NCBI GenBank assembly: GCA_015491245.1
Contig: WFWH01000021.1
Location: 1 to 45,651 of the forward strand
Length of the DNA: 45,651 bases
Reading direction: 5' to 3'
DNA from: Patescibacteria group bacterium
Lineage (GTDB): Bacteria > Patescibacteriota > Minisyncoccia > Phycocordibacterales > UBA12088
Shown in pieces: positions 1 to 45,651 of the stretch; positions within the stretch are counted from its first letter, which is position 1, and every line of letters starts with the position of its first letter. Position numbers and translations under genes: made by a program. The notes below the pieces were generated by a model, which saw only the letters and a list, made by a program, of their open reading frames with translations, had not been told where the DNA came from and searched no databases.

Positions 1-1044
1 AAGATAATATTGCCGGCAACTGCGACATTTTTTGTAGGCATTGCCATTACCCCTGCAGTTGCTCGGGTGTTGTACCGCTATAAGGCATGGAAAAAAGAGA
101 GCGTCCAATACACCACTGATGGTAAAGAAGCCACTATCACCAAGCGCCTGCACGCAGACGAATCCCGTAAAGTGCCGCGCATGGGAGGGGTGGTAGTGTG
201 GTTGAGCGTGCTCATAGTAACTGCAATTCTGTGGCTCGCGGCTGTGTTAGATGGCGCCCTCGCCCATAAATTAAATTTCCTGAGTAGAAATCAAACCTGG
301 CTCCCACTGGTGGCACTCCTCATAGGCGCCGCCATAGGACTTGTAGATGATTTATATACCGTATGGGGAAAAAAGGACCAAAAGGGAGGGGGGCTTTCCT
401 CCAAAAAGCGCCTGCTGTTGGTGGGTGGTGCCGCGTTAGTAATGGCGTGGTGGTTCTACACACGCCTCGGCGTCTCGGAAATTATTATCCCCTACTGGGG
501 ACCATTGGATTTAGGGGTGCTATTCCTACCGTTTTTTGTCGCAGTTATGATAGGCATTTTCGCCGGCGGCGTCATTGATGGGTTAGATGGATTGTCTGGG
601 GGTGTATTTGCTTCCATTTTCGCCGCATACGGATTTATCGCTTTCAGCCAGCAGCAAATTGATCTCGCCGCATTCTCCTTTTCCGTACTGGGAGGCCTCT
701 TGGCGTTTTTGTGGTTTAACATACCGCCTGCACGATTTTATCTCTCTGATACCGGCACCACGGCTCTGGCGCTTTCACTTACCGTTATTGCATTTCTCAC
801 ACGACAGGTGGCGGTGCTTCCCATTATTGCCGCACTGCTCTTTGCCGCGGCGGGTTCCAGCGCTCTCCAACTGCTTTCCAAGCGATTCATAGGAAAAAAA
901 ATATTTATTGTGGCACCCTTCCATCACCACCTACAGGCCAAAGGATGGCCGCCTGAGAAAGTTACCATGCGCCTTTGGATTCTTGGCATTATGTTTGCCT
1001 TTCTTGGTGTTATCGTCGCAGTCACCGGTGTGCCCGCGCCATAA
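1..1044 (+). CDS. mraY: Phospho-N-acetylmuramoyl-pentapeptide transferase (MraY), 5' end probably outside the window
   Basis: Polytopic membrane protein with PRMGG, GLVDD, DGLDGL, FNIPPA..SDTG and APFHHH motifs; frame is open back to position 1; followed by ftsW-murG. Confidence 0.9.
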   Translation, partial: KIILPATATFFVGIAITPAVARVLYRYKAWKKESVQYTTDGKEATITKRLHADESRKVPRMGGVVVWLSVLIVTAILWLAAVLDGALAHKLNFLSRNQTWLPLVALLIGAAIGLVDDLYTVWGKKDQKGGGLSSKKRLLLVGGAALVMAWWFYTRLGVSEIIIPYWGPLDLGVLFLPFFVAVMIGIFAGGVIDGLDGLSGGVFASIFAAYGFIAFSQQQIDLAAFSFSVLGGLLAFLWFNIPPARFYLSDTGTTALALSLTVIAFLTRQVAVLPIIAALLFAAAGSSALQLLSKRFIGKKIFIVAPFHHHLQAKGWPPEKVTMRLWILGIMFAFLGVIVAVTGVPAP

Positions 1045-1110
1045 AACCCAACACTAGCCACTTCTGCAGTACCCACGTCAGCTCCCCCACAGGTTAGCAT
1101 TCGCGCACCC

Positions 1111-2211
1111 ATGCATAGGCGCCACGTAGATCGCATCTTCCTTATCATTACCGTTTCCTTGCTCCTCATCGGATTTTTGATATTCAGCTCGGCCTCCCTC
1201 GGCCTCCTTGCGCGCACGGGGGCACAGTATTCTACCCTCGCAGTTAAGCAATTATTCAGTGTAGGGTTGGGTATTATTGCTATGCTCGCGCTTGCGCGCA
1301 TCCCGTACCGTACCTGGCGCCCCTGGGCCCTCCATATTTTCATAGCTGCCCTGATCCTTTCACTCCTGGTATTCGTACCGGGGTTAGGGTTTACCTACAA
1401 CGGTGCGCGGCGCTGGATTGTGGTCGGTGGCTTTTCACTCCAACCATCCGAATTTCTCAAATACGCTTCTATTATTTTCACCGCCGCGTGGCTGGCAAGC
1501 ACACCGCGTCTGGAGCATCGATATACCAAACGTCTCATTCCTTTTTTAGGTATTATTGGCGCTATCACCGCGGTCCTCTTGCTCCAGCGCGATAGTGGTA
1601 CCTTATTGGTTATCGTCGCCTCGCTTACCGCCATGTACGTAGTCGCAGGCGCCCCATGGCGCGACGTTGGCATCCTCGCCGTAGTGGGCGTAGTGGGTGC
1701 GACTCTCTTGGTGCTATGGCGCCCCTACATCCTGCAGCGCTTTCTCACCTTTTTGGATCCATCCTCAGATCCACTCGGCGCCGGTTACCAATTGCAGCAA
1801 TCTCTCATAGCGATTGGATCTGGTTCTTGGCTCGGTCGCGGTTTTGGCCAGAGTATCCAAAAATTCAATTTCTTGCCGGAACCCATAGGAGACTCTATCT
1901 TTTCTGTTGCCGCAGAAGAGTTTGGATTCCTTGGTGGGCTGTTACTACTTTCACTGTTTGCACTCTTTGCCTACCGCGGTCTTAGTATTGCAATGCGCAG
2001 CCGAGACATCTTTGGTGGACTGCTGGTTGTGGGGATTGTTATAATCATTGTGCTGCAATCCTTCGTAAATATCGGTTCCATGTTGGGTGTACTTCCACTT
2101 ACTGGCGTGCCGCTGTTGTTTATCAGCAACGGGGGAACCGCTATGGTGGGTGCGCTGGCGGGTGTGGGCTTGGTGCTCAGCGTATCGCGTGCTGCGCAGC
2201 GCACACGGTAG
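1111..2211 (+). CDS. ftsW: SEDS-family peptidoglycan polymerase FtsW
   Basis: GARRWI, LQPSEFLK, GYQLQQSLIAIGSG, LPEPIGDSIF..AEEFG, PLTGVPL motifs; lies between mraY and murG. Confidence 0.93.
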   Translation: MHRRHVDRIFLIITVSLLLIGFLIFSSASLGLLARTGAQYSTLAVKQLFSVGLGIIAMLALARIPYRTWRPWALHIFIAALILSLLVFVPGLGFTYNGARRWIVVGGFSLQPSEFLKYASIIFTAAWLASTPRLEHRYTKRLIPFLGIIGAITAVLLLQRDSGTLLVIVASLTAMYVVAGAPWRDVGILAVVGVVGATLLVLWRPYILQRFLTFLDPSSDPLGAGYQLQQSLIAIGSGSWLGRGFGQSIQKFNFLPEPIGDSIFSVAAEEFGFLGGLLLLSLFALFAYRGLSIAMRSRDIFGGLLVVGIVIIIVLQSFVNIGSMLGVLPLTGVPLLFISNGGTAMVGALAGVGLVLSVSRAAQRTR

Positions 2212-2258
2212 CCCCAGTAAGGACAGTGAAGGCGCGGCCAAGGGAACACTAAGATACT

Positions 2259-3404
2259 ATGAAAATTCTTTTCACAGGCGGGGGCACCGGTGGCCATTTT
2301 TATCCCATTATTGCCGTCGCAGAAGAGGTGTTAGCGCTGGCGGAGGAAAAACGGCTTATCGCCCCCGAATTGTTTTACGTGGGGGTGGATCCTTACGATG
2401 AGAAATTGCTCTATGAAAACGGCATCCGCTACCTGCATGCACCCGCAGGAAAGCTGCGCCGCTACCCCTCGCTTAAGAATGTAACCGACTTATTCAAGAC
2501 TGCATACGGGTTTTTCAAAGCGCTCTCTCAGCTGTTCTCCCTCTATCCAGATGTAGTGTTTAGTAAAGGGGGATTTGCGAGCATTCCCACTGTGTTGGCG
2601 GCGCGCGTACTAGGCATCCCTATTGTGATTCACGAGTCGGATGCGATCCCGGGAAGGGCTAACATGCTCGCCGCACGCTTTGCGTACCGTATCGCCCTTT
2701 CATATCCTCAGGCACTGGATTACTTCCCCAAAAAATGGCACGAAAAAATTGCAGTGGTGGGAGTGCCAATACGGAAAGAGATCACCCACCTTCAGCGTGA
2801 AGGAGCGCATGAATTCCTCGGTTTCGTTCCCCACGTGCCTACCCTCTTGATTATGGGGGGATCTCAGGGGGCCAAGCGCATCAATGACACGGTGCTGGAG
2901 GCCCTCCCTGAGCTCGTAGCGCACTACCAGATAATCCATCAAACAGGAAGAGCGCACGAAGAGGAGGTCCAGAAAACCGCGGCGGTCATTCTAGAAAAAA
3001 ACCCCCACAGAGGTCGCTACAAGGCTTATGGCTACCTAGATGATCTCGCGCTTCGCATGGCGGCAGGCGCGAGCGATTTAATCGTGGCACGCGCAGGTTC
3101 TACCACCATTTTTGAGGCTGCGGCATGGCAAAAGCCCCTCCTCCTCATCCCAATCAGCGAAGCGGTATCACGCGACCAAAGAAAGAACGCCTACGCAGCC
3201 GCCCGTGCTGGATTCGCAGTGGTAGTGGAGGAGAACAACCTAACGCCGCACCTTCTTGTATCAGAAATAGCGCGCGTCATTGGCGACGATGCGCTGCGCG
3301 AACAAATGGCGCGTGCAAGTGCACAATTTTACCGCCCGGACGCAGCGCGTAAAATTGCAGAGGTGCTCTTGGGTATTGCTTTGCGGCATGAGCGGTATAG
3401 CTGA
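2259..3404 (+). CDS. murG: Lipid II GlcNAc transferase MurG
   Basis: TGGGTGGH, KGGFAS, HESDAIPG, GGSQGA, RAGSTT motifs. Confidence 0.96.
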   Translation: MKILFTGGGTGGHFYPIIAVAEEVLALAEEKRLIAPELFYVGVDPYDEKLLYENGIRYLHAPAGKLRRYPSLKNVTDLFKTAYGFFKALSQLFSLYPDVVFSKGGFASIPTVLAARVLGIPIVIHESDAIPGRANMLAARFAYRIALSYPQALDYFPKKWHEKIAVVGVPIRKEITHLQREGAHEFLGFVPHVPTLLIMGGSQGAKRINDTVLEALPELVAHYQIIHQTGRAHEEEVQKTAAVILEKNPHRGRYKAYGYLDDLALRMAAGASDLIVARAGSTTIFEAAAWQKPLLLIPISEAVSRDQRKNAYAAARAGFAVVVEENNLTPHLLVSEIARVIGDDALREQMARASAQFYRPDAARKIAEVLLGIALRHERYS

Positions 3405-4833
3405 AAAAGAACACCGAAACACTCGTGAGCGCGCCTGTTTGCCTTCCTCCACGCGCGTACCGCGTCGCGTATGGTGGTGGCCGGTTTGCACGCTCTTTTT
3501 TTTGCTGATGTCCGCGGTTACTTTTCCGCCTGTCTCGTCCCTGTTGCGTGCGCAAGAAAATCAGGTGCAGCTATTGCGCCAGCGAATACTGGAACAAAAC
3601 AAGCGCCTTGCGGAACTGCGTAAGGAAATAGAATCCTACCAACAGCAGCTGATTGAAGTAGAGCAGGAGAAGAAAAGTTTGCAATCTACAGTGTCCGAGC
3701 TGGAGCTCTCCCAAAAAAAGATTGCAACGCAGATACAGATTACCGAAAGCGAAATTAATACCGCCACCCTACAAATACGTGAGTTAGATATCGATATAAG
3801 AGAGAAGGAACTACTTATACGCAACAACAGGGATGCCATCGCCGATTCACTGCGCGAAATGAACGAGTTGGAAGAGGAAACGGTACTGGAAGCGTTACTC
3901 AAGCATGACTCGCTCACCGAATTCTGGGATACACTTGCAAAAATTTCCAATTTTCAGGAATCACTCAAAACGAAAACAGACGCGCTGCGGGCGCTGCGTG
4001 ACGAACTTATACGCACCCGCACCGCCCAGGAGAAAAAACGCCAGCGGCTTGCACAGTTGCGCGCCGAGCTCACAGGGGAAAAAGAAGTACTGGTATCTAC
4101 CCTTACTGAAAAGGCGCAGCTTTTGAAGGAAACCCAGAATGAAGAGGAGCGCTATCAAGCGCTGCTGGAGCGTAAACGGCGTGAGCGCGACAAATTCCTC
4201 GCGGAAATAGCCAGTTTGGAGGCTGAGCTGAATTACGTGCTTAACCCTCGCAGCATTCCTAAAGCAGGGCGCGGCGTACTCTCATGGCCCTTGGAACCCT
4301 CGGTGTTCAATACCCGTTGCGCCTCTCTAGCAAATGCCTTAGGTAACCCCTACTGCATTACCCAATATTTTGGTAATACCGACTTTGCGCGAAGAACTGC
4401 GGCATACCGCGGACAGGGGCATAACGGCATTGATATAGGTGTTCCGCTCGGCACCAAGGTTATTAGTGCCCTCTCGGGCCAGGTAATCGGCACCGGCAAT
4501 ACCGACGAAATACCCGGATGCTACTCGTGGGGTAAATGGATTGTCGTGCGGCACAACAATGGGCTCACCACGCTCTATGCGCACCTCTCGCAAATCTCCG
4601 TGCGCGAGGGGCAAACAGTAAACACCGGCGATCTTCTCGGCTATAGCGGCAATTCCGGCTTTTCTACCGGACCCCACCTGCACTTTACCATTTATGCAAG
4701 CGATGGTATGGTGATACAAAAGCTAGGAGACCTTCAGCGCCAGCAGGGAAGGGGGCGCACCGGCTGTTCTGACGCGCGCATGCCCACGTCCAAGGGATTT
4801 GAAGCGTACCTCAATCCGCTTAATTATCTCTAA
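3388..4833 (+). CDS. Coiled-coil M23 family peptidase (EnvC/MepM-like murein hydrolase or activator)
   Basis: N-terminal hydrophobic segment, long heptad coiled coil, C-terminal HNGID, YAHLS, STGPHLHF motifs with Zn ligands intact; start taken at ATG 3388 (uncertain). Confidence 0.88.
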   Translation: MSGIAEKEHRNTRERACLPSSTRVPRRVWWWPVCTLFFLLMSAVTFPPVSSLLRAQENQVQLLRQRILEQNKRLAELRKEIESYQQQLIEVEQEKKSLQSTVSELELSQKKIATQIQITESEINTATLQIRELDIDIREKELLIRNNRDAIADSLREMNELEEETVLEALLKHDSLTEFWDTLAKISNFQESLKTKTDALRALRDELIRTRTAQEKKRQRLAQLRAELTGEKEVLVSTLTEKAQLLKETQNEEERYQALLERKRRERDKFLAEIASLEAELNYVLNPRSIPKAGRGVLSWPLEPSVFNTRCASLANALGNPYCITQYFGNTDFARRTAAYRGQGHNGIDIGVPLGTKVISALSGQVIGTGNTDEIPGCYSWGKWIVVRHNNGLTTLYAHLSQISVREGQTVNTGDLLGYSGNSGFSTGPHLHFTIYASDGMVIQKLGDLQRQQGRGRTGCSDARMPTSKGFEAYLNPLNYL

Positions 4834-4858
4834 AGAATTAAGCGCGAGCCTGCACAAG

Positions 4859-5110
4859 ATGGAACATCAGGAACAAAAAAAGGAGCTTGTGGTGCAGGAG
4901 CAAAAAGATATGCCACCCGCGTTTTCCAATGCGGTGAATATTACCGTCGCCGATGACGCGGTTTTCCTGCAATTTCTCTACCTGCGCCCTAATACCGATG
5001 CTGCAAAATTGGTAGGGGAGATAGTGCTCACACCCAAGCACGCGATTGCATTCCAGAAATTACTGGAAGAAACTATCAAAAAACACTTTACGCGCCACTT
5101 GGAGCCGTAA
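4859..5110 (+). CDS. Small DUF3467-like protein
   Basis: FSNAVNI..FLQF..EIVLTPKHA..F..LL pattern recalled for DUF3467; 83 aa. Confidence 0.65.
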   Translation: MEHQEQKKELVVQEQKDMPPAFSNAVNITVADDAVFLQFLYLRPNTDAAKLVGEIVLTPKHAIAFQKLLEETIKKHFTRHLEP

Positions 5111-5289
5111 CGAACCCAGGGGTGGGTACGGCATGTACGACACCGCTCATGCGTGGGTGCAGCAATTGGGGAGGGGGTGATCTAGGATAAGCCCGAACCG
5201 ACAGGCTGCCCTGCACAGGCATGCGCAATATTTCTTACCGTGCACCGAATTTGCTTTCCCGACAGGACCAGAAAAGCTGCACACGCACG

Positions 5290-5318
5290 ACAAGCAATAA
5301 ACAATATTGTGCGACATT
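5290..5318. repeat. Degenerate second dif-like site (one conserved arm)
   Basis: ATATTGTGCGACATT at 5304-5318 is repeated exactly at 5667-5681; the other arm is degenerate (ACAAGCAATAA). Confidence 0.5.
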
Positions 5319-5652
5319 AAACTAGCAGCGCGGCGCCAAGGAAGGGTATTGGCCCACTTCGACAGAAAGTATTTACCAGCTCCAAGGCAGAGGGTAAAGA
5401 AAAATGTATGCAGAGAGGGGATATACCGCGGTACAGTGCGGCGGCAGAATCCGGATGCAAATGCGGTAATGAGCGCAGCTGCCACTCACCTGGCGCTGTG
5501 TGATGCACTGGTGCCAACCGCATATCAAGAGGGGGTTTTTGTGTCTCCTTTCCTTCGTGCGCTAGCCGCACTGGAGTAGCGCCTCCTGAGGAAGGTATCC
5601 CTTCTTGGATAGCGATAAGTCGCCACCACCCCTGCCCCGGAGGTGTTGGTAT

Positions 5653-5680
5653 ATGTCGCAAAAGATATATTGTGCGACAT
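5653..5680. other. Putative dif (Xer recombination) site
   Basis: ATGTCGCAAAA-GATATA-TTGTGCGACAT: 11-bp inverted arms (10/11 complementary) around a 6-bp AT-rich core; intergenic, at the point where gene orientation switches from + to -. Confidence 0.7.
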
Positions 5681-5874
5681 TTAATAACCTGTAAAACTGG
5701 CCGTGCCGCAATATGCACAAGGAGCGGCAACGCCACAGATCGCTACTTCCTCCACCCCCCTTCTCGGTTATGGAACGCGACAATGCGCTAAAACACAGAA
5801 AAAGAATGCGCTTAAAACTGCGCGCGCTTTTTATTACGACATTTTTCCGCGTGCTTGCTTGTGGGCTCTCCTTC

Positions 5875-6075
5875 TTAAAATTTCTCCCAGCGCGGATACA
5901 ACGGCGCCACGATAATGAACAGCGCCCCCGCAACAATCCAGAGCCCTGCTTTTTTCCACCACGGCGCCTCTTTGCTTTTCTCTAACTTTGGCCACAGAAA
6001 CGCGAGCGCTACCGCCAGCGGGACAATCATAATGCCCATGATGACCTTGAGTGCCGCATGTAAGATATCACGCAT
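5875..6075 (-). CDS. Small two-TM membrane protein (66 aa)
   Basis: Two hydrophobic segments separated by a basic loop; starts 6 nt after the upstream ORF stop. Confidence 0.65.
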   Translation of the reverse strand: MRDILHAALKVIMGIMIVPLAVALAFLWPKLEKSKEAPWWKKAGLWIVAGALFIIVAPLYPRWEKF

Positions 6076-6080
6076 AGTGA

Positions 6081-6602
6081 TTACCTTTGGACTACTTCAC
6101 CGCCCCAGCATGCAGCTGACGCCCTCCATGGCGCAGTTCCCTTTTGCCGGTAAAGATAGCGCGCATAGGCGAGATTGTCCTCCAGGCGTGTCAAATCCAA
6201 CCCCATACGGCGTGCGGCGGCACCGTGGTAGCGCTCGTTTATCTGCATTACCCCCACATCGCTCGGCACCTTCCTGCCGCGCAGTACCGAACCGTCCGCT
6301 TCAAACTGCCGAAATTCTGATTCGCACGCGGCGATGCGTATCATAATAGGAATATCCTTGAAGTACGCACGCACACGCGCCTCCACCTCTTCGCGAGATA
6401 GGACGCGCTCCCGCGGGCTGCGCGGTGCTCCGCGCGCCATAACAACCTCTGGAGTATACTGGGGATGCAGGTAGGCTCCTTGCGACATCGCCACTGGCGT
6501 GGCCGACGGCGCCGCTCCCTCCCCCGAAAAATTTAATACGGTAAAGAGTAGCAGAGATAAAATAAGCCGTCTGCTAGCTGGTAATTTCGCACACAGAAGC
6601 AC
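6081..6602 (-). CDS. Secreted lysozyme-like / lytic transglycosylase-fold protein
   Basis: Signal-like N-terminus; IAACES (catalytic Glu), GVMQIN, N..YA..LY...G..PW motifs typical of the SLT/Rpf-like fold; start uncertain. Confidence 0.75.
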   Translation of the reverse strand: MLLCAKLPASRRLILSLLLFTVLNFSGEGAAPSATPVAMSQGAYLHPQYTPEVVMARGAPRSPRERVLSREEVEARVRAYFKDIPIMIRIAACESEFRQFEADGSVLRGRKVPSDVGVMQINERYHGAAARRMGLDLTRLEDNLAYARYLYRQKGTAPWRASAACWGGEVVQR

Positions 6603-6665
6603 CGCTGTGGTGCACCGACCTATACAATAATTACCGTGCGCCGCAACGATGAAATCCCGTATACG

Positions 6666-6693
6666 AAAAAACCCAGTACCAATCGGTACCGGA
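6666..6693 (-). terminator. Intrinsic terminator downstream of the ROK kinase
   Basis: Minus strand CCGGTACC-GATT-GGTACTGG followed by G and TTTTTT. Confidence 0.65.
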
Positions 6694-6722
6694 CTTCAGC
6701 GCAAGGATACCATATCTAGGTA

Positions 6723-6751
6723 TTGATTACAATAAAAAAACGTGGTATAAT
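6723..6751 (+). promoter_or_regulatory. Sigma70-like promoter with no sense ORF downstream
   Basis: TTGATT-17 bp-TATAAT with extended TG motif (GTGGTATAAT). Confidence 0.5.
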
Positions 6752-6794
6752 ATGTGTTACGGGTGAGCGCGCAGCGGCGTGTGCGGTGCACAAA

Positions 6795-7637
6795 CTATTC
6801 GGCAATATGGGAACCCGCTAACACCAAAGCGCCATGTAAGCCGCCAAAATCCCCCAGTGCTGCTTTTTTAATTTCGGGGAGATCGGGATAAATAGTGCAA
6901 AGCGCCGCCACATGTGCGGCAACGCGCGCCACTGAAATCGCAGGGTCACCGATCATCATAGACCCCCCGAGCACCACCACATCAGGCGACCAATGCACAA
7001 TTACATTGTTCACCACTACTGCGACCCATTGCGCGAGCTCCTCCCATACGCGCGGATCCTCTATCTCATACGCCTTCCGGCCAAAACGGTTAGCAGTTGC
7101 GGTGCCGGAAATGAGCATTTCCGCCTCACCACGCGTCCCACAGGCGCGGCAGAGGGTGTGGTCTAGGTCAATGATTTGATGCCCGGGTTCAAAATTGTAG
7201 CGTCCGTGGTCAATCGCTCCAGACACAATGCGCGCGCCCCCCACGCCGGTGCTCACTGTGAGATAGGCAACAATGTCATATCCCACCCCTGTACCCATGT
7301 GTGCCTCTCCCAGTCCTACCACACTTGCATCATTTTCCAGCACCACCGGTGCAGCGAGCCGCACTGAGAGGTCTTCAGCGATCTTTCTCCCCTCCCACGC
7401 CGTGAGGTGCGGCGAGGAAAGCAGGGTGCGACGATCGGCACTGAGTACTCCGGGGACACCCCCCGCAGCGACCTGTATTTCCCTTCCCTCGGCCATGCTC
7501 TGCACCGCATCCACCAATGCCGCAATACCATCCTCATACGAAGCGGGAGTACGAAACACCCGCGGAGACCCTATTTCCTTACCGTCGGAAAGGGCGACTC
7601 GGGTTTTGGTCCCTCCAATGTCAAAGAGTGCGTACAT
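6795..7637 (-). CDS. ROK family sugar kinase (probable glucokinase)
   Basis: DIGGTK, ENDA...GE, TVSTGVGG, EPGH, C..CG..G..E motifs. Confidence 0.88.
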   Translation of the reverse strand: MYALFDIGGTKTRVALSDGKEIGSPRVFRTPASYEDGIAALVDAVQSMAEGREIQVAAGGVPGVLSADRRTLLSSPHLTAWEGRKIAEDLSVRLAAPVVLENDASVVGLGEAHMGTGVGYDIVAYLTVSTGVGGARIVSGAIDHGRYNFEPGHQIIDLDHTLCRACGTRGEAEMLISGTATANRFGRKAYEIEDPRVWEELAQWVAVVVNNVIVHWSPDVVVLGGSMMIGDPAISVARVAAHVAALCTIYPDLPEIKKAALGDFGGLHGALVLAGSHIAE

Positions 7638-7654
7638 ATGACCAATTACCGCGC

Positions 7655-9010
7655 CTAAGGATCATTTGAGGTGCGGGATTCTAAAACTTGGCGCGCAATT
7701 TCCTTGTAGCGCTCCACATGAGGCTGATCAAATGCATTTACCTCCAGCAGTGCTCCCACATACATCACCTGTAGCATGAGTATCTGGAGCAACACCCCAA
7801 TCGTATGGGCGTCCCGTGCCCCAAGACGCCAAGTGCAGTACGGCAAGGCGCGCTCGCGATACGCGCCCTGTATCCCCATCAAAATTGCGCGAGAAACATC
7901 CGAGGCGCTACGATCCGCAATCATCTCTACCGCGGTGGGAAATACCCTCCCCTCTTCGGACGGTATGCGCGCCGCGGTACCATCCTCTTCTTCTACGGTA
8001 ACAAACGAGGTCACTTTATCTTTCGGTCCGCCAAGGTACAACTGTCCCACAGAATGCAAATCGGTGGAGCCGACCGAAACAGTAGGGGTAAAGCCCGCTT
8101 CCACCACCTCTCCCCGCACATTGTGTAATTTACCCAAACTCTCGCCCACGAGCTGCCGATACCATTTCCCCACCGACTCTAGCGCAGGAGAAAAAGTGAA
8201 AAAATCCAAAATGCGATGCCCCGACTGATAGGCATGGAAGAGAAATATCGCGCTCTGGTAAGCGCGGTCTTCTTCTTTTTCCCCCTCGAGCGCCATGAGC
8301 GCTTCTTGCGCCCCACGGCGAAGAGACGCAATATCGCACCCTGCAAGCGCAAGCGGCACCAATCCCACCGCGGTAAAAACGCTATAGCGCCCACCCACCA
8401 TAGGAGGGTGCGGCACCACGCACACACCGGCAGCACGCGCCGCCTCCGCGAGAGGGGAGTGGTCCTCACTAATGACCACTACCCTCCCCTTTCCCGCTGT
8501 GCCAAATTTTTCCGTAAGTGCTGCAATGAGCAGCTCTGCGTTGAAAACCGTTTCCGTGGTGTTGCCCGACTTACTCACTACAACCATTACGATTTCTTCC
8601 GGTAGTTGCAGCGCATCGATAAGCGCTTTTCCGCGCGCAAGTGCCTGGGCATCTACGGTATCAAAAAAAACCATCCGAGGGGTGTTGTAGCTATCTTGAG
8701 TGGGAAATTGCGTCGCATGAAATCCACCCAGTGCGTCATATACCGCGCGCGTTCCTAAGTTAGAGCCGCCGATGCCTATCACCACCACGTAGCGCAGAGA
8801 AGACGTGCGCAGCTGCGCCACCGCTTCTTGTGCCTGCGCCGTGTGCGCTTCGTCGTGAGGGGCAAGAAGCGAAGCCTCAGGAGCTTCTCGCTGCCGCGCT
8901 GTATATATCCGCTGGAGCTTTTCTCGGTACCGCTCCATACCTCTGCTCGCTCCGGCAGCTGATATAGTTTCTGCGCCTGTGTCCGAAGAGAAGATTTCAA
9001 GGTTCACCAT
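7655..9010 (-). CDS. pgi: Glucose-6-phosphate isomerase
   Basis: IGIGGSNLG, SKSGNTTET, VGGRYSV, QLVGESLGK, DLHSVGQ, FDQPHVERYK; start at ATG 9010 or GTG 9052. Confidence 0.92.
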   Translation of the reverse strand: MVNLEIFSSDTGAETISAAGASRGMERYREKLQRIYTARQREAPEASLLAPHDEAHTAQAQEAVAQLRTSSLRYVVVIGIGGSNLGTRAVYDALGGFHATQFPTQDSYNTPRMVFFDTVDAQALARGKALIDALQLPEEIVMVVVSKSGNTTETVFNAELLIAALTEKFGTAGKGRVVVISEDHSPLAEAARAAGVCVVPHPPMVGGRYSVFTAVGLVPLALAGCDIASLRRGAQEALMALEGEKEEDRAYQSAIFLFHAYQSGHRILDFFTFSPALESVGKWYRQLVGESLGKLHNVRGEVVEAGFTPTVSVGSTDLHSVGQLYLGGPKDKVTSFVTVEEEDGTAARIPSEEGRVFPTAVEMIADRSASDVSRAILMGIQGAYRERALPYCTWRLGARDAHTIGVLLQILMLQVMYVGALLEVNAFDQPHVERYKEIARQVLESRTSNDP

Positions 9011-9053
9011 ACGATGGAACTTTATGGTAGCTACCGTACTTTCATACTGCACG

Positions 9054-9827
9054 CTACATATCTGCGTTTTTGGACGTTTTTTTTCGGGTACGATGCGTGG
9101 CGGGCAAATCGACGAGAGAGAGCACCAATTGGTGGGCCTCGTGGGCGGAATTCACCACGTGCAGTATGTCTATATCCTTTGCATCTATGGTTTGGTAGCG
9201 TTCCAGGAGCGTGGTGCGGAAAAATTGCAGTAGCGGTTCCCAATAGGCACGCCCCACAAGGATAATGGGGAGATTTTTTATTTTTTTGGTTTGGACCAAG
9301 GTAAGTATCTCAAACATCTCATCGAGCGTCCCAAAACCGCCCGGAAAATAGATGTACACTTCCGAGGCAAATGCGAGCGACACTTTTCGCGTAAAAAAGT
9401 AATGAAAAGATTCTGAGTCCGTAACGTACTGATTGAGATTTTGCTCTTCCGGCAAGAGAATGTTAAGCCCCACAGAAGCGCCGCCGCCCTCACGCGCGCC
9501 GCGGTTCGCCGCTTCCATAATGCCGCCCCCGCCGCCAGTAATAACGGCAAAGCCACTCTCGGCGAGCAGCTTCCCTAATGCGCGCGCTTCGTGGTAGTAG
9601 GGAGAATCTTCAGGCGCGCGCGCCGATCCGAAAATGCTCGCGGCAAGATCGTACTTGCGCAAAAGCTCAAATCCCTGAACAAATTCGGCGATAATTTTAA
9701 AGATGCGCCACGAAGAGACAGTGTCGGATTCGCGATCGCTCAGTATCTCCTCCTCTACGCGGCAACGCCCGCCGTAAGGGCGCACATACTCCTCGCGAGA
9801 ATCATGAGTTTTAAAGATGCGCGGCAT
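9054..9827 (-). CDS. LOG family (TIGR00730-like) nucleotide monophosphate nucleosidase
   Basis: IFGSAR, TGGGGGIMEAANRGA, FFTRK, PGGFGTLDE motifs; start at ATG 9827 behind a TGCTACAAT -10 box. Confidence 0.9.
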   Translation of the reverse strand: MPRIFKTHDSREEYVRPYGGRCRVEEEILSDRESDTVSSWRIFKIIAEFVQGFELLRKYDLAASIFGSARAPEDSPYYHEARALGKLLAESGFAVITGGGGGIMEAANRGAREGGGASVGLNILLPEEQNLNQYVTDSESFHYFFTRKVSLAFASEVYIYFPGGFGTLDEMFEILTLVQTKKIKNLPIILVGRAYWEPLLQFFRTTLLERYQTIDAKDIDILHVVNSAHEAHQLVLSLVDLPATHRTRKKTSKNADM

Positions 9828-9944
9828 GGTGCTGGTATTGTAGCACGGACCTGCCGCTTCCCTATCCCCTGCGTGCGCCATGGGGCTGCGCCAGAGCGTA
9901 GCAATCGCTCACGAGAGGCGCGGCGTGCAGAGAGACGCACCCAC

Positions 9945-10721
9945 TCACTCACGGGCACGCTGCGGCAACAACGCGCAGTCAGTAACTACCTGCACCTCCC
10001 GCATAGAGTGGATGACGCACACCGGAAGGCGCGCACGCCGGCACGCTTTTTCGTTAAGCGCCTGCCGCAGGCGCCGACACTTCTTGCTACCCACTGCGTA
10101 CAATGTGGCGTGATCCACCTTTTTCTGCAAAAAAGCGGCAGTGGCGGTAATACGGCGTGGATGGACAGTAATCCCTTTCGGTAATAGGAGCGGGGCGACC
10201 CATGCAGAACTACCCTCACTGAAAAGCGCTTCCTCAAACCGCGTACCGCGCGCCCCGGGCAAAAGGCCCGCAGTGTGGCCGTCTTCCCCCATACCAAGCA
10301 CCGCGACAATTTTCGCCGAAGGATGCGCTGCGAGCCACGCGCGCCACGCACGCGCTATGCGGCGCGCAAGTGCGGCAGCACCCTCGCCGCGCTCCGGCAC
10401 TGTGGGAATAATCTCCCACCCCACCTGTACACAATTGCGGTAAAAATCCGTAGTGGTGAACTGTAGAAAATTGTTGTTTTGCGGATCGCGCGTAACGCGG
10501 TCGTCTAGCATGGAAACTGCCCCCACGGAACCGCGACAGAGAGGTGAGATATTCATGCACGCAAGCGCCGAACCGCCGGAGAGGAGAAGTAACACGGGGA
10601 TGTGGCGGTCCCTCTCACGCTCAAGCACATCGCACACCAACTGGCTACACTTCTCACGCACGCGAGATGCGGGATACGTATGGAGCGTAATGCGGGGAGA
10701 AATCCTACGCATGGTGCCCAT
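9945..10721 (-). CDS. pgl: 6-phosphogluconolactonase-like protein
   Basis: LSGGS, DDR, LGMGEDGHTAGL, RIT motifs; overlaps the gnd stop; start uncertain (10721 or 10712). Confidence 0.78.
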   Translation of the reverse strand: MGTMRRISPRITLHTYPASRVREKCSQLVCDVLERERDRHIPVLLLLSGGSALACMNISPLCRGSVGAVSMLDDRVTRDPQNNNFLQFTTTDFYRNCVQVGWEIIPTVPERGEGAAALARRIARAWRAWLAAHPSAKIVAVLGMGEDGHTAGLLPGARGTRFEEALFSEGSSAWVAPLLLPKGITVHPRRITATAAFLQKKVDHATLYAVGSKKCRRLRQALNEKACRRARLPVCVIHSMREVQVVTDCALLPQRARE

Positions 10722-11640
10722 CCTGCGCCGCGCGGGGTGCCGTATCCGCTGCAGCCACTGTGGGATGGCTACCAAACTGTGCGCGCAAAGCCGCCACCAT
10801 TTTCATGGCAAAGGAGGGGGTGGTACGGCTTGCTTTTCTTTCCCGCAGGGCGGTTTCCAATGCAGGCATGTGCGCGAGGCGCGCCAATTCCTCCATCTCT
10901 TCCTCGGTGTCGCCTCGTGGTACCGTACCGGCAATTTTTTTCAGACCGGGGTCTTCTTCCCACGCTTTTTGCGCCCACCGCGTGAGGGCGCCCTCAATAA
11001 TGGAACCGTGGTTGTATACCGAGAGCACCGTGCCAATATCGGTACCAAACAACCCACGCGCTTTCTCCAGCGCACCCACTCCCTCCCCCAACGCCTGCAT
11101 CATGCCGTACTCTATGCCGTTGTGCACCATCTTTACAAAATGCCCCGCGCCGCTCTCTCCCACGTAGCCGTAGCCCCCTTCTTGCGCCAAATCGCGGAAT
11201 ACTTGCTCCACACGCGCCACTGCCTCCCGTGGGCCACCCACCATGAGGGTGGCGCCGGTGCGGGCGCGCACGGTGCCGCCGGAGACACCCACATCAATGA
11301 AGTGCAGGCCCAATGCGCGCGCACGCTCTGCGCGAGCGCGCGTTTCCTCAAAAAAGGTGTTGCCGCCGTCCACCACCGTGTCGCCACTTTCCAAGAGAGG
11401 GAAGAGCTCCTGCACTACCCCTTCTACATGGCGCCGCTGCACCATAATGAACACGAGGCGAGGCGCGGAAAGGCGCCGCACCAGATCGGCAATATTCTCT
11501 GCGCCCTCGGCACCAGCTTGTGCCGCGCGTGCCACCGCCTCCGCATTCACGTCGTAGGCAACTACCTCATGCCCTTTTTCCAAAAGAAGCGCCACCATGC
11601 CGCTCCCCATGCGGCCGAGGCCGATAAAGCCAACCTGCAT
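10705..11640 (-). CDS. gnd: Decarboxylating 6-phosphogluconate dehydrogenase, short type
   Basis: GFIGLGRMG, DGGN, DVGVSGG, GAGHFVKMVHNGIEYGMMQ, LRAQFGSH. Confidence 0.95.
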   Translation of the reverse strand: MQVGFIGLGRMGSGMVALLLEKGHEVVAYDVNAEAVARAAQAGAEGAENIADLVRRLSAPRLVFIMVQRRHVEGVVQELFPLLESGDTVVDGGNTFFEETRARAERARALGLHFIDVGVSGGTVRARTGATLMVGGPREAVARVEQVFRDLAQEGGYGYVGESGAGHFVKMVHNGIEYGMMQALGEGVGALEKARGLFGTDIGTVLSVYNHGSIIEGALTRWAQKAWEEDPGLKKIAGTVPRGDTEEEMEELARLAHMPALETALRERKASRTTPSFAMKMVAALRAQFGSHPTVAAADTAPRAAQDGHHA

Positions 11641-11761
11641 ACGAAAAAATATTGCCGGTTACCCCTCCAGTGTACCCCGCCCCGCACAAACCGCCAAATC
11701 TTTGGCATTTTGCACATATGAGTGGTATGGTTATCGGCAGCGTAACAAACAGGAGAGAGAG

Positions 11762-12052
11762 ATGCGTCGCCATCTTTTCGCGGCAGCAATCGCCGCCGCC
11801 TCATCACTCGCTGATGGCAACTTCGCCTTCGGCCAGGAGAAGGCGCACGCAGCGGTGGCATCCGCAGCAGCAGCGTGGGGCGAACGGCTCCGCGAGAATC
11901 CTTCGCTCCTCTTCGGCCCGGGACGCTCAGCGTCGCCGCGGACCGAAAAGAAAGGCCCCAAAAGAGGAGCGAACTGTAAGTGGGACCCAAAACAGGTCCC
12001 TTGGGCCATTTTCCACTGCTGCCCCAACAAAAGGAGCGACTTGGTGTCCTGA
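11762..12052 (+). CDS. Hypothetical 96-aa protein with signal-like N-terminus
   Basis: AGGAGAG ribosome site before ATG 11762, TGGTATGGT -10-like box upstream, hairpin terminator after the stop; no recognisable family. Confidence 0.45.
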   Translation: MRRHLFAAAIAAASSLADGNFAFGQEKAHAAVASAAAAWGERLRENPSLLFGPGRSASPRTEKKGPKRGANCKWDPKQVPWAIFHCCPNKRSDLVS

Positions 12053-12071
12053 ACGAAAACTGTATTTTCGG

Positions 12072-12191
12072 ATCAAAGAGCCGCTCGCAGGAGTCTGCAG
12101 CGGCTCTTATTTCACAGAGATTCTTATTACGCGGAGTCGGATGCGCCGGAGGAAAAACATGAAAAACCTCCGGCGCACTCCCATAGTACCA
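12072..12191 (-). ncRNA. Candidate ~105-nt two-hairpin small RNA with its own -10 box, downstream of the array
   Basis: Minus-strand TGTGGTACTAT (-10 at 12183-12188), 11-bp perfect stem 12142-12152/12167-12177, then the terminator-like stem 12076-12108. Confidence 0.3.
12076..12108. terminator. Hairpin, possibly a bidirectional terminator, between the small ORF and the array trailer
   Basis: AAGAGCCGCT(C)GCAG-GAGT-CTGCAGCGGCTCTT. Confidence 0.6.
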
Positions 12192-12210
12192 CATTAATAC
12201 CCGCTCTTGA

Positions 12211-13309
12211 ATTTACATAAGTAGAAATTTTATATAAGGATTAGACAGGAAGCAAGCAGATCTTGCAATAATTATCTACATAAGTAGAAATTTTATATAA
12301 GGATTAGACACGCATTGCGTTTGCTACCTCCAAAATCTACATAAGTAGAAATTTTATATAAGGATTAGACAGCATAATAATTTCTGCGAGGACAGAAAAT
12401 CTACATAAGTAGAAATTTTATATAAGGATTAGACATGCGCAGTGAGCTCGCAGCCCTTGGATCTACATAAGTAGAAATTTTATATAAGGATTAGACCTGC
12501 ATAGGAATATGCAGAGCGTGGCAATCTACATAAGTAGAAATTTTATATAAGGATTAGACTGGTGCTTTGTGAAGTAGTAGACGGATCTACATAAGTAGAA
12601 ATTTTATATAAGGATTAGACGGGAAGGAGTGCACGCAATGCGTCCGAATCTACATAAGTAGAAATTTTATATAAGGATTAGACGATGTCAACGCCCATCC
12701 ACTGGTTCATATCTACATAAGTAGAAATTTTATATAAGGATTAGACTCCCTCTGCTGCGGTAATCGACATTAATCTACATAAGTAAAAATTTTATATAAG
12801 GATTAGACTGCGCAACCGTCACATCATGATCAGGATCTACATAAGTAGAAATTTTATATAAGGATTAGACCCGCAAGTGTGGTGAGCCGCTAACTACCAT
12901 CTACATAAGTAGAAATTTTATATAAGGATTAGACAGGGACGCCGGTGTGCGTTTGCCCATCATCTACATAAGTAGAAATTTTATATAAGGATTAGACTCG
13001 CAAAAAATGGCTCAACAAAGCCGATCTACATAAGTAGAAATTTTATATAAGGATTAGACCTGGCGGGTTGAGCAGGAGCGGCGGCTATCTACATAAGTAG
13101 AAATTTTATATAAGGATTAGACGCCAGAATAGCCAAACTAGCTGGTTTATCTACATAAGTAGAAATTTTATATAAGGATTAGACTGGCAAAAACAACTTC
13201 ACCGCAGTAGAATCTACATAAGTAGAAATTTTATATAAGGATTAGACTGGTCCGCTCTATGTCTTCGCGGGTAATCTACATAAGTAGAAATTTTATATAA
13301 GGATTAGAC
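12211..13309 (-). CRISPR. Type V-A CRISPR array, 18 repeats of 36 nt and 17 spacers of 25-28 nt
   Basis: Transcribed-strand repeat GTCTAATCCTTATATAAAATTTCTACTTATGTAGAT with the canonical Cas12a AATTTCTAC-loop-GTAGAT handle; variant repeats at 12211 (trailer) and 12773; leader on the cas2 side. Confidence 0.99.
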
Positions 13310-13657
13310 AGCTGATATGGCCTTGTTGAGCCATTTTCTGGAAAGGGGCGATAAATTATTTTCCAAAAAATCTTTATTTTTATTCACCCCCCTCATAGAA
13401 AGACCGAGGTTTTGCTTTTGAAGCGGTGGAAATACGGGGCGGAGGGAGCACCTATCGGCTTCCCCGCCCCGAAATTCCCATGAAAGAGGTGGGCGCGCCG
13501 AGCGCCGCCGCTTTACAACCTCTTATTACACAACTCAACCGGGCCGTCTAAACAATCCTTACACTGAAACTTCCACCTATGCCATTGCCGCCTCACTTCC
13601 CTCCATTTTCGCAGAGGAAAGTGAAACGGTACGGTATGGAATTTTCAATGTGCTTTC
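13310..13657 (-). promoter_or_regulatory. CRISPR leader / cas2-array intergenic region
   Basis: AT-rich tract at about 13350-13385, palindrome ATGGC-N8-GCCAT at 13317-13334, hairpins at 13435-13471 and 13593-13624. Confidence 0.8.
13530..13582 (-). ncRNA. Anti-repeat / anti-leader segment (tracrRNA-like)
   Basis: 13546-13581 aligns to repeat positions 1-31 in inverted orientation: 26 identities, 4 T>C changes (G-U on minus-strand RNA), 1 mismatch, two bulges; 13530-13545 is complementary to the proximal leader. Confidence 0.7.
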
Positions 13658-13939
13658 CTACGTGAATACCAGCACCTCCCCTTCTTCATTCGCCGCCGCA
13701 CCGTATCGGATTACCTTTTTCCTATCCGCCGGAGTGACCGGAATAATAAGTATGCTGTCGGCGCCGGTAAACTTCTTCTTATATTTTAATTCTACCTCAG
13801 CAAGGATATTTTGCAACACCCGCTCACTGTGGCGTACCTCAAACACCGAGTACTGCAGGCGGCGCCCATAGCGCGAAAGAAATTTGGCGAACTTCGCCCG
13901 CAACTTATCGTCTGAAAAATCGTAAGCTACCAGCAGCAT
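13658..13939 (-). CDS. cas2: CRISPR-associated endoribonuclease Cas2
   Basis: LVAYDFSDDKLRAKF...YGRRLQYSVFE motif; 93 aa; adjacent to the leader. Confidence 0.97.
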   Translation of the reverse strand: MLLVAYDFSDDKLRAKFAKFLSRYGRRLQYSVFEVRHSERVLQNILAEVELKYKKKFTGADSILIIPVTPADRKKVIRYGAAANEEGEVLVFT

Positions 13940-14973
13940 ACTCCGTGTGGATCCTCACTCCCCTCCCCCTTGGCGGGTGACGCCTCCGTCGGTAAAAACG
14001 CCGAGGGGGCGCGCGTATATTTACGCACGTCAAACTCTCTCAAAGGATGCCGCCCGGGCAGCATGATATGACGATAAAGCCCTTGTATATAAGCATAAAT
14101 ATCCTCCTTTCTCTCCATGATGGCATCGCTGAAGATGCGATAGTACTTCGGCGCCGCATTCCACGGGAGAGCGTAACCGCCCTGCTTCGTTTTGCAGAAA
14201 TCCTCTTCTTTTATCCGGCCCAACCGGTACGCTTTTAACAGCGCCCTGTCCACGAGACAACGGAACGGTTCCACCGTATCCACCACCAATGATTTTCGGG
14301 CAAAAAACAACTGGTGGTATACCCCCTTGTAGAGGTCAAAGCCGTAGGTGCGCAGCAGCGCCTCGGAGAAATTCCCCAACAAGGTGTATCCGATGTCCAA
14401 CAAAAGATTGGGTATGTCCTCTTTTGCGCGCGGCGCGCGGCGCCGCCACCCTATTTCATGGAAAAACCGCCGGAAAAAGCTGCGTGAAGAAGACCCCTCT
14501 ATGCCCAACAATGCCGCGCGATCTTTTGCCGCGCGCACCTGCTCCAGTATCCGCCGCACGTCGCTTTGGCGCGCGTCTTTTCCCAAAAGGCGCAATTGGT
14601 TTTTTATCTTGTTGGCGACTATGTGTTTTGCAATGAAGAAATTTTCTTCCTCGGAAAGCGCATACTGCCGCATCCGCAAAAGATAGTTCCCCTCCGCGCC
14701 CCCTCCCAAAGAAGCGTACGTACGGTAGTTTTGGTTCAAAAAAAAGAAAGAAACTCCCAGCTCCACCCCCTTGCGCAGCAAGACGCTGGTAAAAGACATC
14801 TCTCCGACAAAAAATACCGCAAGGGCCCTGTGGCACGATGCGCGGTTAACCACCTTTCCGTCTTTGCTGAACACAATATGGTCATTCTGAAACCGCACCG
14901 CGGTTTCACCCTTGTGTGCCCGCGCATCAATAAAAAGTATTTGCTTTTCTTTAAAATCCGCAGGGGAAAGCAT
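13927..14973 (-). CDS. cas1: CRISPR-associated integrase Cas1 (type V-A-like)
   Basis: NKIKNQ, LLGIEG (E), NLLLDIGYT, GVYHQ (H), SLVVDTVEPFR (D) motifs. Confidence 0.96.
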   Translation of the reverse strand: MLSPADFKEKQILFIDARAHKGETAVRFQNDHIVFSKDGKVVNRASCHRALAVFFVGEMSFTSVLLRKGVELGVSFFFLNQNYRTYASLGGGAEGNYLLRMRQYALSEEENFFIAKHIVANKIKNQLRLLGKDARQSDVRRILEQVRAAKDRAALLGIEGSSSRSFFRRFFHEIGWRRRAPRAKEDIPNLLLDIGYTLLGNFSEALLRTYGFDLYKGVYHQLFFARKSLVVDTVEPFRCLVDRALLKAYRLGRIKEEDFCKTKQGGYALPWNAAPKYYRIFSDAIMERKEDIYAYIQGLYRHIMLPGRHPLREFDVRKYTRAPSAFLPTEASPAKGEGSEDPHGVCCW

Positions 14974-15001
14974 ATACTGAAATCCTTATCATCGCCGCCC
15001 G

Positions 15002-15544
15002 CTACCACGCCAAGTTGCCGTAGATGCTACGCGCACCGCGCGCATCCACCTCCCTCTTTACCAAATCGCGCGCATTGAGCGCGCGCATGGCGCGCAGCAC
15101 CTCTTCCAGCTCTTTCCTGTCCTCGGCGCCGGGCAGGGGTATGCGGTAGCGTTTGTTGTCCTCCAGAGAATGGAGTGAAATTTTCTCCACTGGCATCCCG
15201 CCCTCCTCCAGCGCATACACCTGCGCATATATTTGCAAGACGTAGCCGCGGTACACCGCTTTTATCCTCGTCTTGCGCTCTATGAGATGCCGCGTGCGCG
15301 CATCATAAATATCAATGCGCCCTCCCACCTGCAGAGCCTCCGACCATGCATACAAGCCGGAAAGAACCTGCCGACTGGTGCTGTAGGTTCCCGCATCCAG
15401 ATTTTCGTGCAGCAATTTCCCTTTTACCTGCGGCTGCTGCTTATACGTCGCATCGGCATAGCCCATGTGCGCCCCGTGCAGGTAGAGCGATGCGCTGCTG
15501 AAAAGGAAATCGTTGATTTGCGAGAAGGTAATGTATTGCTCCAT
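15002..15544 (-). CDS. cas4: CRISPR-associated Cas4 (type V-A-like), cysteine-free
   Basis: ITFSQINDFLF, GKLLHE, GRIDIY, LIERKT, QIYAQ PD-(D/E)xK motifs; located between cas12a and cas1. Confidence 0.92.
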   Translation of the reverse strand: MEQYITFSQINDFLFSSASLYLHGAHMGYADATYKQQPQVKGKLLHENLDAGTYSTSRQVLSGLYAWSEALQVGGRIDIYDARTRHLIERKTRIKAVYRGYVLQIYAQVYALEEGGMPVEKISLHSLEDNKRYRIPLPGAEDRKELEEVLRAMRALNARDLVKREVDARGARSIYGNLAW

Positions 15545-15550
15545 GTTCCC

Positions 15551-15619
15551 TTAACACAAAGGCACCCCGCAAAGAGCGCCTTTGTGTTAAAGAATAGCAC
15601 AAATTATGCTGGATGTCAA
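15551..15619 (-). promoter_or_regulatory. Internal promoter for cas4-cas1-cas2 with a 13-bp inverted repeat
   Basis: TTGACA (15614-15619)-17 bp-TATTCT (15591-15596) with extended TG; TTAACACAAAGGC/GCCTTTGTGTTAA at 15551-15563/15578-15590. Confidence 0.65.
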
Positions 15620-15646
15620 ATTCTATGCCTTATCTTCATTTCCGCG

Positions 15647-18600
15647 CTACTTGAGGCGGGTAAACACTTCCTGATCCCACAGCGCGCGCTTGACGTACAG
15701 ATCGGGGTCGGCGCGGCCGGAGCGCAGCTGCTCCAGCGCGATCAACCCTTTGCGGGCGATGTTGTAGGCACCGACCGCATCACCGTTTTTAAGGTGCGCA
15801 TCTTCTGCGCGGGTGTCAAACCCGCAACGCGGGCACTGCAAAAAATCCACCTCCTCCTGCTCCTTCTCTCCCTCACGGTAGTGGTTGCGTATCTGCAATA
15901 AGGTGTTGAGGTAGTACACAAACGCCCGCCACGTGGCGGCGTCATCGCAGGCGAGCATTTCTTCCATCACGTTGTTGCCGCTCTGAATCGCCGTACCCAT
16001 GCCGGCCACCGCGCCGGAAAAGCCAGGCAGCGCCCCCTCCGGCGCCCCCGCGCCCACCACGCGGCGCAGGGCATCGGTCAGTGCGGCGGCGCTTATGGCA
16101 ACCGTCTTGCGGGTGGCCGCATCCCACCGCAGGCGATCCACGGCGCTGGTGAGGCGCACGGTGCCGCCGTCTTCTTCGCGACGATACGTAATGTGGATGG
16201 CGCCTTCCTCGCCGTACAATTCTTCTATCCTGCGCTCAACCTCTTTCTTAACTTGCTCCACTCCCCCGCCCCGGTAATTGAGATAGAGATCTTTCCGCCA
16301 ACCGCACTGCGGACACGTGGTGGAAGTGTAATCCGGGGATACGAAGAATACGATGCCGTGTTGCCCCTGCAATTTTTGCAGTGAGACGGTAGCGCGCTTA
16401 CCTTCCCGCAAACAAACCAGTTGCGGTGCGGAAAACGCATGGGGGTTTTCTTTGTCTATCACCAACTGTAGCTTTTCCAGCAGCGCTTTTTGGAATTGCT
16501 GGTATACGCTGCGCTCAAATTGCCCACCGCGCTTTTGCATAAAGCGAAAATGAAGGTTCTCCAACGCGATTACCGCATCATGCTCCAGCGCTTTTTGCAC
16601 GAGGAAATGCATCACGTGCGAAAGGTAGCCCGCTTTGAGTTTGGCGATGTTTTCCACCGCGCGCCACTGCTGTTTCGCCTCCTTGCGCTCCTGCGCGCGT
16701 GCCTCCAACAAGCGCGCGTAGTCGGCGCCTCCGATGGTGTTCAGGTCACCCCCCTCGCGATAGCGGCCGCGGGCATCGACCAGCGCCCAGTACAGCAAGT
16801 GTCTCTCGCCGCGATCAACGCCCAGCACCGCGCGCGGGATCTCCAAAAGTTTAACCCTGACTTCCTCATTGAATTCTTTGTGTTGACGCTCCTTGAGATG
16901 ATTATTGATTTTAACAGGAAAATGAAAGTGCAGTTTGCGCTCGTAGTAGCGATGTTGCTCGTACACCGGCTCATCGCCGCGGCGGGCCAGTTTGCCGCTC
17001 GCCAGCATTTTGGCATGCGGCTTGTCTTCACGGCGGTCGCGGAGGAAAATCTTTCCGCTGCCAGCCAGCATGAAGCGCAAAGGCACCTGCGACATATTCT
17101 CATCGGAGAAGAGCGTGCGGAAGAGAATGGTGTGGGTGTTGGGAGCGCCACATGCGCGGGTGCACAGGTCTTTGTTGCAGATGCGGAAGAGGAGTACCTT
17201 TCCCTCGCCGACCAAACGGTCCAGCAGCGCCACATCAAGGGGCTGCCACCACGCTTTGACGGCTTGCTGCCTGACGTCGCCGACAAACTCCTCGTAAGAG
17301 TCGTAGCGCTCTTTGAACGAGAAACTCAGTCCCGTGCCCCTCCTCTCGTGGTACTGTATCAGGCATTTCTTGTAGTACTCAATGAAAGTGTCAATGGCGT
17401 CCCCCACCACTTCACGTGCAAGTTTTTTTCCGTAACCGTATTTCTCAACTAGTGCAAACACCTCGGCGGGCAGATGCTTTCGCTTGTGCTCTCTCAAAAT
17501 CTTGTTTTCTCCTCCCTGCCTTGCGCCGGTCTTTCTCGTCGCCACGCCGTTTATCATCATCAGATTGGGAATATCTTTCGCGGGGTCGGCCATTATCTGC
17601 AGCATAAACATTTCCCACTCCGGTTTCCCGCCGCCGCGGTGCGCGGTAGGGGCGTTTTCGCAGAGCGCGCGGACGGCTGCGGCGCCGCTGAACACCGCAA
17701 GGTGCAGGGCGCCTTCCCCGTCTCTCACGAACAGCCCGAGGTTGTCACTCAGTTTGGTTTTGCTCCATCCTTCAAGAAAATTCGGTGAGAAATACACGCG
17801 CACCTCTTTGGGCACATCGGTCACCTTCGTCAGATAGTTGCGAATTTTGTTGAATGCTTTTTGTGGCCGCAGTTCCGCGATGCGGTGCTCCAACAGCCGC
17901 CACGCGTCATAAAATGCCGTGTCTTTGCTCTCCTCCGGAATAGCATCAAGCGCGTCTTCCTTTCCCTTATTGGTGCGGACACGGAAGGTGTGCTCTAGGC
18001 GCGCCAGCTCCACATACGCTTCCAAATATTCACGCCACGCCCGCACCATCGCTTCCCATGCTCCCTTGGCGGGACGGCGCTTTCGGGCAACCGCCGCGCG
18101 CAATTCCGCCACGGCATCGTCAAACTTTTTCTGAAGGGAGGGGAGCGGCTTAAAGGCGGCTTTGGCGCGATGATCCGCGTGCACCGAGCGCACCTCGCCG
18201 CCTGTGATGCGCGCCAAGGTGTTATAGCGCCACCGCGCCACAAAATCCTCCCAAGAAAGCGGCGCGCCGTCGCCGAGACGCCGCCATGCCGTACCGCTTT
18301 GCTCTACTAAATTGCGCAGTGCGCCTAATGTAGTGTAATCCTTGGAAATCGCCTTCTTGCCGCGAAAGAGGTCGTTTAGCGCCTGCCACTCGCTTAAAAT
18401 TTCTTGCGCCACTGCGCGCACCGTACTCTTGTGGAGGTAGATTTTTTCCTCTTGGTGCCCGCCGCGCTCAAGCTTTGCAAAGAAATCCTCAAAGAAACGG
18501 CGCGCCTGCGCCCACAGCAACGGCGCCTGTTCGGCAACATGCTCCAAAACTTCCAGCAGCGCTTGGTCGCTATCAATGTACTCCACGCGCAGCTCCCTCG

Positions 18601-19549
18601 GAGCGCCGATTTGCCGGTACAGCGGCACCAAGTGCGGCAGCGGGCGCTCATCTTTAGAGCGCGTTTGGTTGAAGTGGTTGATGCGCTGGTTAATGCCCTC
18701 CTCGGAAACTTCGCCCGCCTCGCCCCCTGCGCCGCCAATTTTTCGGTTGTACTCCTCAATGCCGCGGTAGCTGAGTACGCGATTGAACGCCCGAGGGGAA
18801 AACATCTCCACCTCGTCCGGCGCCAGCTTGAGCTCCTTCTGGCGAGGGCGAAGGTGTTGTTCAAACACAACGCAATTGCGGGCAAAAAAACCGAGGTTTT
18901 CAACAACACGGCGGGCTATCGTGCCGCTTTGAAGCTCTCCCTTGAAGTAATGCTCTCTGTTGAGCTTGAGGTCTTTCAATGCGGAAGAGAACTTTTCAAA
19001 AGCGGCGAGGTGACGGAGGAACTCTTGATTATCGGCATAGTGCCTTTTCAGCAGCGCAAAGATTTTTTCAGATTTGGCGAAGTCGTCAATGGTTGCCCCG
19101 TGTAATTTTTCGCTCCGGAAAGGCCCGGCGGCAGCGCCGGCGTTCTTTTTGCCGCCTCCTGTACCGAAAAAGGCACCGACCTTGCGGGCGATATCCTGCT
19201 CTAGTTTCCGCAATTCTCCAGCTAGCGCACGACGCCGCTTGGCGTCCGATGCGCGCGCCATATCTCGCCGCACCGCAAGGTATCTCTCAATGTCGTGCAA
19301 ATCCAAAGCGAGACGCTCCAGCGCGTCGTCAATAAAAACGGCGAGCAGCTCGTTCATTTTCTCCTTGAGATGCGGCCGCGCGGCATTGCGCTTCCGGTCT
19401 TCGGGAAAGATATCCCGCGCATCGCGCGCTTCCCAATTAATGTGCTGCGCGGTCGCCGCGGCGGGCTTAAGCTCAAACCGCAACGTTTTCGTCAACGGAA
19501 ATTTCTCATTGAAATCTTTAAAGCGTGGGTTCGCATCAGGAGACGGCAT
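15647..19549 (-). CDS. cas12a: Type V-A effector Cas12a (Cpf1), divergent, 1300 aa
   Basis: KTLRFELKP N-terminus, REC motifs (EYNRKIGG, GINQRIN, PLYRQI), FNKIRNYLTK, RuvC GVDRGE (D912), ALENL (E997), NGDAVGAYNIARKG (D1257), bridge helix, LQIRN; matching V-A repeat and cas4-cas1-cas2. Confidence 0.95.
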   Translation of the reverse strand: MPSPDANPRFKDFNEKFPLTKTLRFELKPAAATAQHINWEARDARDIFPEDRKRNAARPHLKEKMNELLAVFIDDALERLALDLHDIERYLAVRRDMARASDAKRRRALAGELRKLEQDIARKVGAFFGTGGGKKNAGAAAGPFRSEKLHGATIDDFAKSEKIFALLKRHYADNQEFLRHLAAFEKFSSALKDLKLNREHYFKGELQSGTIARRVVENLGFFARNCVVFEQHLRPRQKELKLAPDEVEMFSPRAFNRVLSYRGIEEYNRKIGGAGGEAGEVSEEGINQRINHFNQTRSKDERPLPHLVPLYRQIGAPRELRVEYIDSDQALLEVLEHVAEQAPLLWAQARRFFEDFFAKLERGGHQEEKIYLHKSTVRAVAQEILSEWQALNDLFRGKKAISKDYTTLGALRNLVEQSGTAWRRLGDGAPLSWEDFVARWRYNTLARITGGEVRSVHADHRAKAAFKPLPSLQKKFDDAVAELRAAVARKRRPAKGAWEAMVRAWREYLEAYVELARLEHTFRVRTNKGKEDALDAIPEESKDTAFYDAWRLLEHRIAELRPQKAFNKIRNYLTKVTDVPKEVRVYFSPNFLEGWSKTKLSDNLGLFVRDGEGALHLAVFSGAAAVRALCENAPTAHRGGGKPEWEMFMLQIMADPAKDIPNLMMINGVATRKTGARQGGENKILREHKRKHLPAEVFALVEKYGYGKKLAREVVGDAIDTFIEYYKKCLIQYHERRGTGLSFSFKERYDSYEEFVGDVRQQAVKAWWQPLDVALLDRLVGEGKVLLFRICNKDLCTRACGAPNTHTILFRTLFSDENMSQVPLRFMLAGSGKIFLRDRREDKPHAKMLASGKLARRGDEPVYEQHRYYERKLHFHFPVKINNHLKERQHKEFNEEVRVKLLEIPRAVLGVDRGERHLLYWALVDARGRYREGGDLNTIGGADYARLLEARAQERKEAKQQWRAVENIAKLKAGYLSHVMHFLVQKALEHDAVIALENLHFRFMQKRGGQFERSVYQQFQKALLEKLQLVIDKENPHAFSAPQLVCLREGKRATVSLQKLQGQHGIVFFVSPDYTSTTCPQCGWRKDLYLNYRGGGVEQVKKEVERRIEELYGEEGAIHITYRREEDGGTVRLTSAVDRLRWDAATRKTVAISAAALTDALRRVVGAGAPEGALPGFSGAVAGMGTAIQSGNNVMEEMLACDDAATWRAFVYYLNTLLQIRNHYREGEKEQEEVDFLQCPRCGFDTRAEDAHLKNGDAVGAYNIARKGLIALEQLRSGRADPDLYVKRALWDQEVFTRLK

Positions 19550-19619
19550 GGTGATAAGGAGATGTTATGAATAATGCGCCGCGCGGGAGTGAAACTGAAA
19601 ACCCCCCACAAGGCGGTGC

Positions 19620-19702
19620 GACCACGCACGAAAATGCCTCATGAGGGGATCTCAATCGTGCGTGGTCTTTCATACTATACCCCCTTCCGTTACTATCATC
19701 AA
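19620..19702 (-). promoter_or_regulatory. Putative cas12a promoter with a 5'-UTR hairpin
   Basis: TTGATG (19697-19702)-17 bp-TATAGT (19674-19679); 12-bp perfect inverted repeat GACCACGCACGA/TCGTGCGTGGTC at 19620-19631/19656-19667. Confidence 0.55.
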
Positions 19703-19892
19703 GAGGAGGCGCATTCGTTTTTACCAAGGTGATTAAAAAGAGTAGGGTAGCATCGGGACCGCCTCCCAGAAACAAACGGAGGCGAACGGCGCTCCCGCTC
19801 TCTTTTTCATTAGGCACGATACGCACACGTCGGTGCCGCACGGAAGCCATCCATACAGGGAGCATCTCTGTGGGCGAGAAAATTCTCTCTTG

Positions 19893-21296
19893 TTAGCGAC
19901 TTTGCGCGGGGAATGCGGGAAGGTTGCCATCCTCGTAGATAACCGGCTCCTCTTTTTGCCATTGCTCCAACACCGGCATCAAAAAGCGCCACGAGTATTC
20001 TACCTCCTTGCTGGAGAGGAAGAGCGTCTGGTTGCCCTCAATGATGTCTAGCAGAAGCTTTTCATAGGCGTCATGCATGCGGTAGCGCCCGGTGGGTACG
20101 AAGGGGAACTCCACGTACCGCTCTTCTATCTCCATGCCGTAAGAGGGCTTGCGCGCCCACAGGCGCAAACCGGTCGCCGGATCCGGCTGGATGCGGAAGC
20201 GCAAGAGGTTGCGGCGCGCACCTGAGAGATTTTCAGGGCACATGCAAGAGGGTATTTCTTTGAAGTGCAACACTATTTCAGAAAGGGTTTGCCCTGCTTT
20301 TTTCCCTGACTCCAATACCACCGGCGTTCCCCGCCACCGGGAGTTGTCGAGTTCCGCTTCCAGTAAAAAATACGTTTCCGTATTGGAATCGCACGGCACA
20401 TGGTCTTCCGTGCGGTACGAAGCGTACTGCCCCTTTACGCGGCGCCCGCCTTTGCGCAGGCGCAGCGCCGCCATCACCTCGGCGCGGCGCGCGCGCACCG
20501 CCCCTGCTTCATACGCGCCCGGATCCTCCATAGCAATGAGTGCGAGCATCTGCAAGAGATGGTTTTGCCCCACATCGCGCAGCTGCCCTACTCCGTCGTA
20601 GAACGCACCCCTTCCGTCCATGCCGCGCGATTCCAAAATGCGCACCTCTATGCGCGCCACGTAGTTGCGGTTCCATATTGGCTCAAATATGCTGTTGGCA
20701 AAACGGAATGCGAGAATGTTCTCCAGCGCCGACTTTCCCAGGTAGTGGTCAATGCGGAAAATCTGCTCTTCTTTAAAGAGGAGCGAGAGCTTGCGCTCCA
20801 GTGCTTGTGCCGTATGCAGGTCTTCCCCAAACGGCTTCTCAACCACCAAGCGCGTCCACCCCGCGCCACCGCCTACACACCCTACCGACAGCCCGCTGTC
20901 GGCGAGATTTTGGAAGAGGGGGTCGTAAAAACGTGGCGGCACGGCAAGGTAAAAGAGTTTGTTGGTACAGGCTCCCACAGCGCGATCTTGCGCAGCGAGA
21001 AAGGCCGAGAGCGTGCCGTAGGATTTGGGATCGGTAAAATCACCCGCCACATATTCCGCGCGCGCCACAAATGCCGCCACCTCCTCCGGGTGCGTATGAG
21101 AGTGCGCATCCAAAGCGCTGCGTACCATGCGCCGAAATGCTTCCGTGCTAAGCGCCGATTTGGCAAACCCCACTATACGGTACTCGGCGGGGAGGTGCCC
21201 CGCGCAGTGCAAATCCAGCAGCGCGGGAAACAGCTTGCGCCTTGCAAGATCGCCGGTTGCCCCGAAGATAACCAATGTGAGCGGAGTATGATTCAT
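19893..21296 (-). CDS. zwf: Glucose-6-phosphate dehydrogenase
   Basis: IFGATGDLARRKLFPAL, EKPFG, RIDHYLGK, RDVGQNHLLQ, AYEKLL. Confidence 0.97.
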   Translation of the reverse strand: MNHTPLTLVIFGATGDLARRKLFPALLDLHCAGHLPAEYRIVGFAKSALSTEAFRRMVRSALDAHSHTHPEEVAAFVARAEYVAGDFTDPKSYGTLSAFLAAQDRAVGACTNKLFYLAVPPRFYDPLFQNLADSGLSVGCVGGGAGWTRLVVEKPFGEDLHTAQALERKLSLLFKEEQIFRIDHYLGKSALENILAFRFANSIFEPIWNRNYVARIEVRILESRGMDGRGAFYDGVGQLRDVGQNHLLQMLALIAMEDPGAYEAGAVRARRAEVMAALRLRKGGRRVKGQYASYRTEDHVPCDSNTETYFLLEAELDNSRWRGTPVVLESGKKAGQTLSEIVLHFKEIPSCMCPENLSGARRNLLRFRIQPDPATGLRLWARKPSYGMEIEERYVEFPFVPTGRYRMHDAYEKLLLDIIEGNQTLFLSSKEVEYSWRFLMPVLEQWQKEEPVIYEDGNLPAFPAQSR

Positions 21297-21310
21297 GGTA
21301 CCGTTACGTG

Positions 21311-23179
21311 TTATTCTTGATGCGCTGCCGGAGACGCCTCTCCTCCTTTGGTTGAGCGTTCCCGCAAAAGACGATCTAGTAAAAATGCGCTGTTAATAAG
21401 GCCTATATGCGTATACGCTTGGGGAAAATTGCCCAAAAATTCCTTGGTGCGCGGATGCATCTCCTCGGCATAGAGGCCGACATGGTTGGCGTAGGAGAGC
21501 AAGGTTTCAAAGACCGATACGGCGCGGGGGAGCTCGCCGGCAAGCGCGAGCGCATCTACATACCAAAATGATGAGAGCAAAAATGCGCCTTCCTCCTCCT
21601 CCATGCCATCAAAAGAGGTGTAGCGGCGCACCAGCACGCCGTCTTCGCCGCACACAAGCTCGCGCTCAATCGCACGTACGGTCGCTTTCATTTTAGGATC
21701 GTCCCCCTTAAGGAATCCCATCACGGGCATGAGCAGGAGCGCCGCATCCAAATCCTCTTCCCCCAGCGCCTGTGTGAAGGATTGCTTGCGCGCACTCCAC
21801 CCCTCGCGGCATATCGCCTCGCGTATGCGGCGGCGCTCAGCGCGCCACGTGTCGGTGTCTCCCTCAAACCCGAAGTGTTCCGCAAGGCGTATCGCCCGAT
21901 CCAGCGCCACCCAATTCATCAGCGCCGAATAGGTGAAACGCTTCTTGCCGCCGCGCACCTCCCACAGGCCCTCATCCGGCTCACGCCATATCACGCACAC
22001 GTAATCGGCAAGGTCGCGCAGTACGCGCCAGCGGTGCCGATCAATGGAGTTACCGGAAAGCCGGTGCAGCGTATAGGCGACATTGAGTACGCTCCCGTAC
22101 ACATCCCACTGCTTTTGGTCATGCGCAGCGTTTCCGATGCGCACCGGCCGTGAATTGCGGTACCCTGAGAGGTGGTTCAGCCGCTCCTCGTGCAAATCCA
22201 CCTCCCCGCGCAAACCATACATGATTTTCAGGTGTTCCGGCCCCTCCATGGTGCAAATGTTAACGAGCCAATTCAGGTAGCGCTCTGCTTCGGTAACATG
22301 CCCCAACTTGAAAAACGACTCCAACAAAAACGAGGAGTCCCGCAGCCACGTAAAGCGGTAATCCCAATTGCGCGCCCCGCCAATCCACTCGGGCAGCGAG
22401 GTGGTGGGTGCGGCAGCAATGGTGCCTACCGGCTCAAAAAATAGCGCCTTGAGCACCAGTTTGGAGCGTATGAGCGCATCGCGCCACCGCTCGGGCAGTG
22501 CGCAAGTACCCGTCTCGCACGTGCGGCACCAGCGGCGGTGCTTTTGTATCGTCTCGTTCAATTCGCGCTCATGGTGTTCGTAGTTATCTTTCATCAAGTC
22601 CACCTCGCCCGTGTTGTAGCGGAACACGAAAAACTCATCACGTCCCGCCTTGAGGGAGAACACGCACTCTGCCACCCCCTCTGCCACAGAGAACTCTTGG
22701 CCGCTGACCAACACACCCCGCATGTGTCCATGCTCAGCGCGCACGCCGCCTGCTATTTTGTACAGGCGTGTGGTGCCGCGCGCGTAATCAAACCGCGGCG
22801 CAAAACGCACCGCAATGGTGCACTCCCCTTTCCTGCAGGTAACGCGCCGCTTAATTTTAAACGTGGTATCTTCCTCGGGCGGCACATAGTGGCGCTCTTT
22901 TTCCAGAGGGAGAAAATCGGTAACGTCCCATACCCCGCGCGCCGTGGTGAATTCGGTTACCAAGATGTTGGTCTCCTCTATATAGTACTGGCGCACGCGG
23001 TAATTCTCACAGGGGCGTATGGACCAAAAGCCGCCACGCGCCTCATCCAGTAGGGCCGCAAAAACAGTGGGAGAATCCACAAACGGTGCGGGTGCCCAAT
23101 CAATGCTGCCATGTTTGCTCACCAGCACCGCCGAGCGGCGATTACCAATGAGCGCATAATCACGAATAGGGGTATACAT
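21311..23179 (-). CDS. Glycoside hydrolase family 15 (trehalase/glucoamylase-like)
   Basis: DYALIGN, AAPTTSLPE..GG.RNWDYRFTWLRD, PDEGLWEVRG, LYAEE, GNFPQAYTH. Confidence 0.93.
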   Translation of the reverse strand: MYTPIRDYALIGNRRSAVLVSKHGSIDWAPAPFVDSPTVFAALLDEARGGFWSIRPCENYRVRQYYIEETNILVTEFTTARGVWDVTDFLPLEKERHYVPPEEDTTFKIKRRVTCRKGECTIAVRFAPRFDYARGTTRLYKIAGGVRAEHGHMRGVLVSGQEFSVAEGVAECVFSLKAGRDEFFVFRYNTGEVDLMKDNYEHHERELNETIQKHRRWCRTCETGTCALPERWRDALIRSKLVLKALFFEPVGTIAAAPTTSLPEWIGGARNWDYRFTWLRDSSFLLESFFKLGHVTEAERYLNWLVNICTMEGPEHLKIMYGLRGEVDLHEERLNHLSGYRNSRPVRIGNAAHDQKQWDVYGSVLNVAYTLHRLSGNSIDRHRWRVLRDLADYVCVIWREPDEGLWEVRGGKKRFTYSALMNWVALDRAIRLAEHFGFEGDTDTWRAERRRIREAICREGWSARKQSFTQALGEEDLDAALLLMPVMGFLKGDDPKMKATVRAIERELVCGEDGVLVRRYTSFDGMEEEEGAFLLSSFWYVDALALAGELPRAVSVFETLLSYANHVGLYAEEMHPRTKEFLGNFPQAYTHIGLINSAFLLDRLLRERSTKGGEASPAAHQE

Positions 23180-23286
23180 GCGCGTGCAAAGGTGCGCGGC
23201 GCCGCGTACAGCGCTCCGCGCCGTTTATAATCCAAGTATAGAAAAAAACACCCGTGCAATATCGTTGTGCGTGTGCATAATCCAAA

Positions 23287-23904
23287 CTAGCGCGGCGCTT
23301 CAACCTGCGGAAAACCCTCCGGAACGGGATACTGCGCAAACTCCGGCAGGAGCGGCCGCCCGTAGAAGAGGCGATGAATGACCTCGGCATGGGAGAGTGC
23401 ACCCGTCAGCGCATTGTGCGGCTCCGGCTCATCGGGGATGCCCACATAGTTGAGAACCGCGTCCAAGTTAAGCGCCGAGCGGCGGTGTTCCTCGTCAAAC
23501 GGCGGCGTGATGCCGCGCAGCGCCATGTGCAGGTAGGCCATACTGTGGGTATCCAGGGTGCGGTACGCGAAGGGGAATTCTTCACCCCACCGCAGGCAGG
23601 CGGCCTTGATGAAATCACGGTCGAAAGAAACGTTCTGCCCTGCGAGTGTGCGGTCACGCACCCCTTCCGCCCATGCGAGAAAATTGCGCAGGAGCTCCTC
23701 CTCGCTCATTTTGTTCGGATCGGTCACCTCCTCACGGGAAAACCCGTTGACCGCCAGCGCATCGTCATCTATGTGCGCGCCGTCCCACACACGGCACTCC
23801 AGATACAAGCGGTTGTCCGGGTGCTCCAGGTCTAATGCGCCCAGTGAGACGATGGAATGCTTGGCGTAATCGGTCCCTGAGGCCTCTATGTCCACGACTA
23901 GCAT
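23287..23904 (-). CDS. DEDDh 3'-5' exonuclease (DnaQ / RNase T-like)
   Basis: VVDIEASG, GQNVSFD, LDT, HNALTGA; the last conserved Asp appears replaced by Gly. Confidence 0.85.
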   Translation of the reverse strand: MLVVDIEASGTDYAKHSIVSLGALDLEHPDNRLYLECRVWDGAHIDDDALAVNGFSREEVTDPNKMSEEELLRNFLAWAEGVRDRTLAGQNVSFDRDFIKAACLRWGEEFPFAYRTLDTHSMAYLHMALRGITPPFDEEHRRSALNLDAVLNYVGIPDEPEPHNALTGALSHAEVIHRLFYGRPLLPEFAQYPVPEGFPQVEAPR

Positions 23905-23952
23905 GCAGGCAAGTATACTCCTCCTCAAAGAAAAAACACAAGGGTGCGGCGC

Positions 23953-24258
23953 TCACAGCCACTCGCGCGCTTTGCGCCGCATGCGGGAGAAGGTGCGGGC
24001 AATGCGGGGGTGCCGCCGCTCCCCCGCGCGCAGCAGCGCATCAAACCACGACGAGGTAAAAGAGAGAAGAAACACACCCAAAAAAAGGAAGAGCGCCCCC
24101 TGCAAAAAGGGGAGCACCAGGCCAGGTATGCCCAGTGCCACAAACGCGGCACCCAACAGGCGCGCGCGGCGCTTTTGCCGGGGGGAGAGCGAAGGCAACG
24201 CCTCGCCGGTACCACTCTTCGCGCGTTTCGTGGCTTTTGTGGGAGGTTCGGGGTGCAT
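23953..24258 (-). CDS. Small membrane protein (DUF454/PGPGW-like)
   Basis: LGIPGLVLPFLQG..F...G..LLS hydrophobic hairpin; ATG 24258 lies behind TGGTACAAT. Confidence 0.65.
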   Translation of the reverse strand: MHPEPPTKATKRAKSGTGEALPSLSPRQKRRARLLGAAFVALGIPGLVLPFLQGALFLFLGVFLLSFTSSWFDALLRAGERRHPRIARTFSRMRRKAREWL

Positions 24259-24285
24259 GCCGCGCCATTGTACCACAAGGTACGT

Positions 24286-24678
24286 TTACTCAGGAGAGAT
24301 GCCTGGGCAATTTGCCGCAGGGCGATAGCCCGCGCGCTTCGCCTCTTCCGCTGAGGCGAACCAGCGGCGGTTTTCCTCTTTGATGCGCGCTGCGCCTGCG
24401 CACCACGGCAGGTGGTACACCGACCCATTCACCGAGCCGACGACCCTGCCTGCGGGCACCCGTGTACTCCCTCCCATTTCCTCCACCGCGGGCGCTGAGG
24501 ACGCAGCAGACACCGCTTCTGCCCATGGCGCACGCGCCACCTCGAGAGGGGGCGGCGGCGTGGCGCGCAGAGAGAGGCGCCCCAGCGCAAAACCACCCAC
24601 CCCCACCGCGACAATAATGAGCGCGGTGCCGAAGTCCTGCACCTTGTCAGAGCGCAAAAACTCTGCTATATTACGCAT
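24286..24678 (-). CDS. Membrane-anchored protein with C-terminal Ada-metal-binding-like domain
   Basis: TM helix, then GSVYHLPWC....I...N..WF.S.EEA..AGYRPA.NC; GGAGG site before ATG 24678. Confidence 0.75.
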   Translation of the reverse strand: MRNIAEFLRSDKVQDFGTALIIVAVGVGGFALGRLSLRATPPPPLEVARAPWAEAVSAASSAPAVEEMGGSTRVPAGRVVGSVNGSVYHLPWCAGAARIKEENRRWFASAEEAKRAGYRPAANCPGISPE

Positions 24679-24749
24679 TGTCCTCCATTGTCTCCAAAAC
24701 ATCGGTATCAAGCAAGGATAGTGGGAGGGGCACCTAACCATTAGCATTT

Positions 24750-25046
24750 ATGGCACACAGAAAAGCAGGAGGGAGCGCGCGCAGTTTGCGCGACTCCAAG
24801 CCTAAATACCTCGGCACCAAACTCTACGACGGCGAGCGCGCCAAGGCAGGTTCCGTGATTGTGCGCCAACGCGGCTCTAGGATTCTTGCGGGCAAAAACG
24901 TCGGCACCGGGAGAGACTACACGCTCTTTGCGCTTGCCGAGGGCGTGGTGCGCTTTCGCGAGATGCGCAAAACGCGCTTTAACGGTACCACGGTTAAAAA
25001 AAAGGTAGTAGATGTGGTGCCGCATGCGGAAGGTTCCCCGTCATAA
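24750..25046 (+). CDS. rpmA: 50S ribosomal protein L27
   Basis: MAHRKAGGS...[26 protein letters not shown]. Confidence 0.97.
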
Positions 25047-25103
25047 AATTGACCAATACGGCTTCCTCGCGCGTATCTTTGATAATCGGAAAAGGAAAAA
25101 AGC

Positions 25104-25138
25104 AAAAGTCGCCGCTCTTTAAAAGAACGGCGATTTTT
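25104..25138. terminator. Bidirectional terminator between convergent rpmA and rplI
   Basis: AAAAGTCGCCG...CGGCGATTTTT stem with A/T tails on both sides. Confidence 0.65.
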
Positions 25139-25163
25139 GCATTAACACCCTTGCGGTCAGAAA

Positions 25164-25610
25164 CTAGCCCTCCGCCTTCACAAACAGGGTAACCCGCGCC
25201 TGCGCCTCTCCGTGCGCAAGGGGTATCTCGTACTCTCCGGTCTCCTTTATCGGCTCTTGCCTCATGATATGGCGCGCATCCACGGCAACCCCGCATTTCT
25301 CGGAAAGCGCCTTCGCGATGTCCTCAGCTTTTATCCCGCGAAAAAGGTGCCCGCGCTCGTTGGCGGGAGCGGCAAGGTGCACGCTTTGCCCGTGCAGCCG
25401 CGCAAACGCCTTGCGCAGGGCTTCTTCTTGTTCCGCTTGCTTTTTCTGCGCCGCTGCACGCTTTGCTTCCAGGGCGCGCACGCGCGCTTCCGTGGCCATC
25501 TCTGCCAATCCGCGCGGCAAGAGAAAATTGCGCGCGTACCCGTCTGCGATTTCCTTTACCTCGTATTTATGCCCCACTTTCGGCACGTCTTGAAGCAAAA
25601 TTACTTTCAT
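25164..25610 (-). CDS. rplI: 50S ribosomal protein L9
   Basis: [13 protein letters not shown]....[23 protein letters not shown]. Confidence 0.96.
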
Positions 25611-25616
25611 GGTGCG

Positions 25617-26846
25617 CTACTGAGTGGTAATGCGGCCATTTAATAGGAATTCCGCCGCTTTTTCAAGTTGCGGGTCCCGTCCCGCTTCTACATCTTCGGG
25701 GGTCACCTCCACCGTGATATCGGGCTCCAAACCGTTTTCGGAAATAGAGCGCCCCTTGGGGGTAAGCCAACGCGCGACCGTCACTTTGAGAAATGTGTCA
25801 GGGGTCACCTCCACAAGCTCCTGCACCGATCCTTTGCCGAAGGTGCGCATACCCACCAGGGTTGCCCGCTGGTGATCCTGGAGCGCCCCCGCCACTATCT
25901 CCGACGCCGAGGCGCTCCCCTCATTTACCAGCACAGCAATGCGCCACCATGGGCGATACACGTTGTAGCCAAGGCTCCGCTGCACCCGCTCTTCCCCATT
26001 GGCCCCGAACTTTTCGATCACCACTGGCTTCCCCATGGGAAGGAACCAACTAGATATCTCTACCGCAGATTCCAAAAATCCTCCCGGATTGCCACGCAGA
26101 TCAATAATCAGCTTTCCCGTTCCCGCGCGTATAAACTCCCGCAGCGCCTTTTTGAATTCTTCCGAGGCAGTTGCGCCAAAGTTGTACAGCGCAATCACGA
26201 ATACGCCATCGTCCCGAAGGTAGTATTTGCTGGTAGGAATACGAATGGTGTCACGGACGATGCGTATCTCCAAAATCTCCTCTGTGCGTTCTCGTGCAAT
26301 ATCCAGCTTGACTTCTGTACCTTTTTCCCCCCGGATGAGCCGCACCGCCTCATCAATACTCATGTCCTTAGTGGGTTTGCCGTCAATGGCGAGAATGCGG
26401 TCGCCTGCAAGAATACCTGCTTTCTCTGCGGGGGAGTCTTTAAGGGGGGTGATAACCGTCAAGATGCGGTCGCGTACTCCCACCTCCATACCCACGCCGC
26501 CAAATTCGCCGCTAATATTCTCCTCAAAAAGGGTTGCTTCCTGTGGAGGGAGAAATACCGTATACGGGTCGCCGTAACTCTTAGCAAGCCCTTCAATGGC
26601 GCCCCACAGGCGGTCTTGGGGAGTAATTTCTTCTGTAGTGGTAGCAGGGATATATTTTTCCTCCAAGAGGCGCCAGGCTTTCCAGAGAGGTGAAAAATCA
26701 ACATTTTCCGGGGGCTGTGCGAGGCTGGCGCGAAAGCCACTCAAAATGCTTGCCTCCAGTTTTCCGTCACCGCGCACATACACACCGGCAAAAAAAGAAA
26801 ACACCACCAGAAGCAGTGCGGCAAGGTAATGGGACGTTCTCAACAT
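25617..26846 (-). CDS. ctpA: S41 family C-terminal processing protease
   Basis: DPYT, PDZ (GGVGM, SPAEKAG), DLRGNPGG, SASASE, TFGKGSVQ, WLTPKG. Confidence 0.93.
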   Translation of the reverse strand: MLRTSHYLAALLLVVFSFFAGVYVRGDGKLEASILSGFRASLAQPPENVDFSPLWKAWRLLEEKYIPATTTEEITPQDRLWGAIEGLAKSYGDPYTVFLPPQEATLFEENISGEFGGVGMEVGVRDRILTVITPLKDSPAEKAGILAGDRILAIDGKPTKDMSIDEAVRLIRGEKGTEVKLDIARERTEEILEIRIVRDTIRIPTSKYYLRDDGVFVIALYNFGATASEEFKKALREFIRAGTGKLIIDLRGNPGGFLESAVEISSWFLPMGKPVVIEKFGANGEERVQRSLGYNVYRPWWRIAVLVNEGSASASEIVAGALQDHQRATLVGMRTFGKGSVQELVEVTPDTFLKVTVARWLTPKGRSISENGLEPDITVEVTPEDVEAGRDPQLEKAAEFLLNGRITTQ

Positions 26847-27003
26847 GTGCGCAAATAGCAGCCGGGCTTGGATACCCATGCAGCACACTCAAGTATCGCA
26901 AAAAGCGACGCGCGCCGCAAGCGTCACGAGGTGCATTCCTTCTCCACACTCGTACGGCGTTTTGGCCCTATGACCCCGGCAAGACGCGGTATACTAATGC
27001 CGT

Positions 27004-27921
27004 ATGATAGAGCGCTATGAGTATAGCGGCATTACGTGGCTTGACGTACTCAAACCTACTTCGGAAGAGATCCGCTCCCTAATGTACGAATACCAGCTTC
27101 CCCCCACCGTGGCGGAAGAGCTTATGCTCCCCTCCCTGCGCCCGCGCGCCGAATTGCATCCCGAGGGCCTGCTGTACCTGGTACTGCACTTCCCCGCCCT
27201 CAGGCACACCAACAGCCAGTCCCGCAGCCAAGAAGTGGATTTCATATTGACGCGCGACACGCTCATTACCGTCCGCTACGATACGGTGGACGCGCTGCAC
27301 AAGTTTTCCAAGCTGTTTGAGGTGCGCAGCATATTGCTGGACCGCGGCGAGGTGCCGCATGCCGGACACATATTCTTTGCCATGGTGATGAAGCTATACC
27401 GCTCCATCGGGCACGAGCTGGACTACCTGCGCGATAAACTGGAGGATATAGAGAAGCATATTTTTGAGGGGCGCGAGCGCGAAATGGTGGTTGCACTCTC
27501 CCACACCAGCCGCGACCTTCTGCGCATCAAACAAGCCCTGTTCACGCACGAGCCTGTGTTGGAGAGCTTGCGCGAGTCCTTGCTTGCGCTGTTTGGCGCA
27601 GAATTTGAGAACGAGCTGAGCACCATAGAGGGAGAGTTCTACCGCATCTCCTCCCTGCGCACCATGAACGGCGACACGCTGTGGGAATTGCGCAAGACGA
27701 ACGAGGACCTGCTCACCACCAAACAGAACGAGATAATGAAAAAGCTGACCCTCTTGGCGTTTGTCACGCTTCCCCTGAGCGTCATGGCGGGGCTGTTCGG
27801 CATGAACGCCCAGTATATTCCCCTCATCGGAAACCCATTTGACTTTTGGGTCATCGTGCTCCTCATGGTGTCGTCTATGCTGCTCTTGGCTGCGTACTTC
27901 AAGAGAAAAGGGTGGTTTTAG
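27004..27921 (+). CDS. corA: CorA family Mg2+/divalent cation transporter
   Basis: C-terminal NEIMKKLT...P...AGLFGMN signature and two TM helices. Confidence 0.9.
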   Translation: MIERYEYSGITWLDVLKPTSEEIRSLMYEYQLPPTVAEELMLPSLRPRAELHPEGLLYLVLHFPALRHTNSQSRSQEVDFILTRDTLITVRYDTVDALHKFSKLFEVRSILLDRGEVPHAGHIFFAMVMKLYRSIGHELDYLRDKLEDIEKHIFEGREREMVVALSHTSRDLLRIKQALFTHEPVLESLRESLLALFGAEFENELSTIEGEFYRISSLRTMNGDTLWELRKTNEDLLTTKQNEIMKKLTLLAFVTLPLSVMAGLFGMNAQYIPLIGNPFDFWVIVLLMVSSMLLLAAYFKRKGWF

Positions 27922-27975
27922 TAGCCATGTTTTTTCTCTGGACACACCTGAGTTTTGCCGTAAGATAGGGGTACT

Positions 27976-29448
27976 ATGCAGTTTCCCTTGGGGGGCGGCA
28001 ACACCGCGGCGGACAAGAAGCCGCCGCTTATGCTGCACAACACCCTTACCGGAAAAAAAGAGCCCTTCCACCCCTTAAAACACAACGAGGCGCGCCTTTA
28101 CCACTGCGGTCCCACCGTGTATGACTATGCGCACCTCGGCAATTTGCGCGCGTTTGTGTTTGCCGATATCCTGCGGCGCACCCTTGCGTTTTTCGGGCAT
28201 GAGGTGCGGCAAGTCATCAATATCACCGATATAGGCCACCTCACCTCGGATGCCGACGTAGGCGAGGACAAAATGGCGCTCGCCATTAAGCGCGAGGGAG
28301 AGGAGATGACCCTGGAGGGCCTGCGCCGCATCGCCGACAAATACACACAGGCATTCCTGCACGACCTGGAGCGCCTCAATATCCTCATGCCGCACGCGCT
28401 TCCCCGCGCCTCCGAATACATTCCCGCACAGATCGCCTTGGTGCGTACGCTCGTGGAGAAAGAGTATGCCTACGAAACCTCGGACGGCATCTACTTTGAC
28501 ACCGCGCGCTTTCCCCACTATGGCGCGCTCGGCCATATCGCGCGCGAGGGGCAAAAAGAAGGTGCGCGGGTTGCAGAAAATCCGGAAAAGCGCAATCCGG
28601 AGGATTTTGCCCTGTGGAAGAAAGGAGGTGATTTGGGCTGGGACAGCCCGTGGGGGAAGGGGTTTCCGGGATGGCACACGGAGTGCGTCGCCATGATCCA
28701 CGCGCTTTTGGGAAAAACCATTGACATCCACACGGGCGGCATAGACCACATTCCGGTCCACCACAACAACGAAATTGCGCAGGCAGAGGCGGCAACCGGC
28801 AAGCCCCTCGCGCGCTTTTGGCTGCATGTCGCGTTCCTCACGATTGAGGACACGAAGATCTCCAAGTCTCTGGGCAACACCGTGTACCTCCGCCACGTGG
28901 AGGCGCGCGGCTACCGCGCACTGGACTATCGCTACCTCCTGCTCACCGCGCACTACCGCTCTCCCCTCAACTTCACCTGGCGTGCCCTGGACGCCGCGCA
29001 CACCGCCCTGCGCCGCCTCCAGCAGTACTATTTTTCCGAATTGCGCGGGGCGCCAGAAGGCAATCCCGATCCCCGCTTCCTGCAGGCACTTGCCGCAGCG
29101 CTCGGGGACGACCTCGACACACCGCGCGCCCTCGCGCTCTTGTGGGAGACGGTAAAAGATTCGCGCATGCCGCGCGAGGCAAAGCGCGCCTCGCTGCTGG
29201 CCGCGGACCGCGTACTCGCACTAGGGCTTACCGAGCTAGAAACACAGGTACAGAAGCTCTCTTTTGCCGCTCCCCTCCCCCCCAAAGACCTCCCCGAAGA
29301 GGTCCGCCTTTTGGTGATCGCCCGCGAGGAAATGCGCGAGCAAAAAAATTGGGCGCGCGCGGACGAACTGCGCGAGGAAATCGCACGCAAGGGATTCCGC
29401 GTGGAAGACACCCCCGAAGGGCCGCTGGTATACCCCGAAAAATCCTGA
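27976..29448 (+). CDS. cysS: Cysteine--tRNA ligase
   Basis: CGPTVYDYAHLGN, NITD, DFALWK, SPWGKGFPGWHTEC, HNNEIAQ, KISKS. Confidence 0.97.
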   Translation: MQFPLGGGNTAADKKPPLMLHNTLTGKKEPFHPLKHNEARLYHCGPTVYDYAHLGNLRAFVFADILRRTLAFFGHEVRQVINITDIGHLTSDADVGEDKMALAIKREGEEMTLEGLRRIADKYTQAFLHDLERLNILMPHALPRASEYIPAQIALVRTLVEKEYAYETSDGIYFDTARFPHYGALGHIAREGQKEGARVAENPEKRNPEDFALWKKGGDLGWDSPWGKGFPGWHTECVAMIHALLGKTIDIHTGGIDHIPVHHNNEIAQAEAATGKPLARFWLHVAFLTIEDTKISKSLGNTVYLRHVEARGYRALDYRYLLLTAHYRSPLNFTWRALDAAHTALRRLQQYYFSELRGAPEGNPDPRFLQALAAALGDDLDTPRALALLWETVKDSRMPREAKRASLLAADRVLALGLTELETQVQKLSFAAPLPPKDLPEEVRLLVIAREEMREQKNWARADELREEIARKGFRVEDTPEGPLVYPEKS

Positions 29449-29545
29449 GGCGGGCTCCGTCGGGCGCGTTGTGCACAGGTAATGCACAGCCCCGGCGCCG
29501 CTCCGCGGGCGCACATTGCCGCGGCGGTGGTATACTAAAATCACC

Positions 29546-30940
29546 ATGGGGAAGCAAGGGGTATCGCTGCGGGTGCCGCCGCAAAATATAGAAGCGGAGC
29601 GTGCGCTCTTGGGCGCCCTCATGCTGAAAAAAGACGCGCTCTTTGACGTGGTGGATCTTATTACGCCTGATGATTTCTATGCGGAAAAGCATCGCACCAT
29701 CTATTCGGCCATACTCTCCCTTTTTTCCAAGAGCGAGCCGGTAGATTTGCTCTCGGTTTCCAGCCGCCTCAAGAGCGAAAAGCTGCTGCAGAGCATCGGC
29801 GGCAGCACGTACCTCACCGAACTGGTCAACACGACTCCTGCCGCAGGCAATGCGCTCCACTACGCCTCTCTGGTGCACAAAACTGCCATCCTGCGGCGCT
29901 TGATTGACGCGGGAGAGTACGTGGCAGAGCTGGGCTATGAAGAAGCCGATGATATTGAAGAGGTGCTGGACCGCGCCGAGAAGAAAATGTTTGAGGTGAC
30001 CGATGCGCCCTCGCTGCACAAGTTCGTCCCGATGAAGAACTTGGTGCTGGACTCTTTTTCCCAGTATGAAGAGCTGAGCAAAACCAAAGGCGCCATTCGC
30101 GGCGTCCCCTCGGGCTTTCCCGCGCTGGACGCCATTCTCTCCGGATTCCAAAAATCCGACCTCATTATCTTGGCAGCGCGCCCCTCCATGGGAAAAACCG
30201 CGTTTGCCCTGGACATTGCGCGGCATACCGCCATCCGCCACAAAACGCCGGTGGGCATTTTCTCGCTGGAGATGAGCGCCCAGCAATTGGTGGACCGCAT
30301 GCTCGCCGCCGAGGCGCGCGTAGACGGCTGGCGCCTGCGCACGGGCGGCAAGCTCACCGACGCGGAGTACGAGTCGCTGCACGCCGCACTGGAGCGCATG
30401 GCAGAAGCGCCCATTTACATAGACGACCAGCCCGCTAACAACATTCTCAACATGCGCTCGGTGGCGCGGCGCCTCAAGCGCGAGCAGGGGTTGGGCCTGC
30501 TCATCGTGGACTACCTCCAGCTCATGGCGCCCACCCGCACGCGCGCTTCCGACTCTATGGTGCAACAGGTAACTGAAATATCGCGCTCACTCAAACAGCT
30601 TGCGCGCGAGCTGGACGTGCCCATCATCGCCCTTTCCCAGCTCTCGCGCGAAGTGGAAAAGCGCGGCGGCCGCCCGCGCCTCTCCGATCTGCGCGACAGC
30701 GGCAGCATAGAGCAGGATGCCGACGTGGTGATGTTCATCCATCGCGAAGATAAGATGCACAAAGAAACGGACCGCCCCAACATTGCGGAAATACTGGTGG
30801 AGAAGCACCGCAACGGGCCCATCGGCAAAATAGAGCTCTACTTTGACGAGAAAAAGGCATCGTACCTCTCCATTGAAAAAGCGGATTTTGGCGCGCTGGA
30901 GGCGATGACCGCCGATGAGGGCGATGACGGTACGTTTTGA
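29546..30940 (+). CDS. dnaB: Replicative DNA helicase
   Basis: PPQNIEAE, AARPSMGKT, FSLEMS, VDYLQL, LSQLSR, DLRDSGSIEQDAD, KHRNGP; no intein seen. Confidence 0.97.
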   Translation: MGKQGVSLRVPPQNIEAERALLGALMLKKDALFDVVDLITPDDFYAEKHRTIYSAILSLFSKSEPVDLLSVSSRLKSEKLLQSIGGSTYLTELVNTTPAAGNALHYASLVHKTAILRRLIDAGEYVAELGYEEADDIEEVLDRAEKKMFEVTDAPSLHKFVPMKNLVLDSFSQYEELSKTKGAIRGVPSGFPALDAILSGFQKSDLIILAARPSMGKTAFALDIARHTAIRHKTPVGIFSLEMSAQQLVDRMLAAEARVDGWRLRTGGKLTDAEYESLHAALERMAEAPIYIDDQPANNILNMRSVARRLKREQGLGLLIVDYLQLMAPTRTRASDSMVQQVTEISRSLKQLARELDVPIIALSQLSREVEKRGGRPRLSDLRDSGSIEQDADVVMFIHREDKMHKETDRPNIAEILVEKHRNGPIGKIELYFDEKKASYLSIEKADFGALEAMTADEGDDGTF

Positions 30941-31017
30941 CAATTAAAACCAATTTACGGGGCAACTACTGCAAATCTTCAGGCCATACTAAAGGATTCT
31001 GTTTGCCAGAAAACAAC

Positions 31018-31039
31018 ACCGCCGGCAAATGCCGGCGGT
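31018..31039. terminator. GC-rich hairpin between convergent dnaB and the hypothetical gene
   Basis: ACCGCCGGC-AAAT-GCCGGCGGT. Confidence 0.6.
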
Positions 31040-31062
31040 TGTAGAAATTCTTTCCTACAAAA

Positions 31063-32214
31063 TTAACCCACTAGCCACCTTCTTTTAATGGCCCACGTTT
31101 CTATGTTCTTGTTAAGTTCTTCCAATCCCTTGCTCCTCTCCTCGGCCCCGCTATGAAAACTCTCCGGGAGAGGATACTTTTCGGTAAAGCACCCCCACCA
31201 CAACTCGGACCCGACCCTGTAGCGTTGCGTCCGGACCAGTTCGTACAGCAAGACTCGTCTGTACGCCGGGTCATAGGTGTGTATCTTTTGGATAATCCAA
31301 TAAATTGAGAGCTCGCGAATGTAGTAGCGCTTCGCGCTGACTTCCACTGCGGTTTCCCATGTCCGCACTGGGCGCAGAGCTGCATCCAGTCCCGCAATGG
31401 TGACGGGCCAATTCCGCGTATTGTCACGAGAGGAATCTTCCTCTTCGAGAACCCCGAGTGCGCGCGCGACCATGAAGAGCCACCGATATGCCGACGGCAT
31501 TTGCACTGCGGCGCTGAGGCATGCGAGATGGCAGCACAGCCATCGCATTGCCTCGGGCAGAACGGGCTTCCAGCCGCAAGGTGCCGCCTCCGCGCTCGCC
31601 ATACGGAGCATAACTCGGAACGCAGGCTGCGCGCGCCGAATAACGAAAGAAAAGTCTCCCCGCACCGAGGAAATCATCGCATCGTTGTACCGCAGGACCT
31701 CCTCTAGCGCCCCAACATCCCGCACGTAGGCACTTTGTCCTTCCTTTGGAAAAATCTCTGAAGCTCTCGCCGCAGGCGAGGTAATCCGCAACACTCTCGG
31801 CCAAGGATTTGAATGCAAGACGGGCTCTTCCCCTTTTTTGAGGCGCAGGGCGCCCAGGATAGTTCTGAATACTCCCGAAGAATCCGATGCCACTATCACG
31901 CGGAGAGCATCGGACTCCGTTCCCTGCGGTGGAATTACGTCTATCGTATAATGACCCCAATGACCCGCCCTTGCGGCATATACCGCATCGGCGTAAGAAA
32001 TAGGGTAATTGTCACGGCTCCACACCGCGTCGGTGATAATGTCAGTCGGCGCCCTTCCACGTGGCTCCAGCAGAGGAACTGTGTTGGCCTGCTCCCAAGA
32101 CAATGCGAGCGGGCATTTCAGTTCGTCTGCTCCGGGCACATACCACTGATGGGCGTTGCGCGCAGGAGATGGAAAGATAAGCAACTCGCGGTAACCCTTC
32201 AAGCCATTCTTCAT
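31063..32214 (-). CDS. Hypothetical protein, 383 aa
   Basis: Long ORF filling the dnaB-recR gap, strong GAGGAGG ribosome site; no family recognised. Confidence 0.7.
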   Translation of the reverse strand: MKNGLKGYRELLIFPSPARNAHQWYVPGADELKCPLALSWEQANTVPLLEPRGRAPTDIITDAVWSRDNYPISYADAVYAARAGHWGHYTIDVIPPQGTESDALRVIVASDSSGVFRTILGALRLKKGEEPVLHSNPWPRVLRITSPAARASEIFPKEGQSAYVRDVGALEEVLRYNDAMISSVRGDFSFVIRRAQPAFRVMLRMASAEAAPCGWKPVLPEAMRWLCCHLACLSAAVQMPSAYRWLFMVARALGVLEEEDSSRDNTRNWPVTIAGLDAALRPVRTWETAVEVSAKRYYIRELSIYWIIQKIHTYDPAYRRVLLYELVRTQRYRVGSELWWGCFTEKYPLPESFHSGAEERSKGLEELNKNIETWAIKRRWLVG

Positions 32215-32435
32215 CTTGCACCTCCTCTTCTCTGTCCTGCCGCCAGCATAACATATTTACTAAGCAAGTAAATCGCACAGAATGAGGAGGCCACGATTCA
32301 TCGGCTCAAAGGAATAGCTTGCTTCTCCTCCGCGCGCCCACAGCGCACGGCTCTGTGCGCAATGTGCCACAAAAGCGCTGCGGCAACAGGGCACCGCCCC
32401 ATGCACGGCGCGGCATAATTTGCTACGCTTATGCC

Positions 32436-33101
32436 ATGCAAGATTTTGAAGCACTGGAGGAAAAAATGAGGGCACTGCCCGGCGTGGGGCCGCGGCAAGC
32501 GCGCCGCATGGTGTTTTTCCTCTTACGCCAGCGGCGCGAGTGGACGGAAGAGCTCACTACTTTGATACGCGCGCTGCGTACGCGTGTTGCAACCTGCGAG
32601 GATTGCCGGCGCTTTTTCCTCCCAAGCCGAGAGGGAGAGGCGCGCTGCCGTATCTGTGCCGACCCGCACCGCCCCGACCACACGCTCATCATCGTGGAGA
32701 AAGAGGTGGACTTGGAAAACATAGAGCGCAGCGGCGCAGTGGAGGGGAAATACTTTGTGTTGGGTGGCCTTTATGCCCCGCTCGCCAAAGAGCCGGCGCG
32801 GGCGCTGCGCCTTGCCCACCTAGACGCGCTCTTAGCACGGCGCGCGGCGCAACTGAAAGAGGTGATTATCGCGCTTGCCGTCAACCCCGATGGCGAAGAA
32901 ACCCGCCGCTTTCTCGTGGAGCGCCTTGCGCCGCTTGCACAGCGCTACGGCTTTGCGCTCACCGCGCCTGCGCGCGGCCTCTCTACCGGATCCGAATTGG
33001 AGTACGCCGACCCCCAAACACTGCGCAGCGCATTTGCAGGGCGCGGCAGAACGACACCGTTGCCGCGCCGCGCGGAGCACGGCGCGGCGCCCCCCGAATA
33101 A
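32436..33101 (+). CDS. recR: Recombination mediator RecR
   Basis: LPGVGPRQARR HhH, CxxC-CxxC zinc finger, YFVLGG, TOPRIM EVIIA...DGEET, G.ELEYAD. Confidence 0.93.
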   Translation: MQDFEALEEKMRALPGVGPRQARRMVFFLLRQRREWTEELTTLIRALRTRVATCEDCRRFFLPSREGEARCRICADPHRPDHTLIIVEKEVDLENIERSGAVEGKYFVLGGLYAPLAKEPARALRLAHLDALLARRAAQLKEVIIALAVNPDGEETRRFLVERLAPLAQRYGFALTAPARGLSTGSELEYADPQTLRSAFAGRGRTTPLPRRAEHGAAPPE

Positions 33102-33199
33102 TTTGGCTCATAAAGGGCGCCGCGCACGCGAGAATGCGTCGTGCGCCGGCACCCCCCGTGCGCGACACTTTGCGCGTTTCCTCCCCCTCTTCCCCGCTA

Positions 33200-34486
33200 T
33201 CACTCCGGCGCCGCCTCAAGGGTGGCGGTAAGCGTCAATTCTTTTCCGTCACGTATTACCGTGAGTGTGATGGTTTGCCCTATTTTTTTAGTGCGTATCA
33301 CGGCGGCGAGGCTTTTTTCCTTCAAGGACACGCCGTCCACTGCGATAATGATGTCCCCTTCCTTTAGGCCCGCTTTGTCCGCAGGGGAACCCGGCAATAT
33401 GGCGATATCCATTGGGGTTTTGCCGCGGGCGATGAGGGCACCGTACTCTACGGGAAGATCCTCTGCTTGGGCAACGCTCTTATTGACCATGGTGTAGCGC
33501 ACCCCCAAGAATGGGTGCTTTATTTCCCCAAACTGCTGCACTGAGGCAACAATATCTTTCACCACATTGGCGGGTATGGCAAAGCCGACGTTTTCCGAAC
33601 CCATGGCGACCGCCACGTTGACCCCGATAACCCTACCTCGAGAATCCAAGAGCGGTCCGCCGGAATTGCCGGGATTAATCGCCGCATCGGTTTGAATGAC
33701 GTCATCCAAGAGCTCCGGCGCGCCACCCAGGCCCCCAGCCACAATGGAGCGCGACAATCCCGACACCACGCCGACAGAAACCGAATTGCGAAATTCCCCC
33801 AACGCATTGCCTATTGCAATCGCCGTTTGCCCCAGCTTCAGCGAATCCGAGTCGCCGAACGAGAGGAAGGGAAACGTGCGCCCCTTCGCATCTTCCACCT
33901 TGAGCACCGCAATATCCAACACGGAGTCTTTCGCGAGGATTTTGACCCCGTACTCTTCCCCGTCCTCGGTGAGGATGGTGAATTTGGCGCCCGGTATATC
34001 CACCACATGGCGATTAGTCACCACCAAGCCGTCGCTGCTCACAAAAAATCCGGAACCCGCGCCCACCTCTTTCTCTTCAGTGCCGTGAGGGCGCCGCCGA
34101 GGAATGCGAAACTTGAACTGGTCGCCAAAGAGCCCGCCAAACGGGTCGTACTCTTCATAAAACTGCTCAAACACCGGCACGTCCTGTGTCACGATTACTG
34201 AAACCACCGCGGGATTGGTGCGGTCTACAATAGAAACGATTTGCTCCTCGGTCGCTCCCAAAAAGCCCGCACCCGCTGCACCTCCCTCTTCTCCTGCCGC
34301 AGGGGCACCGGAAGGAAAGCGCTCATGCACATACTCGGATGCCAGAAAGCGCACCACCTCCCCGCGGTACGCATACAGCGCCGCACCTGCCGCACCCATT
34401 ACCGCCATTACCATTAGAAACGATATGGCGAGCGCACGGAGCAATATTCGCTGCTCCCTTACCTCATGCCTGTGTGGTTCCTCCAT
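33200..34486 (-). CDS. HtrA/DegP-like serine protease with one PDZ domain
   Basis: GSGF, VTNRHVV, DIAVLK, QTDAAINPGNSGGPL, SPADKAGL. Confidence 0.94.
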   Translation of the reverse strand: MEEPHRHEVREQRILLRALAISFLMVMAVMGAAGAALYAYRGEVVRFLASEYVHERFPSGAPAAGEEGGAAGAGFLGATEEQIVSIVDRTNPAVVSVIVTQDVPVFEQFYEEYDPFGGLFGDQFKFRIPRRRPHGTEEKEVGAGSGFFVSSDGLVVTNRHVVDIPGAKFTILTEDGEEYGVKILAKDSVLDIAVLKVEDAKGRTFPFLSFGDSDSLKLGQTAIAIGNALGEFRNSVSVGVVSGLSRSIVAGGLGGAPELLDDVIQTDAAINPGNSGGPLLDSRGRVIGVNVAVAMGSENVGFAIPANVVKDIVASVQQFGEIKHPFLGVRYTMVNKSVAQAEDLPVEYGALIARGKTPMDIAILPGSPADKAGLKEGDIIIAVDGVSLKEKSLAAVIRTKKIGQTITLTVIRDGKELTLTATLEAAPE

Positions 34487-34550
34487 ACCTCACCTACAAA
34501 AATTTAGAATGAAATCTGGCACGGCGCTCTGCGCCGCCTGCACCAGCATT

Positions 34551-36371
34551 TTACTCCACCGTTACCGATTTCGCCAGATTGCGCGGGCGGTCCACGTCAA
34601 GGCCGCGCGCGCGGCCCATGTAGTAGGCGAACAGATGCAGGGGCACCACGCTCACCATGGGGCTTAGGTGCTCCGAAACAGCCGGCACCTCCACCACTGC
34701 ATCGGCAATCTCGCGCACCACGGTATCCCCCTCGGTCACCACGGCAATAACCGGCCCTTCGCGCGCTTTTATCTCCTCAAGGGTGGAAACGTTTTTCTCG
34801 TACACGCTGTCTTGCAGCACTACTGCGATAGTGGGAAAATGCCGATCAATCATGGCGAGCGGTCCGTGCTTGAGCTCTCCCGCGGCATACCCCTCTGCGT
34901 GCACATAGGTTATTTCCTTGAGCTTGAGCGCACCCTCGTACGCCACCCCCACATTTCCCTTGCGTGCGAGAAACAGGAAATCGCGCGCGTCTTTCCACCG
35001 CGCCGCCAGCGCGCACACCTCTTCGCGGCGCGCGAGCACGGCGGCCACTTTTTCGGGGAGGGCGAGCATCTCGCGCGCCAGCACCTCTCCCTCCGCCTCA
35101 CCCATCTCGCGCTGGCGCGCCAAAAAGAGCGCCAGCAAGGCAAGCACCTCCAGTTGGGAGAGGTACGCTTTGGTGGAGGCAACACTGATCTCCGGCCCGG
35201 CGTGGTTGTAAATACCCGCATCCGTTATGCGCGTAATGGACGAGCCCACCACGTTGACAATGCCGAGCGTGAGGAACCCTTTTCGCTTCGCTTCTTTTAC
35301 CGACTCCAGCGTGTCGGCGGTCTCCCCTGATTGGGTAATGGCCAATACCGCGCTGTGCGGGCGGTGTACCATGCGGCGATAGCGGAATTCGGAAGCGGCC
35401 TCCACGTCCACGTGTATGTCGGTCAATTCTTCAATGAGGTATTTCCCGTAGAGGCCCGCGTAAAAAGCGGTGCCGCAGGCAACGATGGTGAGGTGCCGCA
35501 GCGCGCGCAGCTCATCCGCGAAGCGCTCAATGCCGCCCAGCACCGCGCGCCCCTCTTCGGGCACCAAGCGCCCCCGCACGGAATTTTTCAGCACCTCCGG
35601 ACCTTCCATTATTTCTTTCAGCAAATAAGTCTCGTAGCCCTCTTTTTTCAAATCTTCCGGATCCCAGTCCAATGGAGACACTACCGGCGCGCGCGCTTGT
35701 TGGTCAAAAGTGAAGATGCGGTACTCGCGCGGCGTCAGCACCGCATACTCGCCGTCTTCCAGATACACTGCACTGCGGGTGTGCGGCAGGAGCGCAGTGG
35801 GGTCCGAAGAGACGAACATACCCTCCTCCCCTACCCCCACGGTTATTGGGCTCCCCCAGCGCGCCGCAAACAGCACGTCGGGGCAGCGCGCATCAATGAC
35901 CGCAATGCCGTAGGCGCCGCGCACATGAGAGAGCGCGCGCGCGAGCGCTTCTCCCGTGAGGCAAGCATCGCCCGCTTCTTTTTCTATGAGATGCGCGATA
36001 ACCTCGGTGTCGGTTTCCGATTCAAAGGTGTGCCCCTCTTCCTCCAAGCGCGCCTTGAGCGCCTTGTAATTTTCCACTATGCCGTTGTGCACCACCCACA
36101 CATGGCCGTGTGCGCCACGGTGTGGGTGCGCGTTTTTGCGCGTGGGCTTGCCGTGGGTCGCCCACCGCATATGGCCGATGCCCGAGGTGCCAGTGAGGTC
36201 ATCCGGCAGCTCATTTATCAGGTTATGCACCGCCCCCACCTCTTTAAAGGCGCCGGCGCCGGGTATGAAAATGCCCGCGGAATCATACCCGCGGTACTCC
36301 AGCGCCCGCAGGCCCTCCAAAAGAATGGGGAGCACTTGCGTGCGCCCGGTATAGCCAAAAATGCCGCACAT
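34551..36371 (-). CDS. glmS: Glutamine--fructose-6-phosphate transaminase
   Basis: MCGIFG, LEYRGYDSAG, HMRWATHG, QSGETADT, EGALKLKE, PRNLAKSVTVE. Confidence 0.98.
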   Translation of the reverse strand: MCGIFGYTGRTQVLPILLEGLRALEYRGYDSAGIFIPGAGAFKEVGAVHNLINELPDDLTGTSGIGHMRWATHGKPTRKNAHPHRGAHGHVWVVHNGIVENYKALKARLEEEGHTFESETDTEVIAHLIEKEAGDACLTGEALARALSHVRGAYGIAVIDARCPDVLFAARWGSPITVGVGEEGMFVSSDPTALLPHTRSAVYLEDGEYAVLTPREYRIFTFDQQARAPVVSPLDWDPEDLKKEGYETYLLKEIMEGPEVLKNSVRGRLVPEEGRAVLGGIERFADELRALRHLTIVACGTAFYAGLYGKYLIEELTDIHVDVEAASEFRYRRMVHRPHSAVLAITQSGETADTLESVKEAKRKGFLTLGIVNVVGSSITRITDAGIYNHAGPEISVASTKAYLSQLEVLALLALFLARQREMGEAEGEVLAREMLALPEKVAAVLARREEVCALAARWKDARDFLFLARKGNVGVAYEGALKLKEITYVHAEGYAAGELKHGPLAMIDRHFPTIAVVLQDSVYEKNVSTLEEIKAREGPVIAVVTEGDTVVREIADAVVEVPAVSEHLSPMVSVVPLHLFAYYMGRARGLDVDRPRNLAKSVTVE

Positions 36372-36640
36372 AACGAATACCCGAAAGTATACCACCGTCC
36401 CGCCCTGCGGGAAGCGGCGCTTTTCTCCGCAGTTGCTTTCTAGTACTCCGCGCGGCGCAAAAAGTAACTGCCAAAGGCAAGGGGCGCCGCAGCGCGCCCT
36501 ACTCAGGCGCGCACCCCTCCCGCCTGTGTATGCGAGAGGGGGTGCTGCAACTATCGTTCAATAAAAACAAGCAGCAAGCGCCGCGGCTGCGCACCGCATT
36601 GGGTGCAGCCGCGGCGTTTGTAGGTAGCGGCATTCCCCGC

Positions 36641-36961
36641 CTACGCCTTAACTGCTGCCACTTTTACCTTGTGGTAGGGCTGGCGGTGGCCTATCTTGCG
36701 CGAGCGGTTACTCTTTGCTTTGAATTTTCGGATGTAGAGCTTTTTTCCCTTCCCCGCCTCGGTGAGCTCTGCCTCCACCGTAACCCCGGCAAGATACGGA
36801 TCCCCTACGCGCAGCTCTTTGCCATCGTCCCACAGGAGCACTTTGTCAAACACCACCTTCTCTCCCACGGAAGCCACTCCCGCGAGCTTTTCAATGGTGA
36901 TTTCCTGCCCCTCCGCGACCCGATACTGCTTGCCGCCGGTTTCAATTATCGCAAATGCCAT
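36641..36961 (-). CDS. rplU: 50S ribosomal protein L21
   Basis: FAIIETGGKQYRV, GHRQ. Confidence 0.97.
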   Translation of the reverse strand: MAFAIIETGGKQYRVAEGQEITIEKLAGVASVGEKVVFDKVLLWDDGKELRVGDPYLAGVTVEAELTEAGKGKKLYIRKFKAKSNRSRKIGHRQPYHKVKVAAVKA

Positions 36962-37029
36962 AGTGGGGGGATTATACAGAAAAAACGCCGAGAGCGCAAT
37001 CCTAGGGAGCCGAGAGTGCGGCGCAGCGG

Positions 37030-38133
37030 TTATTCCTCCCCGCGGCGTGGCTTGTCTAGCGAAAGCGGCGCGATGCGCTTTTCCTCGCCCGTTATCTTTA
37101 CCACGTCTTTGTCTATCTTACCCAGCTCTTTGTGGGCGGCGTTGTAGGCGTTCACCGTGGTGGAAAGCGCATTGCCTAGTTTTTGCATGTAGGTGTCATA
37201 CGCCCCCAGATGCCGCCCCAAATCGCTGACGCGCTTCATTATTTCCTGCGCCTGCTCCTCTATTTGCAGGGCGCGCAGGCCCTGCAGGACCGTTTGGAGG
37301 TAGGCGAGGAACGACGTGGGCGAGGTGAGCAGTACGCGGTACTCGCCGGCGGCGCGCTCCAACAATGACTCGTCCGCGCCGATTTTATTCACCAGCAAAT
37401 CGTAGTAAATCGCCTCGTGCGGGATAAACATGAATGCAAACTCCATGGTGCCTTCTTTGGGGCGGATGTACTTGCTGGTTTCCTTTATGCGCTGCTTTAA
37501 GTCGTTGACAAACGCCTTTTCCCATTTTACGCGCAGTGCGGGGTCCCGCGCCTCCTGCATGCGGTTGTAGTTTTCCAGAGAAAATTTCGCGTCTATCGGC
37601 ACAATCTTGTCCTTGATGAAGATGGCGGCATCCACCACTTCCCCGTCGGCAAAGCGGTACTGCATCGTGTAGCTCTCGGGCGGCAGGGTGTTTTGCAGCA
37701 CCGACTCCAAAAAATACTCCCCCAACACGCCGCGCTGCTTGGGATTTTTCAAGATATCCTGCAGGTGCTGCAGTTGGTCGGCAAAGGAGATGACCTGCTT
37801 GTTCGTCTCGTCCAATTTGGTAAGGCCCTGGGTCACCTCGCGCACCACGCGCAGCGACTCGGAAAGCTGGCGCTTCATGGAGTCGTGGAGCTGGCGCGAC
37901 GACTCGGTGATGGCGCTCGTGGATTCGCTCAGGCGCGCATCCAGCACGCGCGCATTTTCCTGCAGGCGCTCATGCACCGCGCGCGTAAGCTCTTGCATTT
38001 GCTGCTGCAGCAGGAGGAGCGGCGCATCGGGCGCGGCATCGCCTCTCCCGCGGCGCAGCAGCAGCCACCACGCGAGCGCATTGCCCAGCGCAAAGAGCGC
38101 CGCAAACACCAGTAGCAAAACAAGAGTTTCCAT
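37030..38133 (-). CDS. rmuC: DNA recombination protein RmuC
   Basis: N-terminal TM helix, coiled coil, K.RG.LGE..LE, IDAKFS, KYIRP..GT..FAFMFIP.E. Confidence 0.92.
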   Translation of the reverse strand: METLVLLLVFAALFALGNALAWWLLLRRGRGDAAPDAPLLLLQQQMQELTRAVHERLQENARVLDARLSESTSAITESSRQLHDSMKRQLSESLRVVREVTQGLTKLDETNKQVISFADQLQHLQDILKNPKQRGVLGEYFLESVLQNTLPPESYTMQYRFADGEVVDAAIFIKDKIVPIDAKFSLENYNRMQEARDPALRVKWEKAFVNDLKQRIKETSKYIRPKEGTMEFAFMFIPHEAIYYDLLVNKIGADESLLERAAGEYRVLLTSPTSFLAYLQTVLQGLRALQIEEQAQEIMKRVSDLGRHLGAYDTYMQKLGNALSTTVNAYNAAHKELGKIDKDVVKITGEEKRIAPLSLDKPRRGEE

Positions 38134-38138
38134 AGCGG

Positions 38139-40820
38139 CTATTCTACCAGACCGGGGCGTTTCCGGTACCGCCGCACAAACAACAGGTACTTGGCGATTT
38201 CTATGGTGGCAAGGTTGAAGAGCCCTACCCCCGCCAGTATGGCAAGGTCAAAAGAGGTGAGCGGCGTGAGCGACAACAGGGTGCGCAGCGCGGGCAGCGA
38301 CACCGCCGCCACCAGCAAGCTTATGCTCACCAAGAGCGCCCCCAAAAGGTAGCGATTGTCAAAAGGATTGATGCGCCACAGCGGCGTATCCAGCGATTTG
38401 AGGGAAAAGGAGAAAAAAATGACCCCCAGCGAGAGCGCCACGAACATCATGGTGCGTATCTCACCGAGCGGCAGCGAGAGTGCACGCAGAGAAAAGTAGA
38501 GCGCGACCAGAAAAACGCCGGTAACCGTACTCACCGCCAAAATGAGCGTCCTGAGTTCCGGGGTAATCATCCGCTGAGACGACGATGAGCGCGGATCACG
38601 CTGCATAGCGTGGGGATCTTTTTTCTCAAACGCGAACGCAAAACTCATAAACCCCTCCTGCACGATATTCGCCCACAGAATTTGCGAGGGCAACAGGGGC
38701 AACGGCACGCCCACCATTAGCGCCGCGGCAATAACAAACACTTCACTGAAGCTGGTAGAGAGCAAATACGCGATAATCTTTCGCAAGTTGTCAATAATGC
38801 GCCGCCCCTCTTCAATGGCCGCCGTAATGATGGTAAAGCTGTCGTTGAGCAGCACCAAGTCGGACGCCTCTTTCGCCACCTCGGTACCCGAACCCACCGC
38901 GACCCCGATGGATGCGGCGCGCAGTGCGGGCGCATCGTTCACCCCGTCGCCCGTCATTGCCACCGCCTCGCCGCGCGCACGCAACACTTCAACCATGCGC
39001 AGCTTTTGCCGCGGCGTGGCGCGTGCAATGACCGCCACCTGCCGCAGCAAGAGCTCGTAGAGCGCGTCGTCATCATAGCGGGCGAGCTCTTCTCCTCTGA
39101 CGGCGATGTTAGCACCCGCAAGGATGCCCACGCGGCGCGCCACCGCGCGCGCGGTTTCAATGTTGTCGCCCGTCACCATAATGACGCGCGCGCCCGCTTC
39201 CTGCACCTCGCGTATGGAATCGGCGACATCTTCACGCAGAGGATCCTGCAGGGCGATAAACCCCGCAAATACGAGGTCACGCGGTATTTCCTCTTTATCA
39301 TCCGGAAACGCGTGCCACGCCACCTCACGGTAGCCGACACCGATGAGGCGCAAGCCGTCGCGGCTGCGCGCGTCACATTGCGCGAGGAACGCTGCGCGCA
39401 CCTCGGGTGCCATCTTCATTTTTCTTCCGTCGCGGTAAAAGTGCGTAGCGCCCTCCAGCAAAAGTTCGGGCGCGCCGGCCACGAACAGCCGCCGCTCATG
39501 CTTTCCCGCACGCGCGTACAGCGCCGCGGCAAAGCGCTGCGCGGAAGAAAACGGCAGGTAATCCAGCCGCGTCCACACTTCCGAAAGGTGTGCCTTGGAA
39601 ATGCCCGCTTCCAAACCAGCAAGCACCACCGCCTTCTCCACGGGGCGGCCGTGGACAGTGAGCTTGCGCGGCGCATCTTCCTGTTCCTCCACAAACGCAT
39701 CCGCCACCATAACGGCGCACTCCAGCGCAAACCGGTCGTCGCGTGTCCAATCGTCAGCGGATTCGTCCCGCGTTCCCAGCGAGCTCTCGGTATGGATTTC
39801 CTTCACGCGCATCTTGGCTTGGGTGAGCGTACCGGTTTTGTCGGTGAGGATGATGGTGGTGGAGCCGAGCGTTTCCGCCGCAAGTAAATTGCGCACCAAG
39901 CCGCCGCGCTTGAGTATCTCCTCCATGCCTATCGCCAGCACCACGGTAACCGCGGCGGGCAGCCCCGAGGGTATGGCGGCGACCGCAATGGCAACCCCGA
40001 TGAGCAGCATTTCCTCCAGCGGCTCACCCCGCACCACCCCCAAGGCAAAAATGCCGGCGGCGATCGCCGCAATCCCATACGCGAGGAAATGCGCCAGTCC
40101 TTGCAGTTTCCGCTGCAGGGGCGTGGCGCCCTCCTCCACACTTCCCAACGCGGCGGCGATTGTGCCCACTTCGGTGGCATCGCCGCACGCAACCACCACG
40201 CCTTTGCCGCTCCCCTCGGTCACCAGCGTGCCCATATACAGCATGTTAGTGCGCTCGGCAAGCGGCGTGTCCGTGGGGAGCACGCCCGGCTCTTTCCGCA
40301 CCGCGAGCCACTCGCCAGTGAGCGCCGCCTCGTTCACCCGCAGCTCTTTCGCCTCAATGAGCCGCACGTCGGCCGGCACCTTCCATCCCGCCTCCAGCAA
40401 AACAATGTCACCGGTCACCAAATCTTCGGCGGGAATGTTATGCTTTTTTCCGCCGCGCAAGGCAATGGCGCGCGTGTGTTGCGATGCGCGCAATTTTTCA
40501 AATGCTCTGGACGCGCGCTCCTCCTGCAGCACCCCCACGATGACATTGATGAGCAATGCGACCGCAATCACAATGGCGTCCAAGTATTCCCCCAACACCA
40601 CGGTGAACGCGCCCGCAATCAGGAGCACATATACGAGCGGGCTTTTGAACTGCGCAAGAATTTTTTCGTATAGGGGACGGCGCTCTTCTTCGGCAATGCG
40701 GTTGGGGCCCTGTGCCGCCTGCCGCCGCGCCGCCTCTTCTTCCAAGAGGCCCTTGTGCGGGTTGGTTTCCAAATGCTCCCACACTTCCTCTAGGGAGAGC
40801 TGATGCCAAGGTACGCTCAT
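38139..40820 (-). CDS. Cation-transporting P-type ATPase (P2A-like)
   Basis: DKTGT, TGDN, MTGDGVNDAPAL; variant TGEW, PSGL and WANIVQEG motifs; start at ATG 40820 because the ORF extension overlaps the + strand YqeY gene. Confidence 0.92.
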   Translation of the reverse strand: MSVPWHQLSLEEVWEHLETNPHKGLLEEEAARRQAAQGPNRIAEEERRPLYEKILAQFKSPLVYVLLIAGAFTVVLGEYLDAIVIAVALLINVIVGVLQEERASRAFEKLRASQHTRAIALRGGKKHNIPAEDLVTGDIVLLEAGWKVPADVRLIEAKELRVNEAALTGEWLAVRKEPGVLPTDTPLAERTNMLYMGTLVTEGSGKGVVVACGDATEVGTIAAALGSVEEGATPLQRKLQGLAHFLAYGIAAIAAGIFALGVVRGEPLEEMLLIGVAIAVAAIPSGLPAAVTVVLAIGMEEILKRGGLVRNLLAAETLGSTTIILTDKTGTLTQAKMRVKEIHTESSLGTRDESADDWTRDDRFALECAVMVADAFVEEQEDAPRKLTVHGRPVEKAVVLAGLEAGISKAHLSEVWTRLDYLPFSSAQRFAAALYARAGKHERRLFVAGAPELLLEGATHFYRDGRKMKMAPEVRAAFLAQCDARSRDGLRLIGVGYREVAWHAFPDDKEEIPRDLVFAGFIALQDPLREDVADSIREVQEAGARVIMVTGDNIETARAVARRVGILAGANIAVRGEELARYDDDALYELLLRQVAVIARATPRQKLRMVEVLRARGEAVAMTGDGVNDAPALRAASIGVAVGSGTEVAKEASDLVLLNDSFTIITAAIEEGRRIIDNLRKIIAYLLSTSFSEVFVIAAALMVGVPLPLLPSQILWANIVQEGFMSFAFAFEKKDPHAMQRDPRSSSSQRMITPELRTLILAVSTVTGVFLVALYFSLRALSLPLGEIRTMMFVALSLGVIFFSFSLKSLDTPLWRINPFDNRYLLGALLVSISLLVAAVSLPALRTLLSLTPLTSFDLAILAGVGLFNLATIEIAKYLLFVRRYRKRPGLVE

Positions 40821-40890
40821 GGGGCTATTGAAAAAAAGGTGCGGCTGTGGTTTTCTGTGAGTAACCGCCACTATCATTGTACCCTTCCCT

Positions 40891-41346
40891 ATGCTCATCA
40901 ACCAAATAAAAGAGGATATGCAAAAGGCGCTGCGTGAGAAAGACGCATTGCGCCTCACCACGCTGCGCGGCCTCATCGCCGCCTGCGCGTACGAATTGAC
41001 GGCAACGGGCCGCACGCCGCAAGACACGCTTTCCGATGAAGAGGTGCACGCCGTTATCCGCCGTGAGGTAAAGCGCCGCCACGAAGCGACCACCCAGTAT
41101 GAAAAGGGAGGGCGCCCCGAATTGGCGCAAAAAGAGCGCGACGAGGCTGCGGTGCTCTCCTCGTACCTTCCCGCTGCGCTGCCGCGCGAGGAAATAGAAA
41201 AGGCGGCACGGGAGAAAATGGCATCCCTCGACATTACCGACAAAAAAGACATGGGGCGCCTCATGGGCGCGCTGATGCAAGAACTGAAACCGCGCGGCGC
41301 CGACGGCGCCACGGTGAAAGAAGTGGTGGAGCGACTTCTCTCGTGA
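40891..41346 (+). CDS. GatB/YqeY domain protein
   Basis: I..DM..A.R.KD..RL.TLR, R.E...QYEKGGRPELA.KE, YLP, DMG.LMG, ADG. Confidence 0.92.
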   Translation: MLINQIKEDMQKALREKDALRLTTLRGLIAACAYELTATGRTPQDTLSDEEVHAVIRREVKRRHEATTQYEKGGRPELAQKERDEAAVLSSYLPAALPREEIEKAAREKMASLDITDKKDMGRLMGALMQELKPRGADGATVKEVVERLLS

Positions 41347-41380
41347 GGCTGCAGAATGCCGCTTTTTCTGTTTTCGCGTT

Positions 41381-41824
41381 ATGGAAAAAACTGGCTCCGA
41401 ACCCACGCCCGCAACCCCCGACTCCCCCACACGCGGCAGCAGCGCCGCAGAACATGGGGCACAAAAAGAAGCAACCCCGAAAGTGCACTTTGCCTTTACG
41501 TATCCCTCTTCCGTCGGCAATGTGCAGGTCGCGGTGCGCGCATGGCGCACGCAAGAGGGTGGCACCGCCCTTCACATACTCAGCATGGAGTTCTGCGACC
41601 GCCCCGGCGGAGAGGCACTCTCGGATGGCGAGAGGAACCGGATCAGGCAAGCGGCGCAAGAGAGAGCAGAGGCGCACCTCTGCGCGGCTGAAGCAGAACA
41701 GGAGCGCCGCCTTGAAGAGGCGCGTGAAAATGAACGATGTCGGGGTGACTATGACGCAGACGATGAGGTACCTCCCGATCATCGCGGCGGGGATAATGAC
41801 GGTTTCCCTCTGCGCGAGGAATAA
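41381..41824 (+). CDS. Hypothetical acidic protein, 147 aa
   Basis: Best ORF between yqeY and mpg; composition looks coding; no family recognised. Confidence 0.5.
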   Translation: MEKTGSEPTPATPDSPTRGSSAAEHGAQKEATPKVHFAFTYPSSVGNVQVAVRAWRTQEGGTALHILSMEFCDRPGGEALSDGERNRIRQAAQERAEAHLCAAEAEQERRLEEARENERCRGDYDADDEVPPDHRGGDNDGFPLREE

Positions 41825-41920
41825 TTGCAAAAGGCGTCTTGTACGCTCTTAACTCTTAACCAAGAGGCTCTTGGAAAGAGGGGAGCAACGCGGCTAATTC
41901 TGCCCCGCTTTTCTCCTGGA

Positions 41921-42541
41921 TCATTTTGCGCGGCAAGGGGCGTTAGGGCGCTCCCAAAAAGAGCGCTGCACCACAAACCGATACGGCTTTTCCCGCCACT
42001 CTTGCGCATAGGCAATGCCGATGCGTGGCGTGCGCGCAACGGCGCGGACGGGAATGCGGATGCCGCGATCTTCCACCCACAAGCCGCGTGAGGGTACCGC
42101 GGGAAGCGCATTGAAAGCGCGCCCCACGCAAAGGCGCCGCGTCACGCGGCCGGGACCCTCCACCCACTCCCCTGCGCACGCGACCCCGCGAATGAGCACC
42201 GCCGCGGGATACCCCTCCCTTCCCGTCACCACATTCAGCATCTCGTGCATGCCGTAGCAGAGGTACACATACCAGTGCCCCGCGGGACCGAACATCACTT
42301 CCGTGCGCCGCGTCCTGCCTTTGTACGCGTGGCACGCCTTGTCGTGCGGTCCTGTGTACGCTTCCACTTCGGTGATAATGCCCTCCAGGCGCGCTTTGCC
42401 GCGCGTGCGCACCAGCACTTTTCCCAAAAGATCACGCGCCACCTGAAGCGCCGGCCGCGCAAACCACTGCGGCGGCAAGGGGCGCCCTTGCCGAAAAGAA
42501 GCGGCCGGTGCCTCTGCTGCAGAATGGTTTTTCTCACTCAT
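41921..42541 (-). CDS. mpg: DNA-3-methyladenine glycosylase (MPG/AAG family)
   Basis: VARDLLGK, ITEVEAY.G..D.ACHA, MFGPAG..YVYLCYGMH..LNVV, AVLIRG, GPG, PRIGI. Confidence 0.93.
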   Translation of the reverse strand: MSEKNHSAAEAPAASFRQGRPLPPQWFARPALQVARDLLGKVLVRTRGKARLEGIITEVEAYTGPHDKACHAYKGRTRRTEVMFGPAGHWYVYLCYGMHEMLNVVTGREGYPAAVLIRGVACAGEWVEGPGRVTRRLCVGRAFNALPAVPSRGLWVEDRGIRIPVRAVARTPRIGIAYAQEWREKPYRFVVQRSFWERPNAPCRAK

Positions 42542-43289
42542 GATTCTTCTCCTTTTCCGCGGGAGCGCCCGAGGCGCAGGCACAGCGCAGCGCGCACCCC
42601 TCTCCCGCCTCTGCCGCCTCCATACGCAAGGCGCCTTCCACCCGATAGGGGCCCACCCTGGTGCGGCGCAGCGCGGCAAGGGTGGCGGGAACTCCCACGC
42701 GCCTCCCCCACTCCTCGGCAAGTGCGCGAATGTACGTGCCGCTCCCCACCTCCCACTCCACCTCGGCATGTACGCGCAGGCCGCCCTCTTCTCTACGGAA
42801 TGAGATAAGCCGCGCGCGGCGCACCTCCATGGGCCTCACAGGTACCTCTACCGCCTCGCCGCGCCGCGCGCGGCGGTAGAGCGGCACGCCGCCGCGCTTT
42901 ACTGCGCTGTAGCGCGGCACCGGAAGAGGTAAGACTCCGGTAAGAGACGCGAGCGCCCGCTGCGCTTCTTCTTCGCTAAGCGAGAGTGGGGTATCCACCT
43001 CCTCAACCACACGCCCCTCCAAATCACCCGTGTCACGCCGCTCTCCAAATCGCACGGTGGCGCGGTAGGTTTTGGGCATGCCGATAATTTCCTTTAGGCG
43101 CTTGGTCCCCTCCCCCACCCCCACCACGAGAAGGCCGGTCGCGCGCGGATCCAGCGTGCCCGCGTGCCCCATTTTGCGCACTCCGCATACTTTGCGCAAT
43201 ACGCGAATCACATCAAATGAGGTCATACCGGCAGGCTTGTCCACCAAAAGCAACGCGGGATACGTATGGTGTTTGTTGCCTTTCTCCAT
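42534..43289 (-). CDS. truB: tRNA pseudouridine(55) synthase
   Basis: VDKPAGMTSFD, GHAGTLDP.ATG, YSAVK.GG..LY, GTYIRAL, LRRT. Confidence 0.96.
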   Translation of the reverse strand: MEKGNKHHTYPALLLVDKPAGMTSFDVIRVLRKVCGVRKMGHAGTLDPRATGLLVVGVGEGTKRLKEIIGMPKTYRATVRFGERRDTGDLEGRVVEEVDTPLSLSEEEAQRALASLTGVLPLPVPRYSAVKRGGVPLYRRARRGEAVEVPVRPMEVRRARLISFRREEGGLRVHAEVEWEVGSGTYIRALAEEWGRRVGVPATLAALRRTRVGPYRVEGALRMEAAEAGEGCALRCACASGAPAEKEKNHE

Positions 43290-43312
43290 ATCTGCAAAAG
43301 AGGCGTACGCCC

Positions 43313-43864
43313 TTAAGAGAGTGTGGTGAGAAGCGCATCCCATGACGCTACGCGCTCCCACTCCGTATCGGCATTTTGATAAAGGGAAAAGCGGTCAAAA
43401 AGTACCTTGCGCACCGGGCGCGGGAGGTGCCGCAGCACTTCAGGAGAATCATCCACAAACACCCGCACGCCCAGCGCGTGCGCCACCGCCGATTTTTCCT
43501 CATCGCGGTGCACGAAATGAACGCGGTCCGGAGGAAAAAACGGCAAGTGGCGGCGCACCCACGCGCGCGCGTGCGGCGCCCCGTGCGCCCGCCGAGAGAT
43601 GATGACAGCGGGCAGGCGCGCGGTAAGGGCGCGCAGCGCCGCTACCGCGCCGGGCAAAGGGGGCGCATGCCGCGAGAGCGGCCCGTAGAGCGCGCGCTTG
43701 AATGCACGGACGGTCTCGGGCGCAAGGGACACATCGCGCATGTGGTACAGCACCGCGTCTGAAAGGTGCGCCAATCCGAAGCGTGCGGCAAGCAAGCGCC
43801 GCTGCGGCAGATGATCCACGATGGTGTCGTCCAAGTCAAACGCGAGCGGAAATTGCCTTTCCAT
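43313..43864 (-). CDS. HAD-superfamily hydrolase (5'(3')-deoxyribonucleotidase-like)
   Basis: FDLDDT motif I, PLPGA, ISRR, K, FVDD motif IV. Confidence 0.8.
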   Translation of the reverse strand: MERQFPLAFDLDDTIVDHLPQRRLLAARFGLAHLSDAVLYHMRDVSLAPETVRAFKRALYGPLSRHAPPLPGAVAALRALTARLPAVIISRRAHGAPHARAWVRRHLPFFPPDRVHFVHRDEEKSAVAHALGVRVFVDDSPEVLRHLPRPVRKVLFDRFSLYQNADTEWERVASWDALLTTLS

Positions 43865-43924
43865 GATGGTGCAGTAGCAAGATGTCGTGTACCGTGCGGC
43901 GCACTCGACGCGCCGCACTTCCCT

Positions 43925-44893
43925 TTAAAGGCCGATAAGCTTTAAGAGGAAAAAGGCGTAGAGGATGAGGAACATAATGCCCTCCCAGCGGTACAAGCGC
44001 CGTGCCATGCCGATAACCAGCAGCACGAGCGAGGCAACGCCCAAAATGGGAAGCCCGATGCGCAGGGTCGCTTCATCCAGCGCAATGCCGCCCAAGAGCG
44101 CGGGCAAACCGACCGCAAGCAAAATGTTAAACGCATTGGAACCGAAAATATTCCCGAGCGCCACTTCAAAATTGTTTTTCTTCAGCGCACGCACAGATAC
44201 CGACAGCTCCGGCAGTGAGGTGCCGAGCGCCAGCGCGCTGATGGAAAGCACACCCGGCGGCACTTTGAGTGCTTCGGCGAGCCCTATAAGCGCCTCCACG
44301 ACAAATTTGGCGCCGCCCAAAAGTCCGGCAAGGCCCAACACGGCAAAAAACACCACCGAGCCCGGTGGAAAAAATTTCATCGCCTTGCGCTCGGCGCGTA
44401 TCTCTGCCCTTTTCTCCGCTACCACCACATCCATGCCGTTTTTCGCGGAAAAGAGGTAAAAGAGGTAGACCGCATACGTCGCCGTGAGCAGCAGGGCCTC
44501 AATCAGGCCAACCTTGCCGTCCCACGCCACCCCCATAAAAAGCGCGGTGGAGAGCACAAAAAACGGCAGTTCGGCGTCCAGCAGGTCTTTGTCAATGCGG
44601 ATGCGGTTGCCGATGAGGGCGACAATGCCGCCCACCAGCAGGATATTGGCGATGTTGGATCCCACTGCGCCCGCAGCCACCACTTCTGGCACGCCGCGCA
44701 ACACAGCGACTATGGACGAGGTAAGCTCCGGCAGCGAGGTGCCCACACCCACAATGAGCACGCCAATCACAAACGCCGGCATTTTGAAAAAAAGCCCGAG
44801 GCGCTCGGCATTTTCCAAAAACACATCTGTCCCTTTGATCATGAGGTAGAGGGAAAACAGGAAAATCCCCGCCCATATGAAAAGCTCCCACAT
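43925..44893 (-). CDS. Calcium/sodium antiporter (YrbG-like, CaCA family)
   Basis: Two alpha repeats: GTSLPEL...GSNIAN and GTSLPEL...GNIFGSNAFN. Confidence 0.94.
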   Translation of the reverse strand: MWELFIWAGIFLFSLYLMIKGTDVFLENAERLGLFFKMPAFVIGVLIVGVGTSLPELTSSIVAVLRGVPEVVAAGAVGSNIANILLVGGIVALIGNRIRIDKDLLDAELPFFVLSTALFMGVAWDGKVGLIEALLLTATYAVYLFYLFSAKNGMDVVVAEKRAEIRAERKAMKFFPPGSVVFFAVLGLAGLLGGAKFVVEALIGLAEALKVPPGVLSISALALGTSLPELSVSVRALKKNNFEVALGNIFGSNAFNILLAVGLPALLGGIALDEATLRIGLPILGVASLVLLVIGMARRLYRWEGIMFLILYAFFLLKLIGL

Positions 44894-45006
44894 GCGCGGT
44901 ATTGTACCACATGACCCCTTCCCTTCCGCAGATATTGCACGTCATTTTGGAAAATGTGCTATGTTGCGTGCCAGAAGATGAGCGGTGGCAGAAAGGAGAA
45001 AATGAG

Positions 45007-45651
45007 ATGGAAGAACTTACCCCGCGGGTATTCCGCGAAAGGACCGGAATAGATCTAGGCACAACGATTGACCTTGCCCGTATAGATAGAATAGTGGCGC
45101 CACGCGCACTCACAAAGGTCGAGGTAATGCTTCGTATGAGCAGGCAATACCTTCGCAGAATGCTAGATGGCGTAACGCTGGAAGGCGCCAATGCGCACCC
45201 CTATAGGGGATTGCAATTTTCGGTAGAGACAGTGGGGGGAGGTGGCCTTAAAAGGGCGCAGACGTTTGTGGAGGAGCAAAAACTGCTCTCGCTCGTTCGC
45301 GCTTTCGGCACCCTCTCCAGCGAATTTTGCGGAGAGAGCGGCTTTGCCGCACTGGCGCCCTATATTCTGCTGGGAAGAGATGGAGCGGGGCGTTTCTGTC
45401 TTGCCCACTATCTTCCACCCATCGTGGAAGAGCACCACACCGCGGGGCGCGTGCTCTTGGACGGGACTCATCGTGCGTCGTTGGTTGTCGCGGTGGGGAA
45501 CGGGATGACGGCGCTCGTAATAAAAAACGTCACCGTTCCATTTCCCGTCACCCCAGTTGCAGCCGATGAGGTTCGACTGGTCGCCACAAAACCAACAAAA
45601 AGAGCAGAGCGTTTTAAGAACTTAAATCCCTGTTTTTTCCGTGACCTCAAA
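45007..45651 (+). CDS. ParB/Sulfiredoxin-N-like domain protein, 3' partial (missing from the supplied ORF track)
   Basis: AAAGGAG site, then an open frame of 215 codons running off the window: MEELTPRVFRERTG...AQTFVEEQKL...YLPPIVEEH...VLLDGTHR... Confidence 0.7.
   Translation, partial: MEELTPRVFRERTGIDLGTTIDLARIDRIVAPRALTKVEVMLRMSRQYLRRMLDGVTLEGANAHPYRGLQFSVETVGGGGLKRAQTFVEEQKLLSLVRAFGTLSSEFCGESGFAALAPYILLGRDGAGRFCLAHYLPPIVEEHHTAGRVLLDGTHRASLVVAVGNGMTALVIKNVTVPFPVTPVAADEVRLVATKPTKRAERFKNLNPCFFRDLK

Follow-up and report, generated by a model that had tools for sequence, protein, structure and literature searches.

A spacer resembling the leader of its own type V-A CRISPR array was probably captured from a homologous leader

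The CRISPR array described here contains a spacer that resembles the array's own leader, and the question is where this spacer came from and whether it acts on the leader. The array lies in a stretch of 45,651 nucleotides, analysed as a whole and called the window below. Profile searches (NCBIfam and Pfam) assign the CRISPR-Cas locus to type V-A, with Cas12a as its effector. The cas genes are all on the minus strand. The product of cas12a (15647..19549; 1300 aa) matches NCBIfam TIGR04330 (cas_Cpf1; 422 bits, cut-off 300) and the Pfam RuvC_1, REC1, Cpf1 REC2 and PI domains. A cas4-cas1-cas2 adaptation module is located between the effector gene and the array. Cas4 (15002..15544; 180 aa) is of type V (NCBIfam TIGR04328, cas4_PREFRAN; 154 bits, cut-off 70) and has no Pfam match at E<=1e-3. 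Cas1 (13927..14973; 348 aa) has the Pfam domain Cas_Cas1 (E-value: 1.5e-45); it exceeds the cut-off of the generic NCBIfam cas1 profile (113.9 bits, cut-off 71.7) and falls slightly below that of the type V Cas1 profile (285 bits, cut-off 300). Cas2 (13658..13939; 93 aa) matches Pfam CRISPR_Cas2 and, above cut-off, NCBIfam TIGR01573.

The repeat map places the array at 12211..13309 (minus strand), where 18 repeats, each 36 nt long, alternate with 17 spacers measuring 25-28 nt. Sixteen of the 18 repeats are identical, and repeats 18 (12211) and 9 (12773) carry a single substitution each. On the minus strand the repeat ends in the Cas12a stem-loop TCTACTTATGTAGAT, which has the form TCTAC-N4-GTAGAT, the consensus that we take to be the stem-loop forming the crRNA 5' handle of V-A repeats. 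Because the degenerate terminal repeat is at 12211 and the leader is on the high-coordinate side, as are the cas genes, the 26-nt spacer at 12998..13023 (minus strand) is spacer 5 counted from the leader. It is flanked by two perfect repeats inside the array, and on the crRNA strand it reads as a terminator-like hairpin, GGCTT-TGTT-GAGCC, followed by ATTTTTTG. The leader, defined from the ORF list and the repeat map, is the 348-nt intergenic region between the cas2 stop codon and repeat 1 (13310..13657, minus strand).

The match of spacer 5 to this leader was pointed out in an initial annotation of the DNA and was re-derived here. The guide matches the plus strand at 13318..13343 in 21 of 26 positions, with 15 contiguous matches at guide positions 6-20 and mismatches at positions 1, 5, 21, 24 and 25. 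The site begins 9 nt from repeat 1 and is inverted relative to the spacer. Two further observations of the annotation are borne out: the four bases 5' of the site (13314-13317) are GATA rather than the TTTV or TTTN assumed for the window's Cas12a, and the PAM-proximal seed is interrupted by the mismatches at positions 1 and 5. Since a TTTV PAM is absent and the seed is mismatched at these two positions, Cas12a should neither bind nor cut the leader. At the RNA level, guide positions 5 and 21 form U-G pairs with minus-strand leader RNA, as had been claimed for both internal differences, and positions 25 and 26 form G-U and A-U pairs, respectively. The predicted duplex between spacer 5 and the leader (-37.7 kcal/mol, versus -9.4 to -23.1 kcal/mol for the other 16 guides) also closes the predicted minimum-free-energy fold of the RNA spanning the leader to spacer 5.

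This match is far beyond local chance. The best match elsewhere in the window, outside the array, for any of the 16 other spacers is 19 of 27-28 nt with a run of at most 11, and none of 3000 shuffles of spacer 5 reached 21 matches (maximum 18). Every 26-mer of the 866-kb genome was also compared with both strands of the 348-nt leader. Six other independent genomic places match the leader at 21/26 or better, all of them in its GC-rich distal part with runs of at most 11; not one of the 866,000 26-mers matched the part covered by the spacer 5 site. A match of at least 21/26 to the leader thus has a chance rate of roughly 8e-6 per 26-mer, which for 17 spacers amounts to roughly 1e-4. Exact 15-nt runs alone are not rare genome-wide, as spacer 5 has one at 13598-13612 of contig C28 and spacer 15 has one in contig C37. 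The 15-nt run itself is not what stands out; it is unusual that it lies in the leader of its own array and continues to 21/26.

Several structural elements can be recognized in the leader. Sequence comparison identifies a distal motif, AAAACCTCGGTCTTTCTATG (13394..13413, minus strand), 104 nt upstream of repeat 1; its counterpart in related loci is AAAACCTYRGTCTTWAT, 104-108 nt upstream as read by eye. RNAfold predicts a stable structure for the last 112 nt (-26.4 kcal/mol, z -2.8), including a large hairpin (13335..13401, minus strand) in which 13379-13401 pairs with 13335-13355. This hairpin is probably what the initial annotation called the anti-leader segment. The base of its 3' strand (13335-13343) falls inside the segment complementary to spacer 5, and the folds also contain a small hairpin, ATGGCT-CAACAA-GGCCAT (13317..13334, minus strand), that is homologous to the conserved 3' (repeat-proximal) arm discussed below; the complementary segment thus already takes part in two local hairpins. 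Further upstream, a strong GC-rich hairpin (13425..13480, minus strand; -32.7 kcal/mol, z -3.9, 1/200 shuffles) may be the terminator of the cas operon. A promoter scan called no sigma-70-like site in the leader, which is weak evidence.

The leader also contains a degenerate, inverted repeat-like unit (13543..13581, plus strand), detected by local alignment to the last 3 leader nt and repeat positions 1-31 (score 25, reached by 4/1000 shuffles), with a 4-nt insertion and a destroyed handle stem. The leader was considered as a decayed inverted array with 13318-13343 as a fossil spacer, and this was rejected because there is a single inverted repeat-like unit and none adjoins the match. The distal stretch 13531-13545 can be paired by eye as an anti-leader partner (12 of 14 pairs, including two G-U) and lies outside the significant alignment. 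Contig X1, from sequencing runs, is an array-collapsed assembly (trailer, one repeat and leader) with the same leader as the window, and contigs X2-X4 leave the proximal leader uncovered; these contigs revealed no alternative allele of the leader. Strains in other runs have 97% identity in the distal leader and different spacers.

The matched segment can be placed in a wider context. The leaders of 19 related V-A loci (Cas1 identity 41-53%) share one covarying hairpin architecture in their last ~75 nt. Of the 21 pairs that RNAalifold predicts, 19 show compensatory changes; 86.5% of the cells are paired, while shuffles give 66.9% (0/500) and slid controls 39-53%, and a G-U pair at columns 41/63 is conserved in 15 of the 19 sequences. 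About 10 nt separate the end of the hairpin from repeat 1, and the distance of the distal motif, ~105 nt, is conserved. A covariance model, R1, describes an outer stem, an AAAG/CTTT stem, an inner hairpin and the core motifs AAAGTCG and TTTGYATCTTT. The hairpin's carriers are small-genome bacteria of one phylum and one gammaproteobacterial MAG. Eleven leader-containing loci have no Rfam family at E<=1. Metagenome contig L026, which ends 8 nt after such a hairpin, where the repeat would start, was not counted as a homologous leader because it aligns poorly to the window's leader outside the hairpin, has no Cas2 that could be found and is not matched by the covariance model.

The outer arms, TGGCTTTGTTGAGCC and GCTCAACAAAGCCA in five relatives (G502, G627, G648, G457 and G763), carry the sequence common to spacer 5 and the window's leader; L029 has a more distant version of these arms. 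Every V-A leader of this arm type contains the arm sequence twice. In the genomes of the five relatives, all matches to the arm motif with 0-1 mismatches are in the V-A leader, as are both 2-mismatch matches that mark the second arm, and G502 has two unrelated 2-mismatch matches. The window's own genome has no copy of the motif beyond the V-A leader. Between genomes the arms covary, such that pairing is kept and the sequence is not fixed. The suggestion that spacer and leader share a palindromic host-factor site is not supported by this pattern, since no single sequence is kept and the motif occurs only in the V-A leaders of the window and the five relatives' genomes.

The window's leader retains only the repeat-proximal arm, folded as the small local hairpin. 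Its last 36 nt match those of six relatives at 20-23 of 36 positions in a fixed register (null mean 9.0, maximum 16, n=69), the arm and its linker keep this register, and the distal motif is at -104. Judged by the proximal 36 nt and the distal motif, on which the assignment rests, the leader segment is homologous to the conserved hairpin arm. A cmsearch of the window with model R1 and filters off gave no match at E<=10, and the core motifs are faint by eye. A search of 25 genomes from the same family did not turn up the leader.

A comparison set of 440 spacers from 25 related arrays (423 of them in the 24 arrays other than the window's) was searched against the 25 leaders, and the top real match is spacer 5 with its own leader. 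Spacer 5 also gives 12-15-nt runs with the leader arms of five other genomes, including a perfect 15-mer of the arm present in G502 and G763. None of the 423 other spacers matches a leader arm. With one such spacer in 440, the match is not a family trait. A second candidate was spacer 22 of G142, which agrees with the inner hairpin of that locus at 20/25 (reached by 2/3000 shuffles); it was dropped as insignificant after correction for the 54 spacers in that array and the 423 overall.

The sequence of spacer 5 itself points to a particular type of source. Its guide tail, ATTTTTTGCGA, fits only the antisense of a window-type leader, ATTTTCTGGAA, a type defined by an A-run and then ATGGCTCAACAARGCC ~9 nt before a GTCTAAT-type repeat, and the guide matches the relatives' leaders at no more than 17/26. 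The source would therefore be a close relative of the window's leader rather than a canonical one. Two of the mismatch positions can be polarised. The family-consensus base is in the spacer at guide position 5, where the window's leader is derived, and in the leader at position 1, where the derived copy is the spacer. By this comparison, which involves two sites only, spacer 5 and the leader polarise as two sister sequences. A second window-type leader was not found, and the window is the one known member of this source class. None of the guide-like leader sites in the window and six relatives has a TTTV PAM, which counts against a leader source because the locus encodes Cas4.

Searches for the source itself were negative. 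As the initial annotation had suggested, spacer 5 was searched for perfect PAM-flanked protospacers, and none was found in viral contigs, metagenomes, phages or plasmids. Viral contigs gave no match to the spacer 5 pattern, and among 50,697 phage records and 72,556 plasmid records BLAST returned chance-level matches only (E-values of 0.2 or more). A metagenome scan with a 22-nt pattern, by which its loci were selected, returned six loci (four independent), the best at 23/26; none has a TTTV PAM and none adjoins V-A repeats. The four independent loci (GC 0.28 to 0.55) have the same 22-mer in intergenic, terminator-like hairpins, one after a Cpn60 (groEL) gene and one between DUF6076 and AAA_25 genes. 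A non-leader source is thus possible, as in these unrelated contexts the 22-mer belongs to ordinary terminator-like hairpins. Viruses have reportedly been found to carry mini-CRISPR arrays and single repeat units whose leaders are host-like, and these would supply foreign DNA with a homologous leader, as envisaged when capture from a mobile element was first proposed. However, scans of viral contigs found neither the window's repeat nor the spacer/leader pattern, and the 38 viral loci with the leader-core pattern (about the number expected by chance) have no V-A repeats downstream. Of the origins considered, capture from DNA with a homologous leader has the best support, in that the segment matched by the guide is homologous to a conserved leader arm, but the three viral-contig scans gave no sign of a mobile element or mini-array as its carrier.

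Self-derived protospacer hotspots are known beside active arrays in P. furiosus (PMC5737086) and, as cited in that paper, in E. coli type I-E; nicks made at the leader-repeat junction during integration create free ends (PMC5737086). Like these hotspots, spacer 5 comes from, or is homologous to, DNA beside the leader-repeat junction. The hotspot spacers, however, were acquired in the laboratory, match perfectly and have correct PAMs, and autoimmunity removes most of them (PMC5737086), whereas spacer 5 is natural, fixed, 81% identical to its own leader, without a PAM and similar in appearance to a sister copy. The accessible portion of PMC13034035 describes no hotspot of self-protospacers in type V-A. 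Spacer 5 also resembles the cr-like RNAs (CreR/CreA mini-arrays and tracr-L) as presented in the available text of PMC10120712, in that its guide is partly complementary to a site in its own locus, which would preclude cleavage. In that text, however, cr-like guides belong to standalone, usually degenerate repeat units outside the array, pair through an intact seed with PAM-flanked promoter sites and recur in related loci. Spacer 5 differs in all three respects: it lies between perfect repeats inside the array, its target lacks a PAM and is mismatched in the seed, and the match does not recur in the 24 related arrays. The survey in PMC10120712, as far as its text is available, found repeat-like units in about 49-56% of V-A loci and reported no conserved targeting pattern.

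In F. novicida V-A, as described in the portion of PMC13034035 available, the locus likewise has the gene set cas12a-cas4-cas1-cas2, its 36-nt repeats have TCTA-type ends and integration takes place on the leader side; Cas4 enforces TTTN, and only the 3 repeat-adjacent leader nt mattered in vitro, with no need for a host factor or leader structure. The loci described here, in contrast, have a leader hairpin of ~75 nt that covaries and, at a conserved distance, a distal motif, and neither was found described in the accessible text of PMC13034035 or in what a wider literature search returned.

Other explanations of spacer 5 have to be weighed against capture from a homologous leader. The similarity could be a chance convergence, the source being an ordinary terminator-like hairpin of a phage or plasmid and the leader arm also being a small hairpin beside a T/A run. 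Such hairpins (A-run, GGCT stem, short loop, AGCC stem and T-run) have a lowered information content through their palindromy and T-runs, spacer 5 is itself called terminator-like on the crRNA strand, the C28 hairpin of the window's genome that has 15 nt in common with it is terminator-like as well, and a locus-level p of ~1e-4 is expected now and then across a scan of many windows. The four intergenic metagenome loci, none near V-A repeats, agree with this explanation, but their similarity follows from the 22-nt selection, and about four in a very large collection is extremely rare per genome. Chance also leaves aside that the arm sequence is present twice in every V-A leader of this arm type, that the match and repeat 1 of the same array are 9 nt apart, that no genomic 26-mer matched this part of the leader and that spacer 5 has the perfect 15-mer of the G502/G763 arm. 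We consider it unlikely. Quite improbable, in our judgement, is acquisition from the array's own leader when the two were identical, followed by drift or by escape of the leader from autoimmunity through mutation. The known hotspots and the distance of 9 nt to the integration junction are consistent with such self-acquisition, as is guide position 5, where the leader is the derived copy; at position 1, however, the derived copy is the spacer. The five differences over 26 nt, with a non-PAM besides, exceed what fits the time in which only four newer spacers came in while 16 of 18 repeats remained identical. Judging by strains that are 97% identical in the distal leader and have different spacers, arrays turn over much faster than 19% divergence accrues.

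Spacer 5 could also have been retained as a regulator, as the initial annotation suggested, its RNA pairing with the leader part of the pre-crRNA to tune array expression, processing or adaptation. Pairing in cis would enclose repeats 1-5, in trans it would involve the Cas12a-bound crRNA, and in either form it would replace the lost 5' arm. The predicted duplex is far more stable than that of any other guide and closes the fold from leader to spacer 5, both internal differences are G-U compatible, the canonical arm partner is lost in the window, and in the relatives the arm covaries with its partner. Since G-U pairs and covariation point to RNA-level structure, the leader would be transcribed through the arm. 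The match is nevertheless absent from all 24 related arrays, and nothing beyond the thermodynamics supports a regulatory role. In addition, position 5 of a growing array means that the distance to the leader shifts with each acquisition, DNA binding is unlikely without a PAM and with a mismatched seed, and the leader segment is already engaged in its two local hairpins. Cas12a is not known to act on RNA targets in vivo, which also counts against regulation, and this function appears very improbable. Even more doubtful, and highly speculative, is the proposal that the leader hairpin is an RNA element of the pre-crRNA, that its outer stem matters for array expression or processing and that, its 5' arm having been lost, spacer 5 as a captured arm copy supplies the missing strand from within the array by forming a helix of 22-24 bp with the 3' arm that remains. 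If this were true, the transcript would contain one of its own spacers as a co-opted structural part.

The explanation that we favour, and consider probable, is capture of spacer 5 from a homologous window-type V-A leader, in a sister lineage or an incoming locus, to give what is now a harmless partial self-match. The proposed course of events is as follows. Spacer 5 would be an ordinary spacer taken from the repeat-proximal part of a V-A leader of the unusual type seen in the array's own. Such a leader would most likely come from a sister lineage, or from a homologous V-A locus entering the cell, that was ~80% identical to the window in this stretch; less likely, it would be an earlier form of the array's own leader, sampled from the DNA ends at the leader-repeat junction during spacer integration. 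Without TTTV and with seed mismatches at positions 1 and 5, Cas12a would neither bind nor cut the present leader, and the spacer would be tolerated as a neutral partial self-match. The match, its improbability by chance and the homology of the leader segment to a conserved, covarying arm are established here, whereas we infer the source, the absence of cleavage and the neutrality; spacer 5 is probably without function.

Spacer 5 would thus be a natural, fixed case of a CRISPR array that holds a copy of a CRISPR leader, and a small but concrete trace, left either when related V-A loci came into contact or when the array sampled itself where integration takes place. It shows by example how a leader copy is made harmless when the PAM is missing and the seed is mismatched. 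The conserved hairpin, with its distal motif context, is a more useful by-product than spacer 5 itself. As published V-A work, in the part available, found only 3 leader nt to matter in vitro, the hairpin is a testable candidate for a leader function, which may lie in integration-site choice or in pre-crRNA expression.

The window, contig C21 of an 866-kb genome (53 contigs, 97.6% complete), carries a regular type V-A CRISPR-Cas locus. The locus lies on the minus strand and comprises cas12a (15647-19549), type V cas4 (15002-15544), cas1 (13927-14973), cas2 (13658-13939), a 348-nt leader (13310-13657) and an array (12211-13309) in which eighteen 36-nt repeats alternate with 17 spacers of 25-28 nt. 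Because the repeat 3' end on the minus strand is TCTACTTATGTAGAT and the leader-distal repeat (12211) has a substitution, the array orientation and numbering of the initial annotation are correct, and 12998-13023 is the fifth spacer from the leader. A very stable GC-rich hairpin lies at 13425-13480 (minus strand; -32.7 kcal/mol, z -3.9), approximately 180 nt past the cas2 stop, where it may terminate the cas operon. The leader also contains, at 13543-13581 (plus strand), an inverted, degenerate repeat-like unit. Its alignment with the last 3 leader nt and repeat positions 1-31 (a score reached by 4/1000 shuffles) includes an insertion of 4 nt, and its handle stem is destroyed; the unit resembles the standalone repeat-like units found in about half of V-A loci according to the available text of a survey (PMC10120712). 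Contigs from sequencing run X2 diverge from the window left of 13542, and at 13273-13310 runs X2 and X3 both give repeat-spacer-repeat contigs with an identical repeat and different spacers; therefore, related strains with other array contents exist.

The guide of spacer 5 (the crRNA-strand sequence) is identical to the plus strand of the leader at 13318-13343 at 21 of 26 positions, 15 of them contiguous (guide positions 6-20). Positions 1, 5, 21, 24 and 25 are mismatched and GATA directly precedes the leader site. This match was re-derived from the sequence and agrees with the initial annotation, as does the claim that the internal differences, at positions 5 and 21, turn into U-G pairs when the guide pairs with minus-strand leader RNA. 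The predicted guide-leader RNA duplex has an energy of -37.7 kcal/mol (other 16 guides: -9.4 to -23.1), and this helix closes the predicted minimum-free-energy structure of the segment from the leader through spacer 5. The best match of any other spacer to the window is 19/27-28, and 0/3000 shuffles of spacer 5 reached 21 matches. When all genome 26-mers were compared with the leader, just six other independent places matched at 21/26 or better, all in the GC-rich distal leader and with longest runs of at most 11. The chance of a match as good as that of spacer 5 is roughly 1e-4 for 17 spacers, an event expected occasionally when many windows are scanned, and a 15-nt run by itself is not rare genome-wide.

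Related V-A loci were collected by their Cas1 proteins (41-53% identical to that of the window): four from species genomes, others from the same phylum (10 of 400 genomes) and the same class (16 of 400). Together these yielded 24 further arrays with their leaders. Nineteen leaders (L029, L046-L048, L050, L052, L053, L063, L071-L076, L078, L079 and L081-L083) align almost gap-free and have one common architecture in the last ~95 nt before repeat 1: an outer stem of ~11 pairs, a short AAAG/CTTT stem, the conserved motifs AAAGTCG and TTTGYATCTTT, which stay unpaired, and an inner hairpin. The whole hairpin is ~75 nt long, and ~10 nt separate its end from repeat 1. Of the 21 pairs predicted by RNAalifold, 19 show compensatory changes; paired cells make up 86.5%, versus 66.9% in column shuffles (reached by 0/500) and 39-53% with partners slid by 1-3 columns. 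G-U pairs in the family structure, for instance one conserved in 15/19 sequences, suggest that the hairpin exists at the RNA level and hence that the arm would be transcribed. A second, distal motif (AAAACCTYRGTCTTWAT) keeps a conserved distance of about 105 nt: most relatives have it 104-108 nt ahead of the repeat, and in the window it sits at -104. The family hairpin has no Rfam match (E<=1, 11 leader-containing loci), and no description of it was found in the available text of PMC13034035 or in a literature search of limited reach. Elsewhere among the relatives, several stop codons break up the Cas1 matches of the L148-type loci L043/L045 (G148:C8) and of L069 (G477:C20); these loci are therefore probably decaying V-A adaptation modules.

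In five genomes from four different families (G502, G627, G648, G457 and G763), the outer arms are TGGCTTTGTTGAGCC and GCTCAACAAAGCCA, the sequence common to spacer 5 and the window leader. The L029 arm is a more distant version that likewise ends 14 nt from the repeat of its locus. In these five genomes the arm motif occurs in the V-A leader and at two unrelated 2-mismatch sites in G502; in the window's genome, the corresponding 16-mer occurs only in the leader and the spacer, apart from one 2-mismatch site. The motif is leader-specific and the arms covary, which leaves the proposed acquisition from an element sharing a palindromic host-factor site unsupported.

The window contains a diverged version of this leader element (13310-13413). 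Its last 36 leader nt are identical to those of six relatives at 20-23 positions in fixed register, where unrelated leader parts average 9.0 and never exceed 16 (n=69); ATGGCTCAACAAGGCCAT (13317-13334) is therefore, by sequence, homologous to the repeat-proximal arm of the family hairpin. The leader of the window is nevertheless rearranged: the canonical 5' arm is gone, and the covariance model of the 19 family leaders has no match in the window at E<=10. The retained arm is predicted to form a small hairpin of 6 bp by itself; a different, large predicted hairpin (13379-13401 paired with 13335-13355) lies just upstream of it.

All 440 spacers from 25 arrays were compared with 25 leaders on both strands. 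The top real match is that of spacer 5 to its own leader; two higher-scoring rows are artefacts of masked N stretches. Against the arms of G502, G763, G648, G457 and G627, spacer 5 gives runs of 12-15, and none of the other 423 spacers match the leader arms. Because of these matches, spacer 5 is best read as a copy of this leader element. Only the antisense strand of a window-type leader accommodates the guide tail (ATTTTTTGCGA); no relative exceeds 17/26. At guide position 5 the spacer has the family consensus base and the window a derived one, and at position 1 the reverse holds; on the thin evidence of these two sites, spacer and window leader look like sister sequences. Capture from a homologous leader should be mechanistically unremarkable, since the available text of PMC5737086 reports protospacer hotspots beside active arrays in P. 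furiosus, attributed to nicks at the leader-proximal repeat, and cites them for E. coli as well. The initial annotation had suggested a mobile element with a homologous leader or mini-array; this option is partly supported, since the homologous leader is favored by the arm homology, but no viral contig scanned carries the repeat or leader type of the window. Also against the leader-copy reading, no protospacer was found in viral contigs, metagenome, or phage and plasmid collections, nor was a second window-type leader. None of the guide-like leader sites in the window and six relatives has a TTTV PAM, yet the locus encodes Cas4, which enforces TTTN in the V-A system of F. novicida (PMC13034035, available text).

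Two further resemblances were observed. On a low-GC (0.28) metagenome contig, a hairpin (L026:1520-1562) is 23/26 identical to the guide, and the contig stops 8 nt past it, the spacing at which repeat 1 begins in the window; homology to the window leader could not be shown. Spacer 22 of L047 (G142) resembles the inner hairpin of its own leader (-55 to -31; 20/25, same orientation), a match reached by 2/3000 shuffles and not significant once corrected for spacer number.

Spacer 5 could instead have been taken from a non-CRISPR terminator-like hairpin. It was itself called terminator-like, another hairpin in the window's genome has 15 nt in common with it, and the same 22-mer occurs in the metagenome in four independent A-run/stem/loop/stem/T-run hairpins of unrelated genomes (e.g. 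after a chaperonin gene). This source is rated lower than a leader because the search pattern itself selected the four matches, which are extremely rare in any one genome, whereas every leader of this arm type has the arm sequence twice and only 9 nt separate the spacer 5 match from repeat 1 of its own array. Direct capture from the window's own leader with later drift is unlikely: an array with 16/18 identical repeats leaves too little room for five differences in 26 nt, and strains from other runs have other spacers despite 97% identity in the distal leader.

Judging from general Cas12a properties, binding or cleavage of leader DNA via spacer 5 is unlikely, as the leader site lacks a PAM and the guide mismatches it at positions 1 and 5. 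Pairing of spacer 5 RNA with leader RNA is physically plausible from the predicted folds; no promoter-like sites were called in the window's leader. The idea that the spacer was retained as a regulator is unsupported, and a regulatory role has a low probability because the matched segment is already within two predicted local hairpins, its distance from spacer 5 shifts with each acquisition, and the spacer/leader-arm match is not conserved (0 of 423 spacers in 24 related arrays). On the crRNA strand (12998-13023, minus), spacer 5 folds into a 5-bp hairpin that precedes AUUUUUUG, a U-run, in a terminator-like arrangement (-9.2 kcal/mol with flanks; 9/200 shuffles equally stable) that could attenuate transcription of spacers 6-17.

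Spacer 5 is best classed as a natural spacer of leader origin, rare within the known class of spacers that match the host's own CRISPR locus. It is not a cleaving self-targeting spacer, as it lacks both the PAM and the intact seed. Nor is it one of the CreR/CreA/tracr-L-type regulatory guides, which the available text of PMC10120712 describes as conserved, standalone degenerate units with PAM-flanked, seed-intact promoter targets; spacer 5 is not a standalone degenerate unit, has no such target and is not conserved. Spacer 5 is itself a curiosity, and the leader structure is the more promising lead.

What the first reader, a model, noticed from the sequence alone, without database searches (positions are those of the whole stretch)
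13428..13625. tracrRNA-like anti-repeat plus anti-leader RNA in a Cas12a locus
Seen: + strand 13546-13581 (GTCTAA-acaa-TCCTTAcAcTgAAAcTTCcACcTATG) is an inverted copy of repeat positions 1-31. Four of its five substitutions are T>C, i.e. G-U pairs if transcribed on the pre-crRNA (minus) strand; read on + it has lost the handle stem, so it is not a working repeat. The adjacent 13530-13545 (ACAACTCAACcgGGCC) mirrors the proximal leader (ATGGCTCAACaaGGCC), again with G-U-compatible changes, so pairing can span the leader and the first repeat with a 9-nt bulge. It is bracketed by an 11-bp stem (13593-13624, wobble valid on minus) and a GC stem followed by UAUUU (13435-13471), outlining a ~200-nt RNA. 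Known: Cas12a is tracr-independent and needs the UCUAC/GUAGA stem that this duplex would melt; tracrRNAs serve Cas9, Cas12b and Cas12e; leader-repeat hairpins regulate crRNA output in type II and VI systems. Inference: either a retained tracrRNA for RNase III-type processing by a divergent Cas12a, or a riboregulator gating the newest spacer. This is the best candidate for an undescribed system here; novelty needs a literature check.
Basis: partly seen in the sequence, partly recalled or inferred. Interest (0 to 1): 0.9.

Follow-up and report, generated by a model that had tools for sequence, protein, structure and literature searches.

The report
Leader anti-repeat in Cas12a arrays
A decayed, flipped copy of the CRISPR repeat lies just after cas2 in this and most other Cas12a loci examined, placed so that the leader RNA could pair with and partly hide the first repeat, a layout I did not find described for Cas12a systems.

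Summary
Plus strand 13546-13581 is a degenerate inverted copy of repeat positions 1-31 (1 of 2000 shuffles reach its score). It lies in the leader of a minus-strand cas12a-cas4-cas1-cas2-array locus.

It is not a local accident. Of 20 type V-A loci with a readable cas2-leader-array junction, 15 carry a significant inverted copy of their own repeat. Two more carry a weak one at the same place, usually 109-119 nt upstream of repeat 1. These leaders also share a conserved motif (M1) and a covarying hairpin (P3).

On 12 loci, RNAalifold predicts de novo a long-range helix (P1) between the anti-repeat and repeat 1. It has 21 pairs and 91.7% paired cells against 76.5% in shuffles, and 12 pairs show compensatory changes. 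Mismatches lean towards G-U in the array-sense RNA.

Best reading: a conserved cis-acting leader RNA structure that partly masks the Cas12a handle of repeat 1, at a predicted cost of 0-4.7 kcal/mol. It resembles the leader-repeat hairpins of types II-A and VI-B, but sits in a system thought not to need one.

A separate about 200-nt tracrRNA is not supported, because the flanking hairpins are specific to this window. No RNA data were available, and a DNA-level role in spacer integration remains a live rival.

The parts
15647..19549 (-). cas12a (1300 aa)
   Evidence: Pfam RuvC_1 9e-49, REC1 4e-26, plus REC2 and PI domains. Matches solved Cas12a structures at E 4e-93.
15002..15544 (-). ORF in the cas4 position (180 aa)
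   Evidence: Identified by position only; no Pfam family at E<=0.001.
13927..14973 (-). cas1
   Evidence: Pfam Cas_Cas1 1.5e-45.
13658..13939 (-). cas2
   Evidence: Pfam CRISPR_Cas2 5.9e-15. A promoter-like site (9 of 12) lies at 13771-13743, inside the gene.
13310..13657 (-). CRISPR leader (348 nt)
   Evidence: Lies between the cas2 stop and repeat 1. Leader plus repeat 1 folded as array-sense RNA gives -153.1 kcal/mol, z -8.2 against 100 shuffles.
13588..13629 (-). 17-bp hairpin just after cas2 (specific to this window)
   Evidence: -27.6 kcal/mol, z -7.4 on minus; -18.5 on plus. No counterpart in the other leaders.
13546..13581 (-). anti-repeat: 5' strand of long-range helix P1 (on the plus strand it reads as a degenerate repeat, positions 1-31)
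   Evidence: Unchanged in a strain variant that differs at 10 of 402 positions (run X2).
13530..13545 (-). extension of P1 that pairs with the proximal leader (the 'anti-leader'; specific to this window)
   Evidence: A variant contig in X2 carries different letters just before 13542.
13435..13471 (.). GC-rich hairpin (specific to this window)
   Evidence: z -3.0 on minus and -4.5 on plus. Not listed by the terminator scan.
13400..13413 (-). conserved leader motif M1 (AAAACCTYRGTCTT type)
   Evidence: Its GTCTT lies 95 nt from repeat 1 here and 95-106 nt in 15 of the 18 CPR-type and other loci listed. The motif is also present in loci without an anti-repeat.
13319..13334 (-). leader-proximal segment that pairs with 13530-13545
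   Evidence: (I3).
13274..13309 (-). repeat 1: 3' strand of P1, carrying the Cas12a handle
12211..13309 (-). CRISPR array, 18 repeats and 17 spacers

Best explanation
**What it is.** The element is the upstream strand of a conserved, cis-acting RNA structure in the leader of type V-A (Cas12a) arrays.
- On the strand that gives the pre-crRNA, a degenerate anti-repeat lies shortly after the cas2 stop.
- It pairs with repeat 1 in a long-range helix, P1, covering repeat positions about 5-28.
- P1 encloses a conserved motif (M1) and a covarying hairpin (P3).

**Shown.**
- The element recurs in distant loci and tracks each locus's own repeat.
- P1 and P3 covary.
- The mismatches are biased towards G-U in the array-sense strand.
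- In silico, P1 competes with the handle stem of repeat 1.

**Inferred.**
- The leader is transcribed together with the array, either from a promoter in or upstream of cas2 or by read-through from the cas operon.
- P1 then works as a near-isoenergetic switch that lowers or gates Cas12a access to repeat 1. That repeat gives the crRNA of the newest spacer.
- After any cut at repeat 1, P1 would leave the upstream RNA with a closed, structured end.

**In this window** P1 is lengthened by 16 nt into the proximal leader, and about 120 nt with two extra hairpins have been inserted.
For: **1. Recurrence.**
- Of 19 V-A loci, 15 have an inverted copy of their own repeat that at most 15 of 300 shuffles reach. 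Two more (L297, L303) have a weak one at the same place.
- The direct orientation gives no such signal, except in L032.
- The gap to repeat 1 is 109-119 nt in 13 loci.

**2. De novo structure.** On a MAFFT alignment of 12 loci, RNAalifold predicts P1 and P3.

**3. Counts for P1.**
- 21 pairs.
- 91.7% of cells paired, against 76.5 +/- 1.6 in shuffles (0 of 500 reach it).
- Covariation score 0.493 against 0.199 (0 of 500); slid controls at most 0.144.
- 12 pairs show changes on both sides.

**4. Counts for P3, which is not repeat-derived.**
- 16 pairs, 89.5% paired against 73.3 +/- 2.1.
- Covariation score 0.527 against 0.231 (0 of 500).

**5. Strand.**
- In alignments of element against own repeat, T>C occurs at 24 of 204 T and A>G at 3 of 132 A (Fisher p 0.0016).
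- Changes that keep G-U in array sense number 30; those that would keep it in the opposite sense number 14 (p 0.04).
- In the P1 columns there are 28 G-U cells against 4 A-C cells.
- In this window the duplex is -53.5 kcal/mol in array sense and -39.5 in the opposite sense.

**6. Competition with the handle.**
- P(handle stem of repeat 1) is at most 0.17 in 7 of 12 loci when the upstream leader is present. Without it, P is at least 0.95 in 11 of the 12.
- The cost of forming the handle is 0-4.7 kcal/mol over 19 loci, and 3.7 in this window.

**7. Independence from the adaptation genes.** L016 keeps the anti-repeat, M1 and P3 although its genome shows no Cas1. That genome (G320) is 100% complete by marker genes.

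**8. Where a promoter could lie.**
- No sigma-70-like promoter lies inside the two leaders scanned.
- W and L006 each have a promoter-like site inside cas2, 85 nt before its stop.
Against: - **No transcript data.** No RNA run holds this DNA, so co-transcription of the anti-repeat with repeat 1 is assumed.
- **The promoter-like sites in cas2** overlap conserved Cas2 codons, so they may be there because of the coding sequence alone.
- **Homology can mimic covariation in P1.** Homology alone, or gene conversion between the element and repeat 1, would produce the same signal. Only the G-U bias separates pairing from copying, and it is moderate. C>T (11 of 79) is no rarer than G>A (6 of 38). The 28:4 count comes from columns chosen by a sense-strand fold.
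- **Consensus energy does not favour the sense strand.** The total is -17.2 in sense and -21.9 in antisense. Only the covariation term is better in sense, -5.2 against -3.2.
- **P3 gives no strand call.** It has 9 G-U against 5 A-C cells, p 0.42. In 2 of 11 loci the proximal leader folds better in antisense.
- **The selective advantage is unclear.** Masking repeat 1 in a repeat-guide system would reduce the crRNA of the newest spacer.
- **Some features suit a DNA-level role.** M1 sits at a fixed distance from repeat 1 and also occurs in the three loci without an anti-repeat.
- **The predicted masking is weak in some loci:** 0-1.2 kcal/mol in 8 of the 17 loci that have an element.
- **The sample is limited.** It is 20 loci, 14 of them from one phylum, and they are not independent.
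Confidence: 0.5

Rival explanations
1. DNA-level element of the spacer-integration site. The inverted degenerate repeat and M1 would be secondary contact sites for Cas1-Cas2(-Cas4) or a host factor. The leader would fold, perhaps with P3 extruded, so that integration is aimed at the first repeat. This would parallel the upstream leader motifs of types I-E and I-F.
For: - M1 is nearly invariant across phyla and sits at a fixed distance: its GTCTT lies 95-106 nt from repeat 1 in 15 of 18 loci.
- M1 is also present in the three loci without an anti-repeat.
- The gap between anti-repeat and repeat 1 is tightly kept, 109-119 nt in 13 loci.
- The element keeps the leader-side end of the repeat but lacks the spacer-side end, and it has lost the internal TCTA.
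- According to Hille et al. 2026 (PMC13034035; sections 12, 17, 22 and passages read), Fn Cas1 recognises TCTA, and only 10 nt of leader were tested in vitro.
- Consensus energy gives no strand preference.
Against: - The P3 arms differ completely between loci but stay complementary. That points to base pairing rather than sequence-specific protein binding.
- The G-U over A-C bias in P1 is not expected for duplex DNA or for a cruciform.
- L016 keeps the whole architecture in a genome with no Cas1 match.
- In vitro, Fn Cas1-Cas2 finds the leader-repeat junction with 3 nt of leader (PMC13034035).
Confidence: 0.22
2. Trans-acting, tracrRNA-like small RNA. The anti-repeat would be made as its own transcript, or as the 3' UTR of the cas mRNA. 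It would pair with repeats of the pre-crRNA for RNase III cleavage, because this Cas12a clade has a changed RNase pocket.
For: - The anti-repeat is complementary to every repeat, at -34.9 kcal/mol against -14.3 +/- 2.3 for shuffles.
- The genome encodes RNase III.
- In this Cas12a, the third of the three residues that I recall as the RNase triad aligns with Glu. The whole segment is shortened in the loci that carry an anti-repeat, whereas at least two of the three loci without one (L011, L042) have the canonical segment; the Cas12a of the third, L306, was not placed.
Against: - The two hairpins that would delimit the RNA are absent from the other leaders.
- Elsewhere the anti-repeat starts shortly after the cas2 stop (6-33 nt in six of the loci measured), or overlaps it, leaving no room for its own promoter.
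- No promoter- or terminator-like sites lie around it in the leaders scanned.
- The repeats keep the full canonical Cas12a handle.
- A His-Lys/Arg-Arg-Tyr motif is kept in the variant segment, which suggests a remodelled site rather than a lost one.
- L043 has the anti-repeat together with a KDKRY-type segment.
Confidence: 0.07
3. Decaying inverted duplication of the leader-repeat junction with no function.
For: - The copy is degenerate: 26 of 31 positions match and there are two indels.
- In this window the duplication visibly includes 16 nt of leader.
- Three of 20 loci lack the element.
Against: - The element has the same position and orientation in loci whose Cas12a proteins share at most 37% identity with the window's.
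- Each element matches its own repeat in the variable 5' half.
- W and L010 share derived changes in the element. They also show a matched change at repeat position 10, T/T in W and A/A in L010.
- A neutral relic would neither persist nor track the repeat.
Confidence: 0.05

Closest known systems
Leader-repeat hairpins of type II-A (Liao et al. 2022; cited inside PMC13187072, not read itself) and of type VI-B and related Cas13 systems (PMC13187072; abstract and passages read)
   Same: The leader RNA pairs with the first repeat and competes with the fold or partner the effector needs. The hairpin is conserved and was found by structure prediction across loci.
   Different: - Those systems have guide-repeat crRNAs, so the hairpin blocks an extraneous crRNA. 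That paper states that V-A systems solve this problem by mutating the last repeat, and it found no hairpin in the repeat-guide VI-A control.
- Here the first repeat makes a real crRNA.
- Here the partner is a degenerate inverted copy of the repeat about 110 nt upstream. It closes a multi-helix leader rather than a local hairpin.
tracrRNA of Cas9, Cas12b and Cas12e (as summarised in PMC10120712; passages read)
   Same: An anti-repeat, encoded next to the cas genes, that is complementary to the repeat.
   Different: - There is no evidence for a separate transcript.
- The element lies in cis in the leader.
- The effector is a Cas12a whose repeats form their own handle.
- The pairing would melt that handle rather than build the effector's scaffold.
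Standalone repeat-like sequences (SRUs) in V-A loci (Shmakov et al. 2023, PMC10120712; sections 10, 21 and passages read) and CreR mini-arrays (10.1101/2023.03.10.532045; passages read)
   Same: Degenerate repeat copies inside V-A loci but outside the array. They were reported in about 49-56% of V-A loci, with function unknown for the SRUs.
   Different: - The reported ones lie mostly upstream of cas12a.
- CreR is in crRNA orientation, with an intact 5' handle and a pseudo-spacer that matches the cas12a promoter.
- This element is inverted, lacks the handle stem and lies in the leader. The 30 nt after it do not match the cas12a upstream region: scores 14-16 against a null of 15.6 +/- 2.4.
- The supplementary tables of Shmakov et al. 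may list some of these leader copies. I could not open them.
Upstream leader motifs used by Cas1-Cas2 with IHF in types I-E and I-F (as summarised in PMC13034035 and in the abstract of 10.1101/2023.05.26.542337)
   Same: Conserved leader motifs at a fixed distance from the first repeat.
   Different: No binding or integration data exist for V-A leaders beyond 10 nt. The covarying arms and the G-U bias here point to RNA.

Membership tests
tracrRNA | Anti-repeat complementary to the CRISPR repeat | tested here: met
   The duplex with the repeat is -34.9 kcal/mol, against -14.3 +/- 2.3 for 500 shuffles.
tracrRNA | Its own transcription unit (promoter and terminator), separate from the pre-crRNA | tested here: not met
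   - No promoter-like site was found between cas2 and the element.
- The hairpins that would bracket the RNA are not conserved.
- In the other loci the element abuts or overlaps the cas2 stop.
- No promoter- or terminator-like sites lie in the scanned leaders.
- These are sequence scans only; there are no RNA data.
tracrRNA | The effector needs the repeat:anti-repeat duplex for crRNA maturation or loading | not testable with these tools
   - The repeats keep the self-folding Cas12a handle.
- The RNase segment of this Cas12a clade is divergent.
- RNase III is present, but that does not discriminate.
Leader-repeat hairpin (as in II-A and VI-B) | The leader pairs with the first repeat more than chance allows, and this is conserved across loci | tested here: met
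   21 pairs, 91.7% paired against 76.5%, 0 of 500 shuffles. In this window.
Leader-repeat hairpin (as in II-A and VI-B) | The pairing competes with the functional fold of the repeat | tested here: met
   In silico only. P(handle) is at most 0.17 in 7 of 12 loci with the upstream leader present. The cost is 0-4.7 kcal/mol.
Leader-repeat hairpin (as in II-A and VI-B) | The leader segment and repeat 1 lie on one transcript | not testable with these tools
   No RNA holder is listed for this DNA.
Leader-repeat hairpin (as in II-A and VI-B) | It blocks an extraneous crRNA made from the first repeat | tested here: not met
   V-A crRNAs are repeat-guide, so repeat 1 with spacer 1 is a normal crRNA. 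The extra repeat is the mutated distal one, at 12211-12246.
CreR or crRNA-like SRU of V-A loci | crRNA orientation with an intact 5' handle | tested here: not met
   The element is inverted relative to the array, its stem arm is changed, and the 3' arm is missing.
CreR or crRNA-like SRU of V-A loci | A pseudo-spacer partly complementary to the cas12a promoter | tested here: not met
   Scores are 14-16, against a null of 15.6 +/- 2.4.

The most novel reading that the evidence does not exclude
A large, mostly small-genome clade of Cas12a has a shortened, remodelled RNase segment. In that clade the leader anti-repeat might be an obligatory cis partner of the first repeat. P1 would be opened or cut by a host factor such as RNase III, or by ribosomes finishing cas2. 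Production of the newest crRNA would then be conditional and dependent on a host factor, which amounts to a tracr-like dependency inside type V-A. The well-studied orthologues would have missed it because their leaders lack the anti-repeat.
Probability: 0.12. Interest if true: 0.9.

Novelty: new variant of a known kind. Interest (0 to 1): 0.68.

Why it matters
- **Current view.** Cas12a is the textbook self-sufficient effector that processes its own array. Leader-repeat hairpins are explained as a fix for guide-repeat systems only (PMC13187072).
- **What this changes.** A conserved anti-repeat that can hide the first Cas12a repeat does not fit that explanation. It points to an unrecognised layer of control over the newest spacer, over cas-array co-transcripts, or over the integration site.
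- **Testability.** The hypothesis is sharp and cheap to test, using processing and interference assays with compensatory P1 mutants.
- **Practical use.** It bears on the design of native-like Cas12a arrays from this clade.
- **Side products.** The work also gives a set of conserved V-A leader landmarks (M1 and P3) that can orient arrays and find leaders in metagenomes.

Tried and rejected
- **Rfam.** There was no family hit in the window leader, only a 21-bit miRNA chance match at E 0.086. Four other loci gave no hit at E<=0.1.
- **Close relatives of the leader.** None turned up among 41 related genomes. The one hit (G029) lies inside an ABC-ATPase-like ORF and looks like chance.
- **Cas1-based scans** of genome and metagenome contigs returned only distant loci, at most 49% identical.
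- **Viral contigs.**
  - A scan with a leader pattern returned at least 118 stretches. None of the stored ones holds a Cas12a array, so these are chance matches.
  - A scan with the handle pattern returned almost only single repeat units, which are of no use for leaders.
- **Plasmids.** The window's Cas12a found nothing. The L042 Cas12a found one plasmid.
- **Phylum-wide Cas12a searches** around G440 and G442 gave 1 new locus each out of 400 genomes. The family of G285 and the order of G157 gave no usable new array.
- **RNA evidence.** No RNA holder is listed. Laying the four DNA runs gave only a strain variant and no joints.
- **Promoter readings of the conserved motifs.** I tried reading M1, the interior of P3, and a third motif just after cas2 (CTTTRACAAWT type) as promoter boxes. 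The spacings are inconsistent, so I dropped these readings (inspection).
- **P2.** A small hairpin around M1 exists in many loci but in shifting registers. I did not claim it as a consensus helix (inspection).
- **Own-versus-other repeat ranking over whole leaders** was noisy: own repeat ranked first in 5 of 12 and within the top four in 10 of 12.
- **The ribosome idea.** Ribosomes stopping at cas2 might open P1, but in most of the measured loci the element starts 15 nt or more after the stop, beyond a ribosome footprint. I keep the idea only inside the novel case.
- **Loci dropped before counting.**
  - From: no array in the stretch held, or the contig ended, for G065, G087, G098, G285, G297, G331, G355 and G432.
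  - L007 and L008.
  - L009, whose array is of another type.
  - L304.
  - G1392 and G1379, which were not fetched.
Full report
**1. The locus.** The window holds a type V-A locus on the minus strand. The parts are:
- cas12a, 19549-15647. It has the Pfam RuvC_1, REC1, REC2 and PI domains.
- A 180-aa ORF in the cas4 position, with no Pfam hit.
- cas1, 14973-13927, and cas2, 13939-13658.
- A 348-nt leader, 13657-13310.
- An array of 18 repeats, 13309-12211.

The array-sense repeat ends in the canonical Cas12a handle, and the leader-distal repeat carries a handle mutation. The genome (G000) is 0.87 Mb in 53 contigs and 97.6% complete. I infer that it is a small-genome bacterium.

**2.
- Plus strand 13546-13581 aligns with repeat positions 1-31: 26 matches, 4 T>C, 1 A>G, one 4-nt insertion and one 1-nt insertion.
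- The score of 31 is reached by 1 of 2000 dinucleotide shuffles of the leader (mean 18.2, sd 2.7).
- The direct orientation scores 14. Nothing else in the window outside the array exceeds 26.
- With the adjacent 16 nt that mirror the proximal leader, the score is 38 (4 of 2000 shuffles reach it).
- As array-sense RNA, the candidate pairs with leader plus repeat 1 at -53.5 kcal/mol. Shuffles give -34.1 +/- 3.6 (0 of 500 as low). The same pair on the opposite strands gives -39.5.
- The whole leader plus repeat 1 folds at -153.1 kcal/mol, z -8.2. The long-range helix appears in both the MFE and the centroid structure.
- The two bracketing hairpins exist. The first is clearly better on minus. The GC-rich one is better on plus and is not terminator-like by the scan.

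**3. It recurs in distant loci.**
- I collected every V-A locus I could reach that has an array and its upstream flank. The 20 loci are:
  - the window;
  - three from Cas1-based scans (L006, L010, L011);
  - six from a 401-genome sample of the window's phylum (extended);
  - seven from the order of G417;
  - one each from two other phyla (L042, L043);
  - one Butyrivibrio plasmid (L306).
- Their Cas12a proteins are at most 37% identical to the window's over the matched stretch.
- In 15 of 19 loci, the region upstream of repeat 1 holds an inverted copy of that locus's own repeat, which at most 15 of 300 shuffles reach.
- L297 (20 of 300) and L303 (140 of 300) have a weaker copy at the same position. 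L011 and L042 have none, and neither does L306.
- The direct orientation shows no such excess, except in L032.
- The distance from the element to repeat 1 is 109-119 nt in 13 loci. It is 129, 153, 227 and 236 nt in L010, L029, L028 and the window.
- In most loci the element begins shortly after the cas2 stop: 6-33 nt in six of the ten loci with an element measured, and further out in L029 (49), the window (76) and L016 (193). In L043 it overlaps the stop.
- The elements match their own repeats in the variable 5' half.
- The window and its nearest relative L010 share derived changes in the element. They also show a matched difference at repeat position 10.

**4. The leader architecture**. Besides the anti-repeat, the leaders share two features.
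- **Motif M1** (AAAACCTYRGTCTT type).
  - Its GTCTT lies 95-106 nt from repeat 1 in 15 of the 18 loci listed. It lies at 114 in L042, 143-146 in L028 and L029, and 113 in L306.
  - M1 is present even in the loci without an anti-repeat.
- **Hairpin P3.**
  - Its arms are locus-specific, and they enclose conserved AAAGTC and TTGYATCTTT strings and a small inner hairpin.
  - The proximal leader folds with z between -2.6 and -8.6 in 8 of 11 loci.
  - In the window the corresponding stretch is not significant, z 0.2.
- The window differs in two further ways. About 120 extra nucleotides with two hairpins are inserted, and P1 is extended into the proximal leader.

**5. Covariation.**
- I chose 12 loci of similar geometry so that MAFFT could align them without reference to structure: L034, L297-L303, L031, L016, L006 and L032.
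- I left out the window, L010, L028, L029 and L043 for their different lengths. I left out L011, L042 and L306 because they have no element.
- On these 12, RNAalifold predicts P1 (21 pairs, repeat positions 5-28) and P3.
- **P1.**
  - 91.7% of 252 cells are paired, against 76.5 +/- 1.6 in shuffles.
  - The covariation score is 0.493 against 0.199.
  - 12 pairs have changes on both sides.
  - 0 of 500 shuffles reach any of the measures, and the slid controls are at most 0.144.
- **P3, on a separate alignment.**
  - 89.5% paired against 73.3 +/- 2.1.
  - Covariation score 0.527 against 0.231 (0 of 500).
- **Caveats.**
  - The structures were derived from the same alignments.
  - The loci are related.
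  - For P1, homology between element and repeat yields the same signal as selection for pairing.

**6. Which strand, and is it RNA or DNA?**

Evidence that leans towards array-sense RNA:
- Pooled over the 15 clear elements, T>C occurs at 24 of 204 T and A>G at 3 of 132 A (Fisher p 0.0016).
- Changes that leave a G-U pair in array-sense RNA number 30. Those that would do so on the other strand number 14 (p 0.04). There are 42 transversions.
- In the P1 columns there are 203 Watson-Crick cells, 28 G-U, 4 A-C and 17 others. Those columns were picked by a sense-strand fold.
- L016 keeps the anti-repeat, M1 and P3 in a genome with no Cas1 match. That genome, G320, is 100% complete.

Evidence that gives no strand call, or leans the other way:
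- P3 gives no strand call, 9 against 5.
- The RNAalifold total energy is no better in sense (-17.2) than in antisense (-21.9, which includes the invariant handle hairpin). The covariation term is better in sense, -5.2 against -3.2.
- The fixed position of M1, and its presence without P1, fit a DNA-level role for M1 at least.

I read this as moderate support for an array-sense RNA helix. A DNA-level rival is not excluded.

**7. Predicted effect on repeat 1.**
- In partition-function folds, the handle stem of repeat 1 has P <= 0.17 in 7 of 12 loci when the leader upstream of M1 is included. Without it, P is at least 0.95 in all but L029, where the handle is already low at 0.01.
- The cost of forcing the handle is 0-4.7 kcal/mol over 19 loci: 3.7 in the window and 0.0 in the two loci without an element.
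- Mismatches between element and repeat cluster at repeat positions 13-17 and 23-24, the latter in the 5' arm of the handle stem. The 3' arm is not copied.
- P1 is thus a partial, near-isoenergetic mask rather than a lock.

**8. Transcription is unknown.**
- No RNA run is listed for this DNA.
- The four DNA runs gave one strain variant (X2, 10 differences in 402 nt). In it 13546-13581 is unchanged, and the letters before 13542 differ.
- No sigma-70-like site lies in the leaders of L043 and L034.
- The window and L006 each have a promoter-like site inside cas2, 85 nt before its stop. It overlaps conserved Cas2 codons.

**9. Literature.**
- Shmakov et al. 2023 (PMC10120712; sections 10, 21 and passages read) report standalone repeat-like sequences in about 49-56% of V-A loci, mostly upstream of cas12a, with no target pattern and unknown function. 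The text read says nothing about an inverted copy in the leader.
- CreR (10.1101/2023.03.10.532045; passages read) lies upstream of cas12a, has an intact handle and targets the cas12a promoter.
- Hille et al. 2026 (PMC13034035; outline, sections 12, 17, 22 and passages read) tested only 10 nt of leader in vitro, and 3 nt mattered.
- Wu et al. 2022 (PMC9419969; passages read) did not dissect the leader.
- The Cas13 leader-repeat hairpin paper (PMC13187072; passages read) assigns such hairpins to guide-repeat systems. It says V-A handles the extraneous crRNA by mutating the last repeat, and it found no hairpin in VI-A.
- Eight searches found no description of a V-A leader anti-repeat. The library lacks most subscription journals.

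**10. Verdict.**
The tracrRNA half is not.
- I place about 0.5 on a cis-acting leader RNA helix that gates repeat 1, about 0.2 on a DNA-level integration role, and small odds on a trans-acting RNA or a relic.
- The physiological purpose of masking the first Cas12a repeat remains open.

Noticed in passing
window 12998-13023 and 13318-13343: Spacer 5, counted from the leader, matches the leader-proximal segment next to repeat 1 at 20 of 22 positions, in the opposite orientation (I3). The would-be PAM is GATA, not TTTV, and the seed has mismatches. Its crRNA would be complementary to the leader RNA at the same site as the P1 extension 13530-13545. I have no explanation for its origin.
   Followed up: partly
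Cas12a residues about 835-885 (window about 16895-17045, minus strand) and the same segment in L006-L303: The segment that holds the pre-crRNA RNase residues in solved Cas12a is shortened in the loci with an anti-repeat. It carries an xH(K/R)RY-type motif there. The residue numbers for the triad, Lb H759/K768/K785, are recalled from memory and come from no call. In the window the third Lys aligns with Glu. L011 and L042, which have no anti-repeat, keep the canonical HKAN...KDKRY form. L043 has KDKRY together with an anti-repeat. This is a correlation by clade over few loci.
   Followed up: partly
L016 (G320:C13): Here cas12a is followed directly by a remnant of the 3' end of cas2, then the leader and the array. 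No Cas1 was found in this genome, which is 100% complete by marker genes. The adaptation module was deleted but the leader was kept.
   Followed up: partly
leaders of L034, L298-L302, L031, L006, and window about 13640-13652: A third conserved motif, of the CTTTRACAAWT type, lies directly after the cas2 stop and upstream of the anti-repeat. It contains a TTGACA-like hexamer, but no -10 box follows at a consistent spacing.
   Followed up: no
viral contigs L163-L242: The Cas12a handle pattern occurs as a single copy in at least 118 viral contigs, and only L240 has two copies. These look like the solitary repeat units already described in phages.
   Followed up: no
window 12310-12331 and 12622-12643: Spacers 16 and 11 are 77% complementary over 22 nt (I6). 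They may come from the two strands of one protospacer region.
   Followed up: no
L306 (NZ_CP017832.1), locus 2245-2604: The Butyrivibrio plasmid that carries a cas12a-cas2-array locus without an anti-repeat also encodes an HU-family DNA-binding protein about 5 kb upstream.
   Followed up: no
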